From Nitrosopumilus sp. (GTDB lineage Archaea > Thermoproteota > Nitrososphaeria > Nitrososphaerales > Nitrosopumilaceae): DNA of 64,000 bases. The translations under genes were made by a program, and so were the position numbers. Numbering within the stretch: the stretch's first letter is position 1; each line of letters begins with the position of its first letter. The stretch spans positions 224,001-288,000 of the forward strand of contig OZ241857.1 in NCBI GenBank assembly GCA_965203315.1. The letters are read 5' to 3'. Under the pieces are notes generated by a model that had not been told where the DNA came from, did no database searches, and saw only the letters and a list, made by a program, of their open reading frames with translations. This document shows positions 1 through 64,000 of the stretch, in pieces.

Positions 1-1
1 T

Positions 2-679
2 CCAAATGATGTGAATTATTTTATGCCTGCCATACTAAACAATGTAGCCTATTTTAATGGAACATGGCTAACTCCATTCTCTGAAGACGATACAACAAAG
101 AAGATCTTTTTGTCAGGTACAAATGAGATCGAGATTGATTTTATGAATATTTTTTCACATAATTTCAACTATATTCGCGCAGAACTTTTTACAGGATTAC
201 GACTTCCATATGACGATAACAGATTCTCGATGTTGATAATATTGCCTCGTTATGAGGGTCTAAATTTTGACTATGTACTAACCGCGACATTGATTAAAGA
301 ATTGCAAGACGGACTATACGAAATTCCTGTCGGAGTATCTATACCAAAGTTTGAAATACAAACAAACTACTCAGTTGATTCTCTCTCAAATATGGGTATG
401 TCTGATATATTTGATGAAAGGAAATCTAATCTGTCTGGTATTAAAGATATTAGTAAATTACCACGCAATTTTTATATCGCGTCAGCGACTCAAGATGCAT
501 ATATCAAAATAGATGAAGGAATACAAGCATCTGAGGATTCTGCAATGTCAATAGTCTCTAACGAAGGGTATCCTCACGAAAACTTTGTTGCCAACTTTCC
601 ATTTATTTTTTTAATACAGGATGATCAAAGTGGAGCTATACTGTTTATGGGCATGATAGTCGATCCAACTTTGGGTTGA
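2..679 (+). CDS. Serpin, C-terminal part (5' end outside window); degenerate hinge
   Basis: AYFNGTW..PF, SMLIILP, IPKFEI and F.ANFPFIFLIQD..SGAILFMG motifs; frame is open back to the window start. Confidence 0.85.
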   Translation, partial: PNDVNYFMPAILNNVAYFNGTWLTPFSEDDTTKKIFLSGTNEIEIDFMNIFSHNFNYIRAELFTGLRLPYDDNRFSMLIILPRYEGLNFDYVLTATLIKELQDGLYEIPVGVSIPKFEIQTNYSVDSLSNMGMSDIFDERKSNLSGIKDISKLPRNFYIASATQDAYIKIDEGIQASEDSAMSIVSNEGYPHENFVANFPFIFLIQDDQSGAILFMGMIVDPTLG

Positions 680-769
680 TCTGGCAATTAGTCATTTGAA
701 TTGTATGAGACAGATTGAATATGGTTTAAGTCATGAATGTGTTGTATAGGTGCGATATGATTTGAATCC
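680..769 (+). repeat. Conserved ~90-bp serpin 3' flanking element, copy 1
   Basis: Aligns by eye with 16161-16252 and 19427-19516 (tttgWattgt.tga ... aagtcaYgaat.tgttgtat). Confidence 0.75.
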
Positions 770-1033
770 ACAAAGCTCTGAACAACTCTGTAGAATGTTC
801 TGTTCATTTACAGTTAACGCAAATGTGATCTTAAACCTATAAACAAAAATAGAAAGATCTATAAAGGGTATTAAAAATTAATAACCATTGCAAAATAAAA
901 TTGAAAAATATGAACGAAAGTTTACAAAATACATTGAAGATAATAAAATTACAAAATGGTTAACCGAAATATCTTTTCCAATATCACAAAATTACAATGC
1001 CATGTATGGTACTTCTACAGTTTTTTCTCTCTT

Positions 1034-2546
1034 AGACACTATGCGTTACTCGTTTTGACCGAAACACTTAGATCGTAGGTCTAAAAATAGCAATCATTGG
1101 GTCAAAAAATCAGCAAACCAAGCAGACAAGTACTGCAACTACAGCAAAGAGTACGAGAGTTAGAACAAATTGTTAGTGAACTCGGTGAACGAGAAGAGCA
1201 AGAGACCAAAGATAGACCAAGTTTGTACAGACAAAAATCAGAGAGTATTAACAACTTTTGTGATAGGATCATATCGGACCCATCTTCTTTATACCGATTC
1301 ACAAAATGTGCCCCAATCTGTTTGAGATTTATCACACAGAATTTGTTCAATACATCAAAGATGAGCAAGTTAGAAAAAATCGCAACCACGTACTCAACAG
1401 ACAACGTAAAGAGAAACTAGATGATGAACCAAAGATACCACAATACTATGGTGTCAACGTCGGTCGAGGAAAGATATCGCTAGCAAACACGAGATCTACT
1501 CTCTTGATGGAGTTTATGTACACTCGAGGCGGTATGACCCAAGCAGTTATTGGAGACGTATTTGATATCAATCAAAGCAATGTCTCTAGACATATTAGAC
1601 ATGTACGTAGATTCCTGAATCAGTCTTGGACAAGACCAGAGGATATAGCAAAACAAATATCCAAATGCAGAACACTGGCAGAGCTGCGAGAGTGGATTCC
1701 TCGACTAGAGACTGCCATTGATGGAACTCACTTTGAGATAGATATACCATCAGATGACGAGTTGGAAGAGTTGGCACGCTCGGGTAAACTACGGAAACAT
1801 ACTTGTGTGATCGTACTACTAGTAAACAAGGAAAAGTTGATCCTAACTACGAGTCCACTATACTATGGTAGCGTACACGAGATGACTATACTCAAAGAAT
1901 GGAAATTGGGATTTGGTAAATGGGAGAAAAAGATGAGAGATCCATCAACTCCCCTCAAAGAGAGATTAAAGACACGTGGTGATGGTGCCTACGAGGGCGC
2001 TGAGAAGAAATTCCTTGGAACTAGATTCATTACGCCATTCAAAAAACCTCGTGGTGGCCAGCTTACCAAAGAACAGAAAGAGTTTAACAGAAAACACAGC
2101 TCAAAACGTGTAGGAGTTGAAAATTCAATAGGTGTGGTGAAACAGTATCGTCACATGCAACAACAAATTGAATGTGTTGAGCCTGATTTGGAAAAAAGAG
2201 TTCAAGAAATAGCAGCACTTGTAAACGCAGGCATATTATGGGACAAAAGACGCGATCGACCAACCGAGAGATTTAATCAGCTATTGCGTGCATATCATCG
2301 GCGTGCCAACAAATTGAGAAAGAGATGCGGCTAAAACACAACCAATGTGATGCCAAATACTATTGCCAGTTTACGATTTACTGTATTCCTGTACATTCGT
2401 GTACAATAACGCAACATTTTGATTGTATTTGCAAAGTTGAATGAGATATTCTAATTTTAGACACTTGTGTAATGACGATGACGCAATAACTTGTACGAAT
2501 TTCAACCAGCTTTGGTATCGTCGAAAACGACTAACGCATAATGTCT
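1034..2546 (+). mobile_element. IS5-family (DDE_Tnp_4 type) insertion sequence
   Basis: TIRs agacactatgcgttactcgtttt / aaaacgactaacgcataatgtct; CTT target duplication at 1031-33 and 2547-49. Confidence 0.9.
1097..2334 (+). pseudogene. IS5-family transposase, frameshifted near 1300 (ORFs 1097-1420 and 1306-2334)
   Basis: HTH (F.INQSNVSR), IDGTH, GDGAY and RVGVENSIG motifs; one extra A at acaaaatg would fuse the two ORFs, matching the layout of the 4473 paralogue. Confidence 0.8.
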
Positions 2547-2656
2547 CTTGTTTAAGTCGATAACGTCAAAAGCAAATATTGCAGATGTTGCAAATAATAA
2601 TGGCGATTGCTCATTTCGAGCCCCTAACTAAATATGACTAAATTTAGACGCAAGTC

Positions 2657-3683
2657 TTGATGGATTTGATATCTCTTCTTGAGATGAGAAATGATGGGTA
2701 TGCAATAATGAAATATTTGGAATCTCATAGTTCAGACAAGATCGTTTGTAAATTTTGTCAGTGCGATCAATACCATTACATGAAAAACAGAGATCGGTTA
2801 CGTTGTAAATTATGCAAAAAAGATTTCAGACCGTTTAACAAATCCAGATTTTCGTCACTCAAAATCTCATATTCAAAATGGCTGGTACTTGTCAAATTGT
2901 TTGAACTAGCTGTATCTGCAAGAGTTGCTGCAAAACAAGCAAGATTGTCTTACAATACGACACTCAAATCTTTTGATATTTTCAGGAGCGTGATTCTAAT
3001 GCAACTAAATGACGAATATCGAACATTAAAGGGCAAAATCGAAGCAGATGAGTCGTATTTTGGGGGTAAACGTAAAGGAAAACGAGGCCGCGGCGCCGGA
3101 AATAAGACTATCGTTTTTGGCATATTGCAGAGAGGTGGCAAGGTACGTGTTGACATTGTACCAGACGTCACAGCTAAAACTCTGCTTGAATCAACGATCA
3201 AGAAAGTAAAGAAGGGCAGCATGATAGGTTCTTTTAACTTAACGGGGGGTAAGATTAAGTTGTAGGTATTTCAAGAAACGCACTGTATGCAACTTAAAAC
3301 AGCAAAATCTACAATGGGTGTTCTAACCATTTTTCATGACTTGTAAAATTTTTAGAGAATGTTGCGTGAAAACTATCGACCCCCCGTTAAGTTAAAAGAA
3401 CCGCATGATATACACGGACAAGTGGAAAGGGTATGACACCTTGATCTTTCATGGATATGATCGAGAATCAGTTAATCATCAAAAGATCTTCGCAAAAGGC
3501 GATGTTCACATCAATGGAATGGAAGGGTTCTGGGGCTTTGCTAAATTGAACTTGGCAAAGTATCGAGGTGTGAGTTCAAAGAAATTCTTACTGTATCTCA
3601 AGGAGATGGAGTGGCGATACAATAACCGAGAATGCGATCTGTTTGATTTATTGGTACAATACATGCTTAGGGGCTCGAAATGA
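2657..3683 (+). pseudogene. IS1595 (ISXO2-like) transposase split by a MITE
   Basis: Zn ribbon CxxC..CxxC, EADESYFGG, IYTD.W.GY, HINGMEGFW and E.EWRYN motifs; removing the MITE restores the frame. Confidence 0.9.
3227..3402. mobile_element. MITE family A (~176 bp)
   Basis: TIR ggttcttttaacttaacggggg; 8-bp TSD gcatgata. Confidence 0.9.
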
Positions 3684-3789
3684 GCAATCGCCTAATAATA
3701 AAGACAATGGTATGCCTACTGCTGAATGGGTTAGAACATTATTCATAAAAATGGTAAATGAATGTGATCCAGCAGCAATGTTTGATGGG

Positions 3790-3930
3790 AGACTGTATGC
3801 GTATTATTAAGAGTGTCCATGTCCGATCATCAAACACAATAACGATGAATCAACTTGCCTCTAGAAATCACACGTGTGTTTTATTGTACCTTAAAATGTG
3901 CGTATGATGTAAGAAATACGCATACAGTCT
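3790..3930. mobile_element. MITE family E (~141 bp, IS5-like ends)
   Basis: TIR agactgtatgcgtatt / aatacgcatacagtct; second copy at 56471-56611. Confidence 0.85.
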
Positions 3931-4285
3931 AAGAAGCCCAAAGGTGGGCAACTCACAAAAGAACAAGAGATATACAACAAAAAGATAGACAGTGAACGCG
4001 CCACAGTAGAACATGTAGTTGGATGTGTAAAGCAGTTCAAACTCTTGTTCAACATGTTCCGAGGAGATGACGACCAATACAACGATGCCTTCAAGATGGC
4101 ATCTACACTGGTCAACTATCACGTTCTTTGGGATCATGAACACGGCAGACCTAGTCCTAGATTAGAAGAGCTTGTTGCAGCATGGAGAGTAAAGATAAAC
4201 CGTAAAAAACAGACTAAACTAAAAAAGATGAAATTATCTCACCGCATAGTTGCGTAAATAATACGCACCAACATTGTGATTTATA

Positions 4286-5826
4286 GGAGTTCATGCGAAA
4301 GTCATTTTCAGGCACATATGATGTGTGATGGGTCAAATCTGACTAAATTCTCCGAGTTATTGCGGGTTTCGTGTATGTGAGGGGGAGTAAAAAATTAACC
4401 AAAAATAGAATACGCAACAAGACAATTTTTTAAGACACTCTATGGTAAATACTAATTTGAATAAACAAGAGTATGGCTAATCCGAACAAGGAACTAGTGC
4501 TTGAACAACGACTCAAAGCAGCCGAAGAACGTGCAGATATATCAGAAGAACAGCTCAAAGCAGCAAAAAAAGAACTCGAGCTCCCTCCATGTAAGAATAT
4601 CCTTAGCAATGAAAAGACTCTATGGGAGCATACAAAGCTGGATTTTGACATGTTTAACTTTTTGCTCGGCCTGTTTATAGAATGGATACCGGCAGCAGAT
4701 GTTCACAGACAGTTTCGTAATGTTCTCATAGTACGTGGAAGAATATCCAAACTAACTCCCGAGTATGCCATGCTCTTGGCAATTCTGAGGCTGGTGAGTG
4801 GTCACAGTCAGTGCCATCTTGCCAGTAGATTTGGTATAGATCAGAGTAATGTATCCCGGTACTGTACATACATGAATCAGTTTTTTCAAAGTTTGGGTTT
4901 TTCACCAGACGAGTTGGCAAATGTGATAAGTAAATGCAAGACAAAGAAAGAGCTTGCAAAATGGGTAAAGGATCACACATTCTTGTTCGATGGATCACAC
5001 ACTCGTGTTCCAACACCCGTAGATAGAGAGATACGCAATGACTACAAATCAGGCAAAAAAAAGATGCATACGGTAAATACGCTATTGATGTGTACAAAAG
5101 AGAGACTGATAGTACATGTGTCTCCTACGTTTCCTGGTAAGACACACGATTTCAGCATATTCAAAGAGCTCAAACTGAATCTTGGCAAGTGGTCCATGTC
5201 ATTAACAGATCCAAATACTCCACTTCGCCAAAGACTGTACATTCTAGTAGATCTGGGATTCCTAGGGATTCGAGATATCTTTGTAGGTGCAAAGATAGGC
5301 ATAAAATACAAGAAACCCAAAGGTGGGCAACTCACAAAAGAACAAGAGATATACAACAAAAAGATAGACAGTGAACGCGCCACAGTAGAACACGTAGTTG
5401 GATGTGTAAAGCAGTTTAAACTCTTGTTCAACATGTTCCGAGGAGATGACGACCAATACAACGCTGCCTTTAAGATGGCATCTACGCTGGTCAACTATCA
5501 CATTCTTTGGGATCATGAACACGGCAGACCTAGTCCTAGATTAGAAGAGCTTGTTGCAGCATGGAGAGTAAAGATAAACCGTAAAAAACAGGCTAAACTA
5601 AAAAAGATGAAATTATCTCACCGCATAGTTGCGTAAATAATACACAACAACATTGTGATTTATAGAATGATATTGTAAGATATCAAGGTATAATTCACTG
5701 TTTTGACTCTGCGTACATGTACAATTACACAATTCTACAGATCACAAACCTGAGATCACTTTATAATTTGGAATGTCTTTGTTGCTAGGCGTCCAGAGTC
5801 TTCAAAATGACTTTCGCATGAACTCC
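4286..5826 (+). mobile_element. Intact IS5-family insertion sequence
   Basis: TIR ggagttcatgcgaaagtcatttt / aaaatgactttcgcatgaactcc; ATA TSD. Confidence 0.9.
4473..5636 (+). CDS. IS5-family DDE transposase
   Basis: HTH FGIDQSNVSR, FDGSH, SGKKKMHT, DLGF.G and RATVEH motifs. Confidence 0.92.
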   Translation: MANPNKELVLEQRLKAAEERADISEEQLKAAKKELELPPCKNILSNEKTLWEHTKLDFDMFNFLLGLFIEWIPAADVHRQFRNVLIVRGRISKLTPEYAMLLAILRLVSGHSQCHLASRFGIDQSNVSRYCTYMNQFFQSLGFSPDELANVISKCKTKKELAKWVKDHTFLFDGSHTRVPTPVDREIRNDYKSGKKKMHTVNTLLMCTKERLIVHVSPTFPGKTHDFSIFKELKLNLGKWSMSLTDPNTPLRQRLYILVDLGFLGIRDIFVGAKIGIKYKKPKGGQLTKEQEIYNKKIDSERATVEHVVGCVKQFKLLFNMFRGDDDQYNAAFKMASTLVNYHILWDHEHGRPSPRLEELVAAWRVKINRKKQAKLKKMKLSHRIVA

Positions 5827-6162
5827 ATAGAATGATATTGTAAGATATCAAGGTATAATTCATTGTTTTACTCACTGCGTACATGTACAATTGCACAGAT
5901 CACAAACCTGAGATCACTATAATTTGGAATGTCTTTGTTGCTAGGCGTCCAGAGTCTTCAAAACGACTTTCGCATGAACTCCAATATCTGTAACATGGAC
6001 AGATGATGTTTTGTCATTGTTTGATACTTTGATACAATACAAATTACATCTGATTTTGTCCAAATGGATGTTTTCGCAAAAAAATTACTGTAATTTTTAT
6101 AATCAAATTGTATAATTTTGTTAATTATACTAATTCAAAAGTAATGAGAATATTGAAAGTGT

Positions 6163-6666
6163 ATGGGACGACCAAGAAAGAACGCGGCTAGTAAAACCAA
6201 AGCTGCTTCAACTGGTAAAAAGAGAGGCAGAAAACCCGGTACTAAAAACGCAAAGACACGAGGCAGAAAGCCCGGTACTAAAACCTCATCTGCAACTGGT
6301 AAAAAGAGAGGCAGAAAACCAGGTACTAAAAACGCAAAGACACGAGGCAGAAAGCCCGGTACTAAAACCTCATCTGCAACTGGTAAAAAGAGAGGCAGAA
6401 AACCCGGTACTAAAAACGCAAAGACACGAGGCAGAAAGCCCGGTACTAAAACCTCATCTGCAACTGGTAAAAAGAGAGGCAGAAAGCCCGGTACTAAAAC
6501 CTCATCTGCAACTGGTAAAAAGAGAGGCAGAAAACCAGGTACTAAAAACGCAAAGACACGAGGCAGAAAGCCCGGTACTAAAACCTCATCTGCAACTGGT
6601 AAAAAGAGAGGCAGAAAACCAGGTACTAAAAACGCAAAGACACGAGGCCGAAAGCCTAGCAAGTAA
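6163..6666 (+). CDS. Highly basic repeat protein with 11 RGRKP (AT-hook-like) motifs; putative DNA-binding/chromatin protein
   Basis: N-terminal GRPRK, alternating 36- and 48-nt repeat units with synonymous variation, no acidic residues, AT-rich promoter-like sequence upstream. Confidence 0.75.
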   Translation: MGRPRKNAASKTKAASTGKKRGRKPGTKNAKTRGRKPGTKTSSATGKKRGRKPGTKNAKTRGRKPGTKTSSATGKKRGRKPGTKNAKTRGRKPGTKTSSATGKKRGRKPGTKTSSATGKKRGRKPGTKNAKTRGRKPGTKTSSATGKKRGRKPGTKNAKTRGRKPSK

Positions 6667-7083
6667 TCATAAAATATCAATTCGTCTTCAAGACGGATTA
6701 TATTTTCTTTTTCTACTAGATGTAGTAGGTATGTGTATAGACGTACAAGGATGTTCAATCTCTGGTGTTTTAAACACGATACACTTTTAGTGCATGTTCA
6801 TTCTTGACACGTTCTATTCACAATCCATTCAACTTGTTGATGACTGGTGATTTGCTCTTTTAGATGTGGAGCCCAGTCGTTACATATACCATAAGATGTA
6901 GAACAATAGCAAGATGTGTGGATCGTATGCACACAATCAAAGTTTATCTCCTGTTGCCTGAACTAGAGTATTGTCCAACACTGCTCAATAGTATTGACAT
7001 ACTATAGTGACAAGATAAATTAATTTCAGTATCAACTATTTTTGACATCATAAGTTATGAATTAATGTGTTCTAGACATTACA

Positions 7084-7860
7084 ATGGCATCAAAAAAGAG
7101 ATCTGTCAATACTTCAAAGACATCTAAATCGCCCAGACGATGGTCTGGATCACAGAGAAAAATACTCAAGAAGGGTCTTAAGAAAAGAAAACACCAACAC
7201 ATACGACACAAAGTCATAGCTCTCAAGATGATCATAGTCGATGGCTGTACAGTAGCACTTGCTGCAAAATCTGTTGGGGTAACAGAACGTACAGTATACA
7301 ATTGGCTCAATCTGTTTAGCGAAAAGGCTCTTTTTGGGCTGGAAGACAAGGGAGGTCGTGGAAGAAAACCCAAGATACCTGACGAAACATATGAGCAAAT
7401 CCTAGACACTCAAGAAAGAACAACACCTAGAGACATGTACAAGTTACTTTTAGACGAGACAGGTGTAAGACAACACTTTGATACGATAAGAAAGAGGATG
7501 AAAAAGTTAGGGTGGTCAAGGAAACGTTCACAAACGGCATACAGAAATCGAGCTAAACCTCCAGAGATCAAAGCATTCCGTAAAAGGGTACTGTCCATGT
7601 ATGGACATCTCAAGAAGAAAGGTTGGAAACTGTTTGCAATGGACGAGACAATCTTGACGTTAGAAACCAAGAACGGTGCTAAATTCTGGACCAAAATAGG
7701 CAGGCCTGTATATGCTACCTCAAAGGGGTCACGTGATAAAGTGATCGTAATGGGGGCAATAGGTCAAGGTAGAGTGCAATACTTTGAGATAGTAGAGAGT
7801 ACAAACAAGGCATGTTTCTTGGAGTTTCTGAAAAACCTGTACAAACGCTTTCAAAAAGTG
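7084..7860 (+). pseudogene. IS630 transposase, N-terminal part
   Basis: HTH ERTVYNW, GRGRKPK and AMDET motifs; continues in frame at 12236. Confidence 0.88.
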
Positions 7861-7866
7861 GTAAGA

Positions 7867-9205
7867 TATTATCCATGTGAATAGCTTATAAAGATTTACT
7901 CTGATTCACGACTATTGTGCATAGCATACGCTAGGGATGTGTTCCCATGTAAAGGACTGCGAACATATATCCATTCGAGTGGTTAACTCACTATCATTCT
8001 TCGTCCATTCGTCAAAATCTGTACATTTAGGTCGCCGAGTGATATCTCAAATATCTTCCGTACGTTAATGATTTCGACTACAATGTGTGACATAATCATC
8101 CCTATCTATAAGCATATGGTACATCAATCGTAGTAGTTTGGAGGCAGTTGCAACAGTTGCTTTGCTTACCGCGCGTCTCTTTTTAATTCTGTTATGAAAT
8201 TTTGTAATGTAACTATGGGGCTCACATTTTATGTGTACATGAACTGCTTCGGTCAATGCCCATCTAAGCATTTTATCACCTTTCCTCGTTATATGTCCAT
8301 GATTTTGTTTACCAGCTGAATTACGAACAGATGGTACTATTCCTGCATACGAACATATCTTACGAACAGTTGGGAATCTCTTGACATCTCCAATACTAGA
8401 TATTACAACAAGTGCAACAAAGTTTCCAACTCCGGGAATCGTCTTTAACAACTGTGCATCTTGTGATCTCTTTACCTCCTCACGCATTTTAATATCCAAT
8501 TGTCTAATCATTTCTTCATGGCAAGTTATCATATCTAGATAGTTGTCTATTCTATAATCCTCAAGTTTCTTCAATTCCTCTCTAAATGACTTGCTAAAAC
8601 TTGAACCAGGTATTTTAATCCCATATTGCAGTAATATCCCATGTATGAGATTCTTGTATTTTGTTCTACTCTTTACAATTACATCCCTATGTCGAACCAA
8701 CTGTTTTAATTTAACAGTGTATTCACTAGGAACAAAACAAGGCGAGATATAATTTCCTCTTAAAAGATCTGCCAGTGTCCATGCATCCACCTTGTCTGTC
8801 TTTTTCTTTGATTCGGCAATAGCCTTTGTTTGATATGGATTCGATAGTACTACATCAAATCCCAATTCATCTGTCAAGTATCTATACAGCCAATACCATA
8901 CTGACGATGACTCCATCACACAACGTGTATTGAGTGGTGTAAATTGTGCAAAGAATTTTTTGAGACTGTCATGATCTGTAGCAACACGCTCATTGAGTAT
9001 ACGCTTGCCATCCTGATCCATTGCTGCAATTTGCAGAAACCTCTTGTGTGCATCTATTCCGATATAGATCATCTTGTTTTTCTTTTTTAGATGGGTAATC
9101 TGTTCGTTTGCATTTTCTCTTTTAGATCGCTTTACAGGTGATCGCTTGGATCGACTCACATACCTTCTATCATCTGAATGTACTCTGATCGGCTTCTTCA
9201 CATAT
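7867..9205 (-). mobile_element. IS110/IS1111-type element, copy 1
   Basis: Near-identical inverted copy of 10883-12221; sub-terminal IRs atgtgaa(g/t)..agc; no flanking TSD. Confidence 0.9.
8065..9072 (-). CDS. IS110-family DEDD recombinase (likely start MIYIGID)
   Basis: IGIDAHK, VMES, KTDKVDA, IPGVG and SYAGIVP...S motifs. Confidence 0.92.
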   Translation of the reverse strand: MIYIGIDAHKRFLQIAAMDQDGKRILNERVATDHDSLKKFFAQFTPLNTRCVMESSSVWYWLYRYLTDELGFDVVLSNPYQTKAIAESKKKTDKVDAWTLADLLRGNYISPCFVPSEYTVKLKQLVRHRDVIVKSRTKYKNLIHGILLQYGIKIPGSSFSKSFREELKKLEDYRIDNYLDMITCHEEMIRQLDIKMREEVKRSQDAQLLKTIPGVGNFVALVVISSIGDVKRFPTVRKICSYAGIVPSVRNSAGKQNHGHITRKGDKMLRWALTEAVHVHIKCEPHSYITKFHNRIKKRRAVSKATVATASKLLRLMYHMLIDRDDYVTHCSRNH

Positions 9206-9299
9206 GGTTAGGTCAAGAAATGTAGGTCAAGAAATGTAAACTAAAAGGACAACTTTATGCGATATCCTAACTTAAACACCGCCTTTACCAACTAGAGTC

Positions 9300-10880
9300 A
9301 TGTCTAAGATTCTTGCGTACCAAGAGCAGATAGCCACTCTAAAGGCAGAGAAACAAGCAATGGCTAAGGAGATGACACAGCTAAAGAATGCCAAGAAAGA
9401 GAGTGACGCAGCAGTCGAATCTCTTCAAACACAACTAGCACAAAAGAGCAAGAACATGCTAAAGGTGTACAAGATTTTGATTACTGCACTGCTAGGACTC
9501 CAAGTATCACCTAATGCAATAGTTGCATGCATCACTGCGTTTAAGAAAGTGATTAACATTATTGAACGTGAAGAAAATTTATCCAAGACCAAGATTCGTA
9601 ACACCAAAAAGAAGATAGATGACAAACAAGAAAAGATTAAAGCTCAAACAGAACAGGCCAAAGAGAAAGAGAAACTAGGAGAGATTTCTAATAATCCTAA
9701 TACTCCACAATCTCGAAAACCAAAATCGGGTACAAAAAAAGTAAAACTAGTAACCGTACCAAAACCGGTAGGACGACCAAAGGGATATGATGGAATCACA
9801 CACGATATATCTGCAGACGAGATCGTACCACATAAAAAAGAACAATGTGATGATTGTGGAAGTCAAGATATGACAAACGTGTTCGCTGGACACACAATAT
9901 CTATGGATTTAGAGTGCAATATCAAAGTCATAATGCATAACGGATACAAATATGCCTGCAATTGTTGTGGCAGTGCAGGTAACACGCTAGATAACATACC
10001 AGACGTATTAAACAATACAATGCTAGGCGTGAATTTAGGCTGTATGGCGACTATAATGAGAGAGTGTGGCAGCAGTATAAAGTCAATAACTACATCTTTA
10101 CAGTGTTTGGATCCACGCATCTCTCACAACATGGTAACTGGAGCAATAAACGAGGTTGGCGACAGACTCAAAAAAGAAGCGGACAAGATTGCAGAACGCA
10201 ACCAAAAGTCAAGATATACACACATGGACGAGACATCACTATCTCTTTTAGCAGCATTGGGATGGGTTTGGGTGTTGGTAGGTGATTACGGTACGCAATT
10301 TATGATAGGACCATCACGTGGAAAGAAATTCCTAAAAGAGAATTTTGGAAAATATGTCTACATACCACTCGTATGTGATGGATATTCGGTGTATTTTTTG
10401 TTTAAAATACGGCAGCGGTGTTGGGCGCACGTATTGCGACACGCGGAAAGTGCAGTGTGTGATGTACGTACATTAATGATGTTTCGGAGGTTGCATGCAC
10501 TATTTGAGATTGCCACTCGACTACAAGCAAAGGATCCCAATTGCGTAGACCTATATCTCAAATATGCGGTAGATGATCTCATACGCGAGACGTTGCGGCT
10601 TGCAGCTGCATACAAAAAGATGGATATCAAATTTGGTACTCATCTAGAGAATGCTGCACATGAACTGTACACATTCGTGACACATCCGGGCATGGAGCCA
10701 ACAAACAATCGGGCAGAACGTGCTCTGAGAAGGCTCGTGCTATTCCGCAAGACGTGTCAACATGTCGTATCTGAGAAAGGTAGACAACGATTGAGTTCAA
10801 TCTTTACATGTATAACAACATGGAGGCAACAAGGACTCAATCCATACGAAGAAATGCTAAGAGTTGTGCGTGAGACCTAA
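9300..10880 (+). CDS. IS66-family transposase
   Basis: Coiled-coil N-terminus, Zn finger, HMDET, DGY..Y, RQRCWAH and PTNNRAERALR motifs. Confidence 0.92.
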   Translation: MSKILAYQEQIATLKAEKQAMAKEMTQLKNAKKESDAAVESLQTQLAQKSKNMLKVYKILITALLGLQVSPNAIVACITAFKKVINIIEREENLSKTKIRNTKKKIDDKQEKIKAQTEQAKEKEKLGEISNNPNTPQSRKPKSGTKKVKLVTVPKPVGRPKGYDGITHDISADEIVPHKKEQCDDCGSQDMTNVFAGHTISMDLECNIKVIMHNGYKYACNCCGSAGNTLDNIPDVLNNTMLGVNLGCMATIMRECGSSIKSITTSLQCLDPRISHNMVTGAINEVGDRLKKEADKIAERNQKSRYTHMDETSLSLLAALGWVWVLVGDYGTQFMIGPSRGKKFLKENFGKYVYIPLVCDGYSVYFLFKIRQRCWAHVLRHAESAVCDVRTLMMFRRLHALFEIATRLQAKDPNCVDLYLKYAVDDLIRETLRLAAAYKKMDIKFGTHLENAAHELYTFVTHPGMEPTNNRAERALRRLVLFRKTCQHVVSEKGRQRLSSIFTCITTWRQQGLNPYEEMLRVVRET

Positions 10881-11015
10881 CCATATGTGAAGAAGCCGAT
10901 CAGAGTACATTCAGATGATAGAAGGCATGTGAGTCGATCCAAGCGATCACCTGTAAAGCGATCTAAAAGAGAAAATGCAAACGAACAGATTACCCATCTA
11001 AAAAAGAAAAACAAG

Positions 11016-12023
11016 ATGATCTATATCGGAATAGATGCACACAAGAGGTTTCTGCAAATTGCAGCAATGGATCAGGATGGCAAGCGTATACTCAATGAGC
11101 GTGTTGCTACAGATCATGACAGTCTCAAAAAATTCTTTGCACAATTTACACCACTCAATACACGTTGTGTGATGGAGTCATCATCAGTATGGTATTGGTT
11201 GTATAGATACTTGACAGATGAATTGGGATTTGATGTAGTACTATCGAATCCATATCAAACAAAGGCTATTGCCGAATCAAAGAAAAAGACAGACAAGGTG
11301 GATGCATGGACACTGGCAGATCTTTTAAGAGGAAATTATATCTCGCCTTGTTTTGTTCCTAGTGAATACACTGTTAAATTAAAACAGTTGGTTCGACATA
11401 GGGATGTAATTGTAAAGAGTAGAACAAAATACAAGAATCTCATACATGGGATATTACTGCAATATGGGATTAAAATACCTGGTTCAAGTTTTAGCAAGTC
11501 ATTTAGAGAGGAATTGAAGAAACTTGAGGATTATAGAATAGACAACTATCTAGATATGATAACTTGCCATGAAGAAATGATTAGACAGTTGGATATTAAA
11601 ATGCGTGAGGAAGTAAAGAAATCACAAGATGCGCAGCTGTTAAAGACAATTCCCGGAGTTGGAAATTTTGTTGCACTTGTTGTAATATCTAGTATTGGAG
11701 ATGTCAAGAGATTTCCAACTGTTCGTAAGATATGTTCGTATGCAGGAATAGTACCATCTGTTCGTAATTCAGCTGGTAAACAAAATCATGGACATATAAC
11801 GAGGAAAGGTGATAAAATGCTTAGATGGGCATTGACCGAAGCAGTTCATGTACACATAAAATGTGAGCCCCATAGTTACATTACAAAATTTCATAACAGA
11901 ATTAAAAAGAGACGCGCGGTAAGCAAAGCAACTGTTGCAACTGCCTCCAAACTACTACGATTGATGTACCATATGCTTATAGATAGGGATGATTATGTCA
12001 CACATTGTAGTCGAAATCATTAA
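11016..12023 (+). CDS. IS110-family DEDD recombinase
   Basis: Same DEDD and catalytic Ser-loop motifs; differs from copy 1 by a few substitutions. Confidence 0.92.
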   Translation: MIYIGIDAHKRFLQIAAMDQDGKRILNERVATDHDSLKKFFAQFTPLNTRCVMESSSVWYWLYRYLTDELGFDVVLSNPYQTKAIAESKKKTDKVDAWTLADLLRGNYISPCFVPSEYTVKLKQLVRHRDVIVKSRTKYKNLIHGILLQYGIKIPGSSFSKSFREELKKLEDYRIDNYLDMITCHEEMIRQLDIKMREEVKKSQDAQLLKTIPGVGNFVALVVISSIGDVKRFPTVRKICSYAGIVPSVRNSAGKQNHGHITRKGDKMLRWALTEAVHVHIKCEPHSYITKFHNRIKKRRAVSKATVATASKLLRLMYHMLIDRDDYVTHCSRNH

Positions 12024-12210
12024 CGTACGGAAGATATTTGAGATATCACTCGGCGACCTAAATGTACAGATTTTGACGAATGGACGAAGAATGATAGTGA
12101 GTTAACCACTCGAATGGATATATGTTCGCAGTCCTTTACATGGGAACACATCCCTAGCGTATGCTATGCACAATAGTCGTGAATCAGAGTAAATCTTTAT
12201 AAGCTATTCA
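12024..12210 (+). ncRNA. Candidate bridge/seek RNA region (3' non-coding end of the IS110)
   Basis: ~200-bp non-coding end, apparently identical in both copies; IS1111-type elements encode the guide RNA 3' of the ORF; short matches to the target seen; structure not computed. Confidence 0.5.
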
Positions 12211-12235
12211 CATGGATAATATCATACAAAAAGTG

Positions 12236-12505
12236 ATACTGCTGCTCGATGGTCCCAAGACGCATAAAGGAGAAGAGGTCGAAGAGTTCATCAAGGGCAA
12301 GGATATCAAACTCGTCTATCTGCCAAGAGCAATACCCGAGTTCAATCCAATCGAAGAGTATTGGCATCAACTCAAACGAGAGATCAAAGTTGGAGTATAC
12401 TATGAGACAGTTGAAGAGATGGAAGCTGCTGTGCGTGACTATCTAAAAAAGACACGACATACGCTCGATCTTTTGGCATTCATAAAAAGAGAGATCGTTG
12501 CATAA
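12236..12505 (+). pseudogene. IS630 transposase, C-terminal part
   Basis: LLLDG..TH and LP...PEFNPIE.YW motifs (DDE_3). Confidence 0.88.
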
Positions 12506-12509
12506 TGCG

Positions 12510-12752
12510 TCAAACTCGTGTTAGCGGCTTTCTTCCTCTACCGGGTTTGTCTTCTAGTCCCGCAATTCCTTCTCGCTTGTATCGTCTTAGCCAATTATAC
12601 ACGGTACGTTCCGTCATGCCAACATGCCTTGCCGTACGTGATATTGTGTTTTTATCAATTAGAACCATCTTTACACCAAAGATTCTAGTTCGTATGTGCG
12701 CGTACTTTTTATTTTTAAGAGCTAGAAGAAGATTTTTGTGTTTTGTACTCAA
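12510..12752 (-). CDS. Stand-alone HTH protein paralogous to the IS630 transposase N-terminus
   Basis: HIR..I...KM..D.....A..VG.TERTVYNWL......G..GLEDK.GRGRKP shared with the 7084 ORF. Confidence 0.7.
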   Translation of the reverse strand: MSTKHKNLLLALKNKKYAHIRTRIFGVKMVLIDKNTISRTARHVGMTERTVYNWLRRYKREGIAGLEDKPGRGRKPLTRV

Positions 12753-13395
12753 GATATCACTAAAAATTATATCAATGCGTGAATTTTAGTGTTTTAATGG
12801 ACATAACAGTGAAATTAATTCGTCATGTCACTATAGATATGACCAGTAATTGATGACCTGGATGATATATGGCATTGTACAACATTGCGTAAATGTTTCA
12901 ACTTGTATGCCCTTGCGATATATTCATAATCTATATGCGTCACTGATACTGTACAATAGTTTATGATGAGTTAGGCATGACCGAACCAGAATGCAGGTAT
13001 CTGTCTATTCAAGTTATTAGTAGATTGGTGAATTGGTGGTAAAGTTTGATACCCTGTGTTGTTCACTATTTTGAGTCGATTATGCAGCTGAAGAGTGACT
13101 TGAAAAGTGTTGTGTGATATCAACCCCACACAATCTAGTCGACATACATCTAGTTGGTAATGTTGGTGGACATCGACTGACGTTGCTCAAAAGACAACTA
13201 GACTGTGTATAAAAAACACCATACAGCTGATCTACAAACAGATTGTATCCATCATCTCTAGTATGGAATCACGTTGTTCAAATATTCATGTGTGTTGATC
13301 TGTTGCAGATCAAGTATATCTGTATGGTCACACTGTCAATCTGCTCGATCTTTATCGAGTCAACGATTTCAAGAATGTTCGAGATGATGGACTAT

Positions 13396-13956
13396 TTACA
13401 TCATCTCTAACTTGTATCGTATTTGGTTGATCATTCTTGCTGATGCACCCCAGATCTTCTTTTCATTATAGATAAAGTCACTATACATAATAGATCTGTC
13501 TATATTCGCGCTGTTGTTTGTGGCGTTCCGCAGTAGGCCATCTAGCGAGATATGAAATATCTGCTCTACTTCACTATTTGCGCGCAGTGAATGAACATCA
13601 TCAATTACTGACACAAAAGGCAATATAACAAATCCAGAGTTGTTTGTTATGACTGGTTTCAACTGGCCGACTACTTGATCTACCTCTAGCGTTACACCTA
13701 TCTCTTCACTAGTCTCCCGTAATGCAGTGTGTAATAGATCGGGATCGTCTTTTTCCATCTTTCCGCCGGGAAAAGATATCTCACCAGCATGATGTTTCAA
13801 ATTTCTGGACTTTTCAGTCATTATTATGGTTGGTTCTTGATCATATATTACGATCATTACAGCTGCGTGTTGATATTCATTACACCTGAGTGTGGACTCG
13901 ATCGGTGTAGTTAGCGCAGATCTTATACTAGCAAGTTGCATATATATCAAGTGCAA
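13396..13956 (-). CDS. Nudix hydrolase, CoA pyrophosphatase-like
   Basis: H.GEISFPGG..E.......ALRETSEEIG Nudix box and IWGASA motif. Confidence 0.9.
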   Translation of the reverse strand: MHLIYMQLASIRSALTTPIESTLRCNEYQHAAVMIVIYDQEPTIIMTEKSRNLKHHAGEISFPGGKMEKDDPDLLHTALRETSEEIGVTLEVDQVVGQLKPVITNNSGFVILPFVSVIDDVHSLRANSEVEQIFHISLDGLLRNATNNSANIDRSIMYSDFIYNEKKIWGASARMINQIRYKLEMM

Positions 13957-14119
13957 TGTCTATTATTCAAAGTTTTTATTTGCAAGACTAATAGATGAAT
14001 CACTCATCTCAAGTCGGAGACGCGAGATCAGTCTTACTCATGTACAAAGTAGGTTAGGCAATTAGCTACCTGGTCACTAACATGTACTGAACCAACAAAT
14101 CAAACAGATCGTAATCTTG

Positions 14120-14262
14120 GTTATTGCGTCACCACTCCCTCTCTTTGAGATACAGTAAAAATTTCTTTTGACTGGCCCACGATACTTTACCATGTTTACT
14201 TTCGCAAAGCCCCAAAAACCTTTCCATTCCATTGATGTGCATCTCACATCTGGCAAAGATTC
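14120..14262 (-). mobile_element. IS1595 transposase remnant
   Basis: Reverse-complement similarity to 3490-3630 (HINGME.FWGFAK region). Confidence 0.65.
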
Positions 14263-14440
14263 GGTTCTTTTAACTTAACAGGAGGTTGATAGTTTTCACG
14301 CAACATTCTCTAAAAATTTTACAAGTTGTGAAAAAATGGTTAGATCGCCTATTGTAGATTATTGCTGTTTTGAGTTGCAGACAGTACGTTTCTTGAAATA
14401 CCTGCATCTTAATCTTAACCCCTAGATAAGTTAAAAAACC
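14263..14440. mobile_element. MITE family A copy (opposite orientation to 3227)
   Basis: TIR ggttcttttaactta and internal similarity. Confidence 0.85.
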
Positions 14441-14463
14441 CGAACAAGGACGATGATAGTATC

Positions 14464-14895
14464 ATGATGATCAATCAAACAGGTGTAACAGAGGTTGCAG
14501 ATTATAGACTTGATGATCCACGCGGTGTACAGATAGGACCAGTATACAGATCAGTATCAGGTTCTTCTGGACAAGACATACCAGATAATGATCAACCCGA
14601 GTTTGACGTATTATTGCAAAACGGTACACGTGCTAGTACGCCGCTGTTTATGACATCAAACAGCTCTATCACATTATACGTGAACGCAACTGACCCACAG
14701 GACGATCCAATCACGATTGATATCATACCTGAACTCATACCTGAATCTAGTTTATTATTCATAGATAACAAGAACGGCACAGCTAGTGTAACTGTAGATA
14801 CCACAGGTATGGATACTGGTAACTATCTGTTCTGGATCAAAGTATCTGATGATACAGAGTTTGATCAGGTGCCATTTTTGGTGAGTGTACAATGA
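14464..14895 (+). CDS. Acidic Ig/cadherin-like domain protein, possibly 5'-truncated by the MITE; coupled to the serpin
   Basis: VNATDPQDDPITI motif; ATGA overlap with the serpin start. Confidence 0.55.
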   Translation: MMINQTGVTEVADYRLDDPRGVQIGPVYRSVSGSSGQDIPDNDQPEFDVLLQNGTRASTPLFMTSNSSITLYVNATDPQDDPITIDIIPELIPESSLLFIDNKNGTASVTVDTTGMDTGNYLFWIKVSDDTEFDQVPFLVSVQ

Positions 14896-16160
14896 ACAGA
14901 CTTGCAATAGTATCTATCATAATCGGCATATCATCTCTTGTTACCATACTAGCTGTTACAAATATTACAGTCTCTGATACACAGATACAATCTATAGACA
15001 GATCAGACTACGTGCCCAAAGATATTGTAGCTGCAAACAATGACTTTGCCATAAACTTTTACAAAGCCATCTACAACGATACTGATCACGAGGACAAGAA
15101 CATCTTTTTCTCACCAACTAGCATGGCTACTGCATTTTCGATGTTGTATGAAGGAGCTCGCCAAAACACGGCAATACAGATGGAAGATGTCTTTGGATTT
15201 GATCCCAATACTCAGAGTCGACATGACACTATCACAGAATTAATGACATCGCTGAACCCTCAAGATCAAAATGTAACACTAACTCTGGCAAATGCCTTGT
15301 GGGTTGCAAAACAGTACGAACTGTACGAATCATATACAGATACAATACGTAATGTATATCTAGCAGATGTCGAAAACGTAGACTTTACAGATACTACAGA
15401 TGGTGTTGTAAAGATCAACAAGTGGGCAGACGACAAAACAAATGGAAAGATCAAAAAGATAATGACTCCAGGCAGCGTCAACGAGTCAACAGTTGCTGTA
15501 CTAACTAACGCAATCTATTTTAAAGGAAACTGGTTGACACAGTTCTCTGAAAGTGGCACAACAAAGGAGACCTTTTGGACAGGCACAAGTAACGTTGAAG
15601 CAGACTTTATGAATCTCTTTTCAAATAAATTCAACTATGCAGCAACAGATGGCATCCAAATACTTCGACTTGCATATGAGGGGGAATTATTATCGATGTT
15701 GATTATACTGCCTGATGATCCTGAGAGCATATCTGCGCTTGAAGAGTCTCTCTCTTCCGATATGATCACCAAGTGGCGAGATAAATTGAAAAACGTAAAA
15801 GTTGATATCTCGATACCAAAGTTTGAGACAAGTACAAAATATGAATTGAACAAACCACTCAAAGAGATGGGAATGTCTGATGTATTTGACCGAAGTGAAT
15901 CTGATTTGCGTGGCATGGCAGATGTTGGTGGATTACCAGGTAACATCTACGTTCAAAAAGCGATTCAAAATGCATATGTCAAAGTAAATGAAGAAGGGAC
16001 AGAAGCCACAGCGGTTACCGCCATAACAGTAACTACTGCGTCTGCTCCCCCTCCCACACCATACTTTAACGCTAATCATCCGTTTCTCTTTCTGATACAA
16101 GATGATCAGAGTGGTGCAATACTATTCATGGGCAAGATAGTCGATCCAACTTTGGACTGA
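14892..16160 (+). CDS. Secreted serpin (full length, inhibitory-type hinge)
   Basis: N-terminal TM/signal; NIFFSP.S, NAIYFKG.W, VNEEGTEATAVT hinge and F.ANHPFLFLI motifs. Confidence 0.95.
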   Translation: MNRLAIVSIIIGISSLVTILAVTNITVSDTQIQSIDRSDYVPKDIVAANNDFAINFYKAIYNDTDHEDKNIFFSPTSMATAFSMLYEGARQNTAIQMEDVFGFDPNTQSRHDTITELMTSLNPQDQNVTLTLANALWVAKQYELYESYTDTIRNVYLADVENVDFTDTTDGVVKINKWADDKTNGKIKKIMTPGSVNESTVAVLTNAIYFKGNWLTQFSESGTTKETFWTGTSNVEADFMNLFSNKFNYAATDGIQILRLAYEGELLSMLIILPDDPESISALEESLSSDMITKWRDKLKNVKVDISIPKFETSTKYELNKPLKEMGMSDVFDRSESDLRGMADVGGLPGNIYVQKAIQNAYVKVNEEGTEATAVTAITVTTASAPPPTPYFNANHPFLFLIQDDQSGAILFMGKIVDPTLD

Positions 16161-16252
16161 TCTAACAACCAATAGTTTGTATTGTGTGACAGAGATCGTT
16201 TGAATCCGGCAAGTCACGAATATGTTGTATGAGCGCAACGGGATTCGATTCC
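16161..16252 (+). repeat. Serpin 3' flanking element, copy 2
   Basis: Similarity to 680-769 and 19427-19516. Confidence 0.7.
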
Positions 16253-16424
16253 GGTTCTGTTAACGTGACTGGAGTTAGCATCTTCACAAAATTCTCGAAA
16301 CTTTGCAAAATATGGAAACGGCATTACATCGGCTATTGTAAATTACTGCTGTTTTGAGTCAGATATTGTGCGTTCTTTGAGATAACGTCATCACGATCTC
16401 AGCCCCAGTCAATTGAACAGAACC
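16253..16424. mobile_element. MITE family B (~173 bp)
   Basis: TIR ggttctgtt..../aacagaacc; other copies at 34873, 55671 and 63127. Confidence 0.85.
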
Positions 16425-16428
16425 GAAA

Positions 16429-18945
16429 TCAGATAACAAAGTACTTTGCATCCTTGTGATGTACGACAATTGCTGCTGTTGACTGTTCTGGTATTATCTG
16501 GCCTGCTGTTGTAAGTGTCATACCTGACTCTTCTGGACGTAATATCTTCCAAACTAGATTATGCTGCGATATATCTGGACAGCTAGGATATCCCCAACTG
16601 TACCGTAATCCACACTCACTCAGGCCTAGATCTGATCGAATTCTGCGATTTATCCACTCTGCTAGTGCTTCAGCTGTTGCGACTGCCAAACCGTGCAGAT
16701 AGTATGCGTCTGTGTATCTGTCCTTGTTGTTCCATTCTTCGATGATATCTGCAACCTTGTTACCTACAGTCACTGCTTGAAACGCTACGATATCATCTTT
16801 AGCAAAATAATCTGCAAGACAGAGATGTTCTGGTTTGGTCGAGCGTGGAAAATCTAGTGTAATATCGCCGTCAGCATAATCTACTATTAGTTTGGTGTCT
16901 TTACTATGGCATCTAAAGTATCCATATACTGCCTTTGATTCAAACAAATCCTCGTTTACAACTTTGGTCTTCCATTCATTAAATAGAGCATCTATGTCTT
17001 GTTCTTGTACTGCACTGGCTCTACCACGAATACCCCAAGACATCGTTACTAGTGTCTTTTTATCTATCATCTCAAATACCTGATCGATATCTATCTCATC
17101 TGTATCTAGGCGTATAGATCTATTGATCATATCTCTATCCACTAGACTTGATACGATATCTGTTGTTAGAGGTGCAGGCACTATCTTACTCTTTGGAATA
17201 CTCGTTTGATCTATTGTCTTGTTAGATCGCTCTTTCCACTCTGCTAGTTTGTCTCTCCACTCTTTCAGAAATATATCTCGTTGATCAGACATTATCATAT
17301 CCATAGTCTTTAGACCTTCAAACATAGTATTACAGTAAAAGACACCGTCTTTGTAGATGTGATCCTCTTTTGCAATTCGATTGATATAGTTGCTATTGAT
17401 TGCGGCCCCTCCACAAAGTATTGGAATATGCATGTTGTGTTTTCTTGCATGATCTACAAACAACTGCATCTGTTTTGATGTGGATACTAGTAGAGCAGAG
17501 AGACCAACTGCATCGGGCTGTACGCTCTCTATCTCTTCCATAAATCTCTGTAGTGGTACCTGCTTGCCTAGATCATATACGTCATAACCATTATTCTGAA
17601 ATATTGTCTTTACCAGATTCTTGCCAATGTCATGTACGTCTCCGTATACAGTTCCAAGTACTAGCTTGCCTTTACTAGTTCCCTTCTCTTTGAGCAGATA
17701 CTTTTCTAGCTCACTTACAGCTACCTTCATACATTCGGCAGACTTTAAGACAAACGGAAGGATGAGTTGGCCTGATCCAAACTTGTCACCCACCTCTTTC
17801 ATTGCAGGTAGTAGAGAATTGTTGAGCGTCTTTATCGCACCTGTATGTGTGGTACTTGGTTCTGCAGCCAAATAGAGTTGACCGTCACGATCACGTACTA
17901 GAGATTCATCTCCTAGACTCTCTGCAATGGCACACACGACATCATTCTGTATACCATCTTTGAGTCTATTTACAACTCTAAAGTTTACTCGTCTGTTTGC
18001 AGGCCATGTAGGATCTACATCGATCTTGTTCTCTTTTGCAGACGTCTCTCCTATATTCTCATAATATACTACGAGCTCTGGTAGTGCATTGCGTCTAGTA
18101 TTGAATATTAGAGCATCGGCAAGTTCACGTTCCTTTACTGATATGTCATTGTATGGTATGATCTCTTTTGCATTAACGATGGCAGTGTCGAGACCAGCTT
18201 GAACTGCATGATGTAAAAAGACAGAGTTTAAGATCTTGCGTGCTTGCGGAATCAAACCAAAACTGATATTACTTAATCCCAGAGTTGTAAATGACTCTGG
18301 AAATCTAGCCTTTACTAGGCGTATTCCTTCTAACGTATCTTTACCTGCTGTTAGAAACTCTTCTTCACCGGTAGCCAATGTAAAAGTCAAGACATCAAAG
18401 ATAAACTGTTCTGGTTTTAGTCCATACTCTTGTCCTGTATTGTACAAGAGCTCTGCAGTCTCTAACTTTTGTTGCGGAGTCTTTGCCATCCCTTTTGGTC
18501 CTATGCATAGTGCTATGGCCGGTAGACCATACTTGGCCATTATGGGAGCCAATAGTCTAAATCGCTGTCCATCTCCTTCCAAATTGATCGAGTTTATTAT
18601 GGGTCGACCAGGAATCTGTCTGACCGCTGCTATGATGACGTCTGGATCTGTAGAGTCTATGACTAGTGGCGCTGTAATCTCTATACTCAACTGTTTTACC
18701 AATCTCTTCATAAATTCTAGTTCATCAGAACGCTCAGTGGTTGCAACACAGATATCTAGACAATGTGCACCATCTTTCACCTGTTCTCTCGCAAGATCAA
18801 CTAGACCCTCGTAATCATCATCGAGTACCATCCTCTTTGCCTTTTTAGATCCTTGGGTGTTTACACGTTCACCGATTATCAGTGGTGGCGGGATCTGTCG
18901 CAGATCTACTGCTTTTAGTGCTGAACTAACTCGCGGTGTTGCCAA
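16429..18945 (-). CDS. metH: Cobalamin-dependent methionine synthase, pterin/B12-binding/reactivation part
   Basis: IGERVN..GSKK, GDVHDIGKN and RYSWGYPSCPD motifs; lacks the homocysteine-binding domain. Confidence 0.93.
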   Translation of the reverse strand: MATPRVSSALKAVDLRQIPPPLIIGERVNTQGSKKAKRMVLDDDYEGLVDLAREQVKDGAHCLDICVATTERSDELEFMKRLVKQLSIEITAPLVIDSTDPDVIIAAVRQIPGRPIINSINLEGDGQRFRLLAPIMAKYGLPAIALCIGPKGMAKTPQQKLETAELLYNTGQEYGLKPEQFIFDVLTFTLATGEEEFLTAGKDTLEGIRLVKARFPESFTTLGLSNISFGLIPQARKILNSVFLHHAVQAGLDTAIVNAKEIIPYNDISVKERELADALIFNTRRNALPELVVYYENIGETSAKENKIDVDPTWPANRRVNFRVVNRLKDGIQNDVVCAIAESLGDESLVRDRDGQLYLAAEPSTTHTGAIKTLNNSLLPAMKEVGDKFGSGQLILPFVLKSAECMKVAVSELEKYLLKEKGTSKGKLVLGTVYGDVHDIGKNLVKTIFQNNGYDVYDLGKQVPLQRFMEEIESVQPDAVGLSALLVSTSKQMQLFVDHARKHNMHIPILCGGAAINSNYINRIAKEDHIYKDGVFYCNTMFEGLKTMDMIMSDQRDIFLKEWRDKLAEWKERSNKTIDQTSIPKSKIVPAPLTTDIVSSLVDRDMINRSIRLDTDEIDIDQVFEMIDKKTLVTMSWGIRGRASAVQEQDIDALFNEWKTKVVNEDLFESKAVYGYFRCHSKDTKLIVDYADGDITLDFPRSTKPEHLCLADYFAKDDIVAFQAVTVGNKVADIIEEWNNKDRYTDAYYLHGLAVATAEALAEWINRRIRSDLGLSECGLRYSWGYPSCPDISQHNLVWKILRPEESGMTLTTAGQIIPEQSTAAIVVHHKDAKYFVI

Positions 18946-19022
18946 TATGTAAGATGGCTTGGGTTTTTCTAAATACTTAACTTTTGTATTGGATTTGGGG
19001 TAAGGTATTGGGTTTCACGCAT

Positions 19023-19137
19023 GGTTCTCTTCGGTTTATCTGAGATAGAATTTTTACAGAAAAAGTACTACGTGACTCGAGAAAATTTAGCGAGAACAGT
19101 CTTGTAAAATACCATCACACGTAAATCGAAGAGATCC
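19023..19137. mobile_element. MITE family C (~115 bp)
   Basis: End acgtaaatcgaagagatcc; about ten related copies in the window. Confidence 0.75.
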
Positions 19138-19237
19138 TAAATTAATATAATCGTACATATTAGTATCTATTGACACTGAGTTACTCTAAAGCAATTTCGT
19201 AGAAGGTGTTCTAGACCCTTCTACACCCTTTTGTATC

Positions 19238-19426
19238 ATGCATGTAACACATGATGAAATTGGTGCAGATAAAGAAATTGAGCCAGCCCGACTTATCCTT
19301 CATGGTGGTAAATTCATACCAAAAACATTTTTTCATGTTGACAAACCATTCATATTCTTTGTACAAGATAATGACACTGGGCTGATACTATTCATGGGCA
19401 AGATAGTCGATCCAACTTTGGGCTGA
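19238..19426 (+). pseudogene. Orphan serpin C-terminal fragment (reactive-centre loop plus terminal strands)
   Basis: F.VDKPFIFFVQD..TGLILFMGKIVDPTLG; last ~40 nt nearly identical to the serpin end at 16160. Confidence 0.8.
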
Positions 19427-19516
19427 TCTAGCAATTAGTCATTTGTATTGTATGATGCCGATCGAATATCGTTTAAGTCACGAATGTGTTGTATGGATAC
19501 GATAGAGTTTGAACTC
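19427..19516 (+). repeat. Serpin 3' flanking element, copy 3
   Basis: Similarity to 680-769. Confidence 0.75.
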
Positions 19517-19862
19517 ATGGTTTGCCCGTGTATTCATTGATGAGGAATCTGCTATGCCGATCTTCAACATGTGTTCGAACTTCTATTATCTTAATAGTAT
19601 TATTGGTGGTGAGTTAAGCCTATGCATAGCTCAAAAAAGTTGGTTTCGCCTAGGAACCATCTCTTATTTTGATAATTCAAAAGGTCTTTTCAATATGAAG
19701 ATGAATCTATCATACAGATACAAAAGATTGATCGTAGACACAAGTCTGTCAACATTAGTAAAATACATAATCCCCTAATCTGACGATACATGCAATGAGT
19801 ATCTGCATAGAGTTAGAACAATATGTGAAAGAAACTAGTTGCCTACAGATGACGCGATTCGC

Positions 19863-19981
19863 TATCCATTATCCATTATCCATTATCCATTATCCATTAT
19901 CCATTATCCATTATCCATTATCCATTATCCATTATCCATTATCCATTATCCATTATCCATTATCCATTATCCATTATCCAT
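19863..19981. repeat. Perfect tandem repeat (TATCCAT)x17
   Basis: Counted directly; followed by TTATATAA and the ATG at 20017. Confidence 0.97.
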
Positions 19982-20016
19982 TATATAATGACACAAAGTT
20001 TGAGGGGTGCCTCTAG

Positions 20017-22870
20017 ATGGGCACCTCAAAGGCGTCAACCTTTGATGATGTGCTATGTATAATACGAGCATCTGCAACGAGTACCTCTGATCTAGGCAAA
20101 CGATTCGAGAGACTGACCAAAGACTTTTTCAAGATAGATTCAATGTATAGTAGACGATTCAGACGCGTCTATCTGTGGTCAGAGTGGCCCAAACGAGACG
20201 GCACAGACACGGGAATCGATATTGTGGCAGAACAGTTTGATGGTACACTCTGTGCTGTACAATGCAAGTGCTATGATGACTATGCCAGTCTAGACATGAA
20301 GTCGGTTGCCAAGTTTCTGGCCAAAGCAAACTCGCTCGGTATAGAGAACAAGATTCTAGTGTATACCGGCGATACATTTACTAGTCATGCACAAAAGTTG
20401 TTGCTTGACTCCAAGTGTTCCATAATAGATCAAGAACACTTTCGTAGTTCTAGTATCGATTGGAGTGACTATCCAAAGCTTGTACGAGTCAAAGATCAAA
20501 AACAGCTCAGACCTCATCAGGTATCTGCACTAAAAGACGTGATACATGGATTTCAAAAATATGATCGTGGTAAACTGATCATGGCGTGTGGTACAGGCAA
20601 GACTCTAACAGCACTGCACATTGCAGAAGAACAGGTCGGTATAGGTGGTATAGTACTGTATGTTGTACCTTCTATCTCTCTGATACTACAGAGTATGCGA
20701 GAGTGGTCCGACAACGGTACCATACAACATAGTTACATGGCTGTATGTTCAGATAAATCTACAGGCGAAGACGGTTCCATAACAGAACTAGAGTCACCGG
20801 TATCTACAGATCATATGACACTACGCCCCTACATTGTATCACGACCAAAAGATGCAATGACAGTAATATTCTCTACGTATCATTCTATAGACGTTATAAA
20901 ACAAGCTGCAAAAGATGTCCAGTTTGATCTGATACTATGTGATGAAGCTCATCGTACAACGGGCGTAGAAGACAAGTCGTTCTTTACAGCTGTACACAAG
21001 GACACAAACATACACGGCAAGAAACGACTCTACATGACTGCTACACCTCGTGTGTACAGCGATGTTATACAAGCCAAGATGGGCAAGGTAATCTATTCTA
21101 TGGATGATGAAGAGAGATATGGGCCAACATTCCATAGACTGAGTTTTACAGCTGCAGTACAACAAAAGGTACTCTCTGACTTTAGAGTCAAGATTGCAAT
21201 CGTACCAGCTGATAAAATAGACGCACAGTTTCAGCAATCGGTAACAGACGAGGACCACTCCATACCGTTAGACGAACGTACGTTACTTGCAGCTGTATGG
21301 CACGGCATACAGTATCCCGATGATAATAAAACACCAAAACTGTTACAACGTGTTATAGCATTTGCAAATCGTATAGACCGTTCTCAAATGTTTGCAGGCG
21401 AGATAACAGACGGAAACAACATTGATCGCAGTTTTGCAAATATCGTATCCCAGTATGAAGAAAAAAAGAACACGGGACATAAAGTCCAAGTCAAACACAT
21501 GGACGGCAAGACTAGGGCAATAGAACGAAGAGACAAACTACGTTGGTTAGACGAGAGTACTGATGATCCCAACACTTGTAGAATAGTCTCTAATGCCAGA
21601 TGCCTATCTGAGGGTATAGATGTACCTGCTCTGGACGGTGTAATCTTTTTAAATCCGCGCAAGTCTCGAGTCGATGTAGTCCAGTCTGTAGGTCGAGTCA
21701 TGCGTAGATCAGCAGGTAAGAAATATGGCTATGTGATATTACCTGTTGCAATTCCAGCTGGTGTAGAATATCACAAGGCACTAGACAACAACAAGACTTT
21801 TGCTGTCGTATGGCAGGTACTAAACGCACTACGATCCCATGACGAGTCGTTTGGTGCCGAGATCAACAGTCTGATACTGGACAAAAATACAGAGAATACG
21901 AGTCCCACTCCTAGAATCAGCGTATCTGTTCTAGATGATACATTTATCGAGAGTGAACCGATTACAAAGTTCTTTGATCATGTAAAGTCTCAGCTGGTCA
22001 AAAAGGTAGGAGATGTAGACTATTATGACAAGTACGGTGAAAAGATTGGTTCTGCAGCTAGTACGATACAGTCTAGAATCGAAAATCTGTTAAAGACAAA
22101 TGATACCATACAACACGAGGTATCTAAATTTCATAAATCACTACAAGATCTGATAAACGATACCATATCTGAATATGATACTGTACAGGCCCTAGCACAC
22201 CACATGGTACTTGCTCCTGTATTTGATGGACTATTTACAGGACAGTTCACATCATACAATCCGATATCTAGAGCATTTGAAGATATCATATGTACCATGG
22301 GACTACGCGAAGAGCTCGAGATCCTAGAAGAATTTTATGATGAGGTACAGCAAGAGATCAAGAACATCAATACAGGTACAGCAAGACAAGAGTTCATCAA
22401 GAGAATATACGGAAATTTCTTTGAATCTGCTGATAAAAAAGGAACAGAACAACACGGTATCGTATACACACCTGTACAGATCGTCGATTTTATAATACAT
22501 AGTGTACAGTATATTCTCAAGAAGGAATTCAACACCGAATTTGCAGACCGACAAGTCAAAGTTCTAGACCCATTCACAGGCACAGGAACGTTCCTTGCAC
22601 GACTCATAGAATCTGGATATCTGGGTGAGAACATTTATGAAAAATACAAACACGATCTATACGCAAACGAACTGATCCTACTAGCATATTACGTTGCAAC
22701 TGTAAACATCGAGACGGTATATTCTAGTGTACGAAACGGACACAGACATGTTCCGTTTGATGGCATCAGTTATACCGATACTTTGAAACTAAACCCACAG
22801 TACAGAGAAGATGACGAAATTGAGAGAAGAAATTACCAGCAAAAAATACATGGCGAACATTTCAAAAAAG
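20017..22870 (+). pseudogene. Type ISP restriction-modification enzyme, N-terminal part (Mrr-type nuclease, SF2 helicase, MTase motif I)
   Basis: D.GID.VA..QCK, MACGTGKT, DEAH, TAT, QSVGRVMR and DPFTGTG motifs. Confidence 0.9.
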
Positions 22871-24569
22871 GTATGAGGTTAGGTCTCACGCACAACTTTT
22901 AGGAGTGTATCATAGACGTTGAGACCTTGTTGCTCCCATGTTGTTACACATGTAAAGATATTGCCAACTCGTCGTTTACTCTCCTCAGATACAATACGTT
23001 GAGTTACCTTGCGGAATAGCACCATTGATCGTATAGCTCGCTCTGCTCTGTTGTTTGTGTATTCCATACCATAGTATAGCACAAATGTGTATAGATCATC
23101 TGCAGCATTAGCTAAATGAACTCCAAATTTACGACAAGATTCGTTGTCTAGTTTCTTGTACTCTGCTGCAAGTGATAATGTCTTTTGCACTAGATCATCT
23201 ACTCTGTATTTTAGGTATATGTCCACATGATTGGGATTGTCCACCTGTAGTGCTTTTGCAATTTCAAGTAGTTTCTGCAATCTTTTGTACATTAGTACAG
23301 TATGTACGTCACACATTGTATCTTTTGCATTTCGCAGTATGTGCGCCCAACAACGTTGCCGTACATTGAATAGTTTGTACACGACATATCCATCCGACAC
23401 GAGTGGTATCAGAATATACTTTTTGAACGTTTTTTCTAGAAAATCTTTTGTACGCTCTGGCGATATGATGAATTGCGTACCATAATCGCCGACAAGAACC
23501 CAGACCCATCCCAATTTCGCAGCAAGGGACATCGACGTCTCATCCATGTAGATTACCTTGGATTTTAGGTTCATTCTCTCTATTTTTTTGACATATTTGT
23601 CTAGTTTATCGGCAATCGTGTCTATTGCCCCCGTTACCATCTTTTTAGATATACACGGGTCTAGGCATTGAAGAGTACTAGTTATTGTTCTGATACTACA
23701 GCCATTCTTTCTCATTATGGTTGCAATCACGCCTAGAATTGGGCACAACATTGTGTTGTGTAGTATGTCTGGGATGCTGTCGAATGTATCGCCTGATGCG
23801 CCACAATCTCTACAGTTGTAAAAGTATCCGATATGGAGTATGTGCAATATTATGATCTGTATGTCAATCGTTCTCTTTTGTCTAGACCTCTTGTTGTCAA
23901 CATGCTTACTGCCACATCCATCACACTTTTCTTTTTTATGATGTCTTGTCTTGTCTGTTTTTATGTTGTCGGAAACTCCTTTGTGACCCTTGTCTTGTCC
24001 TGCTTTTTTCCATTCGCTTTTAGATTTTCTTGTACCCTTTTTTACATGATCTGGTTGTTTTGATGAGGGTACGTTAGAATTGTCGAGCTGCTTGCGTCTC
24101 GTTTCTTTGTTCTTGGCCTGTGCTGTTTGTACCTCTATCTTTTCTTTTTTACCCTCTATCTTTTTTCTGGTGTTACGAATCTTGGTCTGTGATAGTTGTT
24201 GACCACGTTCTATAATTTTGATCATCCTTTGGAATACATTAAAACAATCATTGATTGAATTTGGAGATACTTGGAGTCCCATAATTGTAGCAAGTAAAAT
24301 CTCGTACAGTTTCATATTCATTCTCTTCTGCTTTGCAACTTGTTTTTGTAGACTCGTAATGGTCTCTTGTTGTTGTTCGATGGTATCATTTTGCTGCTTG
24401 ACAGTATCCTCTAGATCTGCTATCTTGGCAGATGTCTCCCTATCTTTTTTGGTAGTCTTTTGTCTCGCGATCTGTCTAGACATTGTCATAATTGGTAATG
24501 TTTGGATTTAGCCTAGATTATCTAGAAAAGTTGTCCCTTTTGGTAGATCTTTTAAACCTAACCTCGTAC
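22871..24569 (-). mobile_element. IS66-family (single-ORF) element with intact TIRs
   Basis: TIR gtatgaggttaggt / acctaacctcgtac; 8-bp TSD caaaaaag. Confidence 0.92.
22879..24489 (-). CDS. IS66-family transposase
   Basis: YMDET, DGY..Y, RQRCWAH and TNNRAERAIR motifs; paralogue of 9300. Confidence 0.92.
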   Translation of the reverse strand: MTMSRQIARQKTTKKDRETSAKIADLEDTVKQQNDTIEQQQETITSLQKQVAKQKRMNMKLYEILLATIMGLQVSPNSINDCFNVFQRMIKIIERGQQLSQTKIRNTRKKIEGKKEKIEVQTAQAKNKETRRKQLDNSNVPSSKQPDHVKKGTRKSKSEWKKAGQDKGHKGVSDNIKTDKTRHHKKEKCDGCGSKHVDNKRSRQKRTIDIQIIILHILHIGYFYNCRDCGASGDTFDSIPDILHNTMLCPILGVIATIMRKNGCSIRTITSTLQCLDPCISKKMVTGAIDTIADKLDKYVKKIERMNLKSKVIYMDETSMSLAAKLGWVWVLVGDYGTQFIISPERTKDFLEKTFKKYILIPLVSDGYVVYKLFNVRQRCWAHILRNAKDTMCDVHTVLMYKRLQKLLEIAKALQVDNPNHVDIYLKYRVDDLVQKTLSLAAEYKKLDNESCRKFGVHLANAADDLYTFVLYYGMEYTNNRAERAIRSMVLFRKVTQRIVSEESKRRVGNIFTCVTTWEQQGLNVYDTLLKVVRET

Positions 24570-24577
24570 CAAAAAAG

Positions 24578-26379
24578 CATATAAACGCATTAAACATCAA
24601 ACAGGTTCGCATCTACACGTCATACTTGGTAATCCACCTTATTCTATGGGCCAAAGTAATTTCAATGATCAGAATCAAAACATACAATATCCTGTTCTTG
24701 ACAAAAGAATTGAAGACACATATCTCAAAAAAGTCAAAGAGATTGACAAAAATATTGGACGATTGTCATCACTCTACGACTCTTACATTAGATCCTTACG
24801 CTGGGCATCTGATAGAATAGGCGGATCCGGAATCATAAGTTTCGTCACAAATGCTGGATTTACTAGTTCAGCATCTGGTGCAGGCGTCCGCGCCTCTCTC
24901 CACGAAGAATTCACAGACATTTACTGCTTTGACCTGCGAGGAAATCAACGAACGCAGGGAGAAATATCAAAGAAAGAAGGAGGAAAAATATTCGGTTCAG
25001 GCTCGCGCGCACCAGTCGCCATCACAATACTAGTCAAAAACCCAAACAAGAAAAAACACGCCATACACTACAAAGATATCGGCGACTATCTATCCAGAGA
25101 AGAAAAACTAGACACAATATCAAAATACAAGTCCATCCAACACATCAAAGACTGGGATACCATCACACCCGACAAGCACCACGACTGGGTTGGTCAACGC
25201 TCCGACGAGTTTGAACAGTACACAGCAATGGGCAACAAAGAGACCAAGGCTGGTAAAGAGGTTAGTGCAATGTTCAAATTATATTCACTAGGCGTATCAA
25301 CAAATCGTGACACATGGGTTTACAACTCATCTAAAGAAAATCTATCAAAAAATATGAAACGAACTATTGATTACTGTAACAAACAAGATTTGTCAAATCC
25401 CATACTTGATCCCAAATTTGTAAAATGGAGCCCAAATCTAACTAGTCGATTAAAAAAACACAAAACTGTTTTTAATAAAAAATGTATTAGAATTTCTATA
25501 TACAGACCATTTTTTAAACAATTTCTATATTTTGACAAAATATTCAATGAAGCTTTATCAACAATGCCAAAAATTTTTCCAAAAGTAGGCTCTGAGAACC
25601 TCGTTATTATAGTTCCGTACAATTATAGTGGAATCTCTTCCACACTCATCAGTACTATTACTCCAAATCTAGAAGTAATTCATCATGGTCAATGCTTTCC
25701 TTTATACACATACGAAAATGGAGAGAAAAAGATCAACATCACGGACTACGTCTTAAATCAGTACCGAGATCACTATAACGACAAGACAATAACCAAAGAG
25801 GACATCTTTTACTATACGTATGGTCTGTTACACCATGAAAAATACAAAAAGAAATTTGCAAGCAATCTATCCAAAGAACTACCACGAATCCCAATGGCTC
25901 CAAACTTTCAAGCATTTGTCACAGCTGGACGCAAACTAGCAGATCTACACATACACTACGAGACCTGTAAAAAATATCCACTCAAACCTAAAGCCAACTT
26001 TGGCAAGCTCCAAAAGATGACATTTCTTAAAGATGACAAAACAAGTCTAAAAATCAACGGGATAGTAGCTTTTGAAAACATGCCTGATATCAAGTATACT
26101 GTAAATGGTCGTACACCATTAGAATGGATGGTTGACAGATACGAGCACAAAGTCGATAAAAAAGGTGGCAGTTATATCATAAACGATCCTACTGAGGAGA
26201 TGACCGAAGAAAAAACAATAGCAATGATTCAGCGACTCGTACATGTCGGTGTCGAATCCGACAAGATCATTAAAGAACTATCCAAAGAACCGTTTGAACC
26301 GAAAGCGTGGAAACCCACACCATCCGGTCTAGATAGATACACCAACCCTAAAAATTATCAGTCAAAGTTGAGAGGTTGA
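24578..26379 (+). pseudogene. Type ISP R-M enzyme, C-terminal part (NPPY motif and target recognition domain)
   Basis: Removing the IS gives HFKKAYKRIK...GNPPYS; DLRGNQRT.GE.S.KEGGKIFG, YRPF and LPRIP motifs. Confidence 0.9.
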
Positions 26380-26608
26380 ACTATCATGAGCGGTCAGCCT
26401 GAGCTCCATCCTGTGCTCGGACACAAAATTGAAATTTTTTGACATATGAGATAAATTTTCAATGGGTGACAACTATCGGACAGAGTTTTGTGTAACATCA
26501 GTCATCCCAAATGTGCGGATCTGTTAGAATATCGTTAATGTTAATTTACAAACATTACAAGATTTACTAACCTTTGCAATCTTTATTCATCTAGTATAAT
26601 ATCTATCA

Positions 26609-26921
26609 TTGAAGGCACAAACGATCGGTCTGATAATGGGCATCATATTTGTAGGATCTATACAATACTCGTCTGGGATCGGTGAGTTTGAAGAGATAGA
26701 CAATTGGGGTTCATTTGGAATATCGGCTCATGGCAAGTTCTCTTACCCACAGTTCATTGACGTAGACTCTGACGGAAATATCTATGTGACAGATCTTGGG
26801 AACAAGCGTGTCCAAAAGTTTCTGAGCGATGGCCAGTTTGTTGCTATGTGGGGTACTAGTGGAAAAGCAGATGGTCAGTTTTATCATCCGTCTGGAATAG
26901 TAACATACAACGATACAGTAT
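26609..26921 (+). pseudogene. Secreted NHL-repeat protein, N-terminal part
   Basis: Signal peptide; G.F.YP..I.VD.DGNIYV.D.GN.RVQKF repeat. Confidence 0.85.
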
Positions 26922-28167
26922 CAGACATCGCAAATGTACGTGTAAATTTTGGCATCTAGGGTGCAATCGGCTCAGGCGGAGGCTCAGGTGGGATCTCGAT
27001 CAATGTTTGCACTGTTTTAAGAAACAAGCTTTGGTACATCTTGTGAGATGTGATACCTTCAACCAACAATACAAGATTGAATATAGTCCACAAGTTTAGC
27101 AACATTTGTGCAGACATGAACATGTATGTTCTACACGGTGTTGATCTACTGTGAGTTCTAACACGCATATTTCGAGTAAATTTGAATCCATTCTCAATCT
27201 CCCAACGATCGCGATATTTCTCTAGATCAATATTTGGATCATTTGTTGCAAATGCTCTATACTCTTCTGGGTCATCTCTGTCACGAGTTATTATGATGTA
27301 ACATCCTGCTTGATCCTTGTTGTTCTTTATTACATATTTTGACACTCTAACTCGTTCTCCTCGTTTGTATTCCTCTATTGCTTTTTTTATGCCAGAAGTG
27401 TTTACGCATGGCATCAGATATTTGTGTCTAGTTCCATTCAAGAATTTGATCATAGCAACTGAATAAAACCCACGATCGGCAACAAACAGCGCTGGTCTTG
27501 TAGAGTTTATTTCGTAAAAATCTACAATTTTAGGCATAAAATCAGCATTTTTTTCCCCTTTTTTGACTGAAAATGTAGATAAAACAAGTCTTGTGCCGGG
27601 GTTGACCAGCTGTGCAGAGATGTGTGTCTCAAATACAGTCGTACCATCTTTCGCTCTACCCTTAATCAGATCTGGATTATCTTTATCATATCTTGAAAAA
27701 CTCGTTCTGTCTACTCCAATGATAGGATGTCGAGGAAAGCGACCAAGCCGTTTTAGCTCTGACAGGTGTTGCGTCACGGCATACTTGAATATCTCATCTA
27801 TCGGTTTCTCACACGTCTCTTCGATCCTCTTCCTAATCCATTCGCCTGTAGGTGCATAACCATCACTATCTCTGATCAATCTGGAACGATCAGCAGGAGA
27901 TTTGTTTGCTACTGCCGCATCTATGATGATCTTGAGTCCGTCCCATTTTGTGTATTTGGCATTGTGATAATTAGATACTTTGAATGGTATCTGATCCATA
28001 GCGTTTATGAAAATATATCTATAAGTAGAACGGTTTCTAGATACTGCTTGTCTCAGCGAGTCTGATTGTTTGCGCATTAGATTCCTGAGACATGCAATCC
28101 TTATTGACTTTGTTTGATCGATATTTTTGATCTTTTGGTTAAATTATAGTTACTTTTGCGATGTCTG
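26922..28167 (-). mobile_element. ISH3-like (IS4-related) element
   Basis: TIR cagacatcgcaaa / tttgcgatgtctg; 5-bp TSD agtat. Confidence 0.9.
26956..28077 (-). CDS. ISH3-like DDE transposase
   Basis: GVDRT, ADRGFY and Y..RWEIENGFK (YREK-like) motifs. Confidence 0.9.
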   Translation of the reverse strand: MRKQSDSLRQAVSRNRSTYRYIFINAMDQIPFKVSNYHNAKYTKWDGLKIIIDAAVANKSPADRSRLIRDSDGYAPTGEWIRKRIEETCEKPIDEIFKYAVTQHLSELKRLGRFPRHPIIGVDRTSFSRYDKDNPDLIKGRAKDGTTVFETHISAQLVNPGTRLVLSTFSVKKGEKNADFMPKIVDFYEINSTRPALFVADRGFYSVAMIKFLNGTRHKYLMPCVNTSGIKKAIEEYKRGERVRVSKYVIKNNKDQAGCYIIITRDRDDPEEYRAFATNDPNIDLEKYRDRWEIENGFKFTRNMRVRTHSRSTPCRTYMFMSAQMLLNLWTIFNLVLLVEGITSHKMYQSLFLKTVQTLIEIPPEPPPEPIAP

Positions 28168-28172
28168 AGTAT

Positions 28173-29413
28173 TCGTCGTGGATCGAGATCTACATCACGT
28201 TCAACAGTTCACACTCGACGGTGAGTTCATCAAGGTGTGGGGAGAACGTGGATCCAATGATGGCGACCTCTTGTATCCTAACGATATTGCTTTATATGAC
28301 GAGATACTATATGTTGCCGATACCGGAAATCAACGCATTCAAGTCTTTTGGACAAACGGTACATACATCAAGAGCATCGGTTCTAGTGGATTAACTCCTG
28401 GCAAGTTTCTCACCATCTCTAGTATTGACACAGACTCTGACGGTAATCTCTATGTTGCAGATCAAGGGAATAAAAAGATCGAAAAATTTACAGCTGATGG
28501 AGATCTAGTTACTACATTTGATTTTGGAACTCGAGATTACGAGTTTGTACCGAGTAGTGTACTGGTTGATACAAACGATATGCTGTTGATTGTAAATGAA
28601 GCAGACAATCGTATACTGTATGTCTCACAAAACTCTACATCTCATCTAAACAATATTGATCAACGAGGACCATTTATTGATAAATATGGTGTGATAACAG
28701 ATATGACAATTGGAATAAATGGCGAGATACTGCTAGTGGATTCCACATCTCACAAGATTCGCTCGTTTACATCTCCTTACTATGTAGCACCACCTTTTGT
28801 AACCAAAGCAGCTCAAAACACATCAACGACTACAGTACACCTTGACAAGACAAAACCAACTCTTGTGGTACCTGGTCCAATAACCTCTGAAGCTACTGAC
28901 AAATTCAATGATGTATACCTTGGTGAAGCAAACGCAACTGATACTAGTGGTATTCGTGGAATCACAAATACGGCACCAAAACTCTTTACTCCGGGTACAA
29001 CTATAATACGATGGGTCGCATTTGATAATGCAGGATATACATCATCTGCCACTCAAGCCGTTACCGTATTGGTTTGTGGTAAAACCATATACGACTATAA
29101 TCTCATAGAGGGCACATCTGGTGATGATATACTGATGGGTACTGATAAAGATGATCTGATCTTTGGTCTTGGCGGCAACGATATCATCTCTGGTGGTTTG
29201 GGCAATGACTGTATCTTTGGCGGTCTTGGCGATGATATCATCTCTGGAAATGATGGTTCTGATACAATAAGAGGCAACGATGGCAACAACATAATACAAG
29301 GTCAAGATGGATATGATGTGATTTATAGTAGCAGTGTATATGACATTATTGTGTCAGACTCGCACGATCAATGTTATCTGAATGATATTAACACATCTAT
29401 AGATTGTAACTAA
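28173..29413 (+). pseudogene. NHL-repeat / HYR-like / RTX Ca-binding repeat protein, C-terminal part
   Basis: NHL repeats, DKTKPTL...ATD domain and GGxGND nonapeptides; IS removal restores TVFVVDRD. Confidence 0.85.
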
Positions 29414-29443
29414 TAGTAGCTAAAGTACAAAAGCATACGACTA

Positions 29444-29574
29444 TAGTCACGAACGGAATTGTTTTCTTGTTTACTTTTGCATATGTGAGATCAGAGGCGA
29501 AATTTACCTCTAGCGGAACGGATAATACCAAATTGTGATACTATGCACTCGGAAAATTATTATGTTCATGACTA
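29444..29574. mobile_element. MITE family D (IS630-type, TA TSD)
   Basis: TIR tagtcacgaac / gttcatgacta; near-identical inverted copy at 30396-30525. Confidence 0.9.
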
Positions 29575-29688
29575 TAGAATTGAACGACTTTACGTTTGTG
29601 TCGTGCTCTCAAAGAGTGGTAGGTTTTTTGACCTCTGATTTTTTTGTTAGACGTAAACTGTGTTCCATGATCAGATAGTATCTGTGCC

Positions 29689-29801
29689 AGTTCTCTTCAG
29701 CTTGTGTGGGACGAATGGTTACAGAAAAAGCGCGACAAGATCCTATGAGAGAAACTAACAAAAAGCCTTGAGGAACACCATTACATAAATCGAAAAGATC
29801 C
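29689..29801. mobile_element. MITE family C copy
   Basis: Core nearly identical to 30917-30983. Confidence 0.8.
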
Positions 29802-29911
29802 AATAATTTTCATTTAAAACAACTGCAGGTCAAGGGCGAACAACTTTTGTATTCTGCAACCCCTTTTATCCAAACATAAAATATATAAGTCTATACGGTA
29901 AAGTATAGTAT

Positions 29912-30370
29912 ATGAATAGATCCGCACTAGATGTTGCTAATTATTATATCGAGAACAGCGATTATACAAAGACCAATCTCCAAATAATCAAATTAACGTA
30001 CATTGCACACGGTCACATGTTGGCAATGTGTGACGAACCTCTGATCATAGACGATGTAGAAGCATGGAAACATGGACCAGTCATACCAACCATATATCAT
30101 AAATTCAAACAATGGCAATTATCTCCTATTGGAAAAATATCATATTCGCCGGATCCGTTTGTAAAGAAAGAGAAAGAAGTGTTAGATACGGTGTTTGCAT
30201 ATTATGGACGATATTGTGGATATTATCTATCACAAATTACTCATGAAGATAGTTACTCACCTACACCATGGAAACAATGCTATGTGCCAGGCAGAAATGC
30301 AATAATACCGGATGAAGTTACTAAGGCATATTACAAAATCCTGACTGAGGCTCAAACAAATGGTCACTAA
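29912..30370 (+). CDS. Panacea/SocA-like (DUF4065) antitoxin
   Basis: A..VANY, T.LQI.KL.YIA.G, EAW.HGPV.P.IY and L..ITH....PW motifs. Confidence 0.88.
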   Translation: MNRSALDVANYYIENSDYTKTNLQIIKLTYIAHGHMLAMCDEPLIIDDVEAWKHGPVIPTIYHKFKQWQLSPIGKISYSPDPFVKKEKEVLDTVFAYYGRYCGYYLSQITHEDSYSPTPWKQCYVPGRNAIIPDEVTKAYYKILTEAQTNGH

Positions 30371-30827
30371 TACAGATGCAACAAGTGGGCTTATATAGTC
30401 ATGAACATAATAATTTTCCGAGTGCATAGTATCACAATTTGGTATTATCCGTTCCCTAGAGGTAAATTTCGCCTCTGATCTCACATATGCAAAAGTAAAC
30501 AAGAAAACAATTCCGTTCGTGACTATAGAAAGTAAAATTAAAAGAGGAAATAACAGAATTGAGATTGCAAAATACCAAACCCAAAGTAACATGAGTACTG
30601 GACAGGATGGTCTTACACGAAATGTTCAACTTTGGATAATAATACCCACATTAACATTCAATAGTTTTGGATTATTTATGTTGATGTTCATAACATTTCA
30701 TTTTATATATTCTGAACCACCAGTACAATGGATATGGATAGCTCTAATCACCGCCTTTGCTGGACTACCATATGGTTTTGCATCTACGATCAAAAGACTC
30801 ATCAGTGCACTGCCAGGTACTGACTAG
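30360..30827 (+). pseudogene. Two-TM putative toxin partner of Panacea, interrupted by MITE D
   Basis: ATG at 30360 overlaps the antitoxin stop; excision gives MVTNTDATSGLIESKIKR... in frame. Confidence 0.7.
30396..30525. mobile_element. MITE family D, copy 2
   Basis: Inverted copy of 29444-29574; TA TSD. Confidence 0.9.
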
Positions 30828-30891
30828 CGTCGTTAACTGCTAGACATTTGATTTTTTTAAATGTCGACTAGTCAGCATATCAAATCCTGAT

Positions 30892-31006
30892 GGATATTTT
30901 TGGTTGACGTGGAATGAATGGTTACAGAAAAAGCGCGACAAGATCCTATGAGAGAAACTAACAAAAAGCCTTGAGAAACACCATCCCACGTAAATCGAAT
31001 AGATCC
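30892..31006. mobile_element. MITE family C copy
   Basis: End acgtaaatcgaatagatcc. Confidence 0.8.
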
Positions 31007-31066
31007 ATGTGCAGAAACAAGTTTACATTCGTATTTATCGATCCAGACTATTCTTGATTGCTAGTC

Positions 31067-31179
31067 GGGTCTTTTCGATTTACGTAAAATGGTATTTTAC
31101 AAGACTTTGTGCTATTTTCCATATAATCTCATAGCGCTATTTCTGCGCCAATTCTATTCCGGGTAGACCGAAAATATCC
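31067..31179. mobile_element. MITE family C copy (opposite orientation)
   Basis: Start gggtcttttcgatttacgt. Confidence 0.7.
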
Positions 31180-31291
31180 GATCTATATACTATATATTAT
31201 ATACTATGTGGTATATAGTACATTGTATAGTATTTACATTACGTAATCTATGTCTGATATTGGTAAATAACCTTCAACATGATTTAAATCA

Positions 31292-32539
31292 ATGAGAACC
31301 AAAACAACATCGATACTGGTTATTGCGTCCTTGATCGTAATAATGCCAGTGACGACTGCACAAGCTGATTCGTTGCCTGATCCACCACAATCTGGTGTTG
31401 ACTTTAATCTGATAGGTGCAGGTGCAACATTTCCATTCCCATTGATTGATCTGTGGCGTGTCGAGTATAACAAAATATACGACAACGTAAATCTAAACTA
31501 TCAATCTATCGGTAGTGGGGGAGGAATCAAACAACATATAGAAAAGACACTAAACTTTGCTGCATCAGACAAACCAATGAGTGAGAAAGAACTTGAACTA
31601 GCGCCAGGTACACTACACATCCCTGAATCAATGGGTGGCGTAGTTCTGGTGTATAACATACCTGAAATACCCGACAAGGGACTAAAACTGACTGGCGAGA
31701 TAATATCCCAGATATATTTGGGCGAGATTACAAAATGGAACGATCCTGCAATTACTAGCATCAATCCAGATCTGAATCTACCTGACAAGGATATTTTTCC
31801 TGCACGTAGATCAGACGGTTCTGGAACTACGTTCATCTTTACTGAATATCTCTCTGTGATCAGCTCTGATTGGGACGAAAAGATTGGTAAAGGCAAATCT
31901 GTTCAATGGCACAAAAGCCTGGGTGGGGCTGCAGCTCCTGGTAACGAAGGCGTTGCAGGTATCGTAAAATTAACTGAGTATGCTATAGGGTATATTGAAC
32001 TGGCTTATGCATTCCAGACTGGAATGTCGTTTGCGTACATTGAGAACGCTGACGGAAGCGCATTCATTGAGCCAACACTAGATAGCATATCTGCTGCATC
32101 AAGCGTAGTTGCATCTAGTCTTCCTGCTGCAAAAGACAGTTGGGTAGACGTATCGTTGGTCAACGCACCAGGTCCGGATTCGTACCCACTTGCAAGTTTT
32201 ACTTATCTGCTTGTATACGACGATCTAGCACAAGTGACTAAAAGTAAAGAACAAGCCAAAGCCGTAATCCATCTGATTCATTGGATGATCACAGATGGTC
32301 AAAATTTTGCTCCTACTTTGTTGTATGTACCACTTGCCGACAACATTACCGAACTTGGTAAAGTGGGTCTGTCACAAGTAAAGTACAACGGCGAAACTCT
32401 GTGGGAGTATGATCCGCCGACATCTATTCCATCGTGGATTCGAGATATGGCCAAGCTATGGGTCGATGGCAAAATATCTGATCAAGAATACCTCAACGGA
32501 ATTCAATATCTAGTCAGTCAAGGAATACTAAAAGTATAA
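31292..32539 (+). CDS. pstS: Phosphate ABC transporter substrate-binding protein
   Basis: GAGATFP, YQSIGSGGG and RSDGSGTT motifs; thaumarchaeal IPSWI..W..G.I.D C-terminal domain. Confidence 0.95.
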   Translation: MRTKTTSILVIASLIVIMPVTTAQADSLPDPPQSGVDFNLIGAGATFPFPLIDLWRVEYNKIYDNVNLNYQSIGSGGGIKQHIEKTLNFAASDKPMSEKELELAPGTLHIPESMGGVVLVYNIPEIPDKGLKLTGEIISQIYLGEITKWNDPAITSINPDLNLPDKDIFPARRSDGSGTTFIFTEYLSVISSDWDEKIGKGKSVQWHKSLGGAAAPGNEGVAGIVKLTEYAIGYIELAYAFQTGMSFAYIENADGSAFIEPTLDSISAASSVVASSLPAAKDSWVDVSLVNAPGPDSYPLASFTYLLVYDDLAQVTKSKEQAKAVIHLIHWMITDGQNFAPTLLYVPLADNITELGKVGLSQVKYNGETLWEYDPPTSIPSWIRDMAKLWVDGKISDQEYLNGIQYLVSQGILKV

Positions 32540-32730
32540 CTCAGTACTCTTTTTATTTTATTGTTTTTTATGGCATTAGGCGCTGACATGTCAGTTTTCT
32601 AAATGTTCATCTCTGACATGTTTTAGTATGGATCTTTTCGATTTATGTACGATGTTGTTTTAGAAAATTTCCCTTCTCACACAAATGCTCATGTGAAGCC
32701 TAGTAGTATTTTTTCCCTGTTAAATTTTTT

Positions 32731-32925
32731 GGCGATTATAAACCTACGGCCCCTAACATATTTTAAAAGAACAAATCACGATCTCGATTATTGTATCACC
32801 ACTCCATCTCCTTGAGATACAGTAAGAATTTCTTTGATCTCACGCCACGATGCTTCGTCATGTTTAATTTTGCAAATCTCCATAACCCTTCCATTCCGTT
32901 GATGTGCACATCGCCTTTTGCAAAA
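32731..32925 (-). mobile_element. IS1595 right-end remnant (preceded by a partial MITE C at 32630)
   Basis: ggcgatt...cccctaac end plus similarity to 3490-3670. Confidence 0.65.
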
Positions 32926-33139
32926 AGAACAGGCGATTAGGTATCCCTTGCCACAAATGACCCTTGAACCACGTACAAATTTAATGTCCGAAATCAGTCA
33001 AAAAAAAAAAAATGAAAGGATATATCAGAAATTGATTGAAAATTGATGGATTCTATCTCGATATGTCCAATTTCGTATCTGTTTTACTGTGTTATCGATC
33101 AGCAGGTTTGGGGGTTTGATATCCCTAATTGACTATATT

Positions 33140-33649
33140 TTAAAAAAATTCCACTAATACCTTATTGAGGTTACAAATAAAAACCTCATCATTTCCTAAA
33201 TAGTTTATGTCTATTGCTCTCTGATCGATCTGTGCTTTTGTAATGTTAAACTTAGTTATACATGATTTAATGTCCGTCTTGTCTCTGTCGTTTAGTCTCG
33301 CAATTTTTGTAATTATGATATCTACAGGATCTAAAGATCTCAGATCGATACTTTTAAAATTAGTTATGATGGGAATGCTCTTTTCTAGATAATCTTTAGG
33401 TAGGACTGTTATAAATACACTACCGCCCTTATAGACATCTATTCGGAAGCCAGGTTGTACAATTTTTCTTGCAGATTCAAATTCTTCATAATATTCACAC
33501 GGAATGGTGAAATCGACATCTAATGTAGATGGTTTTAGGTTCAGTAGAGTCATGGCTGTACCGCCTACTGCAACTATTGTGATTCTGTTCGAGATCTCTT
33601 TGTCTATCTCATTTAAAAAATCCAATAGTTTTGCTTTATCTAATGACAT
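33140..33649 (-). CDS. Pol-beta-like nucleotidyltransferase (DUF6036/AbiEii-like)
   Basis: VGGTAM......ST.DVDF and K..R...RD..D motifs. Confidence 0.8.
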   Translation of the reverse strand: MSLDKAKLLDFLNEIDKEISNRITIVAVGGTAMTLLNLKPSTLDVDFTIPCEYYEEFESARKIVQPGFRIDVYKGGSVFITVLPKDYLEKSIPIITNFKSIDLRSLDPVDIIITKIARLNDRDKTDIKSCITKFNITKAQIDQRAIDINYLGNDEVFICNLNKVLVEFF

Positions 33650-34703
33650 TGTATATTTTCAACCTCTCTTTGATGTTGTCGATGTCCATGTTTGCCTTTT
33701 TTACTCCTGCTGTTTCTAACAACTTTATTGGTTCATCCACAACCTTGATCTCGCATATTGGCATATCTCTTAATACTCGTAGTATGCCGAGTAGTCTATC
33801 GCCGAACTCGTACTTTAGTGCAAGAAACAACAAGAGATCGTACTTTATCTTTGGATTCTTTGCGATAATTACTGGAATAGATTCTACCGTCCTCAAATCA
33901 TCATGAAACATTACAGCAGATATGATATACTCTATACAGAACAGTTTACCTTGTTTGACTTTGTTACCGATCTCTGTATATCCAAATCTTGCAAGATTGT
34001 ATATAATATCTTCTTGAGCTATCTTGGGAACGCCTTCATGTTTTGCATCGGAGGCTTTGATTCCTGATACTTCGTCTTTTACAGTCAACCAAAAGTCTTG
34101 CGGATGCAATATTACAATCTTGTCGTATAGCATCTCTCTGACCATGTTATGCTCGTTTGATTTGAGTAGATCTAGAAATGCTATATCTTCTAATGTGAGA
34201 CAATCTATTCTTATGTTGTAGATCGTTTGTAATCTTTTTACTGCTGTATGAATATCGATCTTTATCCTAGTTGCTCTTTTGGTGTTGGATCCTTTTAGAT
34301 AGACTAGCATCTCTATCTTGTTTAATCTTGCATTATTTTCTGGATATATCAGTAATGCACAAGATATTAGAGGAATTTTGAGTAGATGAGTATAGATATC
34401 TGACAAAAGAATCTGTAACTCTTGTTTCCCTCGTACAAATTCACGTTTGCGTTTAAACTCCATCTCTGCGAGCATATCCGCTATAACATAACTGTTGAAA
34501 TTTAGTGATACGAGTGTTGATCTGCCTATCTTCGTTAGTAATGTGATCTCTTCTTGTTCTAGTTGTTTGATCTTTTCATAAGTGTTGGCGTAATGAGCAC
34601 TATTGTATCTCTCTTTAATCTCTCTTCTGATCTCACTAATGGATGTGGGAATTCCTATCCTCCGTGACATTACGTCTAGTACTTTGTATGTTAAATCCAT
34701 CAC
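33636..34703 (-). CDS. wHTH-containing protein; putative antitoxin/regulator of the NTase
   Basis: N-terminal wHTH-like segment; 14-nt overlap with the NTase gene. Confidence 0.6.
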   Translation of the reverse strand: MMDLTYKVLDVMSRRIGIPTSISEIRREIKERYNSAHYANTYEKIKQLEQEEITLLTKIGRSTLVSLNFNSYVIADMLAEMEFKRKREFVRGKQELQILLSDIYTHLLKIPLISCALLIYPENNARLNKIEMLVYLKGSNTKRATRIKIDIHTAVKRLQTIYNIRIDCLTLEDIAFLDLLKSNEHNMVREMLYDKIVILHPQDFWLTVKDEVSGIKASDAKHEGVPKIAQEDIIYNLARFGYTEIGNKVKQGKLFCIEYIISAVMFHDDLRTVESIPVIIAKNPKIKYDLLLFLALKYEFGDRLLGILRVLRDMPICEIKVVDEPIKLLETAGVKKANMDIDNIKERLKIYNVIR

Positions 34704-34713
34704 ATCATCTACT

Positions 34714-34736
34714 TATTATAGTAAAATACTATAATA
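34714..34736. promoter_or_regulatory. Perfect 10-bp inverted repeat, putative operator
   Basis: tattatagta-aaa-tactataata just upstream of the 34703 start. Confidence 0.55.
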
Positions 34737-34872
34737 TTATACTTTTTGACTATATGTGCTATACAGGCTGTATCATGTACAAGTGTGCTGACAAACCAAC
34801 CTCGAGTTGACGATGACATTAGAGAATCTAGTCGATCATATTATGGGCAGATGCCTAGTCTTCTGAGATTCT

Positions 34873-35046
34873 GGTTCTGTTCAATTGACGGGGGCTGAGA
34901 TCGTTATGACATTATCTCAAAGAACGCACACTATGAGACTCAAAACAGTAGAATTTACAATAGTCGATATGAGACTGTTTCCATATTTTGCAAAGTTTCG
35001 AGAACTTTGTGCAGAAAATGCCAACCCCCGTCAAATGAACAGAACC
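34873..35046. mobile_element. MITE family B copy
   Basis: TIR ggttctgttcaattgacgggg / ccccgtcaaatgaacagaacc. Confidence 0.88.
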
Positions 35047-35179
35047 TATGCTACCAATTTATCAAAACACTCATCAGACAGTTATCTAGACATCTAGGAT
35101 ACTCTGATTATCAAAGTTGCATTGTGGTCTATATGATTTGTCTTGGACAGAAAGTGGTCTATTCTAGACGGGACATCCG

Positions 35180-36223
35180 TCACTCTCTTGATATCACACT
35201 TTGAATATTCTCATCTATCGCAACCTCGGCTATGTCGCTAGAGTACTCTGCAATTCGTCTCAGGTCTTCTAACAAGAATCTGATGATCATGGCATTCTCG
35301 TCTGAACTCTGAATCGTGTCTCTGATACTCTTCTCCTCTGTAACTATATCACTGATCTTTGAGGCTACATGCTCGCCTTTATCAAAATCATGTTCCTGTA
35401 CTGCCGTCACTGCCTCTTCAAAGACCGCAAGCGAGCTCTCTACTAGTCCGTTTATCTTTGTCAGCTGTTTTGGCTTGATCTTGTCATTCATGAATTTAAC
35501 TCGTTTTGCAACAAGTACGGCATGATCTGCAATGCGTTCTATTCTGCTTATTACCGCTCTATATCCTAAACAATCTGATGTCTTTTGTAGTCCCATATCT
35601 TTTAAGACAAGTTCGTTTCCAACGGCAATTACGAGATTACGTCTCATGTATAGTCCAAACCGATCTACCTCATCGTCCATGCTGACTACTTCCTCTGCAT
35701 GAATCAGATCCACCTCTGACATTGACTCAATCGCCTCAACTATCATATTGATTGCCATCAGATACATTCTCTTTAGTGCAATCTCAAATGAGAGCTCTGG
35801 CAGTCTAGCGAGTACTTGGATCACTATGCTCTCAGAGCTGGATTCAACTATCTCGGTTCCGATCATTGCAGAACGCACCAACTCTCTGATCGTCTTTGTG
35901 TGCTCTGGAGATATCATTATTCCTTTCGTTGTGATCTTGATGGTCTTGTATCCAGACAAGTATACAGAGATTATCTTTCGTTTGATGCTATCGCTAGACT
36001 CGGAACTGTTTGACTCTATGACGGCAGTCGTCTGTGCAACTTGATTGCTGTGATTCGGTACTAGTGTAAGTGATTGATCTGAATTCTTTATCATCGTTAT
36101 GTCGTCTCCGACGTTTATTCCTAGATCTCTTACCCATCTCTTTGGGAGTGATATGATAAAAGTTGAACCACCACTAAGATGTATGCGTCTAGTCTGTGAA
36201 CTCTCTATAGTCATCGTTATCAT
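35180..36223 (-). CDS. Archaeal phosphate uptake regulator (AbrB-like plus PhoU domains)
   Basis: RRI...GGST..ISLPK.W N-terminus; DDEVDR and ERIADHA PhoU motifs. Confidence 0.9.
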   Translation of the reverse strand: MITMTIESSQTRRIHLSGGSTFIISLPKRWVRDLGINVGDDITMIKNSDQSLTLVPNHSNQVAQTTAVIESNSSESSDSIKRKIISVYLSGYKTIKITTKGIMISPEHTKTIRELVRSAMIGTEIVESSSESIVIQVLARLPELSFEIALKRMYLMAINMIVEAIESMSEVDLIHAEEVVSMDDEVDRFGLYMRRNLVIAVGNELVLKDMGLQKTSDCLGYRAVISRIERIADHAVLVAKRVKFMNDKIKPKQLTKINGLVESSLAVFEEAVTAVQEHDFDKGEHVASKISDIVTEEKSIRDTIQSSDENAMIIRFLLEDLRRIAEYSSDIAEVAIDENIQSVISRE

Positions 36224-36334
36224 GTACTTGCTGTCGTCTATTATTTACGTCTAGTTGGTATTCTATATAGAACTATACATGTATTGTAAAATATGATCAT
36301 ATTCTACTTAACTTTAACAACTAGGCTTTAACTT

Positions 36335-37312
36335 GTGATCAGAGCAAAGATCAAACCAGATAAACCCGGTAGACTAGCAATATCTGACAAGATCTTCAAG
36401 ATTGCAGCACTGGCTGCTGGCGCATACGTTCTCGTAATGATAGCTCTGTTGGTATTTCAATTGATTACCGAGTCTTATCCTGTGTGGGAAGAGGAAGGAC
36501 TGGGATTTATTACAGGTACAGACTGGAATGCAGTCGAAGGACGAGAGTCGTTTGGGGCACTACCATACATTCTTGGAACACTAGTCACTGCGGGTCTCGC
36601 AATGCTGATCGGTGTTCCATTGAGTATTGGTATTGCGATGTTTATATCGGACGCACCAGCAAAGATTGGTGGTCCACTCGGTTTTATAGTTGAACTATTA
36701 GCTGCTGTCCCTAGTGTTATCTATGGTCTCTGGGGACTGTTTGTATTTCGAATATACTTTAAAGATTGGATCGAGACTCCTCTACATGATGCCTTTGGCG
36801 ACTCGATCTTTCTATTCTCTGGTACTCCATTTGGACTAGATATACTCACAGCTAGCGTTGTACTGGCGATCATGATCATACCTACAGTCTCTGCTGTCTC
36901 TCGTGAAGTGATGAAGGCTGTACCTCAACAACAGAAAGAGGCTGCATACATGTTGGGCGCAACAAAGTGGGAGATGTTCAAACTTGCTGTATTTCCTTAC
37001 TCCAAGACCGGTCTGATCGGAGCATCCATTCTAGGTCTTGGTAGAGCAGTAGGTGAGACGATGGCAGTTACAATGCTTATCGGAAACGCTACCGGTGCAT
37101 CTGCTACTCCATCATCGTTCTTCGAGCCCAGCCAAACCATGTCTAGTATTATCGCAAACGAGTTTGTAGAGGCATCCCCCGCATCTATTCATCTTCCTGC
37201 ATTGATCGGTGTTGCTCTGGTATTGTTGTTGATTGCAATTGTGATAAACGTTGTAGCACACATGTTGGTTACTAGAATGTTAAAGGTAAAAGAGGGTGCA
37301 ATAAACAATTGA
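36335..37312 (+). CDS. pstC: Phosphate ABC transporter permease
   Basis: ELLAAVPSVIYGLWG, EAAY.LGAT.WE and GRAVGETMAV motifs. Confidence 0.95.
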   Translation: MIRAKIKPDKPGRLAISDKIFKIAALAAGAYVLVMIALLVFQLITESYPVWEEEGLGFITGTDWNAVEGRESFGALPYILGTLVTAGLAMLIGVPLSIGIAMFISDAPAKIGGPLGFIVELLAAVPSVIYGLWGLFVFRIYFKDWIETPLHDAFGDSIFLFSGTPFGLDILTASVVLAIMIIPTVSAVSREVMKAVPQQQKEAAYMLGATKWEMFKLAVFPYSKTGLIGASILGLGRAVGETMAVTMLIGNATGASATPSSFFEPSQTMSSIIANEFVEASPASIHLPALIGVALVLLLIAIVINVVAHMLVTRMLKVKEGAINN

Positions 37313-38232
37313 GTACGTCTAGCCAGAGACGCCAAGAGTATCGTAAACTCTTCAAACAGAACGTCGCGAATAGGTTGCTCGTCGACAAGGCAATGCGTAT
37401 TGTGATATTTTCGTGTGTGGTAATAGCAATCATTCCTCTGGGCAGCATCCTCTTGGAAGTTTTCAAGAACGGAATAGCTGCAATCAGTTATGAATTTCTG
37501 ACTGCAACTCCTGGCGCTATCGGCACAGGTGAGGGAGGAATAGGTCCTGCGATTCAAGGCACATTGATAATAATAGGTCTCTCTAGCTTGCTCGGTGTTC
37601 CCATCGGAGTGATGTCGGGAATATTTCTCTCCGAGTATGGCGATAACAGACTTGCCAAGAACGTCAGATTCTTCAACGATGTATTCATGGAGTTTCCGTC
37701 CATAGTTTTAGGAATCTTTGCATTCTTGGTGATCGTATTGTTGTTGGGTCACTTTTCTATCTGGGCTGGTGCATTTGCGCTATCTCTGATCATGTTTCCC
37801 ATAGTTGCACGTACAACAGAAGAGTCTCTAAAGATGGTTCCGGTTACATATCGTGAAGCTGGGACTGCACTAGGACTCAAAAAATGGGTGATAACATTTC
37901 GTATAGTCGTCTCTGCTGCAAAGAACGGAATGATCACTGGCGTATTGTTGTCTGTATCTAGAATAGGCGGTGAGACCGCTCCATTGATAATGACGATTCT
38001 TGGCAGCAGTCAGTTCTTTAGCGGATTTGACGTACCTATGGATGCACTCCCACTACGAATCTGGCGACTCTCTCTACTTCCATATGATAGCGCACAACTA
38101 CAAGGGTGGGGCGCAGCACTTGTATTGATAATAATAATACTTGGAATAAATCTTGCAGTGCGTTACTTTTTTGCAGATCGACGAAACAGTAATATTCTTA
38201 CAATCTTTAGACTGAGGCATAGGAGAGATTGA
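37309..38232 (+). CDS. pstA: Phosphate ABC transporter permease
   Basis: PSIV.GIF, EA..ALG and RI.GETAPL motifs. Confidence 0.95.
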
Positions 38233-39050
38233 CCGCGTTATCAATGAAACCTAGTATAGAGACCTCTGATTCGATCAATGTTACATCTCCACCACGATAC
38301 AAGATGATAGCACAAGATGTTACAGTAAAGTATAGCGGTATACCTGCTGTCAAGAACGTTACTATAAAGTTTCCCGATAGATCTGTTACTGCGTTGATTG
38401 GCCCATCTGGGTGTGGCAAGACCACATTTCTGCGATGTTTGAATCGGATGCATGATATGACAAAGAATGCAAACGTAACTGGAAAGGTAATGATAGATGA
38501 GATCGATCTATACGACAAGTCAATCGATCCAATATATCACCGCAGAAAGGTTGGCATGGTCTTTCAGAAACCCAATCCGTTTCCAACAATGTCGATATAT
38601 GATAATGTTACAGCTGGTTTAAAGTTAAACGGAGTTCGAGACAGAGAGATACTAGACGAGATAGTCGAAGACTCGTTAAAGATGGCATATCTGTGGGATG
38701 AGGTAAAAGATGATCTGAAAAAGTCAGCAATAGAGCTCTCTGGTGGACAACAGCAACGACTATGCATTGCACGAGCACTTGCAATACAGCCAGAGGTCTT
38801 GCTGATGGACGAACCTGCATCTGCTCTGGATCCTATAGCGACACAAAAGATCGAAGAGACTATAACTGAACTAAAGAAAGAGTACACTGTAATTATAGTA
38901 ACACACAATATGCAACAAGCAATGCGTGTATCCGATTATACAGGATTTATGTATCTGGGCGATCTTGTCGAATTTAATGAAACAAAAAAGATATTCACCG
39001 ATCCCATCAACGAACTTACTGCCAAATACGTTCAAGGTCAATTTGGATAA
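38229..39050 (+). CDS. pstB: Phosphate ABC transporter ATPase
   Basis: [26 protein letters not shown] and MDEP motifs. Confidence 0.96.
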
Positions 39051-39712
39051 TGACAAGACTCATTGATCCCTCGTTACAAAAACTATCGCAGACCATGTCA
39101 GAGATGGGTGACATGGTTGGTAGATCTATATCTCTTGCGATAGAGTCATACACAGAGAACAAGAACACAATGAATAAAGTCTTTGAACTGTCTAGCTCTA
39201 TTCGCCTCAAGTACTTTGAAGTAGAGGACTTGACATTTGATATGTTGCTACAGTATCAACCGGTAGCTGATGACTTTAGACTGATTCGTTCATCTACAGA
39301 GATATCGTATGCATTCTCTAGACTTGGCCGTTATGCATATGATATAACTCTGGTTAGAGACGACTTTGGTAACATATCTAAATGCATCAGTCCGTTCCTC
39401 ATAGAATCATCAACCAGAGTTCGACAGATGATCAAAGATGCTGTAATGTCTTTTGCAGAACTTGACATACGCAAAGCAGTAGAGATTCGTGCACACGAGT
39501 CATTTGTTGATAATATCTATCGAGCTCGTATACCTCAACTCATAAACTCTAGCAACACTAGGTGTGCACTTGCAGAGACACTGCTGTTGAGATATCTAGA
39601 ACGAATTGGTGATCATGCTGTCTTTATGAGTGATGCCGTCAACTATATCGTAACTGGAAAACATAGACCAACAAAAGAAGAGATTGCTTCACACACTTGT
39701 GTATATGACTGA
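39050..39712 (+). CDS. phoU: PhoU-family protein
   Basis: QPVA.D.R and LERIGDHA motifs; follows pstB. Confidence 0.9.
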   Translation: MTRLIDPSLQKLSQTMSEMGDMVGRSISLAIESYTENKNTMNKVFELSSSIRLKYFEVEDLTFDMLLQYQPVADDFRLIRSSTEISYAFSRLGRYAYDITLVRDDFGNISKCISPFLIESSTRVRQMIKDAVMSFAELDIRKAVEIRAHESFVDNIYRARIPQLINSSNTRCALAETLLLRYLERIGDHAVFMSDAVNYIVTGKHRPTKEEIASHTCVYD

Positions 39713-39985
39713 GCTGATTATGCTGTCGATTAGAATTTTTACAGACGATTAAAAACAAGGTGACTATAAATTATCTGAACATTCCGCCACACATGTATTT
39801 TACTCGTACACGTGATAGACACAATGTATTAGATTCTATGGAATATAGATTGATTGTTGTAAATCATTACTTGTAATTACATTGGATAATTTGAGGCGTT
39901 CAAGTCTTGTATTTTGGTTCACAAATCATCAAATCAAGAGTCCGTTTTTGATCATGCTTAATTATTATAATGTACTAGTAATTTC

Positions 39986-40372
39986 GTGAAACAGTATACC
40001 GTTGTCATTGGTATCGGAATAGCTGTGATCGGCGTCATGGTCATAATCTTTGGAATGGATATTGCCAAGCTCTCTGTATCAACTCAAGATTATGATATCT
40101 TTGTTGATCCCCTCTTGGATAAGCAGAATCTCTTTGTAGTGGGTCGTGTAACTATTCAAAACACTGGACATCTACCATTGACAAATGTTCAAGTAAACTT
40201 TGGTGACGGTGACGTGCAGCGTATAGGTACACTTGAAGTTGGCAAAAAGATAATCGTATCCCCTCCACCTGGAAACCCCATGGAGATCGTTATGGTTAGT
40301 GCAGACAATGATGTTCTAGTGAGCAAAGGTTATCGAGAGATGCCTAAAATGGTCGGTATGATGGGATCTTGA
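39986..40372 (+). CDS. Membrane-anchored Ig-like hypothetical protein
   Basis: N-terminal TM and V.IQNTG..PLTNV motif. Confidence 0.7.
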   Translation: MKQYTVVIGIGIAVIGVMVIIFGMDIAKLSVSTQDYDIFVDPLLDKQNLFVVGRVTIQNTGHLPLTNVQVNFGDGDVQRIGTLEVGKKIIVSPPPGNPMEIVMVSADNDVLVSKGYREMPKMVGMMGS

Positions 40373-40567
40373 TTTGATGATCATACGTTCTAACAAAGTT
40401 CAAACTCTAGATTCATGTGTGTGACGCCTCTAGCAAATTATGGTACTTTTATATGCCATACACTACATTTCTGTACATTTCTGTACAGTTATTGCATCTG
40501 CGATCCAAGATCTAATGACAAGAGTCAAGACTTAAGCTATTAAATACGTCCAAGCTGTATAACATAC

Positions 40568-40867
40568 ATGGCATCGCCCATTGTAATCCCGATCATAATT
40601 GTAGCAGTTGCAGGTCTAGCAACATATCTGGTATATCGGTATATCGTGTTCGATCATTTGTGTAAAAGTAAACTAGATCAAATTCTCTTGAGGTATAATA
40701 TCGGCAAGACGCCTGCTCAGATAATCAAAGAGTTTTACGAACACAAGGGAGAAGATATCTCGCATGCACAAATAAAATCTATGGAACGACACTATCGTCA
40801 AACGGATCCAGAGCAGTTTTTGATAATGTATGACGAGATACGCGAACGAGAGCGCGAGCGATCCTAA
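40568..40867 (+). CDS. Small membrane-anchored hypothetical protein
   Basis: N-terminal TM; TATA-like sequence upstream. Confidence 0.7.
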   Translation: MASPIVIPIIIVAVAGLATYLVYRYIVFDHLCKSKLDQILLRYNIGKTPAQIIKEFYEHKGEDISHAQIKSMERHYRQTDPEQFLIMYDEIRERERERS

Positions 40868-41003
40868 ATATAGTTGCAAATACGATTATCTTTATCTGAC
40901 ACTACAATCTAGTTTGTCTATTCTGCTAGAATCTATGTGAACGAACGCATACAAAAAAAAAGGAAAAATAATTTCACTTGTGATTATAGATCTAAATTAC
41001 GGC

Positions 41004-41876
41004 CTACTGTTGAGATGATACTGGAATCTGGATGAATGGTGTTCCACCTTCTCCTACTACTAGGGGTAACTTGCCATCCCATTCTTTCGTCTTCAACCAT
41101 TCTAGATAGTTCGGGTTTTGTGCTAGCGCGTCATTTATTATGGATATGGCTTCAGCTTCACCTTTTGCTTCCGCAATATTTGCATTTGCAATGCCTATTG
41201 CCTGCGCTTCACGCTGTCTTGCCTCGACTTCTATACGTCGCAGATCGTTCTCAGCTTTTAGTGCATTCTGTTCTGCCTCTACTTTGGACTCTATAGCTTG
41301 TGCGAATAGTGGTGAGAACTCGAAATCGGTTATAGAGATTACTTCTGTGACGACTCTAAACTTTTCCAGACGTTCCCTGATCGAAAACTCAATATCTTGT
41401 TTGACTTGGGGTCTCTTTGTTATCAACTCTTCTGCGTTATAGTTTGCAGTGACTTGTTTGACGGTCTCTTCTATTGCAGGCTGAATGACTCTATTCTCAT
41501 AGTCTAGTCCTAAATCTTTATACAAGTTGTGAACCGACTCTCGATTTGGATGATAGTTAACGGTTACTGTAGTTTCTACTGTCTGAAGATCCTTTGATGC
41601 ACTACTAGTCTCTTTTTCATACTTTAACGTACGAACTTCGATGTTTATGACCTCATCTTGAAATGGGATCACAAAATGGAGACCTTCATCTAATGGCGGA
41701 TTATTTAGATCTACTGCATTCCAATGTAGCAATACACCACGATGTCCTGCATCAACTATCTTTACTGACGCAGTAACTACAACTCCCAAGATCGCCAATA
41801 CTAATATTGATATGAGCACTATCTTGGCTGCATTCATATTCACATTCATTTTTGGAGACTGATATCTCGACATCAA
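41004..41876 (-). CDS. SPFH/prohibitin (band 7) family protein
   Basis: TM anchor; GHRGV, EGLHF..P, SKDLQ.V and F..AIE.K motifs. Confidence 0.92.
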   Translation of the reverse strand: MMSRYQSPKMNVNMNAAKIVLISILVLAILGVVVTASVKIVDAGHRGVLLHWNAVDLNNPPLDEGLHFVIPFQDEVINIEVRTLKYEKETSSASKDLQTVETTVTVNYHPNRESVHNLYKDLGLDYENRVIQPAIEETVKQVTANYNAEELITKRPQVKQDIEFSIRERLEKFRVVTEVISITDFEFSPLFAQAIESKVEAEQNALKAENDLRRIEVEARQREAQAIGIANANIAEAKGEAEAISIINDALAQNPNYLEWLKTKEWDGKLPLVVGEGGTPFIQIPVSSQQ

Positions 41877-42537
41877 TCATAATGACACATGTTCATATTA
41901 ATACCATGTGTTGATTCTATGTTGTGTAAGGCTAAGGCAGTGTCGATACGACATTGGATACTAAAATCAAACAATCAATAGATCGTACTTGTAACTATGT
42001 CTTACCCTCTCGGCATAAACAAATCGTCTAGTCTCTAAATACAAACTTGAGAGAATTATCAATCATATACAAAACATTGCTTAATGCAGATGATTTTGTA
42101 AATCTGAAATCTAGTCTTGTTCCTCTAGTTTATGATTCTATTTTGTAAGCATCTAGCTTGACAACGTTCTTGTTGTGTTTTGAGCATCAGGGTATTGATG
42201 TATTATTTGCACGACATACGAATCTCCTATTTCATATGTCTGTGTAACAGGACTTGTCTTGGAGAATTCTTGACATCTCATCCTTATTCATGTCACGTTC
42301 ACTACATGTAAAGGTAAACAGCAGACCGCACAACCATACCTCGTTTTGATGTAAAATGTATAGATGTATTACTATTGGACACATGTATGGTTCTGTCTAG
42401 TTGTTTGTGGATATGATTCGATGGCATCATGCTTTGATAGTGTGTTTGATTTTTGTGTCCATGTCGTATCAACATGTTATCGTACTTTTGAGTAATTGCT
42501 ACGAGATGATATTCTACAAGGTACTTTTATAAGTCAT

Positions 42538-42550
42538 GGGGGGGGGGGGG
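42538..42550. repeat. G13 homopolymer at the 5' end of the surface-protein gene
   Basis: Counted directly; lies between TTTTATAA and a TTG start at 42559. Confidence 0.85.
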
Positions 42551-42558
42551 AGTGCTTA

Positions 42559-44752
42559 TTGCTCAAACGTCGCTTGATCTTTTTGATAGTCTTGTTAGCA
42601 GTTGTCCCATTTTTAATAGTCTATACGCCTGATGCATATGCGACTCCCCTCGCCATACCACTACCTAGTGATTTTCCCGCCTCTCTTACTATGGGTGATT
42701 CTCCATGGACGTACAGTACTTCTAGTACCGATACAGCAACATTCGGTGCTGACAGTACCAAGAGATATCAGATAGATGGTATTCACGCCGGTACATTGAT
42801 CAAGGCAGGTGATATACACGTAAAAGCCAATACAAAAATACTTTCAAATCCGTTCTTTCGAGGTCAGAATTATGGATGTTATTTTGATATACGCTCACTC
42901 CCTTCTCTAAATACTGCTTTCCCAACCAACGTACAACCAGCAGGCAACGCAACCAATCCAGCATCGATGACATTTAATGGAATTGGTGAATGTGCGGGCT
43001 GGTCTCCCGCGCAACCAATGATAACCGACAAAGAGATGCGAATCACTCTGACCAACAAAACAGGCAGTAAGGCATGGTATTCATCACCTCGTCAAAATAT
43101 AACCGAAGCACAACCGATTCCTGCATGTACTACAGATAACATGCACCTAACAACCCAGACTCTCAAAGGTAACACAAAGATGTGCTATGGTGTGTACCGT
43201 GACAATCTGATCATCGTAACCAAAAGATTCTTTGGACAATATGGAGCTGCTGATACCATTACAACACCACAAAATCCAGTGGATCTTGATTCAAGCGACT
43301 CTGTAGCTACAACAGTGCCAGATCCAATAGTGCCTGTAAACACAGTCGACGGTACAATATCCATGACAGTATCTGGTACATGGACGCCAGGTGAGCAAGC
43401 CACAGTATCAATATCTGACGCAGATCAAAACATTAACAGCACAGCAGACGACGATCAAACCATATCAAATACAAAATCTCGAATTCCGACACTGATGACG
43501 GGTGATCCACATACGTTAAAGGACGGCGATACAAATAAAATATACGCATATACCGGACGATCCAGCACGTGGATACAATTCCTTCAAGACCCTAGTCAAT
43601 CTTACATACACGCATTAGACTATAAAACAGATGACAGTCATCGTGGCATAATATCGTGGACTGGTAGTAATCCATCAAATAATGCAGAGACTCTCTCACT
43701 TGGAGGCGATGGAGTAGGACCAATGCTTGCTATACCTCTGGGTACACTAGGTGATCTCCGCGATTCCATAAACGACGACGACCTCAACGGTACAGGCAAC
43801 TTTACAGGACGAAACCTGATAAACTATGACTTTGGTTCACTGACCCCGAACATCCGAAAGAGTCAGCTTACAATAGTGAATAGTGCTGGAAATTATCTGT
43901 ATAGCGGCGTATTTGCAAGCGATGATACAAGATTCCCAAACCATGATGCTAAATCTGACCTACTAGATATTACCGGTTTTACAGTTTCGTATCAAGCTGG
44001 TACAGAATATGTACTGACTGGTTCCAATCTATTATCTCAAACAAACGTAAACGACAACAGTCAGGTTTTGTGGATAATAGAGTTCAGTGAGAGTCTCGTA
44101 TTAACCGAAGGTGTCGAGTATCCAATCGTACTGGACTTTTTCTCGTATGGATTCTATGGTGACGGTGACGGTGACAGTACAGATGAACGAATAGCCAACC
44201 AGATAATACGTATAGCAGCAGAAGAGACTGGTGTCAATACAGGTACATTTACAGGTACAATATCATATATCCTGATAAACCAACTAGATACCATAGTACA
44301 CGATGACATTTACTGGAATTCAGGACAGACCCAGGTACTAGAGACTCCTTACATCTATGAAACAATCACACCAACAGGCAAAGACGCAACGTTCATCGCG
44401 TTTGAAGGTATGACATCTCAAGTAAACTATACCGATCTCAACTCTAACGGTGTCGATACTGTATTATCTGCTCAGCAGTCTATCATTACAAACACAGGTA
44501 CAGTATCTCTAAATGATACCAGCTATGATACAGGTGATGCAGTAACTATAACACTCGTCGATCCCGATCTAAACAGAGATACTAGCACAGCTGACGTCTA
44601 TAATGTATTCCAGGATAGTACAGATCTCGATAGGGATCTGGTAGGCAAGAACGCACAGGGTCCACAAGAGACTCTGCTTTCTGGTAGATCGTTGGGAATG
44701 TTACTCGAGGTAACACTAAACAATACGAGATGGCAGTCTGGTACGTGTACTT
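42559..44752 (+). pseudogene. Large secreted S-layer-like protein, N-terminal part
   Basis: Signal peptide; D.D.N and ETG.NTGTFTG motifs typical of thaumarchaeal S-layer-like proteins. Confidence 0.75.
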
Positions 44753-45997
44753 CAGACATCGCAAATGTACGTGTAAATTTTGGCATCTAGGGTGCAATCG
44801 GCTCAGGCGGAGGCTCAGGTGGGATCTCGATCAATGTTTGCACTGTTTTAAGAAACAAGCTTTGGTACATCTTGTGAGATGTGATACCTTCAACCAACAA
44901 TACAAGATTGAATATAGTCCACAAGTTTAGCAACATTTGTGCAGACATGAACATGTAAGTTCTACACGGTGTTGATCTACTGTGAGTTCTAACACGCATA
45001 TTTCGAGTAAATTTGAATCCATTCTCAATCTCCCAACGATCGCGATATTTCTCTAGATCAATATTTGGATCATTTGTTGCAAATGCTCTATACTCTTCTG
45101 GGTCATCTCTGTCACGAGTTATTATGATGTAACATCCTGCTTGATCCTTGTTGTTCTTTATTACATATTTTGACACTCTAACTCGTTCTCCTCGTTTGTA
45201 TTCCTCTATTGCTTTTTTTATGCCAGAAGTGTTTACGCATGGCATCAGATATTTGTGTCTAGTTCCATTCAAGAATTTGATCATAGCAACTGAATAAACC
45301 CACGATCGGCAACAAACAGCGCTGGTCTTGTAGAGTTTATTTCGTAAAAATCTACAATTTTAGGCATAAAATCAGCATTTTTTTCCCCTTTTTTGACTGA
45401 AAATGTAGATAAAACAAGTCTTGTGCCGGGGTTGACCAGCTGTGCAGAGATGTGTGTCTCAAATACAGTCGTACCATCTTTCGCTCTACCCTTAATCAGA
45501 TCTGGATTATCTTTATCATATCTTGAAAAACTCGTTCTGTCTACTCCAATGATAGGATGTCGAGGAAAGCGACCAAGCCGTTTTAGCTCTGACAGGTGTT
45601 GCGTCACGACATACTTGAATATCTCATCTATCGGTTTCTCACACGTCTCTTCGATCCTCTTCCTAATCCATTCGCCTGTAGGTGCATAACCATCACTATC
45701 TCTGATCAATCTGGAACGATCAGCAGGAGATTTGTTTGCTACTGCCGCATCTATGATGATCTTGAGTCCGTCCCATTTTGTGTATTTGGCATTGTGATAA
45801 TTAGATACTTTGAATGGTATCTGATCCATAGCGTTTATGAAAATATATCTATAAGTAGAACGGTTTCTAGATACTGCTTGTCTCAGCGAGTCTGATTGTT
45901 TGCGCATTAGATTCCTGAGACATGCAATCCTTATTGACTTTGTTTGATCGATATTTTTGATCTTTTGGTTAAATTATAGTTACTTTTGCGATGTCTG
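44753..45997 (-). mobile_element. ISH3-like element, copy 2 (transposase frameshifted: 45281-45907 and 44787-45284)
   Basis: Near-identical to 26922-28167; 6-bp TSD gtactt; one A missing at gaataaaccc. Confidence 0.9.
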
Positions 45998-46003
45998 GTA
46001 CTT

Positions 46004-48018
46004 TATCTAGTGGTACACCAAACGGACTAGGCGGTACAACCTTTGCATTACAAGAGACTGGACCCAATACAGGCACATTTACAGGTACATTTGATGTACC
46101 GGCCCAGTTTTGTAATGGCGCTGATACCGTATATACAAACGGTACAAATATCGGTGTAACATATCTAGACTTTAGAGATGCGACAGGTAGTATCGTCACA
46201 GCTAGTGATACAGCTAGTATTACATCTAGTACGATGGGTGATCAAACCCCTCCAAATACACCGTCTATCAATCCCATAACCGGTAAAATACGAACTCATC
46301 AATACTATGCTGAAAAGATAAACAGTACATCTCTGATAGAATATCCAAACCCTACTGTCCTGTACAACACATTACCATTGTGCAAGGCCGATATCAGTGG
46401 CACACATCAGACAATACAAATGACAACAGACGGAGATATTTTGTTCAAGTATGCTCTAGATAAAATACAATTTGACGGTCGACTATACCTGACTCTGACA
46501 GATCACACTCCCAAAAAGACCATATCACTAGATTCTATATTTGTCCAACAGCGTGGTCATTGGTACAACTATAACAGTACTCTTCCAAAGAGTATACTGG
46601 ATCAGTTTGGCAACTTTACCCGCATAAACACCAAACTGTTTGTGACCAATGACACCATACCAAACCAAAACATATTCAGTAACAGCTCTACGGGCTCACC
46701 TCTATACTATAAAGACCACAAAAAGTTTATCATGGAACTGCCAGATGCTGTAAATACAGTAACCGTTGTATCTGGTACAATATCCGGTGTCAGTGGTACG
46801 GTATACGTTCCACAGGGTGATACTGTACAATTGAGCGCAGAGATACTGTGCCCGTTTGGTCATCTACAACCGTCCCCATCCGCCCAGGTATTTGATCTAG
46901 GTATATCTGCAGATAACGCAACAAATGGTCTCGAGATAAAGTATGAATTTACACCACAGACATTCTATCAAGGTGCCAAAGAGCAGCGACCCACAAAATT
47001 CTACTGGATTGCAACCGACTCTGACGGCAACTCTGTCAACGGCGATACGACTCGTACCATAACCAACTCATACAACTTTACCATTCCTCTAAGTGCATCT
47101 GGTACATATGATATAGTGATATACGGCTCTGATGCTGAACGTACCCTGATAGGTACACATGCAAGTTCGTACACGTTTGCAGCTGCACCATCGACTAACC
47201 AAACCACACCCACAACACCTGGCCAAACGCTAACGATAACCATACCAAATACCACTCCGTCTACTGCGACTATTGGTCTCAATACTCAGACAGCAAATGA
47301 GATAAAGTTCATCACTAGAGAGACCTCTCAAGGAAACGGTACTAGATATCATCACCATGATGATGATTCTGATGATACCAGAGCTGACATTACCATCCAT
47401 TATAACACAAAGATAACCAGCAAAACATTCGATGTCACGTCAAATACATTCTGTTATAATGCTGAAGTAAAAGTTGGCGATGATATTACGATACCAAAGT
47501 TGAACAGCTATATGGCATTGGCGCTAGAGATCACAGACTTTACTCCTAAATGTACCAACTATCCCAATATCTCATTTGACGGTAAACTGGTATTAAACAA
47601 AGAGGTCTATATACGACTAAACGGCACTGACGGTCAAAACATCTTTTATCATGTGAACGGCACAAACGACATTGTACAGATACCAAAATGTACCAGTACC
47701 AACTTTAATTCTACCAACAATACACTAAAGGGCAATACAGAAGCATGTTACGGCAAAGACGGCACAGACACTATTATCGTATCCAAGATACTTGCAATCT
47801 TTGGAGCTACAACAGAGTCTATTCCAAAGTCTGGTACATCCACGGACCCGCCTAAAAAAGATGATCAAGACGACAAAGACTCTGACAAGTCAAGAGATCT
47901 AGCAAATGCGCCAACCTTTGGTGTCTCACAACTCACCGGTGAACAATTGATAACTTGTGGCTACAAGATGGATGATACCTGTCGCGATATTACCGCATAT
48001 CATGTACAGTACGAATGA
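46004..48018 (+). pseudogene. Large S-layer-like protein, middle part
   Basis: IS removal restores GTCTLSSGTP; LQETGPNTGTFTG motif. Confidence 0.75.
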
Positions 48019-48834
48019 GATACAATACAAACCAACACCACACACACATTTGCAATAAAGACTCTGGCACCAAACATGCTATATAATGTCATACTGGCAT
48101 TTAGTGTACCAAACGTAGGCTCTTCAGTGAGTGCTGCAGAAGCATACATTTCTGTAACTCTTGGAATAAACTATAGTGAACCATCATACTATTACGTCGA
48201 GAATGTACTGGTACACGATCCAAACAACATCATAGACTATGACACACAAAACACAACAGTATCTAGAGTATCTTGTTCGGGTGACAAACTAGAGTGTACA
48301 CAAGTGACGTTCCCGGATGTACTCTTCCGTGAGGTAATGAACCATGAACCATTTGCAATACAGGTAACTGATACTCTGCGGTTCACATCCATAAACTACA
48401 TGAACGAAGGTGTCTTTGTTGAAGGCCCATCATTAAATGCACCGCCAACAATACGCCCAGGCCTGACGATATCTCGTGACGATGGCAGACCAATAAACTT
48501 GGTACTAGTACGTACAGACAAGGTATCTGATCTATGGGCCGATGCACTTGGCAACACGTGGAGTCGCAACTCTTTTGGTAATTTCGTAATTGTCGAACAT
48601 GCTCCACATGCTGGTACAGTCCCAGTATGTACAGACATCAACGACAGAATATGTGCACCATTCAAAACTAAACTCGATTGGCACAATCAAAAGATGATCG
48701 AGTTGCGTGACTCGTTATACGATGCATACGAGACAGAACCATACGCCGAGATTGATAGTATCTTTACCTACGAATTTGATGATATAGATCCACGCACTAG
48801 AACATTGATGAATCTTGGTTGGTTAACCGAGTAG
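48019..48834 (+). pseudogene. Large surface protein, C-terminal part (in frame after TGA at 48016-18)
   Basis: 19 sense codons link the stop to ATG 48076 in the same frame. Confidence 0.7.
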
Positions 48835-49019
48835 GTTTATGTCTATAACTATTGCAAATGTTTGTAGAAAGAAAAGATAAAAGTTCATTCACGGAGAGAA
48901 CGGTCTGACGGTTCCAGCAGAATCTTTACAATTCAGATCAATAATCGATACCACACAGTTTGGAACGTAAAGATCAAACATATCCACCAAATGGAGTCAA
49001 TAGTGATTACATGTAGCAG

Positions 49020-49480
49020 ATGCTCCCAAGGTACTAATTATCACAATGCCAAATATACAAAATGTGGGTGGATTCAAGATCACATATACATCAGTAAACA
49101 CATCTCCCTCTATTTGTTCTAGATTGATCAGAGATAGTTATGGTTATGGTTATGGTTATGCGCTTACAATCGACTGGTTGAAGAAAAGAATCGAAGAGAC
49201 GTGTGCTAAATCAAGAGGACGTATTCAAGGATGCCGTGTGGGAACGGATCTTTTTGATTTACATTGGGTAGAACAATTACAGAAAAATCACAAGATTCTA
49301 TAAAGGAAAATTAGAAAAAAAGCCTTGTGAAATGTCATCCTACATAAATCGAAGAGATCAAAAAATATGAAGCTAAAGACACATAGCAGATCCACTGACT
49401 GTATAACGTTGATGATCATCTATACACAGATGCTGTTGAATTTATGGACCGTCTTTAATATCGCATTATTGCGAGAGAGT
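49020..49480 (+). mobile_element. Decayed ISH3-like remnant containing a MITE C (49246-49359)
   Basis: SRLIRDS.GY...W..KRIEETC and KTHSRST....QMLLNLWTVFN match the 26956 transposase. Confidence 0.7.
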
Positions 49481-49653
49481 TGACAAGTTACCTCAAGATG
49501 ACTATCTTGATCTTTTGGAGTCATTAATCGGAGAGATTCCGAAATAACTGATCTTTCTGTGAGCGAAGACTTGTCTTTTTCTGTGAACCCTTGCAATGTC
49601 TGGAGATTGTAGTGTTGCTATGAATTCTTGTAATCCTTTTGTATCTGCAATAA

Positions 49654-50691
49654 TCAATCAAACAATTTTGGAATCGATTCACTATATGGTGCACTTGCAA
49701 CTCCTTTCTCTGTGATGATTCCGGTTATCAACTCTGGCGGCGTCATGTCAAATGCTGGGTTGATGACATCGATCCCTTTGGGTGCTGTTCTACTCGTTCC
49801 CGTTCCTGTAACTTCTGTATCTCGTCTCATCTCGATTATTACATCCCTTGCATCTGTATCGAGATCTATGGTGGATAATGGGGCTGCCACATAGAATGGA
49901 ATGTTGTGCTGTTTGGCCATCGTTGCTACTTGATACGTTCCAATCTTGTTAAAGACATGACCAGTCCTTACAATACGATCTGCACCTACGACAACCTTGT
50001 TAACTAGACCATTTGCCATAGTGTATCCAACAGCTGTATCTGGAATTAGACTCACATCGAACCCATCGTGTAACAACTCAAACGCAGTCAGTCTAGAGCC
50101 TTGCTGTACAGGTCTCGTCTCAGTCGCAATGACTTTGATCTCTTTTCCACTGTCTCTTGTTGCACGAATTACTCCTAGCGCTGTTCCGTATGATACAGTT
50201 GCTAACGCACCTGCGTTACAATGTGTCATTATACAATCTCCGTTATCAAATAACATAGATCCATTCTTACCCATCATCTGATTTGTTGTAATGTCATCAT
50301 CTGCCATCTCTTTTGCTGTCTCTACGATGTTGTGTTTCATGTCAGATATCGTCTCCGACGATTCTGCAATATTCATAATCTTGTCGAGCCCCCACCTGAG
50401 ATTGATCGCAGTAGGTCTTGTTGCAAGCAGTACATCTCTGGCAAGATTGAGATCTCGTAACAACTCGTCTCGTACATTGGCATTGCTGTGTAGTGCAGCT
50501 AGCGCCATCCCAAACGCTGCTGAAACTCCAATTGCGGGCGCTCCACGTACAATTAAACATTTTATTGCGTCTGCAACTTGATGATAGTCTGTATATGTAA
50601 CAAATACTAGCTCGTTTGGTAACTTTGTCTGATCGATCATTATGACCTTATCGTCTTCCCATCGTACAGTTCGCAGTGAACTTGAATCCAT
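49654..50691 (-). CDS. mtnA: Methylthioribose-1-phosphate isomerase
   Basis: VRGAPAIG, RPTA.NL, THCNAG.LAT, ETRP..QG.RLT and NPAFD.TP motifs. Confidence 0.93.
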   Translation of the reverse strand: MDSSSLRTVRWEDDKVIMIDQTKLPNELVFVTYTDYHQVADAIKCLIVRGAPAIGVSAAFGMALAALHSNANVRDELLRDLNLARDVLLATRPTAINLRWGLDKIMNIAESSETISDMKHNIVETAKEMADDDITTNQMMGKNGSMLFDNGDCIMTHCNAGALATVSYGTALGVIRATRDSGKEIKVIATETRPVQQGSRLTAFELLHDGFDVSLIPDTAVGYTMANGLVNKVVVGADRIVRTGHVFNKIGTYQVATMAKQHNIPFYVAAPLSTIDLDTDARDVIIEMRRDTEVTGTGTSRTAPKGIDVINPAFDMTPPELITGIITEKGVASAPYSESIPKLFD

Positions 50692-51155
50692 GTGATTGAG
50701 ATGTGATTATCTCTTAATAATCTGTTTTTATCTTGGGCGATTACGGATATATCAAAAGTTCATCAGCATTCGATATTCATCTTGTTGTATCGATAACTAG
50801 TGCTTTTTTTGATATTTAGAATAAATACTTTGATCGGCATCTTGCTGTCACAAGATGTGTGTTGATATGTTACATTCCATTACAAATTCCATATAGTAAT
50901 CTCTCTAGTATTATTGTAACTCGATACTGTACAGTTATCTAACATGATGACTGTCTGTTAGTATGATACTAGTAATAGTATAACATGTTATGGAACAGTT
51001 CAATTAAACAATGATGGATCGAGTTTGATGGGGATACACTGGTGGCTGTTTTTTGATGTGTCGCATACCCCAGTTGCTTTCATGCGTGACAATGGTACTC
51101 GGATTGCATAGTGTACAGATCAAAAAAGAGATAAATCTCTGGCAACACATCTAGA

Positions 51156-51509
51156 GTGATGAATCGCTGTAACTATTGCAACTCTGTTTTTGGAGATCGT
51201 GTATGCTACTTTTGTAATAAGCGATGCTGCACATCGTGTATGACAGACGATAAAAGTCGTTGTAAGCGATGCTATATCGAGAAGAGGCGATTGAGCCCAG
51301 GAGCAATCCTAAAGAAGAATAAACTAATCTTGATCTTTGCTGGACTCTTGTGGCTATATGCTGTCTTTCCAGGTCCATTGATTCCTGGACTAGATCCAAC
51401 CTTTTATGCAATATCTATAGTGGCTGCAATATTGATCATGATTCCATTGGGACTAGCAATGTTCTTTTGGTCACTGAATCCACCAACATCTGATACAAGA
51501 AGGAGATGA
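51156..51509 (+). CDS. Cys-rich Zn-finger plus two-TM hypothetical protein
   Basis: Four CxxC pairs followed by two TM helices; 3 bp upstream of bioA. Confidence 0.75.
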   Translation: MMNRCNYCNSVFGDRVCYFCNKRCCTSCMTDDKSRCKRCYIEKRRLSPGAILKKNKLILIFAGLLWLYAVFPGPLIPGLDPTFYAISIVAAILIMIPLGLAMFFWSLNPPTSDTRRR

Positions 51510-51512
51510 TAT

Positions 51513-52838
51513 GTGACGATGAATGTAGAGAGTTCTAGAGTTTGGTACCCAAACACACAGATGAGCGAATGGGACGATCGACCCACAATCGAATCTGCTA
51601 GAGGTGTCTGGCTCATAGACAGTAAAGGGAACAAAATGATCGATGGAGTGGCATCGATGTGGTGTAATGTTTGGGGACATTCCAACTCGCGCTTGATCAA
51701 AGCTATCACAAATCAGGTGAATCATCTACAACACACATCCATGTTCAATCTGACCAATAAACCTGCAGAAGAACTTGCACATCGTTTGATATCGATATCG
51801 CCTGGCATGGATCGTGTATTTTATTCTGATAATGGTTCATCGTCTATGGAGATTGCGATAAAGATGATTTTACAATACTGGAAGAACCAAAACGTAAAGA
51901 GAACAAAGATTGGAGTATTGGAGAATGGATATCATGGTGATACTTTTGGTGCCATGTCTATAGGATATGTCCCAGAGTTCTTTGATGCGTTTCGGGATCA
52001 ATTGTTTGACACCATCAAGTTTCCAGTCCCTAATACGTATCGTATACCTGAATCATACACTCTACAAGACTATCAGAACTATTGTCTAGATCAGATTGAA
52101 GATCAACTATCTACTGGTAAGTTTGCGGGATTTGTGATGGAGAGTGGAGCTCAAGTTGCTGGTGGCGTAATTATATACCCTGATAAATTTCAGTCCGAGA
52201 TAGCAAGGATATGTAAGCGACATAATGTGTTGTTTGCACTAGATGAGGTTGCGACTGGATTTGGTAGACTCGGCTCTATGGTACAATATACGGCACAAAA
52301 CTCTCAACCCGATATTGTGTCCTATGGAAAGATGCTTACTGCTGGTTATCTTTCAATGGCAGCCACACTTGCCACAAAGTCATTGTACGATGAGTTTTTG
52401 GGAGAATTTGATCAGAAGCGACATCTCTTTCATGGTCATACTTATACGGGCAATCCTATTGCGGCCAGTGTCGCAAACGAGAACCTGAGTATGTATGATG
52501 ATTATCAACTAGTGTATACTTTGAGGTCTCTGTCGGAGATATTTGCTTCCTATCGTGATACGTTATGTGAGATTAACTTGGTTGGTGATGTTAGGCACAA
52601 AGGGATGTTGATGGGAATCGAACTCGTCTCGGATCGTACAAAAAAGACACCATTATCGGCCAAACAATCGATCAACAAGATCATCTTTAAAGAAGGGCAA
52701 CAACATGGTGTATATCTGCGCACATTGGACAATATCGTAACGGTTGTTCCACCGTTGGCAATCACATCTCAAGAACTACATATATTGTTAGACCGAGTGG
52801 TCGAGACAATAAAATCTACTAGTAAGCATTATGCATAA
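51513..52838 (+). CDS. bioA: Adenosylmethionine-8-amino-7-oxononanoate aminotransferase
   Basis: W.P.TQ, YHGDT.GAMS, DEVATGFGR.G, GK.LT.GY and HGHTY.GNP motifs. Confidence 0.94.
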   Translation: MTMNVESSRVWYPNTQMSEWDDRPTIESARGVWLIDSKGNKMIDGVASMWCNVWGHSNSRLIKAITNQVNHLQHTSMFNLTNKPAEELAHRLISISPGMDRVFYSDNGSSSMEIAIKMILQYWKNQNVKRTKIGVLENGYHGDTFGAMSIGYVPEFFDAFRDQLFDTIKFPVPNTYRIPESYTLQDYQNYCLDQIEDQLSTGKFAGFVMESGAQVAGGVIIYPDKFQSEIARICKRHNVLFALDEVATGFGRLGSMVQYTAQNSQPDIVSYGKMLTAGYLSMAATLATKSLYDEFLGEFDQKRHLFHGHTYTGNPIAASVANENLSMYDDYQLVYTLRSLSEIFASYRDTLCEINLVGDVRHKGMLMGIELVSDRTKKTPLSAKQSINKIIFKEGQQHGVYLRTLDNIVTVVPPLAITSQELHILLDRVVETIKSTSKHYA

Positions 52839-53165
52839 CATTTCAATTATGTTTATGGTACATGTTTCTGTATTCAATAGATGTGTGATGTTGTTACTCG
52901 ATTTGTGTATTGTATAAAAGAGACGAATTCTAGTTTAATACGATAATGTGTGGTAACTTGTCTCTGTTCATGTTTGTATTCACCAAAATCAAACATATGT
53001 CAATAATAAAACTATGATATGTGTAACCACAAGAGAGACAAACATTGTCAAAAACGAGTTAGATATCTGCGTACTGGTACACAATGCTACCCTGTATGAT
53101 TGTACAAGATATCGGATTGCTAAATACCACAAATTTGAATTAGCAGAACTGAAATCTCACATATC

Positions 53166-54383
53166 TTAATGTATGTCTCTGTTCTTTAGCTTGCGTAATA
53201 AAAAAGTCATCTCATAGATTTTGTGGTAAATAGTTTTTGCCTTTCTTCTCTTCTTTGATTTTATCATGTTAAATACACGATTCCATTGCTGTAGTTGATT
53301 TTGATAGTTTATGATTTGATGTAACCACTCATACTGTTTTCTTTGCAACTCTTGTCTAAATTTATCATCTCGGACCATTCTGTCGATGTATTGAGCGATC
53401 GATTTTGGATCTCTTGCACCCTTGTAAAACGGATCGTTATCTGTGTACCCTAATTCGTCTGAGTGAAAGACAGGTACTCCACACGCTATTGCCTCTTTTT
53501 CTATAGCTGGCGCATACGCTTCTTCAATATCGCCCATTACAGCATCAACAGATTTGTAATAATTTACTATCTCTTGAGGGTTTATTTTTGGAATCAGTTT
53601 TACTTTTTTCGGCAGATTCTCAACAATCTTTGTATAATATGACTTGTCTATTCCCGACCAGTCTACTAGATGTACTTCAAAGTCAGTACTGGTCTCTTTG
53701 ATGGCTGACATCAAGATATCTGTACCTTTCCACGGCTCAATTCGAGCAGGTGTTAGGAATGTAAATTTTTCTTTCTTTATGTGTGGTTTAGATACTGGCT
53801 TTGTATTGTACCTTTCAAAATCTATTGGATTGACTATCTCTTCTATGTGGTCGTTACGGTAATCTCTTAATCTCTCTGTATAGTATCTACTACCTGATAC
53901 AATTGTATTTGCGCTAACTAGTATATCATCATACAATTTATTACGGAACCATCTTCTTAGACCGGAGAGATCTTTAAAGATCCTGTCTCTAGGACCTATG
54001 AAATAATCGTTGATGTAAGGAATATAATCGACATTGGCAAGATAGCATATTAACGCAGAATCCCATCCAAAACAGATGACAACATCGTAATTCTCCTTGA
54101 TATCATCGAACTCTTTACGTTGTAATCCAAAGTTCACATTCTTGAGGTATCTGGGATTTTTGCCAGGTATAATCTTGTTTCTAAAACCATGCGTATACAA
54201 CATATCGGCGTTGGGTATTATCTTGGACAAGGTGGCACCAACACTTACAAAATCATTAAAGATCAGTACGCGAGGATCATTCAATGGCTGACAAAAAAAA
54301 AAAAAACGTCTAATAAACTCTAGTTTGCTATCTGCGATAATTTCTGGACTATGTGGCTTGGCTAGTATGTTCTGGATAATCAT
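53166..54383 (-). CDS. GT-B glycosyltransferase (GT4-like)
   Basis: R..PWKG.D and EAIACGVPV motifs; T14 tract near the 5' end; start uncertain. Confidence 0.8.
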   Translation of the reverse strand: MIIQNILAKPHSPEIIADSKLEFIRRFFFFCQPLNDPRVLIFNDFVSVGATLSKIIPNADMLYTHGFRNKIIPGKNPRYLKNVNFGLQRKEFDDIKENYDVVICFGWDSALICYLANVDYIPYINDYFIGPRDRIFKDLSGLRRWFRNKLYDDILVSANTIVSGSRYYTERLRDYRNDHIEEIVNPIDFERYNTKPVSKPHIKKEKFTFLTPARIEPWKGTDILMSAIKETSTDFEVHLVDWSGIDKSYYTKIVENLPKKVKLIPKINPQEIVNYYKSVDAVMGDIEEAYAPAIEKEAIACGVPVFHSDELGYTDNDPFYKGARDPKSIAQYIDRMVRDDKFRQELQRKQYEWLHQIINYQNQLQQWNRVFNMIKSKKRRKAKTIYHKIYEMTFLLRKLKNRDIH

Positions 54384-54502
54384 GGGTGGTTATCTGATGT
54401 TGGTCTGCCTTGTGATGAATTATTGGCGAGTTGATGTATTTTATATGGGTATGAACTTGTCATGAGCAAAGAGATTTAAACCGATCACTGTAGATACGTG
54501 GT

Positions 54503-54898
54503 ATGGATCCAAGCTATTATTGGTTGTTTATGTTGTTTCTATTGATTCCATTGTCTAGAATCATAGTTCGTCTTATATCACGACGCGGTGATTATAAAGT
54601 ACCGTATACTGAACGTACAAGAGAACGATATACTAACAATGGCCAAGATCTTAAATCTTATATAGATCCATCTAAACGTACACGTGAGATGCAGGTGCTA
54701 GGATTGATTCACCAAGGCGCAAATACGTTTGAAAAGATTCAGGGATCGACCAATATGGATGCTAGTGATCTAGAGTCGGTTTTAGCAGACCTCGAAGCAC
54801 GCCAAATGATCAAGGTACGTGAAAAGCGAGGCGTGTTTGGGTTGAGGATCGAACTATATGCTACCAATAAAGGATTCAAAGAGTACTATTCAAAGTAG
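54503..54898 (+). CDS. Membrane-anchored wHTH-like hypothetical protein
   Basis: N-terminal TM; C-terminal L..LE....I...E....G.......T.KG. Confidence 0.7.
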   Translation: MDPSYYWLFMLFLLIPLSRIIVRLISRRGDYKVPYTERTRERYTNNGQDLKSYIDPSKRTREMQVLGLIHQGANTFEKIQGSTNMDASDLESVLADLEARQMIKVREKRGVFGLRIELYATNKGFKEYYSK

Positions 54899-55582
54899 AC
54901 TCGTATCGATCGAGTCTTGAAATATCTTGTATAATGTCGCTTCATCTAATTTTGGTATGACTGGAATTGTCCCCAAGATTGGTAGAGACGTAATGTCTCG
55001 TAGATCGTCTGCAAGTGATTTTGGTTCATAACCGTCAGAGTCTATGGCGTTTATTATTATGCCACAGATAGGTATTTCATGCGTTCTACACATCTCTACT
55101 GTCAATAGTGTGTGGTTTATTGTACCGACTCTGTTTCGAGTTACAATTACTGTTCGTATGCCCATCTGTTTTATCATGTTGTATACAAAGTAATCTCTAG
55201 TTATGGGTGTCATTATTCCACCAATCCCTTCAACCAAAATCATATCATGACGATTACATAACTGCGTAAAGGACGAGATTACTAAATTCATGTCTGGCTG
55301 TACTCTTGACGACTTTGCAGCAGTGTACGGTGAGGCTGGCAATTGATAGTGTTGTGGATTTATTAAACTTTGTGGATCATTACAATGTGCAGCTCTGATC
55401 AATATGTTTACATCTGTCAAGTCTGGATTGGACGAATTTGTACCTGTAGCAAATGGCTTCATTACCCCAACATCTATGTCTTGTTTGTGCAGCAGCGTGG
55501 CCAATCCGGCTGTTATGCAAGTCTTGCCTACATCAGTATCTGTCCCGGTAATGAATAGTGACTCCACAGTTTGATATCTCAT
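54890..55582 (-). CDS. bioD: Dethiobiotin synthase
   Basis: FITGTDTDVGKT, KP.ATG, EG.GG and G.INHTLL motifs. Confidence 0.95.
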   Translation of the reverse strand: MRYQTVESLFITGTDTDVGKTCITAGLATLLHKQDIDVGVMKPFATGTNSSNPDLTDVNILIRAAHCNDPQSLINPQHYQLPASPYTAAKSSRVQPDMNLVISSFTQLCNRHDMILVEGIGGIMTPITRDYFVYNMIKQMGIRTVIVTRNRVGTINHTLLTVEMCRTHEIPICGIIINAIDSDGYEPKSLADDLRDITSLPILGTIPVIPKLDEATLYKIFQDSIDTSLL

Positions 55583-55670
55583 ATGACATTATAAAAGTAG
55601 CAAGTACCTTACATGTCATCCTTTTATCGATCTCTTTGATTTATCTATTGGATGGTCTTGTTGCATGAAT

Positions 55671-55844
55671 GGTTCTGTTCACTTGACGGGGTTGAGATCG
55701 TTATGCTGTTATCTCAAAGAACGTACACAGTGACTCAAAACAGCAGCAATTTACGATAACCAATGTGACGCCGTTTCCATATTTTGCAAAATTTTTCGAG
55801 AATTTTGTGCAGAAAACGCCAACCCCAGTAAATTAAACAGAACC
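55671..55844. mobile_element. MITE family B copy
   Basis: TIR ggttctgttc / aacagaacc. Confidence 0.85.
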
Positions 55845-56035
55845 ACAAATAACATGTTAAAAAAAGTCATATGGAGTAATCAAAAATCATACCCGGATAA
55901 TTCACCACCGGGTTCGTTTATTTATCCAGGATGCAGAGAGAGTCAACACACGCGTGGGAAACAGCAGGCGACAGTGTCAGTACAGAAACATATCTGAAAC
56001 CCATAATAACAGTTAGTGGTTGATTCTTTTTAACT

Positions 56036-56491
56036 TTGAAACAGATACAAATTGCGTCATACTTGGTACTAGTATTGTTTGCTATTGGTTTTCAGACAGG
56101 TGTATCTGAAACAAAACTTCAAATTGATTGTACAAACAAGTTAACTTTATCATCGTCTCATCAATGCATGCAATCTAAACCAATGTTGTTTATTCATAGT
56201 CAACAACAATGTTATATTCCTCAAGAAAATGATGCGGAACACAATGTTGCGACATTTACTCTTGACTCATTTCCATTTATGCAATGCGATCCTAATACTG
56301 GAAGATGGACAATTAATCTCTACTCGTTTTCATTTTTATTCTATCTTTTTTATTTAGTTGTAATTGCTGTGCTCATCTTAATCGGACTTATAATATTTAT
56401 CCGCATAAAAAAATGCGTACAAGACACTAGTGTCACAAATCCAAAGACTCGTACGAGAAGCAACAGTATTAGACTGTATGCGTATTATTAA
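56036..56491 (+). CDS. Hypothetical membrane protein, C-terminus replaced by MITE E
   Basis: Signal-like N-terminus and a TM segment; last codons lie inside the MITE. Confidence 0.45.
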   Translation: MKQIQIASYLVLVLFAIGFQTGVSETKLQIDCTNKLTLSSSHQCMQSKPMLFIHSQQQCYIPQENDAEHNVATFTLDSFPFMQCDPNTGRWTINLYSFSFLFYLFYLVVIAVLILIGLIIFIRIKKCVQDTSVTNPKTRTRSNSIRLYAYY

Positions 56492-56611
56492 GAGTGCTCA
56501 TGCCCAATCATCAAACATGATAACAATGAATCAATTTGCCTCTAGAAATCACACATGTGTTTTATTGTACCTTAAAACGTGAGTATGATGTAAGAAATAC
56601 GCATACAGTCT
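56471..56611. mobile_element. MITE family E, copy 2
   Basis: Similar to 3790-3930. Confidence 0.85.
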
Positions 56612-56993
56612 AAAGTATTTTTCATGTGTTCAAAATCAAGCGATTTGTATCCCAAATGCGTGAATTTATAGATGTCCAATTCTCATTCACCGGACCACTC
56701 ACTATGGCCAAACACATACAAGAACAAATAGGAAAACAACTGTTCGAGACTATGGAGATCAATGTGTGATTTTTAGCTGTATGATGCAATGCGGACATGT
56801 ATTCAGTAAACTATATGATCTCGGATTTGTCTATTTGGTGCATGTTTAGTATGTGTTCGAGACTAGAGGTAGATGATCGTCAAATCTTATATTGTTAGAC
56901 TATGTGTCATATAGTAACGACTGGATATCACATATTGCCGAATTTGAGGATCGTTTCACTATTGTTATATTTGGATATCTATCAAGATAACAC

Positions 56994-57965
56994 ATGCATG
57001 AATTTATCACTAGATGTAAAGAGGACGTACTTGCAGGTATTGGAATAACAACTCTGGATGCAGCCAAACTGTTCAATGTACCAGATGACGAACTAGCATA
57101 CTTGTCTCAATGTGCAGACGAGATAACCCGAGAGATAAATGGTAAGCAGATCGATATGGAACAGCTTGCAAACATCAAAAAGAACGCATGTAGCGAAGAC
57201 TGTACATTTTGTAGCCAGTCTGCATTCTTTGATACTGGCATCGAGACATATCAACTACCAGAACCATCAGAGATAGTAGCAAGTGCCAGCAGGGCAAAAA
57301 AAGATGGTGCAGACTCGTACTGTTTGGTTGCAGCGTGGCGAGCTCCATCAGAGGCTGACTTTGTCAAAGTATGTGATATTATAGATGCGATAAATCACAA
57401 AGTAGGAATAAACATAGAATGCAGTCTTGGATTCTTAAATAAAGATCAAGCTAGACGATTAAAGGCTCTTGGTGTAAAGAGATACAATCACAATTTAGAG
57501 ACATCTAGATCAAAGTTCCCAGAGATTTGCACAACTCACACTTTTGACGATAGGCTAGACACGTTGTACACTGCAAGAGCTGCAGGTTTAGAGCTATGCA
57601 CTGGTGGAATAATTGGACTAGGTGAGACTCGTGATCAACGACTCGAATTAATACTAGATGTAGCTAGATTGTTTCCAGAAGAAGTCACAATAAACATACT
57701 GGTTCCTGTACAAGGCACACCATTAGAATTACAGCACGAAATCCCAAACTCTGAGATACTTCGTGTATTTGCGGTTACACGCTTTTTGTTACCTGAATCT
57801 GTAATCAAGATATCTGGTGGTCGTGAAAGAATGCTGATCGATTCTGGTGAACAACTTCTTAGAGGTGGAGCAAACGGAATAATTACAGAAGGATACCTCA
57901 CCATGAGTGGAAACAAGTTCCAAGACGACTTGGAAATGATAGGGCGCATTGGACTCGAGACATAG
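56994..57965 (+). CDS. bioB: Biotin synthase
   Basis: C.EDC.FC.QS radical-SAM motif, YNHNLET and C.GGI.GLGE. Confidence 0.95.
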   Translation: MHEFITRCKEDVLAGIGITTLDAAKLFNVPDDELAYLSQCADEITREINGKQIDMEQLANIKKNACSEDCTFCSQSAFFDTGIETYQLPEPSEIVASASRAKKDGADSYCLVAAWRAPSEADFVKVCDIIDAINHKVGINIECSLGFLNKDQARRLKALGVKRYNHNLETSRSKFPEICTTHTFDDRLDTLYTARAAGLELCTGGIIGLGETRDQRLELILDVARLFPEEVTINILVPVQGTPLELQHEIPNSEILRVFAVTRFLLPESVIKISGGRERMLIDSGEQLLRGGANGIITEGYLTMSGNKFQDDLEMIGRIGLET

Positions 57966-59070
57966 ATTCGTTCGAGATGAACTAGATAGATTGTCAACTG
58001 CTGGACTATACAGGCAGCTCAAATATGGTACAATCGATGGCAGTTTTATCAAGGTAGGAGATAGTTCTCTCATAAACTTGGGTAGTAATGACTATCTTGG
58101 CATGCCTCCAACTAGTATCACTCCAAGTCAGTTACAATCTAGCTCACGTCTAATCTCTGGCAATGATAACTCTTATCGTACACTTGAGAGTATGCTGTCG
58201 AGGCACAAGTCCAAACAAGCTAGTCTTGTATATCCAACTGGATACATGGCAAATATTGGCGTGATATCTACCTTGGCAAGTAAAGGCGATCTAATCGTCA
58301 GTGACGAATTAAACCATTCAAGTATAATAGATGCATGTAGGTTATCTGGGGCAGATATCGCAGTATATGCACATAATGACATGTCTGATCTCGCATTAAA
58401 ACTCAAAAGAGATGGGCGACGCAAGTTTGTGATATCTGAAGGTATATTCAGTATGGATGGAGATTATGTAAATCTAACAGAACTAGTCGAGATAGCAAAA
58501 CATGCTGGAGCTATCACGATACTCGATGATGCACACGGTGACTTTGTTGTAGGTCGTGGTGGTAGAGGTACGATGCACAAGTTTGGTGCTGTGCGGGATA
58601 TTGATGTGTACACAAGCAGTCTCAGTAAAGGACTAGGATCCTTTGGAGGCTATATTGCAACAACTCGTGATGTTGTAGATTTATGTATAAACCGTTCAAG
58701 ATCATTCATCTATACCTCTGCACTCCCTAGTTTACTAGTCCAACATGCACAGATGCGATTGAAGATGGATCATACCAAATATCGAACCAATCTACACAAG
58801 AACACGAGGCGACTGAGGCGAGGACTAGAACTAGCTGGATACGATATACGATCCAAGACGCATATAATTCCAATAATTATTGGTAATGAGCAACATGCTA
58901 TGGATCTTGGAACATGGTTGTACAATCGTGGTCTATTTGTGCAACCTATACGATATCCTACTGTTCCACGTGGTGCTGCAAGGCTACGTCTCTCAGTCAC
59001 CGGATGGCTAGATGCTGCAACGATCGATAAGGCGATCTCTATATTTGAAGAGATGTATGCGATGATTTAG
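57949..59070 (+). CDS. bioF: 8-amino-7-oxononanoate synthase
   Basis: SNDYLG, TGYMAN, SDELNH.SIID, FSMDGD, DDAH and SLSK motifs. Confidence 0.94.
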   Translation: MDSRHRFVRDELDRLSTAGLYRQLKYGTIDGSFIKVGDSSLINLGSNDYLGMPPTSITPSQLQSSSRLISGNDNSYRTLESMLSRHKSKQASLVYPTGYMANIGVISTLASKGDLIVSDELNHSSIIDACRLSGADIAVYAHNDMSDLALKLKRDGRRKFVISEGIFSMDGDYVNLTELVEIAKHAGAITILDDAHGDFVVGRGGRGTMHKFGAVRDIDVYTSSLSKGLGSFGGYIATTRDVVDLCINRSRSFIYTSALPSLLVQHAQMRLKMDHTKYRTNLHKNTRRLRRGLELAGYDIRSKTHIIPIIIGNEQHAMDLGTWLYNRGLFVQPIRYPTVPRGAARLRLSVTGWLDAATIDKAISIFEEMYAMI

Positions 59071-59171
59071 CGCAGTGCGTCAAATCCACCAATTGCAGGC
59101 GATCCTACAATTACTGCAAATGTTACCAAGATCCCTAATACTATGCCAACTATGACAAACCGTTTGTTCAT
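59067..59171 (-). CDS. 34-aa single-TM microprotein (below the ORF-track cut-off)
   Basis: MNKRFVIVGIVLGILVTFAVIVGSPAIGGFDALR*; TTTTTTAA upstream; stop overlaps the bioF stop. Confidence 0.6.
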   Translation of the reverse strand: MNKRFVIVGIVLGILVTFAVIVGSPAIGGFDALR

Positions 59172-59381
59172 GTATACCTAGATGGACACTCGATTAAAAA
59201 AGCATTGCACACTAGTTTGTAATTTGTCTCTTCCCCTAAAATGGAAACATGTTGTGACTTGCGTCATCTTTAGATATCTATGTGTAACAATCACGTATGT
59301 TGTATTTTATGACTGGTCATCTATGTTGGGCTGACATTTGTATCAATCTAGATTTATATAAACAGAAATTTATATAACCAC

Positions 59382-59774
59382 ATGACTAGTATTCTCTTTG
59401 TCTGTGTAGAGAATGCAGGTCGTAGCCAAATGGCAGAAGCATTCTTTCGTAAACATGCTCCCGAGTTTGATGTGTCTAGCGCTGGAACTGTTCCGTCCAA
59501 TCAAATCAATCCTGTCGTTGTACAGGTAATGGGCGAGTTGGGAATAGACCTAGATGGTAAACCAAAAGTCATATCTAATCTGATGATCAACAACTCGGAT
59601 CGTATTGTAAATATGGGTTGTATGGACAAAGAGATATGCCCTGCACTATTTGTAAATGATGTATTGGATTGGAATATGCCTGATCCAAAAGAGAGACCGA
59701 TAGATGAGGTCAGAGATATTCGCGATCAAATACAAATCAAAGTGTTGGATCTGATCAAATCTATCAAGGAATGA
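59382..59774 (+). CDS. arsC: Arsenate reductase (LMW-PTPase type)
   Basis: FVCVENAGRSQMAEA, MGC...CP and W..PDP motifs. Confidence 0.88.
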   Translation: MTSILFVCVENAGRSQMAEAFFRKHAPEFDVSSAGTVPSNQINPVVVQVMGELGIDLDGKPKVISNLMINNSDRIVNMGCMDKEICPALFVNDVLDWNMPDPKERPIDEVRDIRDQIQIKVLDLIKSIKE

Positions 59775-59780
59775 ACTGGT

Positions 59781-60440
59781 TTGGTATACTCGAATTGGCA
59801 GATATTTCTTGTCGAGCTGATGGGAACATATATTCTAGTCGTCTTTGCAACTGGTTCAATAGTATATGATTGGCGAGAGTTTGACGGCCAACTTGGAATT
59901 CCATTTGCTGCAGTAGCTCCTTTTGTGGCACTATTGTTTGGTGTCTATCTGTTTAGCAAGATATCTCTTGCACATTTCAATCCTGCTGTAACTATTGCGT
60001 ATTATATCACCGGACACACATCAAAGAGGCAGTTACCTTATTACTTTGCAGCAGAGATAATTGGCGCAATATTGGGCTCAGTATCGGTATTGTATCTTGT
60101 AGGTGATTATGCAGATCTTGGCTCAAATGCACCCCGTCTAGATTACTCTATGTTTGTTGTATTTCCGGTTGAAGTACTAGCATCTGCTATGTTGATGTCT
60201 GTTATACTCTATGTGGTGTATACTGGTGGCTTGCGTGGATTTAGTGGCGTGGCGATTGGTGGCATGGTTGGGCTAGATATCCTATTTCTCTCATCCATAT
60301 CTGGCGCATCAATGAATCCTGCTCGTGCACTCGGACCTGCACTTGTATCTAGTACGTTTGAACATTTGTGGTTGTACTGGACTGCACCATTTGTTGGAAC
60401 TGTTATTGTCGCATTAATATCTCGTTCCAAATTCAAATGA
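59781..60440 (+). CDS. MIP-family aquaporin/aquaglyceroporin, likely arsenite efflux
   Basis: Two NPA motifs; directly follows arsC. Confidence 0.9.
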   Translation: MVYSNWQIFLVELMGTYILVVFATGSIVYDWREFDGQLGIPFAAVAPFVALLFGVYLFSKISLAHFNPAVTIAYYITGHTSKRQLPYYFAAEIIGAILGSVSVLYLVGDYADLGSNAPRLDYSMFVVFPVEVLASAMLMSVILYVVYTGGLRGFSGVAIGGMVGLDILFLSSISGASMNPARALGPALVSSTFEHLWLYWTAPFVGTVIVALISRSKFK

Positions 60441-60562
60441 ACAGTCGTGCTAATGGTAGCGTAAATGTTCACATCAATGGATATTTTCAGTTTACGTGGA
60501 GAAGAGCGGTTATGGAAAAAACACCACAAGATTTTACAAATAAATCTGGCGATTAGATACAT

Positions 60563-60678
60563 GGGATATTCGATTTACATGAGATGAGATTTCGCAAGAC
60601 TTTTTCCATATTTTCCCTTATCGGATCTTGTAGTGCTTTTTCTATAACCGTTCTATCTCACACAAGCCAAAGAGATCC
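60563..60678. mobile_element. MITE family C copy (a partial copy also starts at 60479)
   Basis: ggatattcgatttac ... aagagatcc. Confidence 0.7.
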
Positions 60679-60718
60679 AGACGCACAAGTCTATATGTGT
60701 ACTAGATTCCATATTCTT

Positions 60719-61345
60719 GTGAAAGATATCAAGGATATGTTTAATGACCATCAGACTGTATCCAAGATTCAGTCAAAATTACCAACGTTGTTCAAATTAG
60801 CCGAACTCGAATCCACACGAGGTGGAAAGATAGGTATGGAAGTAGGAACGATCAGAGAGCGAATACTGATCTCATTGTTACGATATTACTTTGGCAAGAA
60901 TGATGTAAATATCAATATCCCGATAACAGATAAAGAGACAGATGTGATCGTTTTAGGAACTCCGATATCTATCAAGACAAAGACAAAGAGTCTGTCTGGA
61001 GTAAAGATAGTTTGGACAGTAGATTGGGAGATGTCTGAAAAATTTATCAAAGCCTACAAACCATCAACTGCTATATTATTTGCTTTAATCGATTGGAATA
61101 AAGAGATCGATGGACTGTTATTTATTCCTCTAGACGTTCAACAACAGATGTTTGATGAGATGAAACTCGATTACTTTAAAGGAATAAAGCATGGAACAAA
61201 TCCTAGAGGCGTAGAATTCTCCCAAGATGCTATGCAACGTATGATTTGTCATAGTAACACACCATCCATCAAAATTAAATGGGAATATAATGAAATAGAG
61301 TTTGACATTTATGAAAAATGGGATCAATATTGGAATGAAGATTAG
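60719..61345 (+). CDS. Type II restriction endonuclease, ThaI-like
   Basis: LP.LF.LAELES.RGGK.GMEVG..RE, D(V).....SIKT and GTNPRGVE motifs; the ORF-track start lies inside a MITE. Confidence 0.75.
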   Translation: MKDIKDMFNDHQTVSKIQSKLPTLFKLAELESTRGGKIGMEVGTIRERILISLLRYYFGKNDVNINIPITDKETDVIVLGTPISIKTKTKSLSGVKIVWTVDWEMSEKFIKAYKPSTAILFALIDWNKEIDGLLFIPLDVQQQMFDEMKLDYFKGIKHGTNPRGVEFSQDAMQRMICHSNTPSIKIKWEYNEIEFDIYEKWDQYWNED

Positions 61346-62247
61346 AGTATAGTGTTTGTAGATTTTATTCTATCCTTGGCGATCTGTACATATCCTTTAT
61401 TGTTATCTATCATTAAGAATTTACGTTTTGACTGTATGGCTGCAACAGCTGATGTGCCTGATCCACAAAATGGATCAAATATTATATCGCCCTCAAACGT
61501 ATACAATTGAATACAACGATATGGTAACTCTACTGGAAAAGGAGCTGGATGTTGTACGCGTTTTGCACTCTCTGGATTGAACTGCCAAACACTCTTTGTA
61601 TATTCTAGAAATTGATCTCTTGATATGGTACTCTTTTGTGCTCTACGACCAAAATCACCTTTACTGAATACAAGAATATACTCGTGTACATCACGAAGTG
61701 TTGGATTTGATGCCGACTTCCAACTTCCCCAAGCAGTCGATGATCCTGCCCCTGCTCCCTTGGTCCAGATTATCTCCCCACGCATTTGAAACTTGTTCTT
61801 TAACATGGAATCTATGATAAATGTGTGATATGGAATGTAGGGCTTTCTTCCAACATTTGCTATATTGATACATGCTCTACCGCCATTCACTAGCAGTCTA
61901 TAAGTCTCTGCAAATACCTCGTCCAACATGCCAATATACTCATCTAGACTCTGATCGATATCATAGTCTTTACCAACGTTGTATGGTGGTGATGTGACCA
62001 TCAAATGTACGCTAGAGTCAGGTATACCTTTGAGATTACGACTATCTTTGCATAGTATCTTGTTTGTGTATCGACCTAGATCATTCTGTTGATCATTTGT
62101 AGTAGCAGATTGTACATCAAATAACTTTCTAGCATAAAATTGTGTAGAGTCATGATTTATTCTAGATGTACCACCAAATCCTTTCATGGCAGTACCGTCT
62201 CTTGATCTAGATTTACTAGAATGCCTCTTTATCTCTGTCTGTGACAT
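61342..62247 (-). CDS. Beta-class N4-C/N6-A DNA methyltransferase
   Basis: TSPPY, HPAPFP.EL and DPFCGSGT motifs; convergent with the REase. Confidence 0.92.
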   Translation of the reverse strand: MSQTEIKRHSSKSRSRDGTAMKGFGGTSRINHDSTQFYARKLFDVQSATTNDQQNDLGRYTNKILCKDSRNLKGIPDSSVHLMVTSPPYNVGKDYDIDQSLDEYIGMLDEVFAETYRLLVNGGRACINIANVGRKPYIPYHTFIIDSMLKNKFQMRGEIIWTKGAGAGSSTAWGSWKSASNPTLRDVHEYILVFSKGDFGRRAQKSTISRDQFLEYTKSVWQFNPESAKRVQHPAPFPVELPYRCIQLYTFEGDIIFDPFCGSGTSAVAAIQSKRKFLMIDNNKGYVQIAKDRIKSTNTIL

Positions 62248-62324
62248 AGATAAATTAAAACTCCATCATGTTTTAAACGTTGATCTATCTGTATATCTGA
62301 ACGCATTTCTGTTATTGCGGAATT

Positions 62325-62439
62325 TGATCTATTCGATTTACATCGGATAGCACTTGGCAAAACCGTTTTCATATTTTCCCCATAGAATCTTGCAGTACTT
62401 TTTCTGTAACCATCCCTCCCGTGTAAACCGAAAAGATTC
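62325..62439. mobile_element. MITE family C copy
   Basis: gatctattcgatttacat ... taaaccgaaaagattc. Confidence 0.72.
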
Positions 62440-62613
62440 TTCACATGGATAAGAGAGCCGCCTAGTCATCATCAGATTGTTTTGATTCATCTTTTGCATT
62501 GAGTGACTTTTTCAAATAACCGCTAACTTTTGTTGGTTCAGGAAAATCTACTTCATCCATACTGTTACATTAGATTGCTAAAGTTATTAATGTTTACGTT
62601 TGCCCCTATTTCT

Positions 62614-63107
62614 ATGGATACGACATTTCTTGAGGAGTTGAGACAGCAGTTTGATCGACACTGTGCATCGTCTGACAATCTAACGAAAAAGGCAACAAAT
62701 GTAATGACAATCGCAGGAATTATTTTAGCCATATTCATTGGATTCTCTATACCTACATTAGGCCAAGACGGTAGTTCCATATATTGGCATGTGGGCGTTT
62801 TATCTAGTACTGTGTCACTATTTATAACAATTTTATTATGCATGTGGTTAAACAGTCCTGAATCACTAAAAGTCCCATTCTTGGGAGAGGAGCTAGGAAA
62901 AAAGGAAAATCAGAATTTGAAGGATGGTTAAACATGTCCTATAATTATTATCGATTTTTATGCAAGGAGTACATTAATTGCTTGAGAGATGCAGAATCAA
63001 AGATTGACTCTAAATCTACGCAACTAAATCGTTCAATATTATTTTTTGTGGCAGGAATTATTGCTTTGCCTCTCTCTGTAGTATTAGGGGTTCTTTTAAC
63101 TTATTGA
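62614..63107 (+). pseudogene. Frameshifted three-TM membrane protein
   Basis: Second frame after ~62900 gives ...KSTQLNRSILFFVAGIIALPLSVVLG. Confidence 0.55.
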
Positions 63108-63126
63108 GGGCGGTAGTAAATTGACA

Positions 63127-63299
63127 GGTTCTGTTCAATTGGCGGGGGTTGAGATCATGATGACGTTATTTCAAAGAACACACAATATGTGACTCAAAAC
63201 AGCAGATTTACGATAGTTGATATGAGATCGTTTCCGTATCTTGCAAAGTTTCGAGAATTTTGGACAGAAAATGCCAACTCTCGTCAAATGAACAGAACC
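63127..63299. mobile_element. MITE family B copy (between a MITE A end at 63089 and a MITE C end at 63346)
   Basis: TIR ggttctgttcaattg / caaatgaacagaacc. Confidence 0.85.
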
Positions 63300-63347
63300 T
63301 AGAAAAAGCTTTGCAAAGTACCATTCCACGTAAACCAAAGAGATCCT

Positions 63348-63685
63348 AAGGTACGTGTAGGTATTGTACTACACAGCTAAAACTCTGCTTGAATTAACAA
63401 TCAAGTAAAAAAGGGCGGCATGATGTACGTCTACAAGTAGAAGGGATATGACACACTGGTCTTTCACGGATATGAATTAGAATTAGTTAATCATCAAAAG
63501 ATCCTTACAAAAGGCAATGTACATATCAGCGGAATGGGTGGGTTTTATGGATTTGCAAAATTGAACTTGGCAAAGTATCGAGGTGTGAGATCAAAAAAGT
63601 TTCTGCCATGTCTCATAGATGGCGTGGCGATACAATAATCGAAACTGCGAATTGTGTGATTTGTTGCTTCAATGCACGTTGGGGG
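63348..63685 (+). mobile_element. Decayed IS1595 transposase remnant
   Basis: Similar to 3140-3670 without the MITE. Confidence 0.7.
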
Positions 63686-63725
63686 ACGTACATCACTAAT
63701 CGTCTTGATTTAACATTTCATGGCG

Positions 63726-63999
63726 TCATCTTTTATGTACTTCACAATAATCCGTCAATCCTTCCTTATCCATCTTTTCATCGTGTTTTGCTAGGATCTC
63801 TTGTCCTATTTGGACCAAATCTCTTAAACATCTTTCACAGATATCTTTCCCTTTGATGTGTTCGTCCATTTCTGGATCTCCCAACCTCATGTGAAATACA
63901 TGTTTAAACTTTGATAATAGAAAGCACACATTACATCTGATTCGTCCATCATACAGATCTTCGTCTTCTTCATGTGTCCCCCAATCATCAGGCCATGGA
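63726..63999 (-). CDS. Hypothetical protein with CxxC motifs (5' end outside window)
   Basis: Frame open to the window edge (..GRIRCNVC..ICERC..YCEVH). Confidence 0.5.
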   Translation of the reverse strand, partial: PWPDDWGTHEEDEDLYDGRIRCNVCFLLSKFKHVFHMRLGDPEMDEHIKGKDICERCLRDLVQIGQEILAKHDEKMDKEGLTDYCEVHKR

Positions 64000-64000
64000 T

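Follow-up and report, generated by a model that had tools for sequence, protein, structure and literature searches.

An IS1111-type element of the IS110 family has very probably inserted independently into both end repeats of one IS66-family element (IS66-I), guided by a two-loop seekRNA/bridge RNA and with recombination at a TA core. The observations behind this reading are the anatomy of the locus, the element boundaries, the matches between guides and targets and their co-variation, a conserved fold, and near-identical copies at several sites. Positions are those of the window, i.e. the whole stretch of 64,000 nucleotides that was analysed, unless another contig is named.

Nested structure of the locus

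The elements of the locus and the repeats that delimit them are as follows.

7002..12836, plus strand, IS630-like host element, interrupted by the IS66 insertion
7853..7860, no strand, left 8-bp target-site duplication of IS66-I, aaaaagtg (direct reading)
7861..12227, plus strand, IS66-I, single-ORF IS66-family element, 1689 bp without its two inserts
7870..9208, minus strand, left IS1111-type copy, 1339 bp, with its transposase at 8065-9072 (minus strand), in the left IS66 end repeat
9209..9236, no strand, 14 nt from the inner part of the left IS66 end repeat, duplicated in tandem; the duplicated stretch includes, on the other strand, the half-site GACCTA
10880..12218, plus strand, right IS1111-type copy, 1339 bp, with its transposase at 11016-12023, in the right IS66 end repeat
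12228..12235, no strand, right 8-bp target-site duplication of IS66-I, aaaaagtg (direct reading)

The overall structure described in an earlier note on this DNA, IS110-type elements within the ends of an IS66, is real, but the nesting goes one level deeper, as the IS66 itself lies within an IS630-like element. The latter is bounded by inverted repeats at 7002-7028 and 12810-12836, and the two parts of its interrupted DDE_3 transposase ORF lie at 7084-7884 and 12212-12505 (HTH and DDE_3 halves in Pfam). Four intact copies (98-99% identity) occur at other loci of the genome, and the uninterrupted form, with 7851 joined to 12227, was found in contigs of 4 public runs.

The outer ends are those of an IS66, as had been claimed: the aaaaagtg repeat lies directly outside GTAAGA... 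and ...CATAC. The ORF at 9300-10880 codes for an IS66-family transposase (PF03050; NF033517 at 186.8 bits, cut-off 180), and the DDE_Tnp_IS66 transposase and the 8-bp target duplication that mark the family are thus both present. The 15-bp end repeats of IS66-I agree at 14 of 15 positions, and their tips differ (TCATAC vs TCTTAC). The canonical accessory genes tnpA and tnpB are absent between the IS66-I ends, the transposase being the sole family-matching ORF of at least 60 aa in the orientation of the element; we take this single-ORF layout to fit the ISBst12-like subgroup. A second genomic copy of IS66-I (C1 1214463-1216124) is 98.5% identical and has its own 8-bp duplication, CTTTTTTG; the 14-nt sequence duplicated at 9209-9236 is present only once in it.

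The inverted arms of the locus (7861-9214 and 10874-12227) are 1354 nt each and 99% complementary. Long, near-identical inverted repeats of this kind are difficult to assemble, and public contigs break at the repeat boundaries, so that the locus is not bridged by them. Even so, it is highly improbable that the duplication is an assembly artefact, or that the region is a composite transposon with an IS110-type copy at either end: 12 of the 1354 positions differ between the arms, the left copy has an identical counterpart on contig C6 whereas the right copy is a different variant, the 8-bp duplication flanks the IS66 tips and not the IS110 tips, and the same junction recurs at one end of the second IS66-I copy. 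The slight difference between the two copies that had been pointed out amounts to 11 sites within the IS1111-type element.

The IS1111-type element

The ORFs in the two arms are IS110-family transposases, in agreement with the earlier reading, with matches to PF01548 (E 2.7e-29), PF02371 (E 9.1e-24) and NF033542, 'IS110 family RNA-guided transposase' (265.5 bits, cut-off 140). Both domains by which the family is recognised, the N-terminal DEDD/RuvC-like and the C-terminal Transposase_20 domain, were found. The assignment to the IS1111 type also holds. The transposase has 335 aa (330-350 aa in the IS1111 group), and the longer non-coding region lies downstream of the gene, with 195 nt after the stop codon (12024-12218) vs 136 nt before the ATG at 11016. 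The C-terminal motif, read by eye, is G-I-V-P-S-V-R-N-S-A, with 'SA' instead of the SG/TG of GL-P----S(t)G; an occasional TA variant of this motif is mentioned in the accessible text of PMC11187229. The termini carry three short features.

10885..10891, plus strand, left subterminal inverted repeat ATGTGAA (direct reading; conserved in all subfamilies)
12196..12202, plus strand, outward-pointing TATA-like box TTTATAA, with its start 23 nt before the right tip
12207..12213, plus strand, right subterminal inverted repeat TTCACAT (direct reading; conserved in all subfamilies)

The subterminal repeats are perfect over 7 bp and stand at the short end of the published IS1111 range, given as 7-17 bp in the consulted sections of PMC11208160 and as usually 11-13 bp in those of PMC11187229. 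The latter source also gives extensions of 7 bp and 3 bp beyond the repeats; here they measure 7 nt (TAACCAT) and 3 nt (GGA) when the shared TA is assigned to the left end, or 5 and 5 nt when it is assigned to the right end, 10 nt in total in both cases. The TATA-like box has the same offset in 16 of 16 distinct right ends, 11 of which fit the pattern while 5 read CTTATAA by eye. It may be an archaeal promoter that reads over the circle junction into the transposase gene, which suggests an archaeal TATA-type promoter in place of the bacterial junction promoter.

Boundaries and the native IS66 end

The boundary was set from the empty sites of sister subfamilies B and D, for which uninterrupted sites are available (at least 14 MITE ends for subfamily B; 3 exact and 1 near-exact for subfamily D). 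The element runs ACCATATG...CATGGATA, and the core common to element and target is TA; the core of IS621 is CT. The shared TA of the left copy is at 7870-7871 and is repeated at 9209-9210; that of the right copy is at 10878-10879 and is repeated at 12217-12218, and with this TA assigned to its left end the element extends from 10878 to 12216.

By the same empty sites, the boundaries first proposed (10883-12221 and 7867-9205) are 3 nt off and have to be replaced by 10880-12218 and 7870-9208; the left tip of the IS110-type element is 'ACC', and the target includes the 3 nt that follow ...GGATA. The alternative boundary with an AT core was not supported. Excision of 10883-12221 does give a string identical to the IS66 end at 22871-22885, but it is not the correct removal, the boundary being 3 nt further left; consequently, the native IS66 ends are of the GTAAGATATTAGGTC type and not gtaagaggttaggtc, the native end reading GACCTAATATC(A/T)TAC.

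An empty end of the 9300-type IS66 was found, since the second IS66-I copy has an uninterrupted GACCTAATATCATAC at its other end; this form is also present in contigs of 4 runs from 3 studies. The abundant, related IS66 of the 22871 type (IS66-II), in contrast to what had been assumed, is not the same target: its ends differ from the guides by 3 mismatches, and 23 of 23 are empty. Comparison of occupied with empty sites (subfamilies A, B and D) shows a shared TA only and no target duplication, and the orientation is fixed in all copies. The two insertions in IS66-I indeed have, as had been noticed, the same position and the same outward reading relative to the end repeat, the left copy being inserted 9 nt from the IS66-I tip.

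Predicted seekRNA/bridge RNA and its guides

The non-coding region of each copy contains a predicted guide RNA, whose guide strands were located in the right copy.

7949..8077, minus strand, predicted seekRNA/bridge RNA, left copy (covariance model, 141 bits)
12011..12139, plus strand, predicted seekRNA/bridge RNA, right copy (covariance model, 141 bits)
12031..12037, plus strand, 5' target guide AAGATAT (four-subfamily alignment; guide-flank test)
12055..12061, plus strand, 3' target guide GACCTAA, equal to the left flank, the TA core and the next A
12091..12095, plus strand, candidate second donor guide ATGAT (by eye; relatives have ATGGT, which is reverse-complementary to the left tip ACCAT)
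12114..12120, plus strand, donor guide ATGGATA, identical to the right tip of the element

The RNA is predicted to form two stem-closed loops, with a hairpin capping each. Over 21 distinct sequences, 95.2% of the cells were paired and 18 of 25 pairs were changed on both sides, in an alignment that was fitted to the structure of the model and so favours that same structure; none of 500 shuffles reached these values, and slid controls were 30-44% paired. The fold of the single sequence was no more stable than that of shuffled sequences (z = +1.01; 172 of 200 shuffles at least as stable), and no Rfam family matched the predicted RNA.

In the left IS66 end repeat, the 7 nt that adjoin the TA core on its right are the reverse complement of AAGATAT; the right end repeat has one mismatch to this guide. 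The guides follow in the order AAGATAT, GACCTAA and jointly cover 13 contiguous nt of the target, with an overlap of 2. This order agrees with that reported for IS1111-type seekRNAs, in which the complement of the top strand lies 5' of the complement of the bottom strand and the matches overlap (PMC11187229, sections consulted). The donor guide becomes ATAGATA in relatives precisely where the right tip is ATAGATA; the candidate second donor guide has, in the present genome, one mismatch to the left tip.

The closest relatives of the transposase are in Nitrosopumilaceae/Thaumarchaeota assemblies, which, together with the TBP and topoisomerase VI-A genes found beside other copies of the element, bears out the archaeal origin proposed for this DNA. 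The Nitrosopumilaceae relatives retain both the fold and the guide-flank matches. The latter were scored for 22 insertions (14 guide sets) from this genome and related assemblies, with 432 non-cognate pairs as control. The longest exact match between guide and right flank had a mean of 4.95 nt in cognate vs 2.14 nt in non-cognate pairs, and reached at least 5 nt in 13 of 22 cognate vs 3 of 432 non-cognate pairs. Left-flank identity averaged 3.36 of 5 vs 1.37, with values of at least 4 in 12 of 22 vs 18 of 432. Poor right-flank matches of only 1-3 nt were obtained for L018, L027, L017, L012:4609, L014 and L020.

Within the genome, the four subfamilies of the element carry GACCTAA, AAGTTAA, AAAATAA and TCACTAA at the same alignment columns, each identical to its own left flank, and in each of the four the 5' loop strand is the reverse complement of its own right flank. 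Were the site read directly by the transposase, with the short non-coding matches incidental, a fold with no thermodynamic signal of its own would be as expected. That explanation is nevertheless very unlikely: subfamilies with nearly the same ends and a conserved scaffold differ exactly at the two flank-matching loop strands, cognate and non-cognate pairs are clearly separated, and experiments have shown bacterial IS1111/IS110 members to depend on RNA (PMC11187229 and PMC11208160, in the portions available).

Copies, subfamilies and target sites

The genome contains 11 full-length or nearly full-length copies of the IS110-type element, in 4 subfamilies. Their four targets are the end repeat of the IS66, that of a MITE, the transposase gene of an IS5-like element and a site adjoining a repeat; at least three of these targets are located within other mobile elements. 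Occupied sites were found for every one of the four guide sets and identifiable empty targets for three. The left copy of the locus does not differ from the C6 copy, nor do the three subfamily-B copies differ among themselves, which speaks for recent activity. In a further copy (C1 673028-674383), 2 extra nt are present between the element tip and the flank, for which the guide model offers no explanation.

When the flanks of the copies were tabulated, all 6 subfamily-A copies were found at GAYCTA/TACCTA...ATATC-type sites. Three of the 6 are in IS66 ends, and the other three are in unique DNA, at look-alike sites with 1-2 mismatches beside ordinary genes (TBP gene, topoisomerase VI-A gene and a methylase region). 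The proposed RNA-guided targeting of IS66 ends is supported by the guides, which match the end repeat on its two strands and co-vary with the flanks, but not as an exclusive habit. The copies in unique DNA would also fit recognition of a generic motif of about 13 nt that occurs by chance in the IS66 end repeat, with no specialisation on IS66 and with the double hit reflecting two sites 1.7 kb apart. We consider this improbable. The three perfect 13-nt guide matches in the genome are all left ends of IS66-I type (2 occupied, 1 an empty relic), 3 of the 4 ends of the two full IS66-I copies are occupied, and subfamily B, too, occupies the end repeat of a MITE, where its distance of 8 nt from the tip is almost the same as in IS66-I. 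Empty sites within 1 mismatch of the 13-mer number five, including one perfect match.

A broader reading, which is doubtful, is that the lineage has radiated into guide variants specialised on separate mobile elements (IS66-I end, MITE end, IS5-like transposase gene), acting as selective parasites or, in effect, disablers, and that the abundant IS66-II (23 intact ends) has escaped the guides through three changes in its end repeat, in an RNA-guided arms race.

Proposed mechanism

RNA-guided insertion would proceed as follows. The non-coding region of about 195 nt after the DEDD transposase gene would encode a two-loop seekRNA/bridge RNA of about 130 nt, which is presumably expressed and binds the transposase. 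The 5' strand of the target loop (AAGAUAU) would pair with the top strand on the right side of the crossover, to which it is complementary, and the 3' strand (GACCUAA), identical to the top strand on the left side, would specify that side; between them they would span 13 contiguous nt of the IS66 end (GACCTAATATCTT), with an overlap at the core. One strand of the donor loop (AUGGAUA) repeats the right tip, and the other is near-complementary to the left tip. Recombination would take place at the TA common to the target and the joined element ends, would make no duplication and would fix the orientation, such that the transposase gene reads towards the IS66 tip. The donor would be a circular intermediate with the joint ...CATGGA-TA-ACCATATG..., over which transcription would be driven by the TATA-like box 23 nt from the right tip; no circle junction or excision joint was seen in the assembled contigs of public runs. 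With its end repeat split 9 nt from the tip, the IS66 may be disabled for transposition, in the view of the earlier note until the insert excises.

Relation to known systems

The arrangement resembles that of bacterial IS4321 and Tn21, in which an IS1111-type element with subterminal inverted repeats also occupies a fixed position and orientation in the end repeat of another element, without duplication. It differs in that the host there is a bacterial Tn3-family transposon, whereas here it is a single-ORF IS66-family element in an archaeal genome, in that both ends of one host copy are hit, and in that the guide RNA is read directly from the sequence. IS1383/IS1384 of Pseudomonas putida H (Muller, Lauf & Herrmann 2001, as far as accessible) is likewise a case of an IS110-family element that targets the inverted repeats of another IS, in a bacterium and with a different IS family as host. 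In view of these bacterial precedents the behaviour is less novel than the earlier note held; that an IS110-family element can be directed by RNA to another element's end repeats is, as a general principle, established for bacteria. In the literature searched, no archaeal description of an IS110-family element targeting the ends of another element was found, and the present case is a new archaeal example of this behaviour, probably under RNA guidance.

The ISEc11/ISXne4 seekRNA pair (Siddiquee et al. 2024, PMC11187229, consulted sections) shares the overlap of the two matches in the target and the natural retargeting of close relatives by changes confined to the two guide strands; here, by contrast, four guide sets coexist in one archaeal genome and are known from sequence alone. 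With the IS621 bridge RNA (Durrant et al. 2024, PMC11208160, likewise in part), the predicted RNA has in common the two loops, target and donor guides on both strands, a core dinucleotide shared by target and donor, and a recognised target of about 13-14 nt. IS621 is a member of the IS110 group, with the RNA upstream of the gene, whereas the element described here has its RNA downstream, a TA core and the opposite guide order.

If insertion into an end repeat truly disables the host, such elements would influence the choice of transposons able to spread in these genomes. This locus and its relatives extend RNA-guided elements of the IS1111 type, with their ends defined, TA as the core and the fold conserved, to ammonia-oxidising-type archaea, and the four guide sets on an almost unchanged scaffold in one genome are a clean, directly legible natural example of seekRNA/bridge-RNA retargeting.

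Nested elements at the locus

The locus was resolved as a three-level nest: an IS630-like element holds a single-ORF IS66-family element (IS66-I), and each end repeat of IS66-I holds one 1.34-kb IS110-family copy (PF01548 and PF02371; NF033542). Positions on contigs C1, C5 and C6 of the genome are given with the contig name; all others refer to the window, which covers C1 224001-288000.

Features of the nest
7002-7028 and 12810-12836: inverted repeats of the outermost, IS630-like element
7084-7884 and 12212-12505: HTH and DDE_3 transposase of the IS630-like element, split
7853-7860 and 12228-12235: 8-bp duplication aaaaagtg around IS66-I
7861-12227: IS66-I, within the IS630-like element
9300-10880: IS66-I transposase (PF03050; NF033517)

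Four uninterrupted copies of the IS630-like element were found elsewhere in the genome. The inverted arms described in the earlier note (1354 nt, 99% complementary) are formed by the two IS110-family copies, both oriented outward with the transposase toward the IS66 tips. A second IS66-I copy (C1 1214463-1216124, 98.5% identical), flanked by its own 8-bp duplication CTTTTTTG, holds a further IS110-family copy in its left end (C1 1216119). In the window, a 14-nt tandem duplication (9209-9236) of inner sequence from the left IS66-I end repeat abuts the inserted element and repeats the target half-site; the unit is single in the second IS66-I copy. The TAA stop codon of the IS66-I transposase (10878-10880) is located in the end repeat of the element itself, where it overlaps the TA core, and it is preserved upon insertion because the first nucleotide of the inserted element is A.

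Element boundaries and the native IS66-I end

The insertion of an IS1111-type element at the same site in both IS66 end repeats is real, and its boundaries need correction. Removal of 10883-12221 does recreate, as the earlier note had it, a string identical to the end of a related IS66 type (IS66-II, 22871-22885). The boundaries drawn there (10883-12221 and 7867-9205) were contradicted by the empty sites of two sister subfamilies, B and D (described below), and by the second IS66-I copy, one end of which is empty; the same sites ruled out an alternative boundary with a shared AT core. The B site is the end of a MITE of ~176 nt, of which at least 14 uninterrupted ends read ...GTTAAGTTAAAAGAACC (the MITE-end 14-mer has 45 exact occurrences in the genome), and occupied ends read ...AAGTTA-ACC[element]GGATA-AAAGAACC. 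The D site lies within a 5-copy element, the other copies of which carry the uninterrupted TCACTAGAATTAC (three exact, one with one mismatch). At both sites the element includes ACC, and the 3 nt that follow ...GGATA come from the target, which places the window copies at 10880-12218 and 7870-9208 (1339 bp each). The empty site has a single TA, and in the occupied one a TA borders the insert on either side, which leaves a 2-nt boundary ambiguity. A scheme with differing core dinucleotides (CC in the element, TA in the target), in which the GACCTAATATCATAC end was an excision footprint, was dropped because ACC belongs to the element at the B and D sites.

The native IS66-I end reads GACC-TA-ATATC(A/T)TAC. 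A check for empty IS66-I ends found an uninterrupted example at C1 1214455-1214469, the right end of the second copy. The string was also found in two relics of IS66-I-like left ends (C1 899054 and C1 1558908), and it recurs in contigs from four public runs (three studies). The predicted circle junction would consist of the right tip ...CATGGA, one TA and the left tip ACCATATG...; no circle-junction or excision joint was reported in the assembled contigs of the four runs, which gives no evidence either way.

Copies in the genome

One arm was compared with the whole genome by blastn, which gave 11 full-length or near-full-length copies and seven fragments. The copies sort into four subfamilies.

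Subfamilies of the element and the 3' block of their non-coding region
A: 6 copies; 98-100% identity; GACCTAA; the two window copies, C1 673028-674383, C1 288110-289462, C1 1216119-1217440 and C6 6082-7432
B: 3 copies; 93% identity; AAGTTAA
C: 1 copy; 71.5% identity; AAAATAA
D: 1 copy; 67% identity; TCACTAA

As first noticed, the two window copies are slightly different, with 11 differing sites inside the element. The left one is identical to the C6 copy (0 differences) and has one difference from the C1 673028 copy; the right one is a distinct variant, and the three B copies are mutually identical. These comparisons point to separate insertions of recent date rather than to one misassembled copy; no contig of the four public runs spanned the whole locus. 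Seven of the 11 right-versus-left differences fall at 11588-11714, where several agree with subfamily B or with the copy at C1 288110, a pattern that suggests recombination between copies. The copy in the second IS66-I (L005, C1 1216119-1217440) is truncated by ~29 nt at its left end, the loss beginning exactly at the junction, and is therefore without the left subterminal repeat; its joint (9219 to 10912, opposite strands) was also present in contigs of the four public runs.

Predicted target guides in the non-coding region

The region after the stop codon was aligned across the four subfamilies and consists of a conserved scaffold with two short differing blocks. In each subfamily the 3' block is identical to its own left flank followed by TA and A, and the 5' block is the reverse complement of its own right flank; in subfamily A the 5' block AAGATAT matches ATATCTT at 7/7 positions. 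The A blocks jointly span an unbroken 13-nt stretch in the left end of IS66-I, with a 2-nt overlap at the core. IS1111-type seekRNAs are reported to have the same block order (PMC11187229), with the top-strand complement first and overlapping matches.

A covariance model built on the four subfamily sequences gave 27 matches, in the window, in sister copies and at loci of Nitrosopumilaceae and Thaumarchaeota assemblies; the relative loci were fetched via their transposases, which are at most 52% identical. Over 21 distinct rows of an alignment that was fitted to the model, 95.2% of cells pair in the predicted fold and 18 of 25 pairs are changed on both sides. These pairing values were reached by none of 500 shuffles, and slid controls were 30-44% paired. 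A single-sequence fold recovered the same helices, its stability giving no signal over shuffles (z = +1.01), and Rfam gave no match for 7800-12300 at E up to 1. One strand of the donor loop repeats the right tip of the element, and the change from ATGGATA to ATAGATA is found in precisely the relatives that have ATAGATA as their right tip. The other strand is ATGGT in relatives, which is reverse-complementary to the left tip ACCAT; its counterpart in this genome, ATGAT, has one mismatch that coincides with the left-tip position varying between ACC and AAC.

For the guide-flank test, 22 of the 27 matches were used; three were excluded for want of a recognisable left end and two for a target loop truncated in the alignment. 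The 22 insertions represent 14 distinct guide sets and are therefore not all independent. Cognate pairs (22) were compared with 432 non-cognate pairs.

Guide-flank matches in cognate and non-cognate pairs
Mean longest exact match, 5' guide to right flank: cognate 4.95 nt; non-cognate 2.14 nt
5' guide to right flank, match of at least 5 nt: cognate 13/22; non-cognate 3/432
Mean left-flank identity out of 5: cognate 3.36; non-cognate 1.37
Left-flank identity of at least 4: cognate 12/22; non-cognate 18/432

Weak cases were L018 (1 nt), L027 (2 nt) and L017, L012:4609, L014 and L020 (3 nt each). The sequence evidence gives good support to the reading in which a guide RNA chooses the target.

Target specificity

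Perfect 13-nt matches to the A guides were found three times, all in IS66-I-type left ends, two of them occupied and one an empty relic. The right end of IS66-I in the window has one mismatch (TCAT) to the guides and is occupied; the second copy has an identical right end, which is empty. IS66-II, ~66% identical to IS66-I at the DNA level, differs from the A guides at three positions, and its ends were empty in 23 of 23 cases by our own count (13 right-type and 10 left-type). The view that the element targets IS66 ends held in part when the flanks of the A copies were tabulated: three are in IS66 ends and three elsewhere, with single-copy inner flanks. The latter adjoin ordinary genes (TBP; topoisomerase VI-A; a hypothetical gene and a methylase, by Pfam), at sites one or two positions off the 13-mer, one with 2 extra nt; a tblastn search for IS66 features beside them turned up nothing but an unrelated IS66-family gene at a distance of 2.7 kb from one copy. 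Perfect matches are thus IS66-I ends, yet three copies lie elsewhere, and the IS66-I end repeat is therefore the cognate target of subfamily A, other sites also being used. In the copy at C1 673028-674383, which lies ~400 nt from the TBP gene, ...GGATA is separated from the ATATCTTAC flank by 2 additional nt (GC).

A third group of ends, GACCTAA(C/T)GTC(A/G)TAC after a shared inner sequence, was uninterrupted wherever seen (C1 9326, 428447, 1072098 and 1123492; C5 68443 and 288853; C6 40964), and may belong to another IS66-like family or its MITEs.

The B site lies in the perfect 24-nt end repeat of the MITE, 8 nt from the tip (example at 3227-3402, ~176 nt); the family has dozens of copies, and B occupies only three ends. 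Insertions of D lie within the DDE_Tnp_4 transposase ORF of a 5-copy IS (C1 1072967-1073995, L004, and C1 1544174-1545515, L006), the other four copies of which have an uninterrupted 13-mer matching the D guides (three exactly, one with one mismatch). The C site is beside a partial copy of a 222-nt repeat, and no empty site for this subfamily was found in the genome.

Relation to known systems

RNA-guided target choice is established for IS110/IS1111 elements (PMC11187229; PMC11208160), and the former paper describes IS1111-type elements as abundant in bacteria and archaea. Bacterial precedents for hitting the end repeats of another element are IS4321/IS5075, which target Tn21-family ends, and IS1383, which targets the inverted repeats of IS1384. 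Full-text literature searches gave no description of an IS110-family element at IS66 ends in archaea; archaeal IS1111-type elements and their targets may already be listed in the supplementary target tables that accompany the seekRNA and bridge-RNA papers. What is new here is the archaeal instance, end-repeat targeting being already known from bacteria. The element may reasonably be regarded as a putative hyperparasite that would immobilise IS66.

Other features of the element

A motif, ATGCAAAC(A/G)AACAGATTA(C/G), lies upstream of the transposase start (10960-10995) and also in the left ends of the loci L010-L027, being kept from this genome to relatives at ~45-50% protein identity. Residues 178-259 of P0001 (C-terminal transposase) matched the NCBIfam model of the TIGR-Tas RNA-guided endonuclease weakly and below threshold (36.6 bits, cut-off 100), which agrees with a relationship already published for these RNA-binding domains.

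Each of the 16 distinct right ends has a (T/C)TTATAA-type box that begins 23 nt short of the right tip; 11 boxes fit the search pattern, and the other five, with the offset unchanged, were read by eye as CTTATAA. The archaeal TATA box lies ~26 nt upstream of the start, and the right-end box would therefore start transcripts just past the tip. We infer from this spacing that the TATA-like box could be a promoter; in the circle it would transcribe into the left end and the transposase gene, and in the integrated state outward into the flank.
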